A stretch of DNA of 64,000 nucleotides from Convolutriloba macropyga. Taxonomy: Eukaryota. Both the position numbers and the translations under genes were made by a program. The notes under the pieces were generated by a model, which saw nothing but the letters and a program-made list of their open reading frames with translations, made no database searches and had not been told where the DNA came from. Numbering within the stretch: position 1 is the stretch's first letter; every line of letters begins with the position of its first letter. The stretch lies in contig NC_134476.1 in assembly GCF_964194025.1 (NCBI RefSeq), positions 4,092,001-4,156,000 of the forward strand, written 5' to 3'. Shown here piece by piece: positions 1-64,000 of this stretch.

Positions 1-345
1 CCTTATACTAGTGCCCTTGCTTACTTGTGGACAGTCAGATAATACGCAATGGTAACTTGTCAGAAATCCCAGTTGAGAATTGATGAACGTTATCCAAGTT
101 TAACTCTAAAAAAGTTGTCCAGCGTTACATATTCTCAAGTTGTCCAACTACGATTGAGTTTGCATTTGAGTTAAACATTAGAGAGAGAAAATATGCTGAT
201 AAGATGTGATTTCATGAAAACTTTCTTTTGACTGTTAAACTTGGATCGAGTTGATCAACTTTACATTCGGATTTCTTGCAAGTTACTATTACGTCTTATC
301 TGAATGTCACAGGTATAAAGTTTGCTAGCACAGGTGTTAAAAGAT
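1..345. mobile_element. Degenerate foldback/MITE-like element
   Basis: About 24-104 (GTGGACAGTCAGATAA...TCCAAGTTTAAC) is an imperfect reverse complement of about 233-313 (GTTAAACTTGGA...TTATCTGAATGTCAC). May extend past the window start. Confidence 0.55.
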
Positions 346-645
346 GGCGTACAAATTGTTTTCGGATTTGCTTTTAAATTGGAGTTTTGTGTTAGTTAAG
401 TTCAATTTTTTTGCAGGTCTCAATTCCTTCAATTCTGTTTTGAAGGTCGAGGTCTACGAAGCCATCGCAACAATATTTTGGTTACCTGGCCGCTATATTT
501 GATATTAGATCAATGCAGTAAAAATACAAGAAACGATTTTTTGGCAATAATCCATCGCAATTGTTTCACAATTAATCCAGGTCAATTTTCACTATACAAC
601 TAGTTTCTTCGAGTATTTGTTAATTAATTAAATTAATTTTTGTGC

Positions 646-1072
646 TCATTCTTGTAGACCATCTTCCTGCTGTATTTCTGTTTTCAGAGTACTGGGTGTC
701 GAGGGATTGCTCACAAATGCAACTGCTCCAGAAATATCGTCGTTAATTTTTTTGCCCTTTAAACCTTTTCTCCGTTTACCACCTGCTTTTGATTGCTTTT
801 TGCCTCCTTTCCCGACTTTTGAACCTATACTCGCATTGGAACCTTTTCCTTTCGGATGTCCTTTTTTGCCACGTTCGGTTTTGACTCCTTTTCTGGCATT
901 TGATTTGTAGTTGTATACTCTTGGAATGTTATGAGTAACGATATGCTTCCGTGATTCTTGATGAGTTAAATTAGAAGCACTTGTTCCTTCGTATGACGAT
1001 TCGTCTTCCATTCGAGCTGATCTGAGTCTGCTCTCAATTCTGTTCATGGCTTCCGTCAAATTGATCATGTAA
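646..1072 (-). CDS. Lys/Gly-rich basic protein of unknown function, probable terminal coding exon
   Basis: 140-aa ORF preceded by acceptor CCTTTCAG (exon starts at 1072). A donor GTAAGT at 1205 adds a phase-compatible mini-exon 1228-1206 (MDAQLLIY). No family recognised. Confidence 0.45.
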
Positions 1073-1546
1073 CTGAAAGGAGCTCCTTATTTTGTTTAGA
1101 TGATAAACTTTCGGACCTAACTATTGCGATATCTATTAGTTTCAAAATTTTTTAAAAAAATTGTCACAGATATGAATCTCGCAATACAAAAGTAACAGGA
1201 CTTACTAAATTAAAAGCTGAGCATCCATGAATTCAAGATCTGTTTTAACCAGTCTTCAAATTTCATATAACTGGTTCCCGTTAAATGAACTTTTGTTCTC
1301 TCGAAAATGGCATAAATTCACAAAAAGGCAGGGAAATACTCCAAAGGTCGAGAGCTACAACGATTAAGCGGGTTACTTTTCTGAAGACGGTTAAAAAGCA
1401 ATTGTGCGGCCTTACAGAGGAACTGAATTTCTACAAAGAATCGTGACGAATCGTTAACCCGTTAAACAATTTGCTCTTTGTTTCTAAATTAATCGAAAAT
1501 GACTTATACTTTAATTAAAATCTCCTCTGGAAGAGAGATCATTTTT

Positions 1547-1781
1547 AATTGCTCTTGAACGAAGTTCAAAGCAAATATTGTTAATATGTGTGTTTTTTTT
1601 CATGCAAAATTTTTGCTTGACAGTTTTGACTTCGAGTCACTTCTACGCCCTTGACTTTTTGCGTTTCGCGCGATCTAAAATTTAGGCCCCCTCCCCGACT
1701 GAAGCAGGCTGCATTTTGCAATTGGTTAGAGCTCCCACTAGTCGTTCGAGAGCAATTCTTCCGACGTTTAGTCGGTTATGT
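1547..1781 (+). mobile_element. Helentron-type non-autonomous element (HINE family A), short variant
   Basis: 5' subTIR AATTGCTCTTGAACGA; 3' subTIR TCGTTCGAGAGCAATT; hairpin CCGAC-GTTTA-GTCGG; then TTATGT, with T-flanks. This is the DINE-1/HINE architecture. Confidence 0.75.
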
Positions 1782-2865
1782 TTAGGTTTTAAATCAACAC
1801 TTAAAGAGCATACCTTTCAACTGAAACTTCACTATTGAAATTTGCTATGATGAACTGCTCTAGAAAGAAGTTTCAGTTATTAATTTAGAAGACTCGAAAA
1901 GTTAAGACTCGAAAAGTTGGTCTTAAATTTTCTGAATATATTTCTAAATAAACAACTACCTGTCTTTCGCTCTTTAGAACTCACTCACTTGAAGATTGGA
2001 TTCAATAAAAGAACACACAAACTCTCAATTAATGAAGCTGCCAAAAGTCAAGAAAAAACAAAACTAACTGGTCGAATGCTTCACCAATTTGCATTATGAA
2101 CAAAACACCTAGCAAAAAGCTTTTAAAAAAGCTCTAAATACTTTTCATCATAAGAAATTTTTATCCCACCCCAATTTAGTCGAATTGGGTAAAAAATGGA
2201 AGGACGTCAGAATTAAATACAAGTTCTGACATTAAAAAAATAATCATTTAAAATATGACCTTGTGTTTAAGTTATATCAGTTTATCTTTGATCGATGAAA
2301 TTTGACTAGAGTTTAACTGTCTGACCTTTACAGCTCTTAAACTTATTACACATTATACATTTGTATGCTGTGTTGGAGTCTGCCATTTTTATGGGCTGAA
2401 TGTAGATTACACAATTCACCTGTTCGTTCGTTTTTTTTTAATTTTGAGTCTTATGCAAAATGTTTTCTTAACCGTTCATTTTAAAATTTTCATAAAAACT
2501 TCAGCTCGCTTGATCGGTTTGGCTTTTCAACATGAACGTGATAACTAGTACTACTAGAGGGCAAAAATTTGCCAAGCGGTTCTCCTTGGGCTTTAGTTTG
2601 TTTTGAAACTGCTCAGGAAGCAAAGAGGCATGAAGAGCATTTTTCTCTCCCACCCCTCTTGCTCAGTTCGGCCGTTCTCCCCAAGCTTAAGCTTGCTTTA
2701 ATTGAAGGCGACCCCTTACCTATTATTTGAGAGCAACGATTGAGGTTTTATTGTGGTTTTATTATCATTCTGATTTTGGCTTTATTATCATTCGGATGAA
2801 AGTAAGTCAGTTATCAATATAGGATTTTTCTATGGTCTGTTTCGAGGTTGTCTACCAAGATGCTC

Positions 2866-2889
2866 CTCTCTCCCTGCCCGCTCTCTCTA

Positions 2890-2958
<69 letters not shown>
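2866..2958 (+). repeat. (CT)n microsatellite
   Basis: Directly visible, with a few interruptions. Confidence 0.95.
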
Positions 2959-2960
<2 letters not shown>

Positions 2961-4533
2961 ATCAATTTGGTTAGGAATACGACCATAGTTCTCGGTTTTC
3001 TTTGTAAATATTTGGACATGTCTCAGAAAAATATTATCTATGAAGTATTTTCAAATGGAAGATAACTCGATCGTCCTTCAAGGATCTATTTTAAGTCCAT
3101 TGCGTTTCTTTTTCTATCTAACCTTTGTAAACAAATTTCTTGGCTTCCTTCTTTTGATTTTTCCTAAGAAATTTTTAAATTTCTTTGATGCTACGATTTG
3201 TCAGAATACGTTCATGTTCATTGGCCAGACCAAATCAGGTTAATGATACCTAAGAGAGCTAAGTAAGAGACGAACGAACTAGATCTCTATAATGCAAACT
3301 TTCTTTGTTGACAATTGTTGGTCATCTCAACTCTTTCCTCCAGTTTCAAGATGTTTCATCAAGATCATCTCATTACACGAGTAAATTTTCCTGTTGAGTT
3401 GATCTCGATCTCTGTTTTAGTTTAGTTGTTTGCTTTATTAACATTGTCTTGGCTAGATTATTGAAGTTGTCTATGTATTAAACTTTTGTTTTCGTAGCGT
3501 TTTTTGTTTGTTGCCGATAAAATAAGTAAATCATCATAGTAAAAATCAGTTTTTAAGAGAAACTTCCTTGTAAATTCAAGAATTCTATTCGAAAAATTTT
3601 CAATGGGGCATCGCTAAGTTCATCTGTCAAGAATTTTTGATTATCTATCAGAATTGCTCCGTCTTTGATTAATAACACTTCTGTTCTATGTAAACAACCT
3701 AATTGTACCAATAATGGTGGACTTTATTCTTACTTGGAAAAATTAAAATTTATTTGATGTGACGCTAGCCATGGAATATATACGATATGGAATATATTCA
3801 TATTATCTGAAGGACAGTTTGATACATGATACATCTATTAACAATCATTAAAATTAATTGATTTGTTCCTTGAAATTGAAGAGTAATTTTTGTTCCTTGA
3901 AATTGAGATTATATTGATTTTTGGGATCTTTTCCTTCTGTGCCCGCCCCTCCCTCACTAAGCTATTCGCCTGCCAGTTACTGAGCACGTGTAATTACATA
4001 GTAAAGCATTAGGTAAAAATTTGATACGTGCGTCTCGGTGGCATAAATAAAATGATCCGATTTTAGTTCGTTGCATACCAAATGTACATCTATAATAGTT
4101 GGCGATGCCATTAAGCAGCCTGTCGATTGGCTCAGGCTTCCTAGAAATTCCTCAATTCTTATGAGGTGTTTTAAGAGTTATATTTGCACCCAATCATAAT
4201 ATGGAGCTCACGAGCTATTGGAAAAATCGATTTTTTTTCGTTGTTTATGAAAAATCGGGAACTTTGTGAAAAATTTGTGATGTGACCTAATTGTACCAGC
4301 GCATCTTTCATACAGCTCAAGAAGTTTCCATACCATATTCACGACCCTAATAACGATTTTCCCATTTTTTTATTTTTGTTGAAAATGGAACAGAGCGTGG
4401 GAAATTTGCAACGTTGAAATGATACAATTTCAGGTACTCGATAAAACTTGTTTGAAGGTACGGCACATTTTTGTAAATTTATTAGCGTGATTATAACGTG
4501 ACCTAATTTTGTTCTTTTTAAAAAGCTTACGAA

Positions 4534-5951
4534 TTATGTAAAAATTAAGAGCTCCCTGTTGTCACGACTGTCTTTTATATCAACCGCGATTTCAAAATCG
4601 GCCTCTGAATATGACTTATTAGCCTTACTGTTGAACTCGCCGTTCAAAATTCGACGTCGCTTTTCTTCATTTTTCTGTTTCAACTCTTCGATCCATTTAT
4701 CAATGTTGTACTGACTCCCACCGAAACGCATTTCGTCCGCAAGCTTGTAAGCGTAATGTAAATTGCCGCGAAATTTCACCCGAACGGGGGAAATTAACAC
4801 ACCAATGTCGGGTAATTTCAGTATGGTTCGTTTTATGGGCTCCGTTTCTGTTTTTGACGGCTTGATTTGCTGGGAAGCTTTTAGTTCCGGATGTTTGAAC
4901 TCCTCAACTGTCTCGACTTTTGGCCCGTATTGCCAATCGCTGTTTCGCTCCTCGACAGCTTTGGTAAAAATTGTGTCAGGATACTTCACGCCTCGGTAAT
5001 TGCAGATATTTTGCATACTTATCGAGAGTAAATCGGTTTCGGGGTTGCAAACAGTCTCCATAGAATGCAGTGATTGGTTGAACCCAAATCGGTCCATCAT
5101 TTCGACATTGATGGCACGGAAAAGGTAGTTCCTGGTTTCAAGGAGCTTCCGGTAAGTTGGGGAATTCGATCGTGAGTTGAAAGTGTCGGAATTTGCGAAG
5201 ACTATTCTGTCTTCTGTTTCATCACTGCTCGGTTTCTTAAGCAACTAAAATATTCAGCGACCATATTCTGCTTTCTGTAAATGAACCATTTTTTAGCAAC
5301 AAATGAACGCTGAAACCGAATAAATTGACTAGATATTTGCAGCGTTCTTTTTGAATGCAACATGTAAATTTTTGTATGTAAATCTTAAAACAGTGAAAAT
5401 GAAAACATTTTTTAGTGTTGGATATTCTTTGTTTTGTTTAATTTTGCGACTAGAGTTGAACTATTTTTTAAACTTCCACGTGTAGTCGAAAATATTGCAA
5501 TGTTAAGCTGGACAACAGCTATCTACAAAAATACAGTTGATAAAAATAAGTATACTGTACTCTAAAAGCCTTGAATCGTCAAGGAATTGTAACGTATAAA
5601 CGGATCAAAATATGCTCCATAAGAGAGCAAAATAAGCGTAAAGGAAAAGTGTACCTGACACCGTGTGTTGAACGTGCTGGGTCTGAATTTCGGTGGCCCT
5701 CTAATCCAGTCTTTATTATCAAATGGAAGCAGGTGGCGACTGCTTCTATTCCCTTCTGTCTCTTGAACCCCTGTCCCCCCACTAATACCAGTAAGTTGTT
5801 CATCTGACTTGGTTAATCCCAGTGTCTTACTGCGGTAAAAACTGCTTGGCTCTGTTAGCAAACTGGCCGTGGTTTTGTGTGATCGACTGGAGCAGGTTCG
5901 AAACCCAGCGGGGCCAGAATGTCGGTGGTGGAGGTTGGAGTTGGCTGTCAT
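4534..5951 (-). CDS. Two-exon gene of unknown function, about 335 aa; join(5951..5655, 5244..4534)
   Basis: ATG at 5951; donor CAG|GTACAC after 5655 (99 codons, phase 0); acceptor TTTTAG immediately before 5244, opening the 236-codon ORF in frame. Confidence 0.65.
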
Positions 5952-7330
5952 TTCGCATAAACGATCGAAAGGTCAATAATTTTTATTTTGTTTGTTTTTG
6001 GTTAACTATTGTTCATTGCTGGTGATAATTTTTTTCGCAAAGTTTCAACTAAATATTAACAGTTATTTACATTACGTTACTGCTGACGCGGTTGATCAAA
6101 CTTCGCGGTTTTATAAACTCAGTATGTTTTGTTTAGTTTTGAGTAAATGCAAACTGCTTTTTTAAATCGAATGCCTGCAAAAATAACTACTTAAGGTTAG
6201 CTTTTTAATACAGCTTTAATTTAGTTGCTTATCATTTGAGAATCTAGCATTTCGAGAGATTTTTTGTAGTGATAATTTGTAACCGATTTAATTAAGTTGA
6301 CAATTTTTCATATCAAGATATTAGGTTTTATTGAATTTCAGTCGGTGATAATTATTTTGTATAATGCGAAGCGGAGTGTTCAGAAAAAACCTGAAATAGA
6401 ATATATTAGAAAGAAGCGGTGTTCTGACTTTGATTTTGCGAGAAAACGCTAAAAATATACAAATGCTGGTATTGTGAATTTTTGCTGTATTTGTGTATCT
6501 CTTTAGTCTTAATTACAATTTTATGACAAAATCGTGACGCTAAGTGATTTTGAACAAAAACGGGAAATGAGCTCTTTTCTATCTGATGTTGCTGCTTCCT
6601 AATGCGTCTCGTGTTGTAACCATCGATTTTATTAAACCTGGTTTTAAGAAGTTAAGCTGTTTTATTTTCTCTGCTAAATAACTTAGTAGATAAAACACAG
6701 ATTGTAACACGCCTTAAAGAAGAATTATTCAGTCAAATAGATCAAATCTCGATAAGAAACACTAATCAAAGTTCATGTCTTGATAATATTGCATGTTGTG
6801 AATCTTCGATTTGAGACTTCATACGAAGTCTCGTCTTCTGAGCAAGTGAATAATCGTGAACAATTTCGCTCGCTTGAAATTGTTCCCTTTTCCACGTGAT
6901 CTCAGTCCCCTAACAAGAGGCGAAATTTAAGCCATTGCAATTATTGGGGAAACGGGACAAACGGAAAAGATCCCAATTATTATATACTATTATAATGCTT
7001 GGGGGGGGGGGGGAAGTTGTCATCACTATCACTATTGCAAATATATTGTTTTAGATTGAGAACGGTTTTACTGATATGCCGTATGAAGTAGTTGGTATAA
7101 CAAAACTGATACCAACTTTACAGGATCAGAACTATAGTGGTTTTCATTATTTGATGTTGCACTATTTCAACTTAGGAGCTTGAGAGAATTAAAAAGAAAG
7201 ATTTTAAAGATAATTGAAGTTTCGATTTTGCGCTATTATTCCTTTTTTTAGAAGAAATTGGAATGTTCTGTTGTTGATTCCTGGCAAAGTTTTATAGCAT
7301 GTACAAGTTTATTGTCTACAAGTTTATTGT

Positions 7331-7569
7331 TGAGTGATCTCAATTGCTCTCATTCTAAAATAAAGTTTGTTGCTAAATTAAATGAGCGATGGCAGCAAAG
7401 CAGGTATCGCTTAATAGTTAAGATTTAGGACGGCCACTCAGGACGTAATGGGTGCGAACCCCTGTGGAGTGGTTTTTGTAGCACCATAAAAAATTCTCAG
7501 TTACACTACCTCTAAATTGCCGCCTCCTGTCATTTGAGAGCAATTCATCCGACGTTAGTCGGTCTGTGT
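7331..7569 (+). mobile_element. HINE family A, 5'-truncated, with tRNA-like cassette
   Basis: Shared block GAGTGATCTC..TTGCTCTC..GTTGCTAA; B-box-like GGTGCGAACCCC; 3' TTGAGAGCAATT plus hairpin CCGAC..GTCGG. Confidence 0.65.
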
Positions 7570-8749
7570 TTATTAAGTGCTCTGGAACCAGTGATTCACC
7601 AATGATTTCGGTTTAATTGAAAAATTAACTCAAATCCGGAATATTTAATGGAAAAGTATTTTTTTTTTCATTTTTCGTACATTTGTTCTACGCCATTTAA
7701 CCCTGACTCATGTATTTTAGGAGTGTTATGACAATAAAATAATTGAATTGGTTCTTTTAAGGACATTCAAAACAACCGACGCCGCAACCGGTTGAGGAAA
7801 GAGGAAAAAACTTTTTCTGACTTTACTGACTTTGATACGTGCACCGCTCAGTTGATCACTATGAATTGATCATCAGTGGAAAATTTGTGGCTAGAAGAAC
7901 AGAAACAAAAAATGGAGGACAGATGTTTGGTTCTCTTTTAAACATGGTTTCTGAAATTGTTCCACAATTAATTGAATCATGAAATGAGACTCATTTAGCG
8001 TGAGTTAGTTAATATACAAAAACTCCAGATTTTCAGTTAACGTCAAAACCTCTATTTTCATACTTTTTCGTCGATTTGAGGCATAAACAATGAAAAGAAC
8101 TGGTTTGATTTAAATAATACAAAACTGGATATGTACTTTTATAGGACACATGAATTAAAAATAACTTGAAAAAACTTGACTTAATCTTCAACTTTATCTT
8201 CTGACCATTCGATCTTTAACTGGATCTTCGACTGGAGCTCGAGTCAATTTGAAGCTCGAGTCAATTTGAATGGTTAACGTTTCATCATTGACTGAAAAAA
8301 ATAAAGTGAAAAATCTGTTTAAAAAGTAATTTCAAATTAATCCTTTTTGGGTTCTTAAGCTAATCATTAAGATCATGTCCGTAACTTTATTCTTTGATAT
8401 TTGGAGATACTTGACACCTATGTTTGAACATTTGGAGACTTGAGAATTCTGTGCTACGGACAGTCTCGCACGAGCCGTCTGGTTGCACTTCTTTTGATGT
8501 TGTTTTCCCGTGGGAGTTCGCGAACAACGAATATATAGTTCCAATATAGAAGAATAACGAATTTTCTGGTTCGTTTAATTCATAACTGACAAGAAGAATA
8601 AATCAAGCACACTATTAAATGAACCAGAAGAGGTTAGATGGACGGGACCATGTGGTCGCCTCAAACATCTGCCCTGGGAAAACCCTGACTTGTTAAAGTT
8701 TACAGAAAAGGAGAAATGATCAACTATTTTAACCAAATTTTAAATAAAC

Positions 8750-11700
8750 TAATTTAAGCTAAAAAAACTAAAATAAACTTAAACTAAAATAAACTAAAAA
8801 AAATGCACTCGAAGTTTCCCAGATGAATTCTCCTACATTTAATTTATTAGGTATTCTGGCATCCTGAGGTTCTTGGGTAAGCAATAGACCAAAGAATTCT
8901 CCAGAGTCTTACTGGTGATCTTACGCCGGAAAGTGGATGAAAATATCAACACGGTCCATCAAGGCCCTTCATATTAAATTTCCGGGTTGATATTTCTTTC
9001 ACTCTTCTAAATTGATCACCAGGCAAAGTACAAAGACCTATATTGACACACTATTCACATATCTTTCTTACTAGCTCCATGTTTTTAAAAATGGAGGTTT
9101 CTCTCAAAGAATTGTTTTTTTTTGATAAACAATAAATCGTTTTTTTCATTTCTTGAATTCCTCCTAACCTCAACAAGTTGTGTAATTTGGCTCCATGATA
9201 TTGTATTTAGTGTTTATGAAACTTACTGTTGGGCCTAATTTCAAATAGCAAATTGACATCTAGTTGATTTCTTGGAACAAAATGCCGTAACTTTGCCAAT
9301 ACTCCGCACTTATTTGCAAGACTAAATATTATCCTTCCGAAGTGTGGCTTGAAAAAAAATTTTTATCAATTACTATTCTCAGGTACCTAAACTCTGGTTC
9401 TTCCAAATTTATTGAATGAACTGAAAAGACATTTTTGGAAGCACTTGTTTTAAAATCTACTTGCGCACTTTTTTTAACGTTAAGTACTAGTTTATTGACG
9501 ATCAGCCACTCATGTACCGTATCTATGTCCTTTCTCACTAACTAAGGTTCACATCCAATATTAAGTATGCTTTTATCGTCGGCGAAAAGTAAAACGTCCA
9601 CATTACTGTTTATAGTAGGCAAGTCATTGATGTAGATGAGGTACAAAAGTGGTCCAAGAATTGAACCTTGTGGGACACCACAGGGGATCGTTTTCTGATT
9701 GGATTGCATTCCATTTACTCCAACGTATTGTAGACGGTTTTGCAGATAAGATTCAAACCATTTAAGTGCAATGCCACGTACTCCGTAGTGCTCGAGTTTA
9801 TAGAGTAAAATGTCAGGTTCAATCATATCAAACACTTTCTAAGGATCCAGGAATAAGCTCCCGGTACTTGACTTACCTGGGCTTGATCGTGTTTTTTCAG
9901 TTATTTCAACTAACGCGTCTATTGTACAGTATTTGGGTCGAAATCCAAACTGTTTGATATACAACAATTGATACTTTCCTAGTAAGGAGTAAAGCCTGTT
10001 GTACATCACTCTTTCAAACACTTTACTTTACTTCAAACTGGGAGCAGTGAAATCTGTCGATAGTTGTTTTTATCAGTCTTGGAATCACCCTTGTTTTTTG
10101 GAATTACTTTTGCTAATTTGAGAACCTCAGGGAATGCACCATTTTTCGAAAGAGGTTTAGCTGGAAGATAACTTTTCACAGACGTACCAATGCTAACAAA
10201 AAAATCTTTAAACCTTTCGGCTGTCTGATTTATTATCAATGCTCTGCTCGCTGTCCAATGATGGTTCATCTCTATTTAATATACTTTTCCCGCACAGATC
10301 ATTCATAAGTTATATTTGTCTGCAATGTCCAATACATACAGGTAATTTAGATAAATAGAAATCTTTTTCGCTGCTTTAACTTCCTTTTGAAATTTCCCTC
10401 GGTGATAATTAAAAATTCTTCGGCTTGCATCGCTGCCTGTTTCTTTCCACTTTTTATGAGCATTATTTCCTTTTGTCCTTGAGTTTTTTAAATTTGTTCG
10501 TGAACCAGTTGGGCCGGCGTCTTTCTCTTTTTTGCTCAAGTGGGAAGTTATGATCGGTTACATTCTGAAAAGTGCTATGAAAGCATTTGAAGGCACTGAC
10601 TATTTTTTCTATGTTTAAAGAATCATTGCAAATAAGCGCTTCATGTAAGTTTTTCCTGAATTTTTCTTTCTTTTTACTGCACTTTAAATTTTTCGTATCC
10701 CGATAGACTTGACAATGGTTTTGATTTTTTTTGATTTGAGATGTGAGTTGTCAGTATGATGGGACAGTGGTCTGAGAAGGTCTCTCGATCCATTACGGAA
10801 AGCTCAGGCTTGTCTAAATTCTTACAAATGAAGTGATCTAGACATGAGGATGAAGCTTCGCCAAAACGAGTTGCTTCAAAATGGAGGAGATGGGAACCGG
10901 CTGCCGTTATACTAGTTTTATATTCTTTTGTTAGGTTATTTTTGCAATAGTATTAAAGTCAGCTGTCAAAATCAATACCTTTTTCAAGCTTGAATGCTGT
11001 TGCAGGAAACCATCAAGGATTCTAATAAAATTTTTTTTCGCGTGGGGGTTGTAAATAAGACACACACTGATCATGTAGGATCCTTTTCTGAAAGAAGCAT
11101 GGATTGATTCCACAAATATGCTGGAAATTTGTTTTACGGTGCATACTTTATTGTGAACTTGGATTATTATACCTCTCCCTTTTCCATTTCGTTCTGTTAT
11201 GTAATGCCTGTAACATGGGTGAAGATCGAGCTTCGGGTCGTCGTCATTTTTAAGCCAAGTCTCGGGAAGTAAATCAAGTCGGGAGGGTCTTTAAAACTTA
11301 GGACAAGTGCTTCTAAGTCCTTATAGTGAGGTTCTAGAGATCGAACATTCATGTGTAGGACACTGAAATTAGTTTGTCATTTCCATATTTTAGCACGATT
11401 TTGATTTTATACTGCACTTTGGTCATGCTTCGAAAACGCAAAACTTGATTATTATCATATTGAAGCAATATTCCGCCCTCATTTGGGTCCGTGATTTTGT
11501 TGTGCCTATCTTCAAAAATATGTTTCCCGCCCTTGTCCAAGCGCTTCTATTATCTCATCTGATCGCATCAATCTGAGGAAATTGAGTCGAGTATTTGTGA
11601 TTTCCTCCACTGTATTAACATTTTCCCTGTTCTCATCTTCTAGCAGCTTCTTTTTGTTAATAAGCTTCTCAACTTTTGCAACTGTGCGTGCAAACTGTAG

Positions 11701-12400
11701 TATAATTGGCTTTTTGATGTTAGACTTGGCAATCTATGGACGATAGATAAATCGTTCAGGTCAACCTGAGCTATCTTCTGCGCCACTTCAATAATTTTTC
11801 CATTCTAGTCTTTGTAGATTCAGTGACATGTTTCCCTTCATCATCCGTCGTGTATCCAGCCATTCCAATAATTTTAAGATTATCACGCCGATTTTAGTTT
11901 TCCAACTGTTCATTTTGCAAGAGGATCTTCAATTCAAGAATTGTTTTTTCTTTCCATATTGACGTTTACTCTCTGATTCAGATCCTCCTTCATATTGTTT
12001 ACAGGTTGCTCCATTGTCTTCATTGTAGAATTCAGTTGTTCAGATAAACTTTTCGTTACATTTTCCATTATTTTCGGTAGAACTTCGGATAGGGACTTTT
12101 GAATGGCTTTATCTATTATTTGTTGGACTTCAGCACCTTGTTCACATAAAGACTGAGAACGTCGCAGGTTTGTTTTTTGCTTGACTCGTCAACAGGGGTT
12201 GATATGATCACTGAGGATGAATTGTCATGATATCTTAACGGACCCAATCTCTCGTCTGTGGAAATCAGGAACCCTTCGTTTGTTGTTGAATCATCTGCAG
12301 TATTCATTTTTCCAATCTTAAACTATTTATTAAGTTTATCACAACAATTAGGCAATGTAACATTGTTAAGAATATAATGAATAGGATGAAGCTATCTTCT
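8750..12400 (-). mobile_element. Decayed CR1/L2-clade LINE (ORF1 plus endonuclease/RT ORF2), pseudogenised; boundaries approximate
   Basis: RT motifs [20 protein letters not shown] and LLFADD, NYRQISLLPV, QFGFR; endonuclease motifs PETWL, LTADFN, CLDHF; ORF1 motif RRDNLKIIG near 11860-11890; many stops and frameshifts. Confidence 0.9.
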
Positions 12401-12959
12401 TAATGGTACGAGAAGTAAATTGATGTACAGATTTTGTGTTCGCTCAATGAGGTTAAAAGTTCTTGCGTAGTGACTAAGCGATTAAAAAAAATGCTATAGC
12501 AAGGTGCAGATGTTGACATAATTTTGCGCCAAAACTTAGAGGATGTTCAGCGAGCGCAGTTGCTGTGCATATGAATCAGCACTGAATTTGAATCAGCATT
12601 TCGTAAATTTAAAGCTGTGTGTGTGTGTGTTTAAGTTATGAACTGATCTTAAGTTATCCATCTTGGACATATCTCAGCTCCTCTTTTTGTTTCTGTGTAT
12701 GCTATAACAAGTTTGTTTTCTGCGCAATTTGTTGATTGCCTTCTAAATATTCGCTCTTTACGTTAAAAGCTGGCAGGTAATTACATAACTTAGCTGTTCA
12801 ATATGAATGCCGAGTTGGGTATTTCTGTAGCTGTTGCCATTGTGCTGGATCCTTTACAGATATGTGGAAACTTAACTTCAAATTGGTATCTTTGAAACAC
12901 CCCCTTACTTTTTTTTATAAATAACCCAAGTGTCGAGGGTTTTTTTCCTTCAGAATGTG

Positions 12960-15900
12960 ATGATTAGCAATTCCCTCCGGCGCAGTTTTCCGCCATCTAT
13001 GTCTACGGTGAATATGCCACCACCTATTCCAGAAATGTCACCTGTCAACCTTCCTCAAATGGGGGCTAACAACTACATAAACCAATCTGGAATGTCCCTA
13101 CAAGGACATAGCAACGCTCCCAACCTGACTGACACGGTCGCTAACCAATCTCACATGCAGAAACTGATCTTAGAAGAAAAATCGCGAAGTGAAAAGCATA
13201 AATTGAACTACGAAAAGCTCAAAAAACAAACTGACCAGTTGAATTCGGAGTTTAAAACTCAAGGATATGAGCTACAGAATAAAAACGAAGAAATAAACCG
13301 AATGAAAGAGAAATTTAACAATGTCATTGGAGGTTTAGAATCAGAGTTGAAACGGAAGAGTCAGCAAATTGAGGAACTCGAAAGTCAAGCTTTGAGCTCT
13401 GAAAAAATGGAAGCTATCAAGTTCCAGGTCATTTCGGATCTGCAAACGACGTTCAAACAACGTATGCAAGATATGGAATTAGACGTTGAAAAATATCGAG
13501 GAGATTTTAATAAACTAAGACACGACCACGCATTTTTGAAATCTGAATACGAAAAGCAAGCTTACGAGTATAGCAAAAATTTAGAAGAATTGAATTTCAA
13601 GCGGGAATCTGAGAAAAACGAGTTATTAGCATCGAAAGAGCAAGTTGCTAAAATTGCCGAAGATGAAAGATTAGCTTCCGAAGATAAAATCAAAAGTCAT
13701 GTCAAGGAAAACGCTTTTTTGAAGCAAAGGTTACTTTCTCAACAAGCTATGAACTCGGAGCTAAATCAACAACTTGAAAAATTGCGCAATGATACTGATC
13801 TTCGAGATCGTGGTCATGTTAAAAACATCACAGATTTGGAGGCCAAAATCAAGATTTTTGAAATGGAAAAAGTTAGTCTTTCTAGTCAAATTGAGAAGTT
13901 AAAGACAGATATTATCGATCAAGTTAATCAATTACGTGATAAAGAAGCTCGAATGAATGAAATTGAACGCGATAATCAGCGGGTTTTGCACGATAACGAA
14001 AGTTTATCGCATCAAATTAGTATCAAAGAAGGCGAATTAAAACTTGCAATGACCAAATTTGTAAATTACGATTCGGAGCAAACTACAAAATTGAAAGAAC
14101 TCATGGAAGACGCCATTACGGAGAAAGAGGTTGCATTCATGCAAGTTGAAAAATTTAAGCAAATGTCAGCAAATAAAGAACGGGATTTTACCCGACGATT
14201 GGAAAAATCGAAAGAAGCGCATGGTGTCGAGTTGAACCAGATTTTGGAAGAAAAAGCGCAACTTGAGTCAGGGTTAATAACAGCTGAAAGCGACGTTAAA
14301 ACTTTGACTGAAAATTTGAAAGAGCAGAAATTTGACCTAAACGTCTCGGTCACCGAATGCTCGAATTTGAAGGAAGAGTTATCGAAATTCAAAGCGGAGA
14401 ACGAAGAATTTAAAGGTGAGTTACTGCTTAAGGACAGTGACTTGAAAGAAAAAGGTCAAGAAATTGCAAGTCTGGAAAAAAGCGTGGACGAACTTCAGTT
14501 TCAGGTGAAAAATTTGTCATCGCAGTTCGAAACTTGCAACATTGCAAAAGATTCGTTCGAAAAACAAAATGTAAAGCTAAATTCACAAGTTCGGGAAATG
14601 GAGACGAGTTTGATAACCATAAAACACTCAGAGCGAAGCCAATATCAGGGAACTTTACAAGAATGGTTCCAAGAAAAGTCAAAACTGAACGCCAAAATTA
14701 ATGATTTGACTCGAGAAAACGAAGTTTTGGAGAAGAAACTTAACAGAGCTGCGAAAGTTCATCTAGGTATGAAAACTAGCCTGAGAAATAAAGTTGCGAA
14801 TTTGAAGAAATTGTTGGACGAGTCGATTGCGAAAATTAAGTTTTTGGAACATAACGAACAGAAAACGAGGGGGATTGCCAGAGAAACGCATGACCAATTA
14901 AGGAAAGAATACAAAGCTTTGCTCAGGCAACACGAACATTTTAAGGATATCGTTCGAGTTAAAAGTAACTATGACCATGCGGCTTTTGTGCCTGAATTAG
15001 CTAAAAGTGCGAAATATGACCAAAGATGGATGCATTCTGATTGGCTAATGAATGATCCAATCCTGGCCAATCGGAAACTGAACGAAAGGTTGCTTCGACG
15101 TGATTGGATATTGAATGATAGTGGCTCGGCCAATGAAAACCAGTCGTCTGAACATCGTCAAACCCAAGCCAACCCAAAGCCGGGTGAACCACCGCAGCAT
15201 CTGTCCGAGGTTCCGGGAGGTCTCTATCAATGGACGGAACTCGAACAAGCTCGAAGGACGCTAGAAAAATTCAAGAAAAGTCAGCGAAAATACGACGAAT
15301 TGCAGCATCTAGCCGAGTTCCGACACGCTGGAAGCTTGATGTACGATATTTCGAACTTCACTCTTCCCGAAATGCCTAATTTGGCTATTCCAGATGTCCC
15401 CGGCTCGGATATTTTCCCAGATTTGGGAATTAGCCCGGTCGCTACAAATGATTTGTTGTTTGATCACGAACATCTGATGTCGTCGGAACGAATCAGAGAT
15501 TTGATTCCGGATGATTTGTTCCTGTTAGAGGAGCGACCGGATTCCCCTCATGGGAGACACGGAGACTTGCTGCTGAATGAAAGTGAAGAGAACAGAGGTG
15601 ATGAAACTTTGCCTGAAGAAAGCAGACCAGGAGAGAACGAAGGTGAGTGCCGAATTGTTTGAATCGGAGAACTTTTTAAAATAATTTATGTGTGGTTAAC
15701 TCTTTAATACATTTAATCCAAAACTAGTTAAAACAGCCTTTGAAATTCGCGATAAATATTTGATAAAGTCAGTGCAAGCAACGTTTGCCAAATAAGCAAT
15801 TACAAGGCAAAATTAATAAGTTTATGGTATATTTGATGTCCTAGCGAAAATAAACGTAACAAGGATGGTCGGTAATGTGTGCGCACACGTAATGTTTCAA

Positions 15901-17563
15901 CTATTCCAAGGCCGAACAATTTATAAATCTTAAGGACAAAAGAACCGTTGTCTGTTGTTTTTTTTTTTTGAAGCTGGAAAAAGTTGTGCTACATGAGCAT
16001 GCTGACAGGTCTATGTAGTCTGTCCCATTAACTTGAAATAATTTAACGTTCGAAAACCTGAGAAACATGCAATTGAGCATGAATTTTGTCATTTGAATGT
16101 CAACGCTTTTGCCATAAAGCCATTTCATTTTTTCTTTACATTTCCAATTTCAATTTTATTTTTTGAAATCTGTCTTGTTTTTTTGAATGTTTGCTTATTT
16201 CAATATTATGGGCCATATTATATATGTTATTAATTGCTCTCGAACGAAGTTTTAATCAATTATTGTAACCGTGTTGGTCTTCTTATGTAAAATTTTTGCT
16301 TGACCAATTTAGCGCTGTTGTTCTAGCATATTCTGTGACTTCTCGAGTCACCCTTTCACGCTTCACTTTTTCATTTCTAGTGATTTAGGTTGCTCTTATT
16401 CTGAAATGAAGTTTGTTGCTAATATAAAAGTGACTGTTAGCGGTTGAGTAAAACAGTTGAGCAAAAACACTTAGTGGTTACGATGTTTGACTGCTATCCG
16501 TGAGGTCGCGGGGTCGAAACTCTCTCTGAGAACCGAAGCGCAAAACTGTGGATTCTTTGCTGTACTTTTTAACAATGTTGAAAAACGCTCTTGAAAACGA
16601 AATCTGATAACTGCGTTCAAATTCGAATTAGCAAAATGATTAATCTGGTAGATAACTATCTGGCTGCCAGGGAAAACTAATTAGAAGCTGTTACTGTTTT
16701 CATTTTTTTAAAAAAAAATTCTCTAATAAATCACTGGTGTGTGTGTTGCTGTTAATAGCCGCCGGTTTGAGATTATCAGTTTTTCAGTTTTTTGAAACTC
16801 TAAGAATCTCATACTCCAACAAATTTTTTTTCATATAAATCCGGTGCCTCTTTGAACGTTTGTTTTGAAAACGCAGACTTGTTGCTCGGCTGGTAGTGAA
16901 AGAAATCATATACAATCCTGGATTACTCATTCAGAACTTTATACTTTTGTGCTGAATTCGAGCACCTTGTTTGACAATACCTTTTCAGCATAAAAAAATT
17001 CAAACAAAGCAATAAAGTAAAAAATTAGGAAACTGAAATTATAATGAAGTTTGGCTTTGTTTTTGTTTAATTGCTCTCGAACAAGTTTGTAGCAATTATT
17101 TAAGTCTTGCGGTCTGTTTTAGCAATTTTTCGATTGGCCGGTTTTTTTGTCTGACCCCTTTGACTTTTCTTCCTCAAAAACGGGATAAACAGGTAGCGCT
17201 CGGAGGGCGTCAAGTTACTGAGCAGCTCTGTTAGAGTCTTACGCCTTACTAGTCTTCGCCGAAATTGTTTTAAGGAGACAATTTCATGATGTGAAGAGCG
17301 GTTCTTTATCATCTGAAAAGATTGACACGAGGCTGTTCTTGTTTTTGCCGTGACGTATTAAGTCCACTGTTTCAGATGAACGGCCTGCAAACGAAGATCA
17401 GCAAGTTGAAGAAAGAGCTCAAAATGAGGAAAATGAAAACGTCAATTTACCACCTATAGGGCAAAATGAAGGCGCCGGCGCTGACGGTCAACTGTTTTCT
17501 ATAGGATCAGACAGTTACAAAGTGACCCCACTCGCGAGTGATGATGAACCTCAGTTTTTATGA
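12960..17563 (+). CDS. CEP83: Centrosomal protein of 83 kDa (CCDC41), distal-appendage coiled-coil; join(12960..15642, 17376..17563)
   Basis: QKLILEEKSRSEKHKLNY and VEKYRGDFNKLRHDHAFLKSEYE match the CEP83 N-terminus as I recall it. Acceptor CCTTCAG at 12953. Donor G|GTGAGT at 15643 and acceptor TTTCAG at 17375 give an in-frame acidic last exon (DERPANED...EPQFL*). Confidence 0.85.
16232..16530 (+). mobile_element. HINE family A, 3'-truncated, with tRNA-like cassette (in CEP83 intron)
   Basis: 5' AATTGCTCTCGAACGA and conserved body; CTTAGTGGTT...GGGTCGAAAC. Confidence 0.65.
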
Positions 17564-18431
17564 ATTGAAACAAGTGCAATATTATTTTAACTGACCAAAT
17601 TAATTTTTGTACCCTTATTATATCAATTTAATAGACTAAATTTTCATACTATTTATGCTTTATATTCTTAAAATAAGTCTCCCGTTAACAAAATTTCGAG
17701 AACCCCTTTTTGAAAAATTTGGGTTATGTATGGAGCTGTAATTTGAATGATGCCTTATCTAGACTCCACTTTTGGATATGAGCTTAAAAAACTCCAGAAA
17801 AAAATGTCAGTCAGTTTAGTGCAATAGTTATTTCTCGACCAGCCTTTTTAGCCTGTCAGGTAGCAGTGAGTTAGTCAACGTGCTCATGATAAGTTTTCCA
17901 GTTCTTGTCATTAAACCACTATTTCCAGTTATCTCCTATTTATCATACTAATTGCCAAATTAGTGTCCTAATTGCCATCAATGCTTTTTATTAGTGTGCA
18001 GTAAAGCCGGTAGTTTATAGTTGTTACTGTCAGAATTTCCTTGTGGTATAAATGTAAATTAAGCTTTCGAAATGTAAATATTGTTCATGTTGTTATAAGT
18101 GATGACTGAAGTCATGAGCTGTAAATAGATTTTTAGCACAAAATTAGTATTCAGAAGTCAAAAGTAGCAAAATTCAACGCGACAAGTTAAACAGATCAGA
18201 CCGAAAACTAGAAAAGGACTTAGAATTGAAACTAAAGTCTGATGGATAATTTTCTGTTTAATGGATATCTGGCGGCCATAAAAGTTTTACGCTGGCTGGC
18301 TGATATTTCACCAAAATGTATTGCATCCTTATTGAAATTGAATTGAATTTGTCCACTCTTCGTGGGGTCTGTTTAACAAAAATACAAACAATTGCTGAAA
18401 ATGTATCCGCACCAATTGAAAGAAAGTTTTT

Positions 18432-18815
18432 AATTGCTCTTGAACGAAGTTCATATAATTAATGTAAATGTGTTGGTCTTTTTTATGCAAATTTTTCGCT
18501 TGACCATTTTGCGCTTTTCTTCTAGAACATTCTTTAACTTTTCAAGTGACTTTTTCACGCTTTCGTTCTTCATTTTTGAGTGATCTCCATTGCTCTCACT
18601 ACGAAGTAAAGCTTGTTGCTAAATTAAAATCGATTGCAGCATAGCAGAAGAAGGGACTGATAGCCGAGTGGGCAGTGGTTTTGGTCCGGGAGCGGGAGAT
18701 CAATGATTCGAATCCCTTGCAACCTTAAAGAAAATTTATCTCGGCTACAGTCGCTGCATTAAATTGCCTCGCCTGTCGTTCAAGAGCAATTCTTCCGACA
18801 TCAATTGGTTTATGT
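18432..18815 (+). mobile_element. HINE family A, full length, with tRNA-like cassette
   Basis: subTIRs AATTGCTCTTGAACGA / TCGTTCAAGAGCAATT, terminal hairpin, TTATGT; A-box TAGCCGAGTGG and B-box GATTCGAATCCC. Confidence 0.8.
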
Positions 18816-19402
18816 TTATATAAATCAATTGGTGTAATCAAATTATTTAGGATGTGAAGCATTCGAAGTATTTAGAGATATTATAGTCATAAAATTATAG
18901 TTACGGGAGTAAATTATTTCAAACTGAACCGGAAAAATTTTTTTACATCTCGAGCAAATTCAGAGTAAGCTTGCTGCATTCAACTTAACCTTGGATGAAT
19001 TTTTTGGCAAGCATAAGGAAATGCAAGAAATGCCTGATACTGTTAAAACTGCACTATCACCACAATCGGAACTTCAGGTTGAAAAAGGTGCCGAATAAGT
19101 TTCGCGATTTGTAACTAATGAAATTCCGTGGTTGCCCGATACTTTCTTCAGATTTTTGCATTTTATGTCAACTAAATGACACGGAGAACTTTGAATATGC
19201 ACAATACACTATCATTCTTTTGATATATTGTGAAGTAGATCAATTGAAAATACGCAACTTTTTCGATGTGTATTAAGTGCTCCTTTTCATTTTTCTTTAC
19301 ATCGAATCGAGTGAAGTAAATAGAGTGGAACACGGTGGTCATTAGACCCTAGCGGCTCTTTAATGTTGAATATTTGAATATTGCTTGAGCCTTACTGTTT
19401 TT

Positions 19403-19717
19403 AATTCCTCTCGAACGAAGTGCATTTTTGCTCTTTTCTTCTAGAACATTCTTTGACTTCTCAAGTGACTTTCATGCTTTCGTTCTTCAGTTTTGAGTGA
19501 TCCCTATTGGTTTTACCCCGAAGTAAAGCTTTTTGTTAAAATAAAACCGATTGCAGCAAACAATTGTGATGAGGGAGCGGGAGGTGCATGGTTCGAATCC
19601 CGGCATCATCCACTATTTTTGCACCCGTAAAGAAAAGTTTATCTATACTACAGCCCCTGAATTAAATTGCACCGCCTGTTGTTCGAGAGCAATTCTTCAG
19701 ACATTAGTCGGTTTATT
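19403..19717 (+). mobile_element. HINE family A, internally deleted
   Basis: Both subTIRs, hairpin remnant, B-box GGTTCGAATCCC followed by a T-run. Confidence 0.7.
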
Positions 19718-20929
19718 TTCTAAATCCTGTTAGTTCCAAGTGAAGAATGAATGATTTTTGACGGGTCTAGGTCATTTTCTAAATTTTTCAAAACTTGAAA
19801 TTAATAACTGGTTCCTTTAGTGTTTTCAAAAAGTTCGTTTGATTGTGAAAAGCTGCCAAATTTGCGGGCATCTGAAATTTGAAACGTATGAAGATATTTT
19901 GAAAATTTCGTTTGTAGACGCTTTAAACAGCTATCTCTGAATGAATTCATGGCGTGTGATGACATCTTTTGTAATCAGCAGCGTCAGCTATTTGAACCCT
20001 TTGTCTATATTTCACTGTTTCGATTAGATTTTACTATTTTTAAAAGTTCATCTACTATACCTATTATTATTATTATTACCTATTTGCTTTCAGATGAAGA
20101 TTGTTTGCTGCTCCTTTTGGCTATTTTGATTGGCACTTTGACCAGAAATTATGTATTAATTGGCTTGAATTTACCTGTCGTAACCTTTCTTATCTGTGAA
20201 ATTCCTGATGGGGTTAATGCATATTTATTCTAATTATTAATTTGGGCTTTAAGCTTTAATGCTCCACCAGTTGGCAAATGATGATGGCAGAGGTCTTATT
20301 TGACCAGCTTATCAAAAATATTTAACATCAAATTAATTAATATTGGCTGGAATATTTAGAGTGACAACAAATAGTTACTATTTAATTTAACAAATCTAAT
20401 ATTTGGTTATTTCGTCGAAAATTGATAAAATTCAGCTGAATTTACTTTTAAGTTGGCAAGCCTAATTGCAATATCCGTTCTGAATATTAAAAATTTTGAT
20501 TGCTTTGTGACAAGAATTCGTTTCCTGAGTTCGATTTTGAAGCAAATTGCGGGCATTGAATATTTTGAAAGCAAATTTCAATTGTCAATTTTCGGCTGTC
20601 TAAGTATCAGCAAAAAGTATTTTAACTGCTAGTTCGAGGGATATTATTTGGCATTGTAAAATTGATTGATTCAAGTGAAATTTACTGGAATAAGAACAAA
20701 TATATAGCATACAAGCTCTCTTTAATGATTGAAATTTAAATAAAATTGTTAAACAATTGCTTCCCGAGCTTCATATCGAATAACCTGCGGAATCAAGATT
20801 TTGAATATTTTTGGGACAACTTTTTGAAACAATTTTTGGCGGTTCGTTTTAATTATTTCAACGGGAAAATATTCAGTGATATTGCGAAATTAGACTAAAT
20901 ACTATACAATACTAGACTACTAAATCGGG

Positions 20930-23900
20930 ATGGGTAAAGATAGTGAGGCTCATAGAGTGGGAACAAGAGCGATCCATGCGGGCCAGGATCCCTTTAAATG
21001 GAAAAGTGGGGCTGTAGTGCCTCCGATTAGTCTGGCCTCGACCTTTGCTCAGTTTGCACCAGCACAATTGACCGAGTGTGGATTTGATTACAGGTAAGAA
21101 ATAATCTCTTTAACCATAAACATAATCTTGTTTTTTAATCTAATTGTTCCGACCCCACTTGTGGGGGGGGAGGAACTATATACTCAAATGGGTTTTTTTT
21201 GTTCAGTCAATTTTGGCCGATCGATATATTCATCGCAGAGAAATATGAGTGGTATCATTAAAAAGATGGTCCAGCGTTGAATTCAAAATTAAAAAGATTT
21301 TTTTGATTTTCGTTTTTTTCGAGGAGTTATCAAGGATTGAAGTTTTGAGTGAACACGGCATATTTGTACACTTTGTGTCATTTTTCTTCAAACTAAGATA
21401 TTTTCTATAAACTTCAAACTTCAAAAGATATTTCAAACTTAAATTTCTTGCCAAAAATGAACCAATTTTGTGTTCCTAACAGACTAAAGGCGATTAAAAA
21501 AGACTAGTTCTGGTCTCATAGGGAGCTTCAATATCAAAAAATTCGAAATCTATTTGAGAGCTCTTTTTTTTTAAACTTTATTACTTTTGTTACTTTTTTA
21601 AGTCACCTAGAGACAAGTCACTTTTCATATCGAGGTTCCGTTAATGATAAACCTCCTTTACAACCAAATGAAGCCCAATGAACAAAAAAAAACGTTTTCA
21701 AGGAATTGCTCATGTTTTTTTTTAACTTCGACTCTGTGAGTTTTCATTATTTGAGTTTTCTAATTTTTTGGAGTCTTATGGCATGGAATCATTGACTAAC
21801 TGTGCAAAATGTTCTGTAATGGGTTTTAAGTGAGCATATCTAGTGCTTTGAGTGGACAGCTAATGGCTGTTAAGACTTGAAAAATAATTTTTCGAAAACT
21901 TTATTGAACATTAACAAATCATAAAGTTATTATCGTGAACTGTAAGTCAGTCTCTGATGACAGCACCCTCGTCCGTCCCATTGTAACCAAATTTGATCTA
22001 TTTGGCGGTTTTATTTTCTAACTTTTAGATATATGACTTCAATGACACAATATTTCAAAAAGTTTTTAAATTTTTTTTGGATTTTTCCGTATTATTGGTT
22101 ACTTTTGAAATCTTTTCACATTATCCTGAAATTGAAAGCTGCTATTGGCTTCAAGAAGACATTCAGTGGATCAAGGATAATTTTTCAGAGAAAACCTTAT
22201 GGTTTCAGATGGCTTCGACCTTTTCTTCTCGCACTTCTCTCCTGAAATTTTTGTTTTTGCCTGATTTCGTTGTTGTTTTCATAGTCTTAAGACTTGTTGT
22301 GATCTCTTATTGATTATCTATGCATGACAAACACCTTTTTCCTGCCATCGTGTTATTTTTGAGCGTAGTTATTGACCTCTGTTAAAAGCTTGTGAGTTTA
22401 ATGGCTGTTAAGACTTTAAAAAAAAAGTTTTCGAAAATTTTTTGAACATTAACCGATTCTAATTTTTTTTCGTGGACTGTTTGTCATTTTAGTACCTACA
22501 GGATCCCTTTTATTTCTATTGCAGTCAAAAATAATCTGGTTAGCTGTTTTATCTTCTACCTATTAGTTTTAAGATTTCAATGCCAATAGTTTTCATATTT
22601 TTTTTCAAATTTTCGGGTTTTTTCTTATATTTGGATCCTTTGAAATCTTATCACATTATTCCAATACTGATAGTTCCCATTGGTTTAGGAAGTCGTTCAG
22701 CGGATCATATTTAAAGTTTTTAGAGAAAAACTTATGATTTAAATTACTTCGACACCTTAATACTTCGACACTTAATTGACCAAATATGAATGGCCAGCAA
22801 ATTTTTTGTCCCATGAAGGCATAATTTAGCGTATTTAGTGGATTCGTTGAAAGCTAATGAAGTTAATGGCGTTGATACTACGAGTTTTCTCAAAAATTTC
22901 GTGGTTCTAATGTATTTGTTCATATTTGATTTTTTAAAACAATATTGATAAAAAAGAGGGATCTCATTGCTGTTAAAGAATTGATTGAACATAGAAAAGT
23001 TTTTAGTGATGAGTTTATTGTTTAATGCCTACGACACTTTTCTCGCTCAATTTTCTTGAAATTGCTGTTCTTGCCTGTTTTTGTTCTTTAGGTTGCCCTA
23101 AATTGCTGGCAAGTCTCTCAGGCTTGTAACTGAGAATTGAATTAATGAGTTACCCAAATCAGTTAGTCAGTTTATAGCCTTTAGTCTTAAAGTTTATTAT
23201 ATACATTTTCAAACATTTTTCAAACTTTTCAGTTCTTGTTGTTCTTTTCGTCAAACTGATTTTCATCAGTGAGAGGTAACATGCAATTTCTTGTATTCCT
23301 AAAAATAACATATCTACTGAAATTATTTGTCACCGATGCTTTGTTTTTTGGACAATATGCATTTTTAAAAACGTTTTTCGAGTGCTCGTTTTTTGCGCTT
23401 CTTTTTCTCTTCTTTCAGAACAATCGCGTAGTAACAGATCCCAATGATTTACAAATGTAGCCCAAATAAATTTATTTAATCTCTCAATTTAATTCCTTCA
23501 GCTGAATTAGTAGAAATAAGAATTGAATTAAAAATACATAATACTCAGATAATAGCTAATGATTTTAATGGTAGCAATTGTTTGTGTTTTCGCAAATCGT
23601 TTCTAATTCTTTAGGTAGGTCTTAAGTTCATTTCTAAGGCTTAAACTACCCAAAGGCAAATCGTTTTGGTTTTCTAGTAACTTTTTAGTAATTTATCAAG
23701 GATTATTTAGTTAAAAGCTAATGATTTTTAAGACTTTTGAAATTTCTTGGTTTAAAAAATGTTGATTAATCTTTGAATTTCGCCTCATTGATCGTTCTCT
23801 TTGTTGACTTGTAACAGTCTCGTTAAGAAAACTTTCGGTCCGCTGTATAATTAGGAGAAATTAAATTTGAGTAGTTAAGGTTTTATCTGACTGCATTTTG

Positions 23901-26900
23901 ACGTCGTTACTATGTGCTTTTAAAATTAGATATTCAGTTTTCGCAGTGAAGTTTTTGTATTTGCTAATTTTTTGGTTGTTTTTTTGTCTCGTAGTGTCTA
24001 AGGTCAGATCTCGATGGCGCTGTAATAAGCCAGGGCATTATGTAATTCAATTAGTAGATAGGTTGTGTAACGATTGTTTTAAACTCAAACATCTATTTTT
24101 GTTATTTCTTCATTTGGTTGACAATTAAGTCAAAAATGTAGATGAGCTTGTGTCGGAACATCATGTGCGAACGCACATTAACGAGCCGCCTTGTTTAATA
24201 TAAAAATTTAAAACCAGTAGTGAAACAAACTGCTTCGATACAAAAACTAGAATTGAAAAATAGACGATTTGATTACATAAAATATTAGTTCAGTTCGTTA
24301 TCTTAACACAAAGTCTCTACTAATCTCGTTGGCCATTCGTGTTAAGCATTAGTTAAACTTCTTAATGTTTTAAGTTGATTTTTGTGGTTGTTACCCATTT
24401 TTTGTCCTTTTTGTTGTGTTAATACTCAGTCTCATAAATTATTTTTCTATTAGTTCGTTTTTCAGGCTGAAATCGACTCATTTCAGAGGCTTTGAGTGCA
24501 CTCTCCAGTTTGTAGCTTAGACTTTCCTTGACTTTTTTATAACCCGTTTTGTTAGACTTTTTTCATAAAGTATTAGTATTTATTCGAGTTTTACTGTATT
24601 TACTGTCCTTCTTACTCTCTCTTATGGCTTATTCTCATTAATGACAAGCCGCATTGGTTTTCGGTGGAGTTCTAAGGGATTGTTGTTTCAATTGATATTT
24701 GTTGGTTTTGTATTTCGAATTGAGTTAATTTTGAAAATGGATTTGAATTTTGCCCATTTTGGTTGGTGCCATTCCCTTTTGTGCGGCTATGTTTCCCATT
24801 TGGAATCGGAAGTGGAAAAGGATCTTTGAAAATGTCCACGATGTCCGTGTGTTACTTTATTGACTCTCAAGACATCGCTGAAAAAATGGAAAATTCGTCG
24901 AGAACTACCTTGCGGTTCGAAATATAACTCAAGAATATCGAAGTGACTTTAACAGAGTCACGTAACCTTGCTCGAAATACTCAATTTGCATGTTTTAAAA
25001 CGCAGAAAGTTACGGAAGTCATTTTCTGGTTATGTATATCAGAATTTCTGTCATTTTAATTTCTGGAACTGCATGCTTTCAGAATTTTCAACGTAACCGT
25101 GCTGGATACACGCTCTTTAAAAGGTTTGAAATCTGACACTGTTAAGACCTGGATTTCTAAAACTTGTACGTGAGTGGTTCAAACTACTGTTCATACTCTT
25201 GTGCCTCCCAAATTAATTTGAATAATGCCAAAAAAATAACTTGTTTGGTTTTTCAAAGAGTTTGAATGATTGACCCTCGTAATCGATCCGTAGGAGATTT
25301 TTTTTCTATTGATTCTTTTGAACAACTGAAACGTTTGAATGTACTTAAGAATGTCTAAAACAAATATCGATTAAGGGAGGTTCTTCAAGGCTGCAAATTT
25401 GTCTAATGAAATGCCCCCATTTTGCTTGCAAATACCAAGCAAATTTAATTGAGATTTTTAAAGAAGACAAAATTTCACTGTCTTGGAGTAATCACTGCAC
25501 CGAGACTGAATACATGAGCATGTGCAGCATCGCATACTTTTCTGCATCTGCGACATTTTATGGGAAAACTTTGTTTCGAGGCAAGAACTGATACTTTGTT
25601 CCCATCAGCAAACAAGAGTTCCCAATCTTGCTTTTATTTTTGCTTTTTTAACTGTCGGAAAACAAAATGGAGTGAAGTTTTTATTAGCGGTATGACGTTC
25701 TATTTTTTTTGTTATCGAAGTTTTTCAAAATTCTCATTGTTAAGGGGAACAATTTTTTCTGGTCATGTCATAGTGATCAGACTCCCATAATTTCCCAACC
25801 AAACCGCCTACAAGTCATTTTTAAAAATATCTCAAAAACCAACGGTTGTAGTACAATTTTTTAGAATGAAAAAGTACTTGATTTTGAGTATCTCTGAACT
25901 GTGTTCCCCTCCCCACAGATTACTTAATTTTGGAATTTAAATTGGAAAATTTGCGGTTTCGTCTGTGTATTTTTCATGATGTGCTGCCTTGAAAAATTGG
26001 TTTTAACTGTTTTAAGAAATTTCTTGGGAGTTTGTATCGACAATTTTATTGTTATGAATTTTTCGCACTCACCATATTGTCCTACCTGCATAAGTTCAGA
26101 CTGTGGTAAGTGCGCTGCACCCAAATTGCTTGCCGCCCTTTCCGAATTAAAAAAAGTGTACGAATTTTTGTTCTTGAAATGTTATATTTCAATTTCAAGA
26201 AGAAACAGTGAAAATTCCCGCTTTTAGTTACCAGCAATAGCTTTGTATTTGTCAAAACAGTTGATTTTAATTCATCCTCAAGATTGAAACGACCGAGAAT
26301 GAAATAAATTTTACTGCCCATTTTTCCGAGGTGAATAATGCTAAAAACAAAAATTTTTCTGCTATTTCTTTAGTTTTCTGTTGCATTTTCCCCGACCTTA
26401 TAAGCTTCTTCACTATTCTGTCTACCAGCCTATATGGCTTGGTCAGCTCACTTCAATAATTGGCTTTGACCGTTTCTGAGGTGTCAATTCCAAAAAAATG
26501 CAGTTTTGATGCTTTTGATGAATATCTTCATTTTTAAAAAGTTCTTAACCGATCTATCTAATTGGTAACTATGCTTTTTCTTTGGCAGTTATCGAGATAT
26601 TCATTTTCCGCTAATTTTTGGAGTAAAATATCTGGAATGCAAAAAAATGTACTGTTGACAAACCAACTGTTTAGCAGCCCGTTCGAGTTTTGTACAGCTA
26701 TGTTTTAGAGCTGTTTTGCTTTTCATGTGTTCTGAAAACTCGTGTTGCAAGTGTCATTTTTCAGCATAATTTTTTTGAATTCAATGCCAATAGAATTCAT
26801 GTTACTTTTTGAACTTAATGCTTATTTTGTCTTCGCTATCTGATCTTTTCCTCTCTTATATGAAAAGTTTTTTTTTCTATTTTAGGCTTTCCAACTTTGT

Positions 26901-29900
26901 CTAATTGACACGTTGTGAGCTATCGTTAAAAATAGTGGAACGTCCAGATAATTTTACTTGGGTAGAATGTAGGTTTTGCAACGTAATGAGTACCAAAATT
27001 TGCTCCACGTGAGAGAACGGGGAATTTCAGCATTCCGAAGACCCATGATTCGGGGTGCCAGAATTTTTTCGCGTCTCTTGATGAAAAATTGAAAATATTT
27101 GTCATAGTGAAGAAAGTGGGTATAGAGTTTCTATTGTCTGAGACGTTGTTAAAGACATGCGTGCTTTCCTCATTTTCATGTTTACTCTGTTTTTTTTCAC
27201 AGCCGAGCTGGTAACCCGACAAGACAGTGTTTCGAGGAATGTGTGGCAGCTGTTGAAGGTGCCAAACATGCTCTGGCATTCGCCTCTGGATTGGCTGCTA
27301 CTACCACGCTATTACATCTGTTGCAGAAAGGCGAAGAAGTAAGTGTCGATTCTTTAAAAAAATCAATTTCCTTTTTTTAAAAAATCATTCTCATGAGTCA
27401 CTGGTCGATCAAATTTTCTGTAGTTAATATATGTATGTCAGTGTATAGAGGTTGATTAATTAAGGTTGTTAAAAACACTTTCAATACTTTTTTATTACGT
27501 TTGTCAAACCGAAATTAGAAATATTGTTGGAGTCATGTTGCAACAATTGCGGTAGAAAAAAACTGCCGAAGTGTACAGATTCAAAGAATCTTATTCAACC
27601 TTCGCACGTCTTTGCTGTAAAATTTCAGCGGAGACTCTCAATCTTTTATACGGTTTTTAGTGCTGTTTGATTTCTTTTAATGGTATTTGATTTCTAAATT
27701 GCTCTCGAGCGAAGTCGGATGTTTTTTTTTGCACTCATAAGCGGAAATGTATCTAGGGTACAGCCCAGTAATTAAATTGCTCCGCCTATCTTTCTATAGC
27801 CATTTATGTTTTTTGTACTTTTTAAACCTATTTCAATAATGGGTAGTTGTTTTCGTGCTATTGTTGTACATTAACATCAGCTGGAATAACATTGGCAGCC
27901 TCCTCAAATCCAATTGAAATCTATTATCTATATCAGAGAGACATGTTTTAAATGATTTTGAAAAAAAATGTACAAACCAATCAATTTCCAGCATTGTCCT
28001 AATTAATAGCCGCCGTCAGCCGCTCAAACGGCTATTATTAGGCGCTCTCCTTTTACAATCCAAAGAATTTGAATTGTATTGGGGCGCTGTCTTTTTTTAA
28101 GATCTGAATTTGGTATCTCTGAACTCGTCTAGGAGTAAAATACAGGAAACTGAAACTTTTCGGAGTTGTGTCCACCCCACAGATTACTTGTTTATTTTTT
28201 CGAAAGATACCAAGTGTACTAGCAACTATTTCTAATTTTCCAAGCCTCGAAAAATTCACCTTCATGAAAGACAAATATATAAACAGAACAACAATCCAGT
28301 ATCCTGGATGACCAATTCCGATCGAGCCTTAAATTAGCGGAAAAGAAGCAAAATGTTTTTTATTAGCGGAACAGCGATAGCTGGGGCTAATGTTGGCCCT
28401 CTCTTGTTTTTTTTTACAATTCAAAGAATTTGAATTGTATTGAGGGCGCTGTCGTTTTTTTAAGATCTGTTCCCACATTTTCAAGCTTTTTGAAATCAAA
28501 TTGGAGCAGTGATTTTGGTCATGCCAAAACAGGAAATAGAGCGAAAAAGTGGGTGTGTAATGCGGCGTGATTTTTTTTGCTCTAAGTTTAAAGTAGAGTG
28601 AGAAAAAGGTGTTTGAACAAAAATTCGTTTTCTCGCTAATGGTTTTTTGTTCACAAGCGGCCTTTTGACATTGATTTTGTTTTTTTTTTTTAATTTTTTT
28701 TGATGTTTTTTAGAAATAGTTTTCCCAGTCCACTCGTACGTTCTAGGTCTAGTTTTTTTGTTTAGTCAATAAAAATTCTTTGAATAGTACGTCAGGACTT
28801 GTCCTGCTATGTTTTTTTACTTCGTCGAACAAAAAATTTTCGCTTTACCTCATTTTGCCTCTTTTTCAACATTTTGCGTGAAATCTTTTTTGACTTCCCT
28901 AGGCTCGTTTCTCTCTTCTCTCATTCTGCTAAAAGTGATTTCACTTTGCTTTTTAATGTTTTTTGGGATCGAATTTTTTTTCTTAATGGCTTTTCCAATC
29001 CATTCATAGTTCATTCTAGGCCTAGTTTTTTTGTTTGAACCGAATTTCCATTTCTTGTTAGTGGTTTTTTGTTTACATATGGGAATTTCACCTTGATTTT
29101 TACTGTTTTTTTAATTTTTTTGATCTGATTTTTTTCTGAATTTTGCTCCAATTCAACTCATAGTCCGTTCTAGGTCAAGTTTTTTTGTATAGTCAATGAA
29201 AGTTCTTGTTCATGAATTGTTCGTCAGGACTTGTCATGCTATGTTTTTTTTCGTCATCGCTATTTTTGCTGTGACCATATGACGTCACAACCACTTCAAA
29301 CCTGCTTATTGTTCATTCGTTCATTCAATTTCAACTGAAGTGTCACTCTAAATGAAGGTTATTTGAGAGCAGCTAATAGAAGCAGCAAAAACTTATCCAG
29401 ATCTTTATAATCAAAATATAACATGTCAGCCTTCAATGAAAAGTCGAATTTTTTTGGTCTGTCTTTTTTACTGTTTTTTTGAGACTGCAGATTTACGAAG
29501 CTATTGCGGCTATTTTCTGGCAATCTGCCAGCTATGTTTTTTTATTTTTTGAATCAATTTTTTTCTAAATGGTTTGCCCAATCCATTCATAATCATTCTA
29601 GGTCTAGTTTGTTTGAACAAAATTTCCATTTCTCGCTAGTGGTTTGTTTTTCTCGCTAGCGGCATTTTGACTTTGATTTCTGTTTTTTTTTACTTTTTCA
29701 ATTGATTTGTTTCGAAATGGTTTTCCCAATTCAATCATAGTCCGTTCTGGTTCTAGTTTTTTTTGTTAAGTAAATGAAAATTCTTTGAATTGTACGTCAG
29801 GACTTATCCTGCTGTGTTTTTTAAGATCTGTTCACACATTTTCATGATTTTTGAAGTCAAATTGGAGTAGTGATTTTGGTCACGCCGAAACAGAAAGTGG

Positions 29901-31682
29901 AGCGAGAAAGCGAGAGGTTTTGCGGCGTGATATTTTTTTAAGTAGAGTAAGAAACCGATGTATGAACAAAAATTCGCTTTCTCGATAGTGGCGTTTTGTT
30001 CAAATGCGGCAATTTCACTTTGATCTTTACCTTATTTTGGATTCTTTTGATCGGATATTTTTTCTAAATGGTTTTGCGAATCCATTCGTAGTTCATTCTA
30101 GGCCTAGTTTTTTGCTTGAACAAAATTTCCCTACGTCGCTAGTGGATTTTTTGTTCACATGCGGCATTTTCACTTTGATTTTCTGTTTTTTTTTAAATCT
30201 GATTTTTTGGAAATAGTTCTCCCAAGTAACTCAGTCTGTTCTGGGTCTAGTCTTTCGTTTAGTCAATTTCTTTGAATTGTACGTCAGGACATGTCCTATG
30301 TTTTTTTAATTGGCTTTACCTTTCGATCACGTTTTTTGTTTTACATAAGTCACGACTTCCACGTTTGACTTCTGACTTACCTCACTCACTGTTTCATCTG
30401 AATGGTTTTTAAATTCATTCACTCAATGAATTACGCAAGATAGTGAATACAGTCAAGTTCAAAGAAGTAAAATCAAAAGAGACGGGATAAACCGATAAAT
30501 CCCGCTCATTGAGAATTAGGGTATCAAAGTTCATTAGAGTGTTTGCTAGCTGACATTGGTGTTAAGCTTGTTAGCTTTAAGCTGAATTAAGTATAGTTTT
30601 AGAATCCAACTGAAACTGCACGCCGAATTAGAAGACTTTTGACACAAAAAAATAGAAAAAAATCGGCCAATTTGTCTTTTTCTGTTTCAATCCCGATGTG
30701 CATCAATCGAGTCAACGGCGGCTATTTTCCGACAATCTGTCGGTATTTTTATTGTTACTGCCTACGTTCTGGGGGTAAATGTTTCGATAAAGAAGCATAC
30801 TTTAACTGTACAGGTTGTGTGTATGGACGATGTGTACGGTGGTACTAACCGCCTTATGAACAGAGTGTTTGTGCCAAACGGGGTCAAAGTCACCAAGGTT
30901 GACTGTACTAATCTGGATCTCCTGAGTGAGGCACTGAATGAAAACGTCCGAATCGTCTGGATCGAGACGCCTACGAATCCCACGATGAAATGTGTGGATA
31001 TTGAAGCTTGCTCTAAGGTTACGTAATGTCCATATAAATGCAGGATCGTTGAGTTAAGATAGTTGTGGCAGTTAAGAGAAATTGTTAACAGAAAGTTTTG
31101 GATAAACCTGAAAACAGATGGATGTTCTGTGGTTTGATTCAAAACTGCCGCCGCTAAATTTGGTGCAATAATTAAGTGTATAAAGACCAAAAACTACGGC
31201 TAGAAAATTGGTGCAAAAAAATAAGAAGTTGAGGCATTGTTTTTCTTGACGCATTCAAACCCATTTTTGTTCTTTTAATTTTTCCGCGTTTTTGGGTAGC
31301 TGAGAAAGAACTGGGCAATAACAAGCATAATAGTAGTATATGATACCGTTATGTAGGCGTGATAGCCGAGAGGTAAGGTGTGTGGTTCACATACCAATGA
31401 TTGAGAGTTCAATCCCCTGCCTCCGTGAAGCTGTCTGAGTGAGGATGAGCTCTTACTTAACCATAGCTTCAGGTTGACCATAGCCTGACCAATGTTGGCT
31501 GCAATGATGGTACCACGTGAAAGTTTCAGACGCAAAAAAAAGTGGCTATAGTCACCAAAAACAGAGCAATGCTGCTCATGAAAAGATCAGTCTGAAATGT
31601 GGGGAATAATAAGAAAAAGGGCAGCTGAAAACAGGCTACTGTAGGCCTAATGCTGTTCCGCTGCGATTACGCAGAAACCACA

Positions 31683-31759
<77 letters not shown>

Positions 31760-33465
31760 GTAGTAAATACAGGTAGGGGGCGCTTCCTGTTTTTATCATT
31801 GAGTATAGATTGCGAAGACTGTTTTTACTGTACAAATCATTATTGGGCCATGGACCCGTTTTCACATGTCTCAGAGGAAAAGATGGAACAACTGTTTTTA
31901 TTACAGCGGTCGAAAAAACCATACATCTAAACCATGTCGGTCGAAAAAAATAGTAATAAACGGTTTTCGCAAAAATATTAATAAACCATTAATTATAATC
32001 CTCTCTCACGATTTCTTGACTAAGTTTAAGAAACAAACTTTTCTGAACCAATTTTTTGAGTCCGAAGAAAAAGTAATGACATGTATATGGACATTGATTC
32101 TACCAAAAGATCATCAAATCAAAACTAAAACGACCCGACTCCATTTTCGTAGTGGACAATACGTTCATGTCTCCCTACAACCAGAAACCTCTGAAATTTG
32201 GAGCTGACGTTTCAATGCATTCTGTCTCCAAGTACATCAATGGACATTCTGACGTCATTATGGGTCTCCTTATGACTGATGATGACGAATTGGCGACCAA
32301 ATTGCGGTTTCTCCAGAACGCTGTCGGAGCTGTCCCTTCGCCTTTCGACTGCTACATGGCTAACAGGTATATGTGGAATTTTGTCCCTCCATAATTGGAT
32401 GACGAAATATTCGGATGCTAAATTTGATCGATAAGTTCTACTGATTTAGCCCTCATATTTTTGTATTTCACTCAATAAATTTATTGGAAGTATTGAAAAC
32501 GTCCACGTGAACAATTTCTACCTCCCCCATCCCCATTTTAGCGATAAACGGAGATTATTTGAATAACTTCGAGAATTAATTCAAACATTCTGAGGATTGG
32601 GTAACCCCTTTTTCGAAGTGGACGAGAACGTGATACACCTTTTAACGTTTATACTGTTCAGCAAACATTGAGTTTATTCCTTCCATTGTTTGTCTTTTAA
32701 ACAGGGGTCTGAAGACTTTGCACCTGCGAATGGAGCGTCACAATAGCAATGCCCTGAAAGTTGCCCAGTTTCTGGAGAAGGAACCCCAAGTGGAGAGAGT
32801 GATGCACCCTGGGTTGAAGAGCTACCCTGGATACGAGATACACAACAAACAGTGCACTGGCAATTCTGGCATGGTCACTTTCTGGATCAAAGTTCGTAAA
32901 CTTTTCTAATTGTTCCATTTCTTATAGCTGTATTCTTTCGGGCCGTTTTCCGCAATCTGGAAAGACTATTCATTCATTTCCGGACCTAAGATACTGAGAA
33001 AGGCGTATCAGAGATGAAGTGAAAGATTTTAAGGAACAAGATTTTTTCCGCTATTGCTCCCCATACTTTATGCACCCCAGCAATCATTTTGCATTATTAA
33101 AGCACGCCGTCATCGAGGTTGAAAATAATATCAAAGATGGAGCAAAGGAGGGGGTTCGAGGGGGAGGGGGAGGGGGGGGGGGGGTTAAATCAATCCAAAA
33201 ACACTCATGGGATATTTAGGGCGACGTTGAAACTTCGAAAGCCTTCATTGCCAACTTGAAATTGTTCACTCTTGCCGAGAGTCTCGGAGGGTTTGAGAGC
33301 CTGGCGGAGCTGCCTTGTGTCATGACACACGCATCTGTGCCCCCGGACCAACGAGAAGTTCTCGGAATTTCAGACACCTTGATTCGTCTTTCAGTGGGCT
33401 TGGAAGATATCGACGATTTACTCGATGATCTGACCAACGCATTTGCTGCAGTTAATGCATCTTAA
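20930..33465 (+). CDS. CTH: Cystathionine gamma-lyase, 397 aa; join(20930..21093, 27203..27338, 30814..31017, 32110..32366, 32705..32891, 33220..33465)
   Basis: All introns GT-AG and phase-consistent (1194 nt). Motifs TRAIHAGQ, YSRAGNPTR, FASGLAA, DDVYGGT, ETPTNP, VDNTF, PLP-lysine HSVSKYINGHSD, AESLGG, IRLSVGLE. Confidence 0.95.
21860..23090 (+). repeat. Diverged tandem duplication (about 540-bp unit) in CTH intron 1
   Basis: AATGGCTGTTAAGACTT...TTCGAAAA..TTGAACATTAAC...CACATTAT...TTCAG(T/C)GGATCA recurs at about 21862 and 22400. The second copy is interrupted at about 22760-23025. Confidence 0.65.
28005..30750 (+). mobile_element. Cluster of nested/tandem HINEs (families B and C) in CTH intron 2
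   Basis: B 5' ends at 28005 and 28362; C 5' ends TACAAT(T/C)CAAAGAATT at 28054 and 28415; C 3' ends (CAGGACTTGTCCTG-CTATGT and variants) at about 28812, 29243, 29816, 30301; B 3' ends (GCGGCTATT + hairpin) at 29506-29537 and about 30718-30750. Confidence 0.75.
31356..31757 (+). mobile_element. tRNA-derived SINE with (ATT)n tail in CTH intron 3
   Basis: A-box TAGCCGAGAGG, B-box GAGTTCAATCC, about 250-bp body, (ATT)n at 31683-31758, flanking direct repeat TTATGTAG (31349-31356 / 31756-31763). Confidence 0.8.
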
Positions 33466-33495
33466 TAGTATAAGTTTATGGTTGTATCTCAGAGA

Positions 33496-33501
33496 AATAA
33501 A
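33496..33501 (+). promoter_or_regulatory. Candidate polyadenylation signal of CTH
   Basis: AATAAA 30 nt after the stop codon, followed by a T/GT-rich tract. Confidence 0.55.
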
Positions 33502-33955
33502 AAATTGTGTATTGAAAACATTTTTTTGTTCTGTTCGATCTTTTAGTATTATGAAAAAGGGATGTTCTCTCACATTTTAAATAACATTTCACGGATGTCG
33601 TGAAAGAATAGTTGCACTGCATCACATAAACAGTCGTCACACAAGATTATCAAGCTTAACTTATAATTGGTTGTGGCGTGCTAGTTGGTGAGTTTTGGAT
33701 AAGTTATGGCTCACGCTTTTCCTTGATTATGCATAACCAGCGCGAACGTTATTTTTGCTACTCTCATTGGTGAAGCTGTTCTTGTTTATTTGTGTTAGAA
33801 GATTTAGAGGGAACAACCTAATGTAAATTGTGCATGAAATAAGCTTCAAATAGCTCTATTTGTTCAACGTATACTTGGTTAGCGGAATGAAGCCTTGAGG
33901 GACAAGAAAGAACATGAAAATGGGTTATAAGAGATGTCCAAGTTCGAGAGCTTAA

Positions 33956-34027
33956 GACCAGTTGGTTAATTGGGTAGCACACTAGGCTTGCAAGTAAGAG
34001 ATGCTGGTTCGAATCCACTACTGGTCC
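33956..34027 (+). pseudogene. Degenerate tRNA-like sequence (Ala-TGC-like)
   Basis: Perfect acceptor stem GACCAGT/ACTGGTC, T-loop GGTTCGAATCC, loop CTTGCAA, TTTT downstream; the anticodon stem is poorly paired. Confidence 0.55.
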
Positions 34028-34503
34028 ATTTTCACAGTAGTTGGGCCTGCTTAGACACTCTAAAATTTTTTTAAGGGTTATTGGTCACGCCTGAAATGGT
34101 TTCAAATTGATTTTTGCTTTTTCAATTGGAGAGCTTATGGTCAAGTGAGGACATCAAATGCTGGTAAAGGATTATTCGAGGACAAAATAATGCCTCTTAA
34201 TTGCTCTCAAACGTCCAAATGCCATGAAGTTTTTGAGCAGCTCTCATAGAGCCCTGCTGGTCTCTAAATGTACTTTTCATCGTGGTCCCTGAGAAGACAT
34301 AAAACCACTGTGTAGAGGGCAGTTTTTGGCGGTTTGGACCCCAAATCCGGCTGAACCCAATCTACAAACCTCCCCTCCCACAACTAACGCCTTAAACCCC
34401 CCCCCCCCATAATTACCCCTTGCCTACTGCTAACCTCCCAAAACCAAAGTTGGCTACTACGAAATCTAACTACTCGCCACTCGCTTCAATCGGTTATTTT
34501 TTT

Positions 34504-35028
34504 AATAGCCGCGTCAGCAATTCAGGCGGCTATTATTGCGCTCCTAATTTTTTTTTTTACTTCGTCTAACGGATTTTTGTTTCGTCTTACCCTGACTTTT
34601 TCAATAACTTCAGTGACTTCTACTGCTTCGCAGTTAAAATTTGTCTGCGTGACGTCATTTCTGCTTTTATGTCGATTGCGTGACTTACCTCACTAAAAAA
34701 TGACTTCTGAACTCACTTATGGAGCCTTTTTTATGAATATTTACTAGTTAAAGAACAATAGTGTGCATCTAAGTAGTGCCAAACTTATATGCCCTAATTC
34801 TTGAGTATTAGTCTTGAGTTTTTGATTTCGAAAATCATTTTTGACAAGTTCTTTTAGGGCTTTTTCCTTATAGACCTTATATGTATCATAAAAATGACAG
34901 TACGTATCTAACCCAAAAAATCTAATGGTCTACTAAAAGACTTTTGGTCAATCTGCCTATCTTGTTTCTTGAGTTGTTTCAATTCATGGAAGGCCACAAG
35001 CGTCTATCGCGTCTATTTTCCGGCTATG
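34504..35028 (+). mobile_element. HINE family B without the family C insert (empty site)
   Basis: 5' AATAGCCGC..GGCGGCTATT, T-run then ACTTCGTC, shared body GTGACTTACCTCACT, degenerate 3' end CTATTTTCCGGCTATGT. Confidence 0.65.
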
Positions 35029-35787
35029 TTTTTGTATCGGGAACAAATCCTTGCATTAAATATTATTGTAAGATAAAGCATAAAAAGTAATGAGATAAGT
35101 ATTTTCCAGAGGTGTCTCAACATTTTTTTGTACTGTGGGTGTACAAAAGCAATCGCAGCTATTTTCCGTTAATAAACCCTCTTTACCAGTTTGTGTTGAC
35201 GCGCAGATGTTATTGTCATGTTTATGTCATGACCTCGATCTCGTATTTTTCGAGACGTATTGAGTGAGGATGTAAGTTTCTATTTATTAAGTGCTTTTGT
35301 TATCTTTTATCCAAGGAACTGAATAACTTTAATGCTTTTTAGGTGATTTTGCTGACAGAAATTTTTTATTGCTCCAAAGTAAACATCAATCGAAAACAGT
35401 TTTATATACTCTTAAAAATATACTTGGTCGTCAAAATATATTTTTCCGATATATTGTTCATGCTTCATACAAAGCACTTTTTTGTTCATCACTTCGTAAT
35501 TTTTTTCCGCGTAAATTTTTAGTGAAAGAATGAGCTTCGATTCTATAAATTTGCCCCCCTCTGATCAGACTAAACTAAGATTTGCTAAGTTAATCTGCCT
35601 ATTCTCAGAAAAAGTTGGAGAACTGAGAAATGCATAGCTCCAATAGTTCTTTTGAATCGTTGAGTTTATGAAATTTAGTGGTGTTCAATCATAAATTTCT
35701 CGCCACACTAGCGTAAATTTGATTAAAAGTGGATGTCTCATTTGCGCTGTCTCGTTTTTTGGGTTATTTTATTATTTGCACTTGTTC

Positions 35788-36192
35788 AATTGCTCATAAA
35801 CGAAGTTCATAGCAATTATTGTAAACGTGTGGGTCTTTTTATGCAAATTTTTTGCTTGACAACTTTGCGTTTTTCTTGTTGAACATTCTTGGAGTTCTCA
35901 AGTGACTTTTTCACGCTTTCGTTCTTCATTTTGAGTGATCTCTTGCTCTCAATCCGAAGTAAAGCTTGTTGCTAATATAAATTGGCTGTAGCAGAGCAAG
36001 AAAAAGGTTCTGATGGAGCAGTTGGGAGTGCTTGGGGTCACGGTTCGTGAGGTCAATGGTTAGAATCCCGGGCGGTGACCTGATTTTTTGCGCCCATAAA
36101 GAAAAATTGATCTAGGCTACAGCCCCTGAATTAACAGCCACAGCCTCGCCTGTCGTTCAAGAGCAATTCTTCCGACATTTGTCGGTTTATGT
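35788..36192 (+). mobile_element. HINE family A, full length, with tRNA-like cassette
   Basis: Both subTIRs, hairpin CCGACA-TT-TGTCGG, TATAAA about 30 nt before TGGAGCAGTTGG...GGTTAGAATCCC, T6 terminator. Confidence 0.8.
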
Positions 36193-38053
36193 TTTTTATT
36201 GCCGTATCCTCGTTAGTTTTCTTGACATCACGATTATTATTGCTGTAAACAGATCTCAGTGGTTGTTTTAAAACGACGTTTACATATACTTCTCTAGTGA
36301 GCGCAGTCAACTATTTGAAAATGTATTTGTTATGGACAATATTGTATTCAATATAGAATGAAGTCATTAATCTAAAAGATACAGTCAAAGTGTTCACCAA
36401 CATTATACTTGAGGTGTTTAAGTGAGGTTTTTGGGGTGATAAAAGTACGAGGTGACCGTGGTTAAATGACATTTTGGATCTATTCTGTTCCCTAACACTC
36501 CTCCCCTCCCCGTCCTCCCCTCCCCACTCCTCCGTCTAAGTGGCCCAGTTTTTTTGCTTGTAATTGGGTTTTTTGTGGAAATAATTTTTATTCGATGCTA
36601 TATTGAAATGTCAATCTCGGAAATTGATACCACAGTGTTTTGCAGAGCCTGAAGATGCCTTTCAAGTTCAAAATTGGCACATAATTCTTGATTTTTTAGT
36701 TTTTTTGGCTTTTTCTATTAATTTCTTCATTTTTGGATCTTTTAACCGTCTTTTTGTCCACAATCCGTTAATATGGCAACTTCTTTTTGATAATTTGTAT
36801 AATCAACGCCTCTTTCTACCTCGATGTAATTTTGTTTTATAAAATTGTACATATGAGAATCCGATTTTGGTAGATTTTTTCCGATTTTTCAGTTTTTTTT
36901 GTTTGTATTTTGGTTTTAATTACTAGAAATAGTCTTTTTGTGCAACATGATGGACTTTAATTTGGTTTCATTAAAAATTCAATCATTTTTTAGCGTTAAG
37001 TTTTTGAAAAATATTTAAAACTTTTTCACAAATGCAGTTTTTTTGACCATTGTTTTGCAAAATGTTCCGATGTTTCGTATTTTCTCTATTTTCTATTTTT
37101 TGAGTTCTCTTCAAGAGGATAGATCTTTGTATCGGATGGCTCATTATCTCATTTATGTCTCGATTTCTTAATAATGAGATGTATTCGTTTTTCTTGATTT
37201 TTTTAAACTTGATTTTTAACTTTCAAACATCAAGAATGTCATTTTGTTACGGTGTTCCTTACATTGTGTCCATATTCTTTACATTCTAGTTAGTATCATT
37301 CTAGCTTCGGGCTGTCACCTACATTTATTATCGTCATATTGATTTTGTCAGTTGTCTAAAAATTGAATGATTTCAGCTTTTTCTTAGATTTTCCTCATTT
37401 CTCTGGTTTGCAATTGATTTCATTCAACATCAGGCAGTACTGAGAGTCTGCTAGCACGACTTTTCCAAAATATCCACTTATTAATGTTTGCTGCATTTTT
37501 TTCCGGCCTTGGTTTCAATTTAATCGATTATTTGCCTTTGAATATTTCTCTGCTGCTTATGTCTTTTCTATGATCAATTTAATTTTTGTATTAGTATGAA
37601 ATCATGTTGGCTAGCGTATGTACAAGGAAGAAGTATATGCTCTTTTTTTCTTAATTGCAGCTAATAGAAGTGTAATTGTAGTGGTTTTCTGATTCTTAAC
37701 TTTGAGCATTCTTTTTTTGAAAAGATTTAACTTAGTTTCTAAGATTATTATCTGCCGTTTGCTTTCGCGATCTTTGAGATTAGAATCATGAATTAATTAT
37801 TTGAGGACAATTGATAGCCCTGTCAGCCTTTTCATCCTATCAGTATTTTGACCATGTTAAATATTTCGGACTTTTTTAACGTTACCAAACGTTCTCAATA
37901 ATATAAAAATTTGCTGCGTTTTGTTTCTCTTGGTGACAGTGGTTTAAGTCACCAAATTTTAGATCAGACCTGGGGAGGTAATGAGTTAATGGTTTAATAC
38001 AAATGGTAATGGCTTCCGTTGCATTTACGGTTTTGGTTTGTGAAGTTCTGACG

Positions 38054-39294
38054 CTTCGAGTCGCTTCCGGAATTCTTCCGGCTATGTTTTTAAGATCTGT
38101 TTACACATTTTCACGATTTTTGAAGTCAAATTGGAGTAGTGATTTTGGTCACGCCGAAACAGGAAATGGAGCGAAAAAGCGATTGGTTTTGCGGCATGAA
38201 ATGATTTGGCTCTAATTTTAAAGTGGAGTTTAAAGTTGAGTGAATTTTAATACGGTGTTTGAACAAAAATTCGCTTTCTCGCTGGTTTTTTGTTCACATG
38301 CGGCAATTTCACCTTGATTTTTACTGTTTTTTCGATTTTTTTTGGATTGAAATGTTTTCTAATTGGTTTTCCCAATCCGTTCATAGTTGATTCTAGGCCC
38401 AGTTTGAACCAAATTTTCATTTCTCGTTAGTTGATTTTTTGTTCACATGCGGCATTTTGACTTTGATTTTTTTTTGATGTTTTTTGACTTTGATGTTTTT
38501 TTTTACTTTTTCATCTGATTTGTTTAGAAATGGTTTTCCCAATTCAATCATAGTCCGTTCTGGTTCTAGTTTTTTGTTTAGTAAATGAAAATTCTTTGAA
38601 TTGTACGTCAGGACTTGTCCTGCTGTGTTTTTTAAGATCTGTTCACACATTTTCATGATTTTTACATAATGACATTGATTTTCTGTTTTTTTCTTATTTT
38701 TTTGTTGTGATTTTCTTAAAATGTTTTTCTGAATTCACTCATAGTCCATTCTAGGTCTAGTTTTTCTGTTTAGTCAATGAAATTTCTTTGAATTGTACGT
38801 CAGGACTTGTCCTGCTATGTTTTTTTGTTTCGTCGTCTGACGCTTTTTTTTTCGTTTTACATTTGTTCACACAGCAAAGCTGAAAAAGTCAAATTTTCTG
38901 AATGACTTCTTCCTCTCACTAACGGCATTTGCGCGCGTGACGTCATTTCTCACTCGCTTTAGCGAAAGTTTTTAGGTTATTTGCATGATTAGATTTTGAT
39001 CATACGTGACTTACCTCACTCAATAAAATGACTTTTGCACTTTAAAACTTAAATTTGATTTGAATTTGTTTAAGGTCAAAGGAACTCATATGTGTAGTAA
39101 AGGTCCCTAATAGGAGGCTTCTGTGGAATGAATTTTAACAAGCTTTATTAATTCATCGCTGAATGTTTTTTAGCCTAGTTTTTTGAGCGGCGTCGATTTT
39201 TTTTTTCAATTTAGATCTGTATCTGTTTCTGTCTCTATTATTTGGCACACAGGTCTCTTCTTTCGCAGCTATTCCGGCAATCTGCCGGCTATGT
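38054..39294 (+). mobile_element. 3' half of a nested D-in-C-in-B HINE composite with tandem C units
   Basis: D end CTTCGAGTCG-CCGGAATTCTTCCGG-CTATGT (about 38054-38088); C ends at about 38629 and 38820; B end GCAGCTATT-CCGGCAATCTGCCGG-CTATGT (39265-39294). Confidence 0.7.
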
Positions 39295-39297
39295 TTA

Positions 39298-39809
39298 CAT
39301 AGTAACGTGTTATGTAATAACACGTAATTTTTTAACTAGGGGCATAAAAACACTAGGGGAGGGGTGGAACAGAACAGATCCGACATTTTTTCATGCTATA
39401 CTATAAACCAAATGTCTTAAGAATATAAAAAGTTTTACAATTATTGAAACGTGAATAATTTGCGGGTAATTATTCAAGCAGTAAGCAAGACTCGGAAAGA
39501 AACAGCTGGTTTGGGAAAGGGGTAGATTGAAAACAGACTCAGGATAAAGTGAGTATGTGCAAGCTTGTTAGGGTCATAGCGGTGTCTATGCAATTATGAC
39601 AATAAAAAGTATAGAAGCACATCTAAACGTAAGCATCATGACTAAAATAGTGGTAGATTTTTTGTGTTGACTGTTAGACTAAAAATTTAACGACCATTCC
39701 TGCGCGGTTGCCCAAGAAAAATCAGATCAATTCTATTCCCCCCCCCCCCCCCCCCGTTTTTTACGCCCCCAGTTTCAAATTATATGTTGTTATATAGCAC
39801 GTTACTATG
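39298..39809. mobile_element. MITE with imperfect TIRs of about 60 bp, flanked by TA
   Basis: TA|CATAGTAACGTG...TAGGGGCATAAAAA versus TTTTTACGCCCCCAG...CACGTTACTATG|TA. Confidence 0.7.
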
Positions 39810-40092
39810 TAAATAAATAGCACGTGCGCTGGAGTGGGTGGGGCGTAAAAGATATAAGCCCACTAAGCTGGAGGGGGGGGGTAGATCGAAAAAACAACAG
39901 TTTTTTACTTGAATTATTGGATCTACCCCCCCCCCTTGGTTTTTAGTCGTCTTGCACTACATTTTGTTTAACACAGGAACGTTTTATGTAACGAAGCAAT
40001 TCTCAAATCCATAAAGGGTAATGGGAGTTAATAAACAGCAGCCTTTGGGAAGGCGAAAAAGATCCGAAAAAGATCCGATTTATCTGGAAATT

Positions 40093-43000
40093 CTACTCAT
40101 TAGTTTGTATATCATTTCCTCCCATTTTCTTAACTGCCCAGAATGTCAAGATTGCGATTGTCTTAGTAATGCAGCTGATTGCTTCGATTGCCGACAGGAC
40201 ACTCCAGCCCAAAAACAGACCCAGTGATCCACCAAAACTGCTCATTGAGGTACTGAATGTCTTTGACTTCTTTTCTGTCTTTGTCTGAAAAATTGGGTTG
40301 GGGTGCATGAGGGCAAAACGAATAACAGATCCAAAGAAATATCACTTACCTTTGAAAGTGTAATTGTCCTCAAAAATAAAAATGAGAAACCAATGAAACT
40401 TTGTTCAATTTTGAAATGATCGCAACAGGTGTTGATTTAAAAAATTACCACACGTTTGTTATCGCCCTTGAAGTTATCATAACACCTCGGCTTCGCCTCG
40501 GAGTTTGATAACTTCTCGGTGGCGATAACAACCGTGTAGTAATATTCATTACCGTTCTTGTTGTTTACCGTTTTTGTTGTTTACCGTTATATTAATTACG
40601 GGTTAAAAATGTACGAGTAAACATTAAAAGAATTAGTCTTTTATATTACAGTACTGCTACATTAGAATACTGTGATTTTGATATCCAAATTTATTTCCGA
40701 TTCGGATATCAAATGGATAGTATTATTGGATACTTGAGTAAATGAACATTTTGGCTTGTAGTATTGCTATACTAACAGAGAAACCAAATGTCTGTAAATG
40801 CAGAACTTATTGATGTGTGATCATGTGACTTTTTCTCGTCTAGGAAAACATTAGCTTTATACCTACTTAGCGTAATGAGGGAATTAACCCACGGCTAGCC
40901 TTCTTTTTTATTAATAGCCACACAGCGATAGCTGGGGCTATTATTGGCCTTCTCTTGGTTTTTTACAATTCAAAGAATTTGAATTGTATTGGGGCGCTGT
41001 CTTTTTTACGACTCGAAGAGGAGTATTGGAGAAGTCCTTTTTTTTAATCAATTTTATTGGAGTGATTTTGAAGCGGGAAATGAAACGCGTGTAAAAATTT
41101 GGAGTGATTTTGGTGGTGAACAAAAGTGAAGAGTGGAGCGAAAAGCGAGTGGTTTTTGTTCATACCGCTGTTTTTGAGAGAGCGAAAAATTGATGTGTGA
41201 ATAAATTTTCTCTGAGCGAGCGAAATTTTTTTGTTCACGTGCGGCTTTTAAAAGCAGTTTTTTGCAATTTTTCTTGTTTATGAGGTCTGATTATGATGTT
41301 GTATTAGATTTGAGCTCGTTCTGATAGGAATTGAAGGTTTCAAGTAGTTAATTTGAGTTTTATGCAAATTTGGAGGTTTTTGATCAGGTTTGCTGATTTT
41401 TCGACGAAATTTAATGTATTTTGGCCTTTTGTTTTGTTTTACTGCTTTAAGTGCAATTTGCATAGAAGCTCGTTTCTCAAAGAATATCAAGGATATAAAT
41501 TGATTACAATTTTGTTGGTATAAAACATTTTTTCTGAAGAAAAATGACAGAAAAATCTGATTAGTGAGAAAATTTTTTAACCACTTTTTTAATTTTTTGC
41601 TTTTTTTCGTTTTTTTTCAATCGCAGACAATTTTTTTAGCTTGTTCTGACTTGCCCATTATTTCGCGAGCATTTCATTGCTCTATTTGCTCAAAGTAACT
41701 TTTTTGGCTTTTGTTTCTTGTAAACTTTAAAAAACACCTTACGTTTTCTCGTTTTTTTTTGTTCAATTTGGTTTTAAATGTCGTTTCTATTCTTCCTCAA
41801 CCTTGGATAGCATTTGGGGAGTTTTCTAGTGGAATTCAGTTGTTATAGCTCTTTTGGATGTCTCTCATTTTGATTGATATTAGTTTTGAGTTGTTTTTGT
41901 TAAAGAAAATCGAGTAAATCAGAGCAAATTTTGGCCACTTTTTGTCTTTTTTCTAAGTTTTTTGCGTATTTCTTCCAATTTAATGTTTTTTTGTTGGTAA
42001 CTTTTTCTCAATAAGGAGCATTTTTGTAGGTGTTGATACTATGACTTTGCACTTGAAGGCTTAGCAGGGCAGTTTTCATTTAAACAAATTATACAAAACT
42101 CTAATTCGTTAGAGTTTTTCTTAGTCTTTTTTTAGTTTGTTGTTTAACGTTTCTCTGCAAGTACTAGGTGGGCGATTGATCTGGCCCAATATATAACTAA
42201 ATGATTTCAATGAGTTATGGATGGGAAGCTGCATTTTATCATTTTGTAGAGAATTTTGTTTGGATTTTTAGCGAATATTATTTTTTGCTATTGTTCTTTG
42301 TCAAGTTTCCACTTCTCCAGTCTTTTCTTTGTGAATTGGTTACAATGTCTGTCGATTGGTAATATGCTGGTGATGCATCTGATTAGTGAGAATATTCCAA
42401 TTTCTACTTCGAGTCGTTTCCGGAATTCTTCCGGCTATGTTTTTTTTAAGATCTGTTCACACATTTTCATGATTTTTGAAGTCAAATTGGAGTGGTAATT
42501 TTGGTCACGCCGAAACAGGAAGTGGAGCGAAAAAGCGAGTGGTTTTGCGGCGTGAATTTTTTTTGCTCTAATTTTAAAGTAGAGTGAGAAAACGGTGTTT
42601 GAACAAAAATTCGCTTTCTCGCTAGTGGTTTTTTGTTCACATGCGGCAATTTCACTTTGATTTTTACTGTTTTTTCGATTTTTTGGATCGGATTTTTTTC
42701 TAAATGATTGTGCCAATCTATTCATAGTCCGTTCAAGGTCTAGTTTTCTGTTTAGTCAATGAAAATTCTTTGAATTGTGCGTCAGGACTTGTCCTGCTAT
42801 GTTTTTTTATTTCGTCGTCATGATTTTTGTTACGACCATATGACGTCACAGCCACTTTTTGTTCATTCGTTCATGCAATTTTAACTGAATTGCATGTGTG
42901 ACGTCATTTTTCGCTCTTAGTGGAGCGATTTTTTTTGTTCATGCGCGTGATTAAATTTTTGGTCACACTTGACTTACCTCACTCTCAAAAATAACTTCCT

Positions 43001-46000
43001 CACTTTGAAATTGACTTTTATTTACTTTAATTCAAAGAGATAAGGTCAAATGGGTGTGTGTCACTCTAAATGAATGTTATTTGACATCAGCTAATAGAGG
43101 CAGCAAAAACTTATACAGATTTTTAATCAAAATGTAGCAGATCAGCCTTCAATGAAAAGACGAATTTTTTTGGTCTGTCTTGGGTACTGTTCTTTTAGAC
43201 TGCCGATCTACGAATCTAATTGCGGCTATTTTCTGGCAATCTGCCAGCTATGTTGGTTTTTTACTCATCCAATTATTGATGAGAAAGGCATGGGGGGTAA
43301 TAATTTGAACGACTTGGTTTTTGAATTCCGTTTTTGTTCTTGTTCTTGGGCTAGTTCTCAAAGAGCCCCGTGTTCGTCGCGAAATTGACGACGCTGGTTA
43401 GGTTTTCGAAGGGTTCAATCGGGTTGATACGATTGTCTATTCTTTGATGTTTCCATTTTTCGCATCTTGTAAGGAAGTGTAGTGTGGTTTTCTCCTCCTG
43501 GTTACAGTGGGTGCACATTGGTGAATCTGACTGTCTGAACCGATTTTTGGTTGCCTTTTCCTCTAAGACCTGTTTCATTGATGGTAGCTTTGCCTGTCTT
43601 CGTGCGTGTAGACTGTTGGATCTGGCCGGGGTTCCTGTGATTATTTGGGCCGCTGGGTTGTTACAGGACTAGAGTTTGTTCAGATGGCCCTCAGATACGA
43701 AGGGTCCCCAGACTCCTGCCGCGTACAAGCCTCCAGGTCTGACATATTTGGTATACGTGTCGCAGGTCTCCAGACTTGACGCCCATGATTTTCCTGCAAG
43801 GCGCTGCATGATCTGTGAACTGCTCTTGATGGTCCTCGTAGCAGTCTCAGCTTGCTTGTTGACAGTGCACTGCGAAACTCATTCCACTCCCAATATCTTC
43901 GGATGCTTTGTGTACTTCACTCTTCCTGTAGTAGTGAAAGCTTCGGTTGGCACTTGCCCGCTGTCTCCTTTGGGTCCAATGAAAACACCATGGCTTCCAC
44001 AGTGTCCTTTCACCCATTCCTCTACTACAGCCATCGCTTCTTGCATCTTCTCGGCACAAACATCGGCCTTCTCTTCACCTATGTGTAGAGAGATGTTGTC
44101 TGCATAAATGTCACAGGCAACGTCTGAAACCTGTGCGGCTCGTTCCAAGGACAAACAACAAGGGCGACAGGGGGCTTCCTTGTGGTACTCCTTCAGAGAA
44201 AACAACTTTCCGGCTCTTCGTATTCCCCCGTCTGACAGCAGCTCCTCCGTCGGCAAGAAAGTTTTTCAACCATAGCAGGCACGTTGTGGGTAGATTCATC
44301 CGCGACAGGTCTCGTAGTAGCCCTCCTTTTCATATCCTGTCAAGTGCTGCTTTTAGTTCTACTAGAGACTAAGAGGGTCATGTTGCGTTTCTGGAGGTTG
44401 TTGAATGTTTTCTGGGCAATGTTTACAATGTCTATTGTGGCACGCTTTGGGCGGAATCCTGACTGCTGTTCCGGGATACTTCCATTCTTTAGAGCCCAGT
44501 CCAGGAGTCTTGACAATACCATTCTTTCAGAAAATTAAGGTACTGGAAAGGAGTGATACAGGGCGGTAACTCTATCTAGCTAGGTGGTTTCCTTTTCTTT
44601 AGTATGGGGATTATCAGGGCTGTTCTCCATCTCGCCGTTGCTCTTCGTTCTCTGCGAGATCTGTTGATTATTCTTCCGGGAGGTTTCTTAGTGCGATCGG
44701 ATGGACCGCATCCTCTCCTGGACTTTTGAGAATTGTATCCCGTAGCGCTTGCCTCATTTCAGCGATGCTGAAATCTCGTCCCTGGGGATGTTTTTGGCTT
44801 TTTCAACGCTGCTCTCACTTCGCTGAGGGCCATTTTGATAAGCTCTCTTGGAGTTTTGACTCGGCTGGTTTCTGCGTAGGACTTGACTACAAGATTTGCT
44901 TTTTCGTCTTTTGTGACTTTTATTCCCCTGCCTTCTTTCTTCCATTCATATTCCTGAGTACTCCCCATACATTTGAACTGCTAGTTTTGGGGTTAAGTGT
45001 TCTCGCGAAATGCCTCCATGCGTCCCTTTTACCCTCGCTCACGGCTTCGGCAAAGGTGTTCTTCGGTTGCTCTGGCGGTCCCACAGTCCATATGCATTGG
45101 CGTCTCCTGCTATGAGTGCTGCATCTTTGGGCCAGAGATGAACATAAGTTCCTACATCCCTGCCATCGCCTGTCCTCGCGGGTGGTCGGTAGAGGTTCCA
45201 CAGGTCCCAGCGCTGTTCGTCCCCCAGGTGCACTCGAAATCAAAGGAATTAAAGGGCTGCGTCCTTGGGAAAATTGATGTCGATTCTTTCCGAGATAATT
45301 CCTCTCACGAGGATAGCTATGCCTCCTTGTTGCTGGGCCGTTCCGCTTTGGTGGATTTTGCACTCTTGCCGTTGACAGTTCCACTTTCGAAGGACTGACC
45401 GAATAGCTGTGTCTTCTTTCAGTTTCGTTTCCTGTATCAGCAGAGCATCGATTTCAAGCTCATCGGCTGTTTTTGCCAGGATTTTTGCTCTGGAGCGTAG
45501 GCCGCAGACGTTGGCTTGTAGTATCCTGAGTCTCTTTGGTGGCCTTGGCTTTTTTGCCGGGAGTTTGGTTGATTCGCTTGGGTGGGATGGTGCTGGGATT
45601 GCCTTCTGCAGTTGTCACATCCGCAGTGCCAGCTCCATCCAACTAGTTGTGCCATTTCTTCCTTTGAAAATCCTTGCACATCACCGACCACTTTTGTCTG
45701 CTGACATGCTGTTTGCAGATTCCGCACGGTTACACTCGCGGACCCGGGTTCTGCTCTACTTTGCCTGCCACTATTAACAGGCGCCTCAGATCTGCAGGCT
45801 TGACTGACCGCTTCCGAAAAAAACCCGCGTGGCCATCTTCCAAAGGAGTGCTCGCTTTTGTTGCAGGGAATTGGCAGATCGTTGGCTCCTGAAGTCTCGC
45901 ACCGTGAAATTACCTGAAGGCTCCCCACTTGAGAGACAATTTTGTTTTTCGAATAGATTAGATTTTTGAAATTTCTATGGTTTGCCTGAAATTTTAAAGT

Positions 46001-48775
46001 TGACCAGTTTCCAAATTTCTAAAATTCAAATTCCTTAGATTTCGTTTTCCTATTCGATTTGAAGAAAAGAAGCGTCAATAAGCTCTGTGAGGAAATCTTA
46101 GCTCTGTGCAAATAGTTGAAAATTAAAATCTATTGAGATAGAATTTTAGAACATCAACTAAAGCTGGATTTGCAAACGCATAGGAATTTTTCATTGAATT
46201 AAACAAACCGTATATGATCTGGATTTGATGAAATTAATATTGTCTCAACTGAAAGATAGACAATCGGAAAAAATGCATTATTCCTAAGAAGTATTCCACG
46301 AATTATTAAAAAACATCGAATTCCACACTTTGTTTTTTTTTTGAAATTTTAGAAACGCGGTGTCGATTGTGGACAGCTGTTTTTAAGGGCAAAAATTTTT
46401 ATAAACGGTCATTTTCTAACGGAGAAACGTTTCGTCGCTTTAAATGTTTTTTATAATGCTGTTACCTAAATTATTTCATTATCTAATTAAGGCAAAATCA
46501 GTTTTAAGGCCAAAAATATTAAGGCCAAAACTTTTTGCCAAAATTATTGACAAAATGTTTTGAATCATTGTCTTTCGACCTTAGTATAAACTTTAATGCA
46601 TGGATTTGAAAAAGAATGAACATTTATTTTAACGGGACTTCTTAAACTATGAAAATTTCCGTAGCCGAGGTTCTAGATTCATTTATACGTTCTGTTGACT
46701 TTATCACCTATTTAGGCTTTTCCTGAAAATTAAGTTTTTTGACTTTTTTAACTTGTTTTTTTTTGCAAAAAGCTGAGAAAAAACGAATTATGGAAGGGCG
46801 CTTTTCACAATAATTTTTAAAAACAGCTTTTGGAGTTACTAGGTTTAAAATCTTTGCAGCTTTAGAGTCGAGATCATTTGTTCAAAATTTCTTAATCAAG
46901 TTATCAATAGCTGCGACAGGGATAGCTCAGTGGAACTATTACTAGCTTCTCGATTTTGTTTTTCTACGAGAATTGTACGACCATATGACGCCACGCTCAT
47001 TTCAAAGTTGCTTCTGGTTCCTTTATTCATGCAACGTTTTTGACCGAGTTGGGGCATGACATCATTTTTCGCTTTCATGGATGCGAACTTTTTTGTCCAT
47101 TCGCTTGAAGACATTTTTGGTCGTACTTGACTTCCCTCACTCTCAAAAATGACTTTCCTCCTTTTTGATTTTTGCTTACACTGTTTGTTGGAGTTAGTTA
47201 TGTTCAACTACGGATACTGCACTCTAATTGATGGTTAATTAAGGACAGCTAATAGAAACGATACATTAGTTATACGAAATCTAAAGAAAATTGTGTCACC
47301 TCAGCTATAAGTTATAAAGCTAAGTTTCTGGTCGTCTTTCTTATTTTATTTTAACTATCTGTTTGAGAATATAGACCTGCAAAGCTATCGCGACAATTTT
47401 CCAGCTTTGTGTTGCGATTGTCAAGGCAAATATTGTAATAGAATGTGTTGATGCTCTTCGGCCTAAGTCTTGTATACCAAGACAACCTTTCAATAAGATT
47501 TGTATTTCTGAAAGTCGCAACCATGGTTGCAAATCAAGCTCTTTTTTACATCAATATTCGCGCCATTAGCACACAAGTTTTGGTTAAAAACGGGAAATCC
47601 CTTACTATGAATTATATTGAGAGTGAATGTCAACAACTTCTGACTTCTTCAATTAAATCAACAAATATAAAGAGCTTCAATGGAAATAGGTTGGAGCAAT
47701 AGAAATCAGGAAATGAAAGGGTTTTAGAGGACGAAAATGTATTTGGGGGAGGAAAATGAGGGTGTGGGAGAGATGAATTATAAAGGAACCTGGTTCCTTT
47801 ACAATGTTTAAGTTGTCAGATACAGAATCGCATCACAAAAATGAAAACTGTTATTCGCTGAATCGAATGTTTTTCGCAGAATTGATGTCAAACGTACGTG
47901 CACCCACGCTTTCGATGGTGTAAACACAGAATTTATAAAATACCCTGTAATCTTGTGTATAAACAGTTCCAGAAACTAATCACTGATTAATTGCTCTCGT
48001 AGATAAGCAATTATTGTAAACGTATGTGTATTTTTTATTGCAAAACTTTTGCTTGACCGTTTTGACTTTTCGAGTGACTTTTACGCCCTTGACTTTTTGC
48101 GTTTCGCGTGATCTAAAATTCTCTTTCAATCACAATTTCAAGTAGCTGAACTTAATTGGCGGCAATGTAATACTAAAAGTCAAATGGAAAGTGTGCCGAA
48201 ACTGGTGCCATTTTCCACTTTAAATCTTAATAGTGGTATATATTAACCTCTAATGTGGTTATTTGAAGCCCACTATTGAACTTCTTAGTCTCATTTAGGC
48301 TCCCCCCCCCCCCCCCCCGACTGAAGTAGGCTGCAATTGATTAGAGCTCCCACTAGTCGTTCGAGAGCAATTCTTCCGACGTTTAGTCGGTTATGCTTGC
48401 AATTACTATTGTTCTTACCTATTGCAATTTTCTGGTATGATCTTGCAATATGCTAGATCGCTGTAAGACCATAAAAGATTGCCATTCAAGAGCTAGGGAA
48501 GACATACCTCTACCCTGAGGTCTTTCAAGTACACTCTGACTTTGAGAAAGTTGTCAGCGAAGGATCTCTGAATGTCCCTGACTCCTATGTCGCCTCCTGT
48601 GATCGTATCATCTAGGAACTGTTGGACTAGAGGCTCTGCATTGAGGAGCATGAACTCATTGGTTAGCAGGAGGGTATGTTGGGTTCCGGGCCATGTTGAC
48701 TGGGACATAGTTGCTTCATACCCTTCCAAGTTGCAGTCTTGGCTGCAAAGGTCCATTGATTTTATCGTACAGTTT
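40093..48775 (-). CDS. DEG/ENaC (ASIC-like) channel, last two exons: 48775..48508 and 40284..40093; upstream exons not found in window
   Basis: CSQDCNLEGYEATMSQSTWP and NFLKVRVYLKDL (late ectodomain) splice in phase 0 (GAG|GTATGT ... TTTTCAG|ACA) to the TM2 signature FGGSLGLFLGWSVLSAIE. Confidence 0.8.
40444..40543. repeat. About 100-bp imperfect palindrome (small foldback element)
   Basis: ATTAC..TGTTATCGCC..GAAGTTATCA / TGATAACTTC..GGCGATAACA..GTAAT around a central GGC-TTC-GCC. Confidence 0.7.
40913..43253 (+). mobile_element. Triple-nested HINE: B (40913-43253) contains C (40964-42802), which contains D (41008-42440)
   Basis: subTIR pairs AATAGCC/GGCTATT, ACAATTCAAAGAATT/AATTCTTTGAATTGT and ACGACTCGAAG/CTTCGAGTCGT, each followed by its own hairpin plus CTATGT. 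Confidence 0.85.
43329..45940 (-). mobile_element. Ingi/Vingi-like (I-group) LINE, degenerate: 2A-like peptide, PHD, APE endonuclease, RT, CCHC; no RNase H seen
   Basis: QANVCGLR/LLIQE and IAGDANA (endonuclease); QSGFR, EGVPQGSPLSPLLF and YADN (RT); CTHC..HFLTRC at the C-terminus; CAAGAA-type tail. The clade assignment is inference. Confidence 0.8.
47989..48395 (+). mobile_element. HINE family A, short variant with about 175 bp of extra internal sequence
   Basis: Closely similar to 1547-1781 on both sides of about 48119-48293; 3' subTIR plus hairpin CCGACGTTTAGTCGG. Confidence 0.75.
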
Positions 48776-48861
48776 CTAAAATCGCTGTTGGTAAATCATT
48801 TGAAAACTCTGGTTAAAAATGTAAAGTCCAAATATAGTGTAGTTGGTCGCAATTCGTGTTT

Positions 48862-49045
48862 AATTGCTCTCAAACGAAGTTTGCAGCAATTATATTAGTC
48901 CTGTTGGTTTTTTATGCGATTTTTCGCTTGACCGATTTTTTGCTCCCCCCTAAATATAGTATCACTCAACCGTGGTTAGCTAAAGACGAAGCCAACCGCT
49001 CGCCGCTTGTTTGAGAGCAATTCGCTCGACGTTAGTCGGTTATGT
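48862..49045 (+). mobile_element. HINE family A, third internal variant
   Basis: AATTGCTCTCAAAC / GTTTGAGAGCAATT, hairpin CGAC..GTCG, TTATGT; 5' part resembles 17069-17160. Confidence 0.7.
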
Positions 49046-50129
49046 TATACGTTTTTCCTGTCTCTAATTGAAAGATTTTTTGTTTCTATTTCGCCAAGCC
49101 TTTTTTGTTTATTTTTACCATGAATTCAAATTCTCACTTGGAATGAATGTTGTTTTGCAGTTTTTTCAAGTTGACCGTTTCTTTGATTAAGTTGCTAGAG
49201 TAACTATAGGTACCATATGATCTAAAAAGATACGTACAGCATGATTGAATACTTGGAGAAATTGTACATTTAGAGAAAGTGTCAAAAATGTGGAGCGAAA
49301 ACGACGCAAATGCCGTTAGAATCTTGCATAAATTTTATACAAACCTTGTACTAGTCATCTAGTACGCTCAGAGCGTAATGGTGTGCTAATAGAGAACTGA
49401 TCTGAGCTCAAAATGTTAGTTGTTTTATGTTATGTTTCCGAAGCTTTTTGAAAAAATTCTCTACGTGTACTTTTTATGGTACCATAATGTACAATAGTGA
49501 GAAAGATGTATTTGTCTGTCCGAATTGGCAAGACAAGATGAAGTGGAAATAGCCGAGACTAGTCGATAAGGCATTAAAAGTAGTCGCCTAACGATTTTTC
49601 AAAACGAGTTCGAAGCTTAAAATATTTTCCCTTTTTCCCTTGACTATCAACCATTTGAAACAAAAAGTCAGACAACTAAAAAGTTTTCAGATTTAATGAA
49701 GCATTTTTGACAAAAGCTCTTTTTGTACTGGTGATCGCTTCTATCTAGCTTTGTATTAACAAGCATTACACGCAAATTTTACTTAACCACAGCCCAGAAT
49801 TTCGGTATTTGAATCAAAACTGTTAGAATTCATTCTTTTTACTAAGTACACTTGGCGATTTGTCCCAATCCGTTCAATTTATTGTTAAGTTTTTTATGGT
49901 AATCACTCTTAGTGTAGCTAGGTTTTGGTTAATTTTACTGAAGGAGATATGATCAACTGAGTATGATGTGATCAAATATCACTAAATGAAAGTTTTATCA
50001 AGACAGCTAAGTAGTATATAGAGGGACCGAGCTGCCCGGGGGGGGGGGGGGGGGGGGTGACGACCCACATGTATTAAGATTGGTTATAGCAATTGTAACT
50101 TATTTAGGTCATCTTTGAATTAGTGAGAC

Positions 50130-50400
50130 AATGTATAAAGATAGGTAATAGATTTTACAAGTATTAACATTAGAGTTATTGGAACAACGTATAAAGATAG
50201 GTTATAGATTTTACATGTATTAAGATTTGATTTTTGACAGTAATGTATAAAGATAGGTAATAGATTTTACATGTATTAACATTAGAGTTAAGAGAACAAC
50301 CTATAAAGATATGTAATAGATTTTACATGTAATAAGATTGGATTTTTGACAATAATGTTTAAAGATAGGTAATCGATTTTACATGTATCAGGATTGATTA
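50130..50400 (+). repeat. Subterminal 56-bp tandem array (5 units, alternating A/B halves)
   Basis: Core TATAAAGATAGGTAATAGATTTTACATGTATTAA starts at 50134, 50190, 50246, 50302 and 50358. Confidence 0.9.
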
Positions 50401-51450
50401 CATATTACCAATTTGCTAATGAATCATCGATACTTGTAATATTGACATTTGTTATCTAACTGTAGGCGAACATAAATAGAGATTATTTCTAACTATGTCT
50501 TAGCGTTGAGTACATTATCTGATTGATATTCTACATTGTTATATTGAACCAATGTACGAAGATAGCTAATAGGTTACAAGTAACTGGAGTAGTACTTGGC
50601 ACACGTAATATGACTGATAAAGACAACCAGTCTTCTAGTCGCTGATGAGTCATCAAATCTTGTTATAACATGTTAAGATTTTCAACTGTGGTTATTATTG
50701 TGTATCATATCTGGTTATGGTGGGATAGGAAAATGGTATAAAAACGCCCTAATTATAGATATTATTAGGCATTAAGACTCTTGGTTTAACTAGTTCAAGA
50801 AATTCAATTTCCTCGTACTTACAATTAATGACGTCAATTTAAATTTTGGGTCCCTAGCAGCACATGAAAAGAGGAAAATATCATATCGATAGGATGATTC
50901 CTTTTGCTAACAGAAAATCAAATTAGGCAATCTGAACTCTGGGGCAACGAGAAGTAAATTGAATCAGAGCAGACTTCTAAAGGTTCGGCAAGATCATAGT
51001 TTATAATTGATTTCCTTAAAAGGAAGTTTCGTGCATCTAGCCAGAAAATAATGCTAAAAAGGAAACGGGAAAGATGCTTGTCCAATCAGATTGCTAGAGC
51101 AAAATGTTAAGATTTCCGAGAATGTTCCAGGTTACGGTTACTGTTTATCAGCGGGAAAGTGTTGAATAACAAAGAAGCTTATTCATTATCTAGGGTTTAC
51201 ACCGAACTCTCCCAAGAATTTGAGGAATCTGCTTAGAAAGAACTATGCTAGCTCAACTCCGAAAAGAAGACTAAAATTATGCTGAAAATCTGCTGTTATT
51301 TCTATCTATTAGTTTCAACGAAAACAACGACTGGGACTAATTATACAATACACTTACTAGGTTGACAGATTAATATCACAATCTTATCAAGTGTTCAAAA
51401 GAGATTAATTTAGATAGATTAAAAGTTCTGGAAGCAAATAGATTGTCAGT

Positions 51451-54400
51451 TTAGATCAGTAAAGGTTTTGTGTGAATTCCATCTCTATCCACAATTCGTT
51501 TCGGGTAGAAATATGAAAGTCACCTTTTAGTCTGTTCATAGGTGAAAACCCGATGATTTACGGTTTTGAACCCTCTGTTAGTTGAGGATACATTTACTGC
51601 ATCATTCAGGACTCTTCTGTACTTCTGTAACGGTCCATTACTGTTTTCTTCCAGAACATTCTTGTTGAGTCCTTTGCTGCTGAACTTAGTTTTGTTCGTT
51701 AATGAATTATAACAGCAATATGTCTTGCTACATAAACATAGCATTTCGGTACACCGAAACTCCTCCTTGAATAAACCAGGTTCACGCTTGTCATGCTTCA
51801 CATGTTCATGACAGCAAGTTCTTGGAAAAAAATTGCACGTACTGTCGGCGCGAAAAGTTTCTGTACAGTCATCTCTTCTTATCTCGTTCCAAATGCTTCT
51901 CATTTCGGGTCGAATGCAGTCATATAGATTTTCATGAGCCAGCGCCAGATACAAGGAATCGGTGTCCATTTCAAGCTCTTCAAATTTCTGAACATCACAG
52001 AACTTGTCAAAAAAGTTATAGTAAAGCTCCAACATTCTCAATTTTGCGTACTGCAAGATGAAAAATCCCACAATTATCGGCTCACGATGTTCAACAGTAC
52101 TCTTCACTAGCTCAACCTCATATATACCTCTCCCGACATTGTTCAATCTCCTGAAAAGACGGTTATTGATAGCTTTGTGAGTATTTTCATCGCTGAGATA
52201 AAGTGTTTGCGTATGTCGGCTTCGATCCATGATCTGATAACCATAAGAGCTATTTCCAAGTAATTTCATAGTTTCAGCAACAACGCTAGAGTCCGGATTT
52301 TCATCACCTTCTCGTCTTGCATCAACGACAGATTGTACGAAACCGTTGAAACATTTTTGCGGGGTATACTCAACGAATCTGTGGATTTTGGTACAGCGTA
52401 GACCCAGCTTCAAATAAAACTTTAATAATGGCGTTATGACTATTCCATTGTTTAAATTGTAACTCGAAATCAACATTCGTTGTGGTTTTAACAATAACGC
52501 GTTTTTTTCAGCATATTCCAGCATGAATTTACCAATATTCTCTCTTCCAACATCACAGTTTTTGAAAATTGGAGGAAAGTTTGCAAATCGTTCACGAAGC
52601 TCCTCGGGAACTTCTAAATGGCATTGAACATATCCGAATGATTTATCTTCGTGTATCCGCGTCAACAGCGTCTCACTGCTCAAAGGTATCTTGTAGGGAA
52701 AATTTTTTTGAACATGATCTTTCAAAATAGAGCTCTTCTGAACCTGATCCCACCATTCACATTCTCTCATCTCAACAATTTTATATCCTTTCTTTTCCAG
52801 ATGAAGTCTTCGTAAGATATCAGACTCACGCTTCCGGATACCATTTTCAAATTCGTCTTTATCAAGAATTGGTTGAGTTTCTCTACAGGGACAGAAGTGG
52901 TAGTAGCGTCCGAGAGCTTCAAAAATTGTTTGACAATGACCACAAAAGCCATCCAATCCACACTAAAGGAATCAATTTTTTTCTGTTTTCCAGTTGTATA
53001 GATACTTTCAATAGTACATTCGGGTCTGTTTGCTTGATAGAAAGACATTACCATGTTCTCAAACTTCCTGATTTTGTTTTGACGAGCTTTGAACTTTTGA
53101 AGATTGGTATCAAACTCCCATCTAGTGTAGAGTCCAGTTGGCATCGCTTGACACATGGAGAAAGGATATAATTGGCTAGCATCTATTCCAACTATTGTTT
53201 TACAGACATTGTTTGACCTCCGGATGAATGTTTCGTCTGCAACAGCTTTCCTCGTAAACACTATTGATGGACCACCAGTCATTTCACTTCGTATTTTCTC
53301 ATGCAAGTCCTTGTCAGCTTCGATGAAAGGGTAAAACTTTCTATCCATCGATTTATGAAGACAGATATTTGCTAAATTGGGTAGCGTGCACCCGAGCTTT
53401 AACATGTCAACTTTCTGACCATGATAAAACTCCATCATTTTCACCATTGCCTTCAACGTTGGTACAACATCTTTGTTATTATACCAACGAAGGAAATCTC
53501 GAAAAGTTTTCATTTTCTCCATCTTCCACAAATCTTCTAGGAGAGCATAGTTTTCTATTCCAGTTCTAGGCTTTTCTTTCAGTCCCATTTCCCGGAGAAC
53601 TACCGACTGCTCTTTTCCAGATTGAATCAACTTTTCGAACTGATTGAAATCTTTTTCCAGTGGATTCAAGTTTTTCAGTGCTGAAGAAGGAATCGTAAGG
53701 TGGAAGATGGCTACAGTCAAGTTTCGATGGCGAATCAAACCATTCATATGGGAAATAACCTTTTGTTTCTTTCGATTGATATGCTTTCAGAAAGGAGTCC
53801 AGAGTTGTTGCTCCACCGAGAAAATTTACAATATCCAGAAATTGAATATCCCCAAATTTGAAGGAGATGAACTGATTTGTCTTCTTGATTACCGTAGGTG
53901 TAATAGCTTTGTCGTTAAGGAGATGAGGAATGAGATAGCTTTTGATCAAATTCAGATCATACTTACCACTGTTGAATCCAAAAACTGGTAGAGTGTCAAC
54001 ATAATTATTGAAATGACACTGGAGATCAAGGAGCTGCTTTTGTTGGTATCGTAAAAATTTTTTAGAAGCATTACTATCTTCTGCTTTGATACTATTTTCC
54101 AACTGACTTTCGGAAATAATCTCCAGTCTAGAGGAAATATCACTCAACCTGGTTTCGATCTCAGCTTCCACCTCCAAGAACTTGGGTCTCAAGTCCGCTT
54201 TGTTTTTTGCTGATAAGGTTTCAAGTTGCGCTACAAACGATATGATGAGACGATTGGGATCCTTTTCGCATAAGAAAATTGGTTCTTTCAACAGATTTGA
54301 AGAAATTGATACCTATACAGGTACATGAGTACCAATCCACGATGTTGTAGCTGTGTTACTGATATCCACTGAATGAACACATATTGCTTCGAAGTCGAAG

Positions 54401-55788
54401 ACGGCTAAATTATTGAAGACGGTATAATCTTCTGGATACGCGATTGAGAAGTTGTCAAGCTTCTCAAATAGTGTTTCCCGCAAAGAATAAAGACCTCGCG
54501 GATAGACATTTTTCACTCGTTCTTTACAAGTTTTCAAGTGACGGTTGAAATGACCTGAATGGTTGAAAAAGACATCACAGCTGGGACAACGAAACTTCTT
54601 GAAGAATTTATTGATATCATTAACATAACATATATGGTTGTTGTATCGAAGCAGTTTAATGTTTTCGTCATATCGTTCAACGCTGCGTCGAACAAGTTCA
54701 CCAATAATTTCACCGTCTTCAATGTCAAAATCATAGATGAAAATGTTTTGTTTGATTAGTTCTTCAATTATTGGAATTTGATCAAAGGAAACACCTGTGA
54801 AACTTTCAGGGTCGCAATCACTTGCAGTAACAAAACTGTGAAAAATTTTTGTTGCATTTGGTTCAACATCTACTGATCCACATAAATGAATAGCAATTGC
54901 ACGGAATAAACACAAATTATCGTTATATGGTTCATTGTGTCCATTTGAAACGAGACAATTTACTTCAGGATTCCTTAACAATGGCTCTGGAAGAGGAGAA
55001 TCAGTACAACCCATAGGTATATTCGTAAGAAGCGCTACAAAAACGGTAACATTTGTAATTACTGTGAATCGCCATTTTGAGTTTTGACGTTCTTTTGTAC
55101 ATGTTTCAATCAAGTCAAGTTTCTCAATTTCGTTCTGCAGGTTCAATAAATCGTTTTTATTGCTTAGCAGAGAAGCTCGATCCAGGAGTAAGTTATTTTC
55201 ATGCGGATAATAATATCGGTATTCGTTTGTCTCTACATTTTGCAAAATAAACCCCAATGCGAGGTTAACTTTTGCTGCACATTTCAGGTTTGCAAAAACT
55301 TGATCGAGTTTTTCATTGATCTTTTTGGTGTCCAAATTCGATAAACTGAAGCTGAAAACTTCCTGTCTGCCATGCTCAGAATGCATATCGTCAAGTAAAT
55401 GCTGACACGCTGCTAGTTCTTCTTTCAGTGACTCGCTATCGTTATCAACTTTCTCCATAATCTCACGAACACGGATTGTGCTTGAGGACCCAATTTTTGT
55501 GCTAGCTTGATGTACTTTTCTGCGATGAAGTTGAAGTGAGTAGAAACTTGGGAACTGTTTCTGACAGACAACACACTTGTTCAGTGTATTACGAACTTTT
55601 GCTCCGTGAGCCTTCGCAATATGGTATGACAATTCTGCAGAATTTTTTGTAGCAAAATTACAATTCCTTTTCTTACAGTAAAGCGTGCCCATCATACATG
55701 TCTTCCGGTGGCGAGCAATATTGTATTTTGCAATAGATTTTGCACATTTTTCACAGTTAACGGGTAGGTTTCGATCTTTTGCAGGCAT
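51451..55788 (-). pseudogene. Protein-primed family B DNA polymerase (pPolB) with N-terminal C2H2 fingers, vOTU-like region and Vsr-like insert; four lesions
   Basis: ExoI VFDFE, ExoII FNSGKYD, ExoIII YNNKDV, motif A DASQLYP, motif B KLLGNSSYG, motif C MDTDS. Lesions: TAG at 54313-54315, frameshift near 53680, TGGAT duplication near 52955, TGA at 51520-51522 (the frame continues LSYFYPKRIV...GIHTKPLLI* to 51451). Confidence 0.93.
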
Positions 55789-56388
55789 TTCGTTATAACT
55801 GGGTGAGTTAACTATGGAATGAGCAAAGAGATTTTTTATTTTTGTAAGGAATTGTCAACTGAGCCGTAAAATATGAATAAACAAATGTCTCTCAAGTTCT
55901 GCAGAAATTCAAGGTGTATTCATGACTACATACGAACAATGAAGTTGAAATTTGTTTGTTACTAAAAATAGATTTTATTTCGAGTCGTCAACCAATCACA
56001 GCAAAGTTTGCAAAACTTCGGGAAATTGCGACAGCCATTATTCGTGTACACAACTTCGACAACCCTGATTTGTTTACTTAATGTCTAGACAGAATTTGTT
56101 CACAAGCAATGAAAACAACCAAAGTTTACCACAGGTTTAAGATCGTAGAACTTCGGGAAAATGAGACAGCTTTGATTTGTTTGCGGAGCTTCGGAAAAAC
56201 CAGACAGCCTTGATTTGTTTACTTAATGTCTAGACAGAATTTGTTTACAAGCAATTAAAATAACGAAAAGTTTAATGAATTTTCATCTTAGAACGACCTT
56301 GAAAATTTGTTTACACAGTGTTCTCAACTAAAACCCACTAATTCATAGAGGTAAATCATCATTTGTTCACTCAGTTTACTCTCTTACT
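55789..56388. promoter_or_regulatory. Putative bidirectional promoter between pPolB and the divergent ORF
   Basis: Divergent ATGs; direct repeat of about 50 bp at 56066-56118 and 56211-56263; TGTTTAC at 56071, 56216, 56242 and 56308. Confidence 0.55.
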
Positions 56389-57018
56389 ATGGTTGAAGCT
56401 ATGTACGAAAACAGTCCCGAATACTTCAAAAAGTTTCAAAAACGATTCAAATACACTATTTGCGACACAGAACCAAAACTACAAGATTCTGGAATAGAAA
56501 ATTATGCGTACGGTTATCATTCATCTTCGACCGTTATTGATGGTTGTTCCTTTGGTTCCAGCCATTGGCATCTTATTTTTGAGGATACAAGTTTAGAAGA
56601 TAAAAATGTTTTTTCTCCGTATGCTTCTGTGCCGATACCTTGTCTCGTGACCTGTTTCAAATTTCTTATTTTGCCTACTGAGAAAAACTTTGTTACTCGT
56701 GGTGCTATTGTTTCTCGCTTACATGTCGCTGTGGAGTATTTATCAAAGTTTAATCATGTTTCAACCAACAAAACTAAAAAACAACTTCCTTTGCCCAATC
56801 CTGTGAAAAAACTCTCAACCATTACTACAACTTCTAACAAACATGCTTCTACTATCCCCGATGTAACTATAAAACGATTTTGTCAACTAATGCATGGTGA
56901 ACATTCATCTTCTCTCTATCAGATTATGGATATTCTTTTGAGTGGACAAGGGAGTTTTGTACGTGAGACTTCAGACTATTTAATGAACTTCCAGTTCTGT
57001 AAAAATTCTAGTGTCTAA
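56389..57018 (+). CDS. Polinton accessory protein, 209 aa, with HUH-like motifs (hypothetical)
   Basis: Intact ATG-to-TAA ORF; YAYGYH...SSHWHLIFE and VEYLSK. The ORF is well supported; the function is speculative. Confidence 0.65.
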   Translation: MVEAMYENSPEYFKKFQKRFKYTICDTEPKLQDSGIENYAYGYHSSSTVIDGCSFGSSHWHLIFEDTSLEDKNVFSPYASVPIPCLVTCFKFLILPTEKNFVTRGAIVSRLHVAVEYLSKFNHVSTNKTKKQLPLPNPVKKLSTITTTSNKHASTIPDVTIKRFCQLMHGEHSSSLYQIMDILLSGQGSFVRETSDYLMNFQFCKNSSV

Positions 57019-57051
57019 ACTTAAGCTGTCATAGAAAAATTTAATTCAATT

Positions 57052-57508
57052 TTACTCCATATGTTTTACAAATGCTAGCAATTGCAATTCATTTACATCT
57101 GGTACAAAAGGAAATTTACTGCTATAAAAAATAGTGCGCAATATAGATGCAAAATAAACCACACAGTTGTGAGTCTGCTGATTGCAGGGGGGATTGAATA
57201 TCTCTTCTGTGCTCCATAACATCCGTCATCATATGCAAATCAGTACATTGCTGTAAACGGGAGAAAACATCTTTGTAGGCAGTCAGAGGTAGTGCTAACG
57301 GATCTGCAAAGTATAGTACGGGGTATGCGTAGCGTTTGGCAAGCATCACCCAATGCGTTCCAAAAGAATCAGCTCGTGATGCGTTTACAATTATAAAACT
57401 GTTAACAGGTAAATTTAATGGATAATTGTCAGCGGCATAAACACCTCGAAATTTGTATTTGAGATGCTTGCACTTTTGAACTTGAATATAAATTTGATCT
57501 TCGTCCAT
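57052..57508 (-). CDS. Adenain-like maturation cysteine protease (PRO), probable C-terminal frameshift
   Basis: Catalytic H (GTHWV), D (FADPL), Q (LQS) and C (LCGLFC). Removing one T from the run near 57127 extends the ORF by YSSKFPFVPDVNELQLLAFVKHME* to 57052. Confidence 0.88.
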
Positions 57509-58818
57509 TAGTATGCGTTCATAGGCAGAATATTTTTGGATACGTTTCTTGCAGAGTCAATATACACCGTAGATGATTTTTCACCGAGGAAGAAAACTTT
57601 AACGTTGTTTGTTAAAGCTGTATCAAATTTTAGCTCGACCGATATAGACGAATTTGTTAGTTCAGGATGAATAAAATCATGTGTGGCTTCTTGCATACTA
57701 GTCAGGTCGAAAACCATTATAAAATGGTTCGAAAATTCACTCAATGGTATTCCATGACCGTTTTCTACATAGGCTAATGCGCTCATTGAATTGTAGTACA
57801 AACGCTTGTTGTCAATTGTTGACATTGGTGTACCGGCTGTAGCGAAACCGTTTCGGAACACTGTGATCTCACGCAGCCCAAATTTTCGATAGTTGAAGGG
57901 ATTTACTGTGTTAGTTCCAATGAAAGCATCACCAGCACACAATGCAATTATAAGTCGTCTTATGGGTTCTTTTGTAAAAATATCTTCGTGCTTCCAACTT
58001 TGCTGCCCCGTTGTTGCAAGAAAAGTTTTTGTTATCACTTCATTGTATCGATATATTGCAGGTGTTCTCAAAAGTGTTTTCTCAATGGCTCCGACTACGT
58101 TGTCTGATACAGTCATCTTTCTAACAAAAAGATTGGCTTCGTCAATTTTTACTTTGTAGTTTTTGCCAGCTGCTTCACTTATAGTGGCAAAATCATCTTG
58201 TGACCTTCGGAAAGAAATTCTCAGGGTAACTCCGCTTACTAATTGTTTTTCGCACGAGAAAAAATCAACAGCTAGTTTTCCATAAAGAGTAATTTGAGCT
58301 GATTCTCTCGCAGCCTGCTTTCTTACATCTTTTAATGCATTAGCAATAGCGCTAGGGTTTGCTTCATACTCATAACCTTGACACTTTAACCAAGTCTTCT
58401 TTGCATCTGTCCCGTGCGAGAATTCTGTTTCTATGAAACTTTTGTGAGCATAGTGTCCATTGGCAGAAGAGATTTTTATTCCATTTGCAGAAACAGTACA
58501 GTCAGCAAATAGGGAATGAAGGACATTATTCACAAAAAATGCGGCATCAGTATTAGCGGGATCACCTGCGTCATATCGTAAATCAGTTCCATCGACATTT
58601 TGTATTCGACATTTTACTTCCAAATAAATTTTCTGCAAATCTATGAAATTGTTGCGATCGCCTACAACTTCAAATTCGAGCGATGATCCAGAGGGAGAAT
58701 AAAGTGGTCCAGTTTTTTGCCCAAATGATTGATCAAAGGTGACTAGCAAAGGTGGTTTTTCAAATAAATCCAAGGAACTGTGAGTGGCTTCGGAAGGTAT
58801 TACAATATTAGTTCGCAT
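57508..58818 (-). CDS. Polinton major capsid protein (double jelly-roll), about 436 aa
   Basis: SSLDLF, SLEFEV..FIDLQKIYLEVKCRI, NNVLHSLF, NPFNY, FDLT; lies upstream of PRO; likely start MRTNIV at 58818. Confidence 0.9.
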   Translation of the reverse strand: MRTNIVIPSEATHSSLDLFEKPPLLVTFDQSFGQKTGPLYSPSGSSLEFEVVGDRNNFIDLQKIYLEVKCRIQNVDGTDLRYDAGDPANTDAAFFVNNVLHSLFADCTVSANGIKISSANGHYAHKSFIETEFSHGTDAKKTWLKCQGYEYEANPSAIANALKDVRKQAARESAQITLYGKLAVDFFSCEKQLVSGVTLRISFRRSQDDFATISEAAGKNYKVKIDEANLFVRKMTVSDNVVGAIEKTLLRTPAIYRYNEVITKTFLATTGQQSWKHEDIFTKEPIRRLIIALCAGDAFIGTNTVNPFNYRKFGLREITVFRNGFATAGTPMSTIDNKRLYYNSMSALAYVENGHGIPLSEFSNHFIMVFDLTSMQEATHDFIHPELTNSSISVELKFDTALTNNVKVFFLGEKSSTVYIDSARNVSKNILPMNAY

Positions 58819-59144
58819 TTTTGACACGAGAGAAAAAATCCAGTCGACTTCTTCTTGGCTGTGGTTTTCGAGAAATGATTTTTTTAGTGAAACGTTTCTT
58901 GTAGGTTCGAGGTTTAGCAAAGTGTTGTCTTCGACGTTTAATAACTTGCCGGCCTCGTGTTATGCGTGAATGGAGAGAACCACCAAATTGTTTTCGGGCT
59001 GTTTTTGCAACCGTGCTTTTCAACGCCTGCTTTGCCGACTTTCGTTTCGTTGCTACTTCAACCAACTCAGGTGCACTCTGCACTAAAAGCTCTCGGCCAA
59101 TTCTTTCGGCAGCGGGCCATATAATTCTCCTTGCCAATGGTAAA
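58808..59144 (-). pseudogene. Basic core (pVII-like) protein, 5' end removed by LTR insertion
   Basis: PLARRII.PAA.RIGRELL amphipathic helix, QFGGS, Arg/Lys-rich tail; lies upstream of the capsid gene. The ORF portion above 59144 is LTR sequence. Confidence 0.7.
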
Positions 59145-60119
59145 TGTTGCGGCTGCTCAAGAATCTCAGCGGAACCCAACTTCGCGGCCTGGTTCTCGAG
59201 TTTTACGCCGGCCTGGTTCTTCACTCGGTTGCTATCGACTAACACTCGCGTAGTAACTATTAGTCGCTCAGTTGTAATAAAGGACTGTAACTTTAATTTT
59301 TCGTGATTGAAGTTAAGAAAATCCTTGGTGATAATCTATATCCAATCTCGTGCTGAAGTTTGTAAGGCTTCAGGCCAAAGCTAGTACTGTTGCTAACTTC
59401 TTGTTAAGAAAGCTCAACTAACTTATAGCGCTCGAGATCTTAAGATCTAGCAAAACTTAGCGCAAAAGACTAAAGTTGATGAAGAATCAAATTATAGTCA
59501 ATCTGAGAGCCAACTGCTCCTTATGACAGTTTCTAATGGTTCTAAATACAATATGGTTACACTATTCAGACAATTGGGTTAAAGTAAATAATCTGCTAAA
59601 TATCATCATTGTCACTGATTGGTTAATCGAATAAAGTGATTTAAGTCAATGTTTACATAGTAAATGTCAAATTACCGCACTATTTGCTTTTGTTGACATA
59701 AGCACGGATGGTTATTACGTAGCTCTAAATGCCTCAAATGCACGGTATTTGACCTTTAATGATCATCTAAAGTATCATAAAATAAACAACTTAAGAAATT
59801 TAGCAATAAATGACAAAATATCAAAAAATGCCAATTTTGCACCATATAAGTGCTAATAGCCACACTTGTGGGTCTGATGCAATAATGTTCGTTGGGTCCA
59901 TGAATAGCTTAGAGGTAACCCTAACCGTCTGCCATAACCTCGGGTTGCTCGGGTTTTGGCTTCCCAAAATCGGGGGGGTGTACAGATTTTCGGTCCCAAC
60001 TTGTAAAATTTTTCATTTTTGACCATTTTTGAGTTTTGGCAAAATTTCAAGTTTCTGAGTTTTGATTTCATTTCTGTTGGTCTGATGGCTCATGCTTCTG
60101 TTCACTAGTGGCGCCAACA
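59145..60119 (-). repeat. 3' LTR (975 bp) of the BEL/Pao element
   Basis: Minus strand TGTTG...CAACA termini, immediately after the PPT-like GAAAACAGGGCCGGCGA. Confidence 0.8.
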
Positions 60120-61737
60120 TCGCCGGCCCTGTTTTCGATCTCGGAAACACCATCGTAGAAGACTGGCGCCAATTTCACCACCGGCCTGTTGAATTCGCCA
60201 TGTGCCATCTTGACTCTCGCTGATCGTACGACTCCATCGTTGCCTTTGAAGACTTGGATGACTCGTCCCATTTTGTACTCACATCGTTTCACTGACTCGT
60301 CTACCATCCAAACAAGTTCTCCTTCTTTCAGGTTTCTCACATCTTCCTTTGACCACTTTGACCTCTGATTCCATTGTGGAAGATATTCACGAGTCCATCT
60401 CTTCCAGATCATGTCCTCATATGCTTGAGCCGTTTTGAATGATTTTCTGAGATCATGGTAGCGTTCACTGGATGGCATAAATGGTGCACTTGCGTTTTCT
60501 CGTCCTAGCAGGAAGTGATTGGGTGTAAGAGCTGTCAAATCCTCTGGATCGTCACTTACTGCTGTCAGGGGTCTTGCGTTGAGAGTTTGCTCCACAAGAC
60601 ACATCGTTGTACTGAGTACCTCGGCTGTGAGGCTTCGGTTGTCCAAGATTGCAATCATCACTTTCTTGCAACTTTGAACCAGTCTTTCCCAGATTCCACC
60701 AAAGTGTGGCGCTCCAGGAGGGTTGAATTTCCAAACTATCTTTTTCTGAGCTAAGTCACTTTCAATCTTAGCTTTGTCCCATACGTCCATGAATGCTTTG
60801 AGTTCCTTGGCTGCTCCAACGAAGTTCGTGCCGTTGTCGCTGATGATGGTACTTGGGTAGCCACGTCGTGCGATGAATCTTGTCACTGCCGCTAGACATG
60901 ACTCGGTGTCCAATGACTGTGCAACTTCGATGTGTACTGCTCTGGTTGTCAGACAAGTGAAGAGGCAGCACCATCTCTTCAATGTACGTCGTAGGAACTT
61001 CACTTCTATGGGTCCGAAGTAGTCGACTCCGGTATGGGTGAATGGGAAAACATGTTCATCAAGTCGTTCTCGTGGTAGGTCCCCCATCGGTGGGTGGATT
61101 GGGTTGGCGTTCCTGTGTCTGCATTTGATGCATCTGGACTTGATTTTTCGTAACGCATTTCGTATTCCAATGATCCAGTATTCTTGTTGGAGCATGTTTC
61201 TCACGTATTCTGTGCCTTCGTGTAGGTTGTCACGATGAGCTCTCTCCAACAGAAGTTGTACTACTGGATGCTTTGCTGTCAACAGTATTGGATGTTTTGC
61301 ATTGTAATCGAGGTTTGAATGCTTCAGTCGACCTTTCACTCGAATTGTTCCATCTTCCTCTATGAAGGGTGACAATTTGGCGATGTTCAATGTTTTTGAG
61401 ATTTCCTTGCTGTTTGTTATCGACTTCGAAACATTCGGGAAGCTTTCGGCTTGAACAAATCGCAACAGAATTTGTTCTGCTCCATGGATCTCCTCAGCTT
61501 TGAGAAGTCCCTTCTGCTTCGTCTTGAACCTCATGCAGTAGGCAATAAAGTTTCTGATTCTATTGAAGCTGCTGTATCGGTCCCAAACAAATGGTTGATG
61601 TAGTTTAGTTTCTGCGGCTACAGTACTTGTAGCTTGCTCAGCTTCAATTTTGTTCGCTTGGCACCACGGCTTTGGCCATTTTTCTTCATCTGTGTGGAGC
61701 CATGCCGGCCCGTTTAACCACACGGATTCCTTGAGGC
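59145..61737 (-). mobile_element. BEL/Pao LTR retrotransposon, 3' part (intact integrase reading frame 60068-61737), cut by the gap
   Basis: W.NGPAWL, RVKGRL, HPILL, HHCC finger, GVDYFGP, SDNGTNFVG, PHFGGIWERLV, LTPNHFL, W.RW..EYL, RPVVKLAP. Confidence 0.93.
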
Positions 61738-61937
61738 NNNNNNNNNNNNNNNNNNNNNNNNNNNNNNNNNNNNNNNNNNNNNNNNNNNNNNNNNNNNNNN
61801 NNNNNNNNNNNNNNNNNNNNNNNNNNNNNNNNNNNNNNNNNNNNNNNNNNNNNNNNNNNNNNNNNNNNNNNNNNNNNNNNNNNNNNNNNNNNNNNNNNNN
61901 NNNNNNNNNNNNNNNNNNNNNNNNNNNNNNNNNNNNN
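61738..61937. other. Assembly gap (200 N)
   Basis: Run of N; the round size suggests an arbitrary scaffolding spacer. Confidence 0.98.
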
Positions 61938-62197
61938 ACTGAACCCGATGACATTATTAGTAGTATAAGTAAATGACTAGTAGCACACCACGGGGGGGTC
62001 ACGCACGGTAAAAAACGACCCCCTCTAAATCTCTACATTTCGCCAATAAATTTCTTCAGAAAAGCCCTTGGGCGCGATGGGACAATATATGAAGAGAAAA
62101 TCAGAACATGAGTTTGGAAAAATTGTCTAGCAAGATCATTTTTCAAATTACAGTTCCAGAAAACAGACGTTAAGTAAAAATCGATAAAACTGTTTCA

Positions 62198-62476
62198 ATG
62201 AGTACCCGAGTTACGAGAGACGAAATTGATGGGGGTATTACAAACTTGGTTTTTGATGATGGAAACCGAGAGAGACCTCCATGGCGTTGCTGTTCCAATA
62301 CCGTAGTCCCTCGATCAGAGATTATATTTTTCGTTCAAGTGAGTATTATCGTGCTCATGATTAGTCTCTGTTTTGCCATGCTATTCTTGATATCGGAGAG
62401 CTGCGAAGAGAAATCAATTTGGATTGCACTGCTTTCGAGTCTAGTTGGTTATATCTTACCAAATCCTAAATTATGA
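62198..62476 (+). CDS. Small two-TM membrane protein of the Polinton
   Basis: Hydrophobic segments IIFFVQVSIIVLMISLCFAMLFLI and IWIALLSSLVGYIL; ATGA overlap with the ATPase. Confidence 0.75.
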   Translation: MSTRVTRDEIDGGITNLVFDDGNRERPPWRCCSNTVVPRSEIIFFVQVSIIVLMISLCFAMLFLISESCEEKSIWIALLSSLVGYILPNPKL

Positions 62477-63162
62477 ATAAAGTCATTCTCACAAACGATA
62501 GGATCTTCATGGCGGTTGTAGGCCCAAGTGGTTCTGGGAAAACTGACCTCATATTCAGCATGCTGCAAGGTCGGTCCTTCTACCCAGCATTTCCCAAAAT
62601 TTATTACTTCTACAAAGAGTTCCAGGACATATTTACAGCTATGCAACAAAAAATACCGCACATTGAGTTCATCAAGTATTCCGGATTGGATATAACGAAA
62701 AAGCTTTCGGACTGTCTGCTCGTTTATGATGACTCATGCGAGGAAATCTTTAACGACAAAGAGTTTGTGAAGATAGCAACGTCAGGAAGACACAGAAAAC
62801 TTCATGTGATCTACGTCAAACACAACCTATTCCAACAGAGTAAATGGTCGCGAACAATTGATCTAAACACAACTCATATAGTTTTATTCAAATCATTGCG
62901 TGACATTCAACAAATAGAATACCTCGGAAAACAGTTAAACTGTCTCCAATTACTCAAGGACGCATACAAATTAGCAACAGCTCAACCCTATGGACATTTG
63001 ATCATTGACCTGGATCCTAAAACAAGTCAAGGCTTACGATTTTCTTCTCAACTCATTGGTCCCGAACCATCAGTATTCTATATTCCTTCGGAGGAAGCTG
63101 TTATTACACCAATTACGAATGAAAAAGAGACATTTGCTTATGCTGAAGCGTTGGTGCGTTAA
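62473..63162 (+). CDS. A32/FtsK-like genome packaging ATPase
   Basis: Walker A GPSGSGKT, Walker B LLVYDD, GRH, downstream HNLF and PYGHLIIDL. Confidence 0.92.
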   Translation: MNKVILTNDRIFMAVVGPSGSGKTDLIFSMLQGRSFYPAFPKIYYFYKEFQDIFTAMQQKIPHIEFIKYSGLDITKKLSDCLLVYDDSCEEIFNDKEFVKIATSGRHRKLHVIYVKHNLFQQSKWSRTIDLNTTHIVLFKSLRDIQQIEYLGKQLNCLQLLKDAYKLATAQPYGHLIIDLDPKTSQGLRFSSQLIGPEPSVFYIPSEEAVITPITNEKETFAYAEALVR

Positions 63163-63436
63163 CAACAACCCCAAATCGAAAAGCAAGCGAATTTTCCTAG
63201 CCCAAGATATTGAATTCATTTGGTTCCTAAGCGATTGTGTAATGAACGTGCTCTCTGGTGTTGTCCCAATCAACAAGAAAGAACTACAACAATTCGAACC
63301 TCAACTACGACAACTTTCTGAAAAATATTTTAGTGCGCTGGAAAGAAGTAAATTATTCCAGACAACGAGAGGGCATTCTCTGATTCAACTAATTGCCAGA
63401 CCTTGTCTAGAGTATCTACAGAAAAATGCCAACTGA
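63140..63436 (+). CDS. Small helical Polinton protein (98 aa), function unknown
   Basis: ATG at 63140 overlaps the ATPase end; LSDCVMNVLSGVVPI resembles a motif I recall from small Polinton ORFs. Confidence 0.6.
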   Translation: MLKRWCVNNNPKSKSKRIFLAQDIEFIWFLSDCVMNVLSGVVPINKKELQQFEPQLRQLSEKYFSALERSKLFQTTRGHSLIQLIARPCLEYLQKNAN

Positions 63437-64000
63437 GGAATTTGTGCTCATTCCTCGCAACATGTTTACAACTGAACAACCCCAAGTTTCGCAAATATTA
63501 AACAATCCATTAACAAAAAACAAGTCGAAACAACTATCCCTTCTACAAAGAACTTCAAAACAAGAGCCATCAGAAGCGGTCATGCAGCAGAACACAGAGC
63601 AACAGACAGATGACGTCATGGTTTCCGATGAAGAAGAAAAGCAACAAAGTATCCCAGACAACACTAAACGGAAAGAGTTTGATGAAATCAGTCAGAGTGT
63701 GATCGATGATATAGATTTTCTCGATAAAGACAAATTTGGAAAAGCAAAAATAATTTTGAAGAAAATAAACGGATCACGCAACATTTCACTGGACTTTGAA
63801 GGTAAAATCCTGATTAATGGAAGGAACACCGACATTCCAGCATCAACTTTCCTCTACGCATTACAACAAACATCATCAAAACTTTTGCCTGACGATTATC
63901 AAGTATTGAATTATTTGAATCTTGCACCACATCTCACTTGTAATACTTACGCAAAGAAGTTCATCAAAATTCCGAAAGAGCAAAAACTGCGTCAGTTTCC
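63426..64000 (+). CDS. Polinton hypothetical protein, partial (MPTEEFVLIPR...)
   Basis: ATG overlaps the previous ORF's end; frame open to the window end; absent from the ORF track because it has no stop. Confidence 0.7.
   Translation, partial: MPTEEFVLIPRNMFTTEQPQVSQILNNPLTKNKSKQLSLLQRTSKQEPSEAVMQQNTEQQTDDVMVSDEEEKQQSIPDNTKRKEFDEISQSVIDDIDFLDKDKFGKAKIILKKINGSRNISLDFEGKILINGRNTDIPASTFLYALQQTSSKLLPDDYQVLNYLNLAPHLTCNTYAKKFIKIPKEQKLRQF

Follow-up and report, generated by a model that had tools for sequence, protein, structure and literature searches.

The open reading frame (ORF) at positions 56389..57018 (+ strand) of the analysed stretch of 64,000 nucleotides (hereafter, the window) runs from ATG to TAA and codes for a 209-aa protein (P0001). 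The ORF and its family are real and conserved, and its N-terminal part (residues 15-121, positions 56431..56751) is predicted to be an HUH Rep-type domain that has no conserved catalytic tyrosine. Judged from the structural model, homology to HUH Reps is very probable. What the domain does is a more tentative matter: the reading that we favour, though we hold it at somewhat less than even confidence, is that it is a disarmed HUH domain, locked by zinc and unable to cut, which binds single-stranded DNA (ssDNA) in protein-primed replication.

The host element is a Polinton, since it combines pPolB, a capsid candidate, an A32 ATPase, an adenain protease and an AGTAGT end with an array. The family B polymerase (51520..55788, − strand) lies in four reading-frame pieces; we take it to be pPolB from polymerase motifs that we recognised, and one piece matched DNA_pol_B_2 (E 0.0018, below the cut-off). 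The A32-like packaging ATPase (62473..63162, + strand; Pox_A32, E 2.5e-5) and a shortened adenain-type cysteine protease that is convergent with the ORF (57122..57508, − strand; Peptidase_C5, 27 bits against a cut-off of 21.3) both score above the Pfam cut-offs. A 436-aa ORF (57508..58818, − strand), in which Pfam found no match, is by its position the probable major capsid protein. The probable element end (50010..50409) begins with AGTAGT at 50010, presumably the Polinton end motif, and one such end was seen. The 14 kb of the element that follow are inside the window; the other end and the integrase are outside. The organism that carries the element is probably an animal. At the probable terminus, a run of ~21 G is followed by a 56-nt tandem array (50128-50409, ~5 copies). 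Contig depth over 50000-50320 is about tenfold above that of the next kilobase, as expected if subfamilies share only the very end of the element.

The ORF is located head-to-head with pPolB, as an earlier note on this DNA had stated; the two starts are 600 nt apart, that of pPolB being at 55788 (− strand). Both neighbours described there as broken are indeed so: pPolB is divided into its four pieces, and the protease ORF (57122-57508) spans only profile positions 13-112 of 179. The same note remarked that the ORF is intact beside broken neighbours; this is no sign of selection on this copy. At 4 breaks per ~6.8 kb of neighbouring genes (with the protease length assumed), the probability of finding no break in 630 nt is 0.69. 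Since chance alone gives ~0.7, and since 51 of 120 close homologues among the matches listed are near full length (195-230 aa), the intactness of the ORF is unremarkable, and the evidence of function is the family-wide conservation pattern rather than the state of this copy.

Contigs from four runs of one study cover the whole stretch in many variants, and pieces of diverged contigs bridge the junctions between pPolB and the spacer, the spacer and the ORF, and the ORF and the protease. Thus, a relative with 88/157 residues identical to the ORF protein (P0140) begins in sequence matching 55510-55924, and one from the second subfamily (P0119) reads through into 57035-57124. The order pPolB-ORF-protease is therefore confirmed in other, diverged copies, and the Polinton link holds for the close subfamilies. 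It is limited to these, because the sole distant locus obtained, L001 (3.8 kb), codes for a 203-aa homologue, possibly followed in tandem by a paralogue, and contains no Polinton gene. No relatives were found in viral contigs (queried with alignments A4, A5, A6, A7 and A1, the capsid candidate and the ATPase), in metagenome contigs (query P0146), in prokaryote genomes or in phage and plasmid records.

A phmmer search with the ORF protein retrieved 150 proteins at E<=0.01, and the matches listed include two close subfamilies (~80-98% and 60-68% identity), whose clusters number up to 344 members. When 1.84 billion representatives were searched with a profile, 150 matched at E<=0.001, many of them over a full length of ~200 aa, and a second, word-based search round gave 283. 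The family thus consists of ~200-aa proteins with identity down to ~20-37%. No useful names or Pfam domains were found among the relatives; Pfam returned no consistent family for the ORF and all 86 members of alignment A3, PDB sequence and profile searches retrieved nothing significant, and the best scores in the ESM Atlas were under 0.9 and serve as leads only. No helicase-fused form was seen: there was no homologue of 444-2000 aa among 4,571 candidates, weak evidence as far as the whole family is concerned, on which the family seems to be stand-alone. Pfam found no P-loop domain in the 209-aa ORF.

Conservation was counted on A3, whose 86 relatives were selected for coverage of the N-domain, using those 69 rows that are less than 60% identical to one another. 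In these rows three histidines (H44, 63/67; H59, 64/68; H61, 66/69), two cysteines (C53, 63/67; C85, 67/69) and a glycine (G105, 65/66) are nearly invariant, and of the 65 rows in which none of the five His and Cys positions is a gap, 54 keep the whole set. Conservation of H44, H59 and H61 was what the earlier note had proposed to check in an orthologue alignment. At the two other positions that it had named for this check, Tyr occupies position 92 in 10/69 rows, and position 117 has Tyr in 42/67 rows with Phe replacing it in 15/67. In the motif I region F20 is kept in 55/65 rows and position 22 is aromatic (Phe in 31 and Tyr in 29 of 65); the motif I threonine is not conserved.

The AlphaFold model made from A3 (pLDDT 86.1, pTM 0.63) has N-domain strands at residues 20-25, 39-44, 59-65, ~78-82 and 98-104 and helices at 86-94 and 106-121; strands 1 and 2, and likewise strands 3 and 4, are connected in it without a helix. 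The HUH fold proposed in the earlier note is borne out at the level of prediction, with a five-stranded antiparallel Rep fold and Rep domains at the top of the fold search. HUH Rep domains took all of the first 8 places among 48,161 solved chains, with Z 4.9-6.2 and rmsd 3.1-3.9 over 82-88 aligned residues. They were headed by a nanovirus Rep (Z 6.2, rmsd 3.1, 83 residues aligned), with circovirus, vientovirus and pMV158 RepB domains next (Z 4.9-5.5). Further fold matches were to papillomavirus E1, smacovirus, AAV5, SV40, SIRV1 ORF119 and geminivirus proteins, and the best unrelated row had Z 4.6. In a second structural look, the first 21 entries were all of the Rep fold. The first rows of Foldseek were RepB in the PDB and parvovirus NS1 among viral models, neither of them significant (no E<=0.001). 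The scores are middling, and a Z under 8 can, as the tool warns, reflect a common arrangement; at the sequence level, Pfam and PDB profile searches revealed no link to Reps and hhalign gave a probability of 8%. Our confidence in homology comes from the consistency of the ranking and from the presence of the motifs in the right strands.

The shallow alignment A1 yielded only a poor model (pLDDT 37), whose glyoxalase-like matches (Z<=3.5) were set aside as artefacts. Readings of the ORF protein as a deaminase (HxE..PCxxC) or a HIT protein (HxHxH) do not fit in spacing, and the fold matches favour Reps.

The motifs quoted in the earlier note are correctly placed (FKYTI at 20-24, H44 in YAYGYH, H59-W-H61-LIF, PCLVTCFKFL at 84-93 and YLSK at 117-120); it had missed the conservation of C53 and C85, the family linker TQT and the conserved C-terminal domain. 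On the model, the H-U-H of motif II is on strand 3 and a third ligand ends strand 2. The HxH is above chance, because of the conservation of H59 and H61 and their place on the central strand of the predicted Rep fold. RepB binds Mn through H39, D42, H55 and H57 (PMC5030251), and the H44/H59/H61 triad, which the earlier note had pointed out, is real and mirrors H39/H55/H57. In RepB the histidine at the end of strand 2 is 16 residues before HYHVL; the H44-H59 spacing is 15 here and 11-19 in the family (59 rows), and HYHVL is also the commonest HUH motif of the family (19/69). The loop of residues 41-60 is modelled at pLDDT 92-95. From conservation and the RepB parallel, we infer that H44, C53, H59 and H61 (56518..56571, + strand) bind a metal, likely zinc. 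The second conserved cysteine, C85, is at the start of helix 86-94 (56641..56670, + strand), in which F92 lies near the usual position of the tyrosine.

In Reps the catalytic tyrosine is in the helix that follows strand 4, and by our own count from 10.1101/2020.09.01.278671 it stands 7 (WDV) to 9 (PCV2) residues past the end of the strand-4 motif. The end of the range superposed on PCV2 points to ~93-94 if ungapped. From spacing and superposition ranges, the tyrosine site should correspond to about residues 91-94, so that F92 is, as the earlier note had it, roughly at the usual position. The ORF protein contains no tyrosine in residues 79-116, and thus none in helix 86-94. In the 69 rows, position 92 is L in 18, F in 12, Y in 10, H in 6 and other residues in the rest, and Tyr is scattered on the tree (3 rows of a 44-row tree, 3 changes). 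Positions 87 (Y36/F16/L9/V5) and 90 (F50/Y14) look, as far as the alignment goes, like structural aromatics. With this inferred register, the ORF protein has no motif III, the YxxK/H that active Reps carry in the helix behind strand 4, and YxxK/H inside the equivalent helix occurs in 3/69 rows only. Position 95 is variable, and there is no conserved general base. An active nickase using Y117, as suggested earlier, is not supported: this residue belongs not to the catalytic helix but to the one that follows strand 5, at the margin of the superposition on RepB (residues 18-115 against 6-132). K120 is kept in 16/65 rows and Y117xx[KH] in 14/69.

The helix by which RepB, AAV5 Rep and E1 recognise double-stranded DNA (dsDNA) is remote from their active site (PMC9943647). 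In the model of the ORF protein, strands 3 and 4 are joined not by this recognition helix but by a turn of only 3 residues (69-71, with pLDDT 72-87 there), and the H61-C85 segment is variable, 16-31 residues long and about neutral family-wide. An origin-binding domain of the E1/RepB type, the second option of the earlier note, is therefore disfavoured by the model. In CRESS Reps, ssDNA is held in a cleft that motif I and strand 4 form on the same side as the active site (10.1101/2020.09.01.278671). That face is conserved here and is accompanied by basic residues (K14, K18, K21, R110, K130-132, R163); the N-domain overall is not basic (12 K/R, 14 D/E). Since there is no conserved tyrosine, the recognition helix is absent, and neither a helicase fusion nor, in the element portion inside the window, a rolling-circle origin was found, it is likely, on the modelled structure, that the ORF protein is no classical nickase and no origin-binding domain of the E1 type either.

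The divergent intergenic region (55789..56388) contains 55-66 nt direct repeats, four copies of TTTGTTTAC and three AACTTCGGRAAA-like copies. The 90 nt immediately before the ORF include no ATAAAC box. It could be the target of a sequence-specific regulator, in which a dimeric disarmed HUH domain binds promoter or terminal repeats to govern the transcription of early genes or loading at the origin, by analogy with the origin-binding domains of E1 and large T and with iteron binding by Reps. We regard this as unlikely, if deserving of serious weight. The head-to-head arrangement, the intergenic repeats (the four TTTGTTTAC copies fall within 250 nt) and the E1 and SV40 domains among the fold matches (Z 3.5-4.3) are what such a protein would lead one to expect. 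However, the model lacks the dsDNA recognition helix, TTTGTTTAC fits a host Forkhead site, and the words that the divergent promoter shares with the terminus, or with the sequence upstream in L001, are no more numerous than in shuffles. The comparison with the terminus also lends no support to the action on the terminal array that had been proposed. Four of the window's six TTTGTTTAC copies, together with AACTTCGGRAAA-like words, are at 56004-56314 of the divergent promoter; if they are, as we assume, Forkhead-like sites, they suggest control of early genes by a host factor.

The metal site can also be read as that of an enzyme. A His triad holding a metal could act without tyrosine, with a conserved cysteine or a metal-bound water attacking the phosphodiester, and such an enzyme might, for instance, free or trim terminal-protein-bound ends before integration, or cut ssDNA or RNA. 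Five near-invariant His and Cys residues at ~20-37% identity are a pattern expected of an enzyme, C85 caps the former catalytic helix, and the full metal triad is kept, whereas none of the three motifs survives in the HUH domains that are known to be inactivated (PMC6668415). Against this, C85 should be some two helical turns away from the usual position of the nucleophile, no general base is conserved (position 95 being the variable one), and sets of cysteines and histidines usually form structural zinc sites. Overall, we consider a tyrosine-independent metal enzyme unlikely. Its boldest form, a new HUH branch with a His3/Cys2 centre and a Cys or water nucleophile that cuts or releases terminal-protein-capped Polinton ends, is distinctly improbable; if true, tyrosine-independent cutting would link protein-primed replication to integration.

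Beyond the N-domain, the protein is predicted to contain a basic, low-confidence linker (residues 122-156; 56752..56856, + strand) and, from conservation and the model, a helix-helix-strand-strand domain (residues 157-205; 56857..57003, + strand). The latter is conserved in the family (R163 47/53, D181 40/48, G186 44/48, G188 45/46). No clear match to its fold was found, the search with the whole model giving only weak rows (YefM, Z 2.7-2.8), and it probably serves oligomerisation or dimerisation. [TSV]QT is present in the linkers of 31/48 relatives (TQT in 20/48) and absent from 5,588 N-domain residues. LC8 binds TQT in disordered regions, and TQT alone is not sufficient (PMC6607443). As a sequence pattern, the family linker [TSV]QT may thus be an LC8-type anchor; the ORF protein and its own subfamily have no such motif in the linker. 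One subfamily has an extra C-terminal CxCxxC (P0174, P0188, P0195, P0212, P0213, P0235 and L001 993-1604), likely, to judge by its sequence, a second metal site.

The linker motif raises a role away from nucleic acids, with the zinc-stabilised domain as a scaffold that acts through LC8 and the C-terminal domain in trafficking, assembly or host modulation. The restriction of [TSV]QT to linkers, the near-neutral N-domain and the presence of the gene in L001 without replication genes are all compatible with it. The insufficiency of TQT for binding, its lack in the ORF protein's own subfamily, and the conserved basic and aromatic residues and adjacency to pPolB, which suit a DNA role, make it rather improbable.

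Finally, Y117 (or, in some relatives, Y87/Y92) might be the nucleophile of a classical nickase that initiates rolling-circle or rolling-hairpin replication next to pPolB. This is hardly credible: it has for it the intact HUH motif with its third His, Y117-x-x-K in the ORF protein and Tyr at 87 in 36/69 relatives, and against it the misplaced and Phe-replaced Y117, the tyrosine-free stretch of residues 79-116, the want of a helicase-fused longer form (a weak point), the 14-kb element portion, which, though other nick sites exist, contains no CRESS-type nonanucleotide above chance (no TAATATTAC or TAGTATTAC; NANTATTAC 2 times against 4.6 expected), and the divergent promoter with no special hairpin (z 0.57).

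For the favoured ssDNA-binding domain, the following course of events can be envisaged. A Polinton lineage would have captured a stand-alone rep nuclease domain, whose catalytic tyrosine would then have been lost because protein priming needs no nick. A cysteine of the strand 2-3 loop (C53, possibly together with C85) would have replaced the acidic ligand of RepB, and this Cys ligand would have turned a catalytic Mn/Mg site into a closed structural zinc site. The old ssDNA cleft, with its conserved aromatics and K14, K18, K21, R110 and K130-132, would hold the displaced strand or the single-stranded ends of the element. Dimerisation may occur via the C-terminal domain, aided in most relatives by host LC8 on the linker TQT, and the ORF protein would be co-expressed with pPolB from their shared divergent promoter. 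Its role would be akin to that of the adenovirus or tectivirus SSB/DBP accessory, with descent from a rolling-circle initiator.

This account draws on the Rep-fold ranks, the triad, the lack of the tyrosine and of the dsDNA helix, the preserved ssDNA face and the linkage to pPolB and protease in diverged copies. It is also in line with the finding that the SSBs of protein-primed replicons are diverse and unrelated (10.1101/2021.03.25.437074). Weighing against it are the middling Z, the lack of a sequence-level Rep link, the N-domain that is not basic, and the five conserved ligands, of which tetrahedral zinc needs one fewer; their conservation is equally enzyme-like. In addition, L001 has no Polinton genes, the ORF protein's own subfamily has no TQT, and the known context is that of close relatives.

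Among known systems, the RepB origin-binding domain of pMV158 (Rep_2 type; PDB 3DKX, 8AMU) resembles the predicted fold (Z 5.2-5.6, 85-89 residues aligned) and shares the His that ends strand 2, HYHVL, a candidate for a fourth ligand between strands 2 and 3, and a separate C-terminal domain with no helicase. Unlike RepB, the ORF protein has no equivalent of Tyr99, has Cys for Asp42 and a second conserved Cys, lacks helices alpha1 and alpha2 of dsDNA recognition, and belongs to a eukaryotic, linear, protein-primed host element. The nuclease domains of CRESS Reps (nanovirus 6H8O, gemini- and circovirus) gave the best structural scores (Z 5.0-6.2) and agree in the compact five-strand domain and the motif order I-II-(III). 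In them, however, the third ligand is Glu rather than His, and YxxK and an SF3 helicase are present; no nonanucleotide hairpin origin such as theirs was found in the 14-kb element portion in the window. Papillomavirus E1 and polyomavirus large T, enzymes turned binders with an HUH fold and no catalytic Tyr (Z 3.5-4.3), have lost all three HUH motifs, read dsDNA and are fused to a helicase (PMC6668415). The present family, in contrast, keeps and extends the metal site, has no recognition helix and is stand-alone. Overall, the predicted structure has the HUH Rep fold, lacks the catalytic motif of these enzymes and is unlike known disarmed HUH domains.

In being a small stand-alone HUH gene of a mid-size dsDNA virus or element, the ORF resembles the HUH endonucleases of Mriyaviruses and related PLVs and SIRV1 ORF119 (2X3G, Z 3.6). 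The Mriyavirus enzymes keep motif III and are predicted to be active, in genomes with no DNA polymerase (PMC11253617). In a PLV survey, HUH is named for Mriyavirus-like groups and goes unmentioned in the text on Maverick-Polintons (10.64898/2026.06.19.733378). The bidnavirus parallel drawn in the earlier note is not supported, as NS1 there keeps the opposite half, the helicase, and has lost the endonuclease domain (PMC4061559). Adenovirus DBP, PRD1 P12/P19 and the SSBs of Bam35 and phi29 would be analogous in the proposed role only, displaced-strand binding; their folds are unrelated, and none was among the structural matches listed. Adenovirus DBP also binds zinc.

To our knowledge, an ssDNA-binding accessory has not yet been assigned in Polintons, and if the favoured ssDNA-binding reading is true, the family supplies the accessory that protein-primed strand displacement needs. 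Passages of PMC11161782, PMC11071296, PMC11296320 and PMC5714925 name no HUH gene in animal Polintons, and full-text searches of the literature, exclusive of figures, supplements and most subscription papers, yielded no report of an HUH-fold gene there. A conserved unnamed gene family gains a predicted fold, and a Polinton appears to carry a domain of the rolling-circle world that has been remodelled rather than decayed: the nucleophile and the dsDNA helix are gone and the metal site has gained cysteines, while the known disarmed HUH domains of E1 and large T changed in the opposite direction. As the protein is small and intact, its metal content, DNA preference and cleavage are directly testable.

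Several minor observations accompany these results. In L001, a 237-aa ORF (1979-2692, + strand) follows the homologue in tandem and has, by eye, a similar layout (NYALG, RH..CC..HYHLLV, then QVG and a helix); its similarity to the family is weak (hhalign 14%, E 0.00045 with one sequence; BLASTP E 0.1), and from its sequence it is possibly a diverged paralogue. The L001 contig has CA-rich repeats at both ends. The capsid candidate is preceded by a stop-to-stop open frame of 175 codons (58811-59335, − strand), for which Pfam gave nothing above chance and which is possibly a gene for a basic core protein. The pPolB region at 52700-52960 (− strand) contains what we take to be a VSR-like nuclease insertion (FCGHC..EALGRYYHFCPC..KIVEMRECEW), and 60068-61954 (− strand), around a 200-base N gap (61738-61937), is presumably a BEL/Pao retrotransposon integrase-like ORF inside the Polinton.
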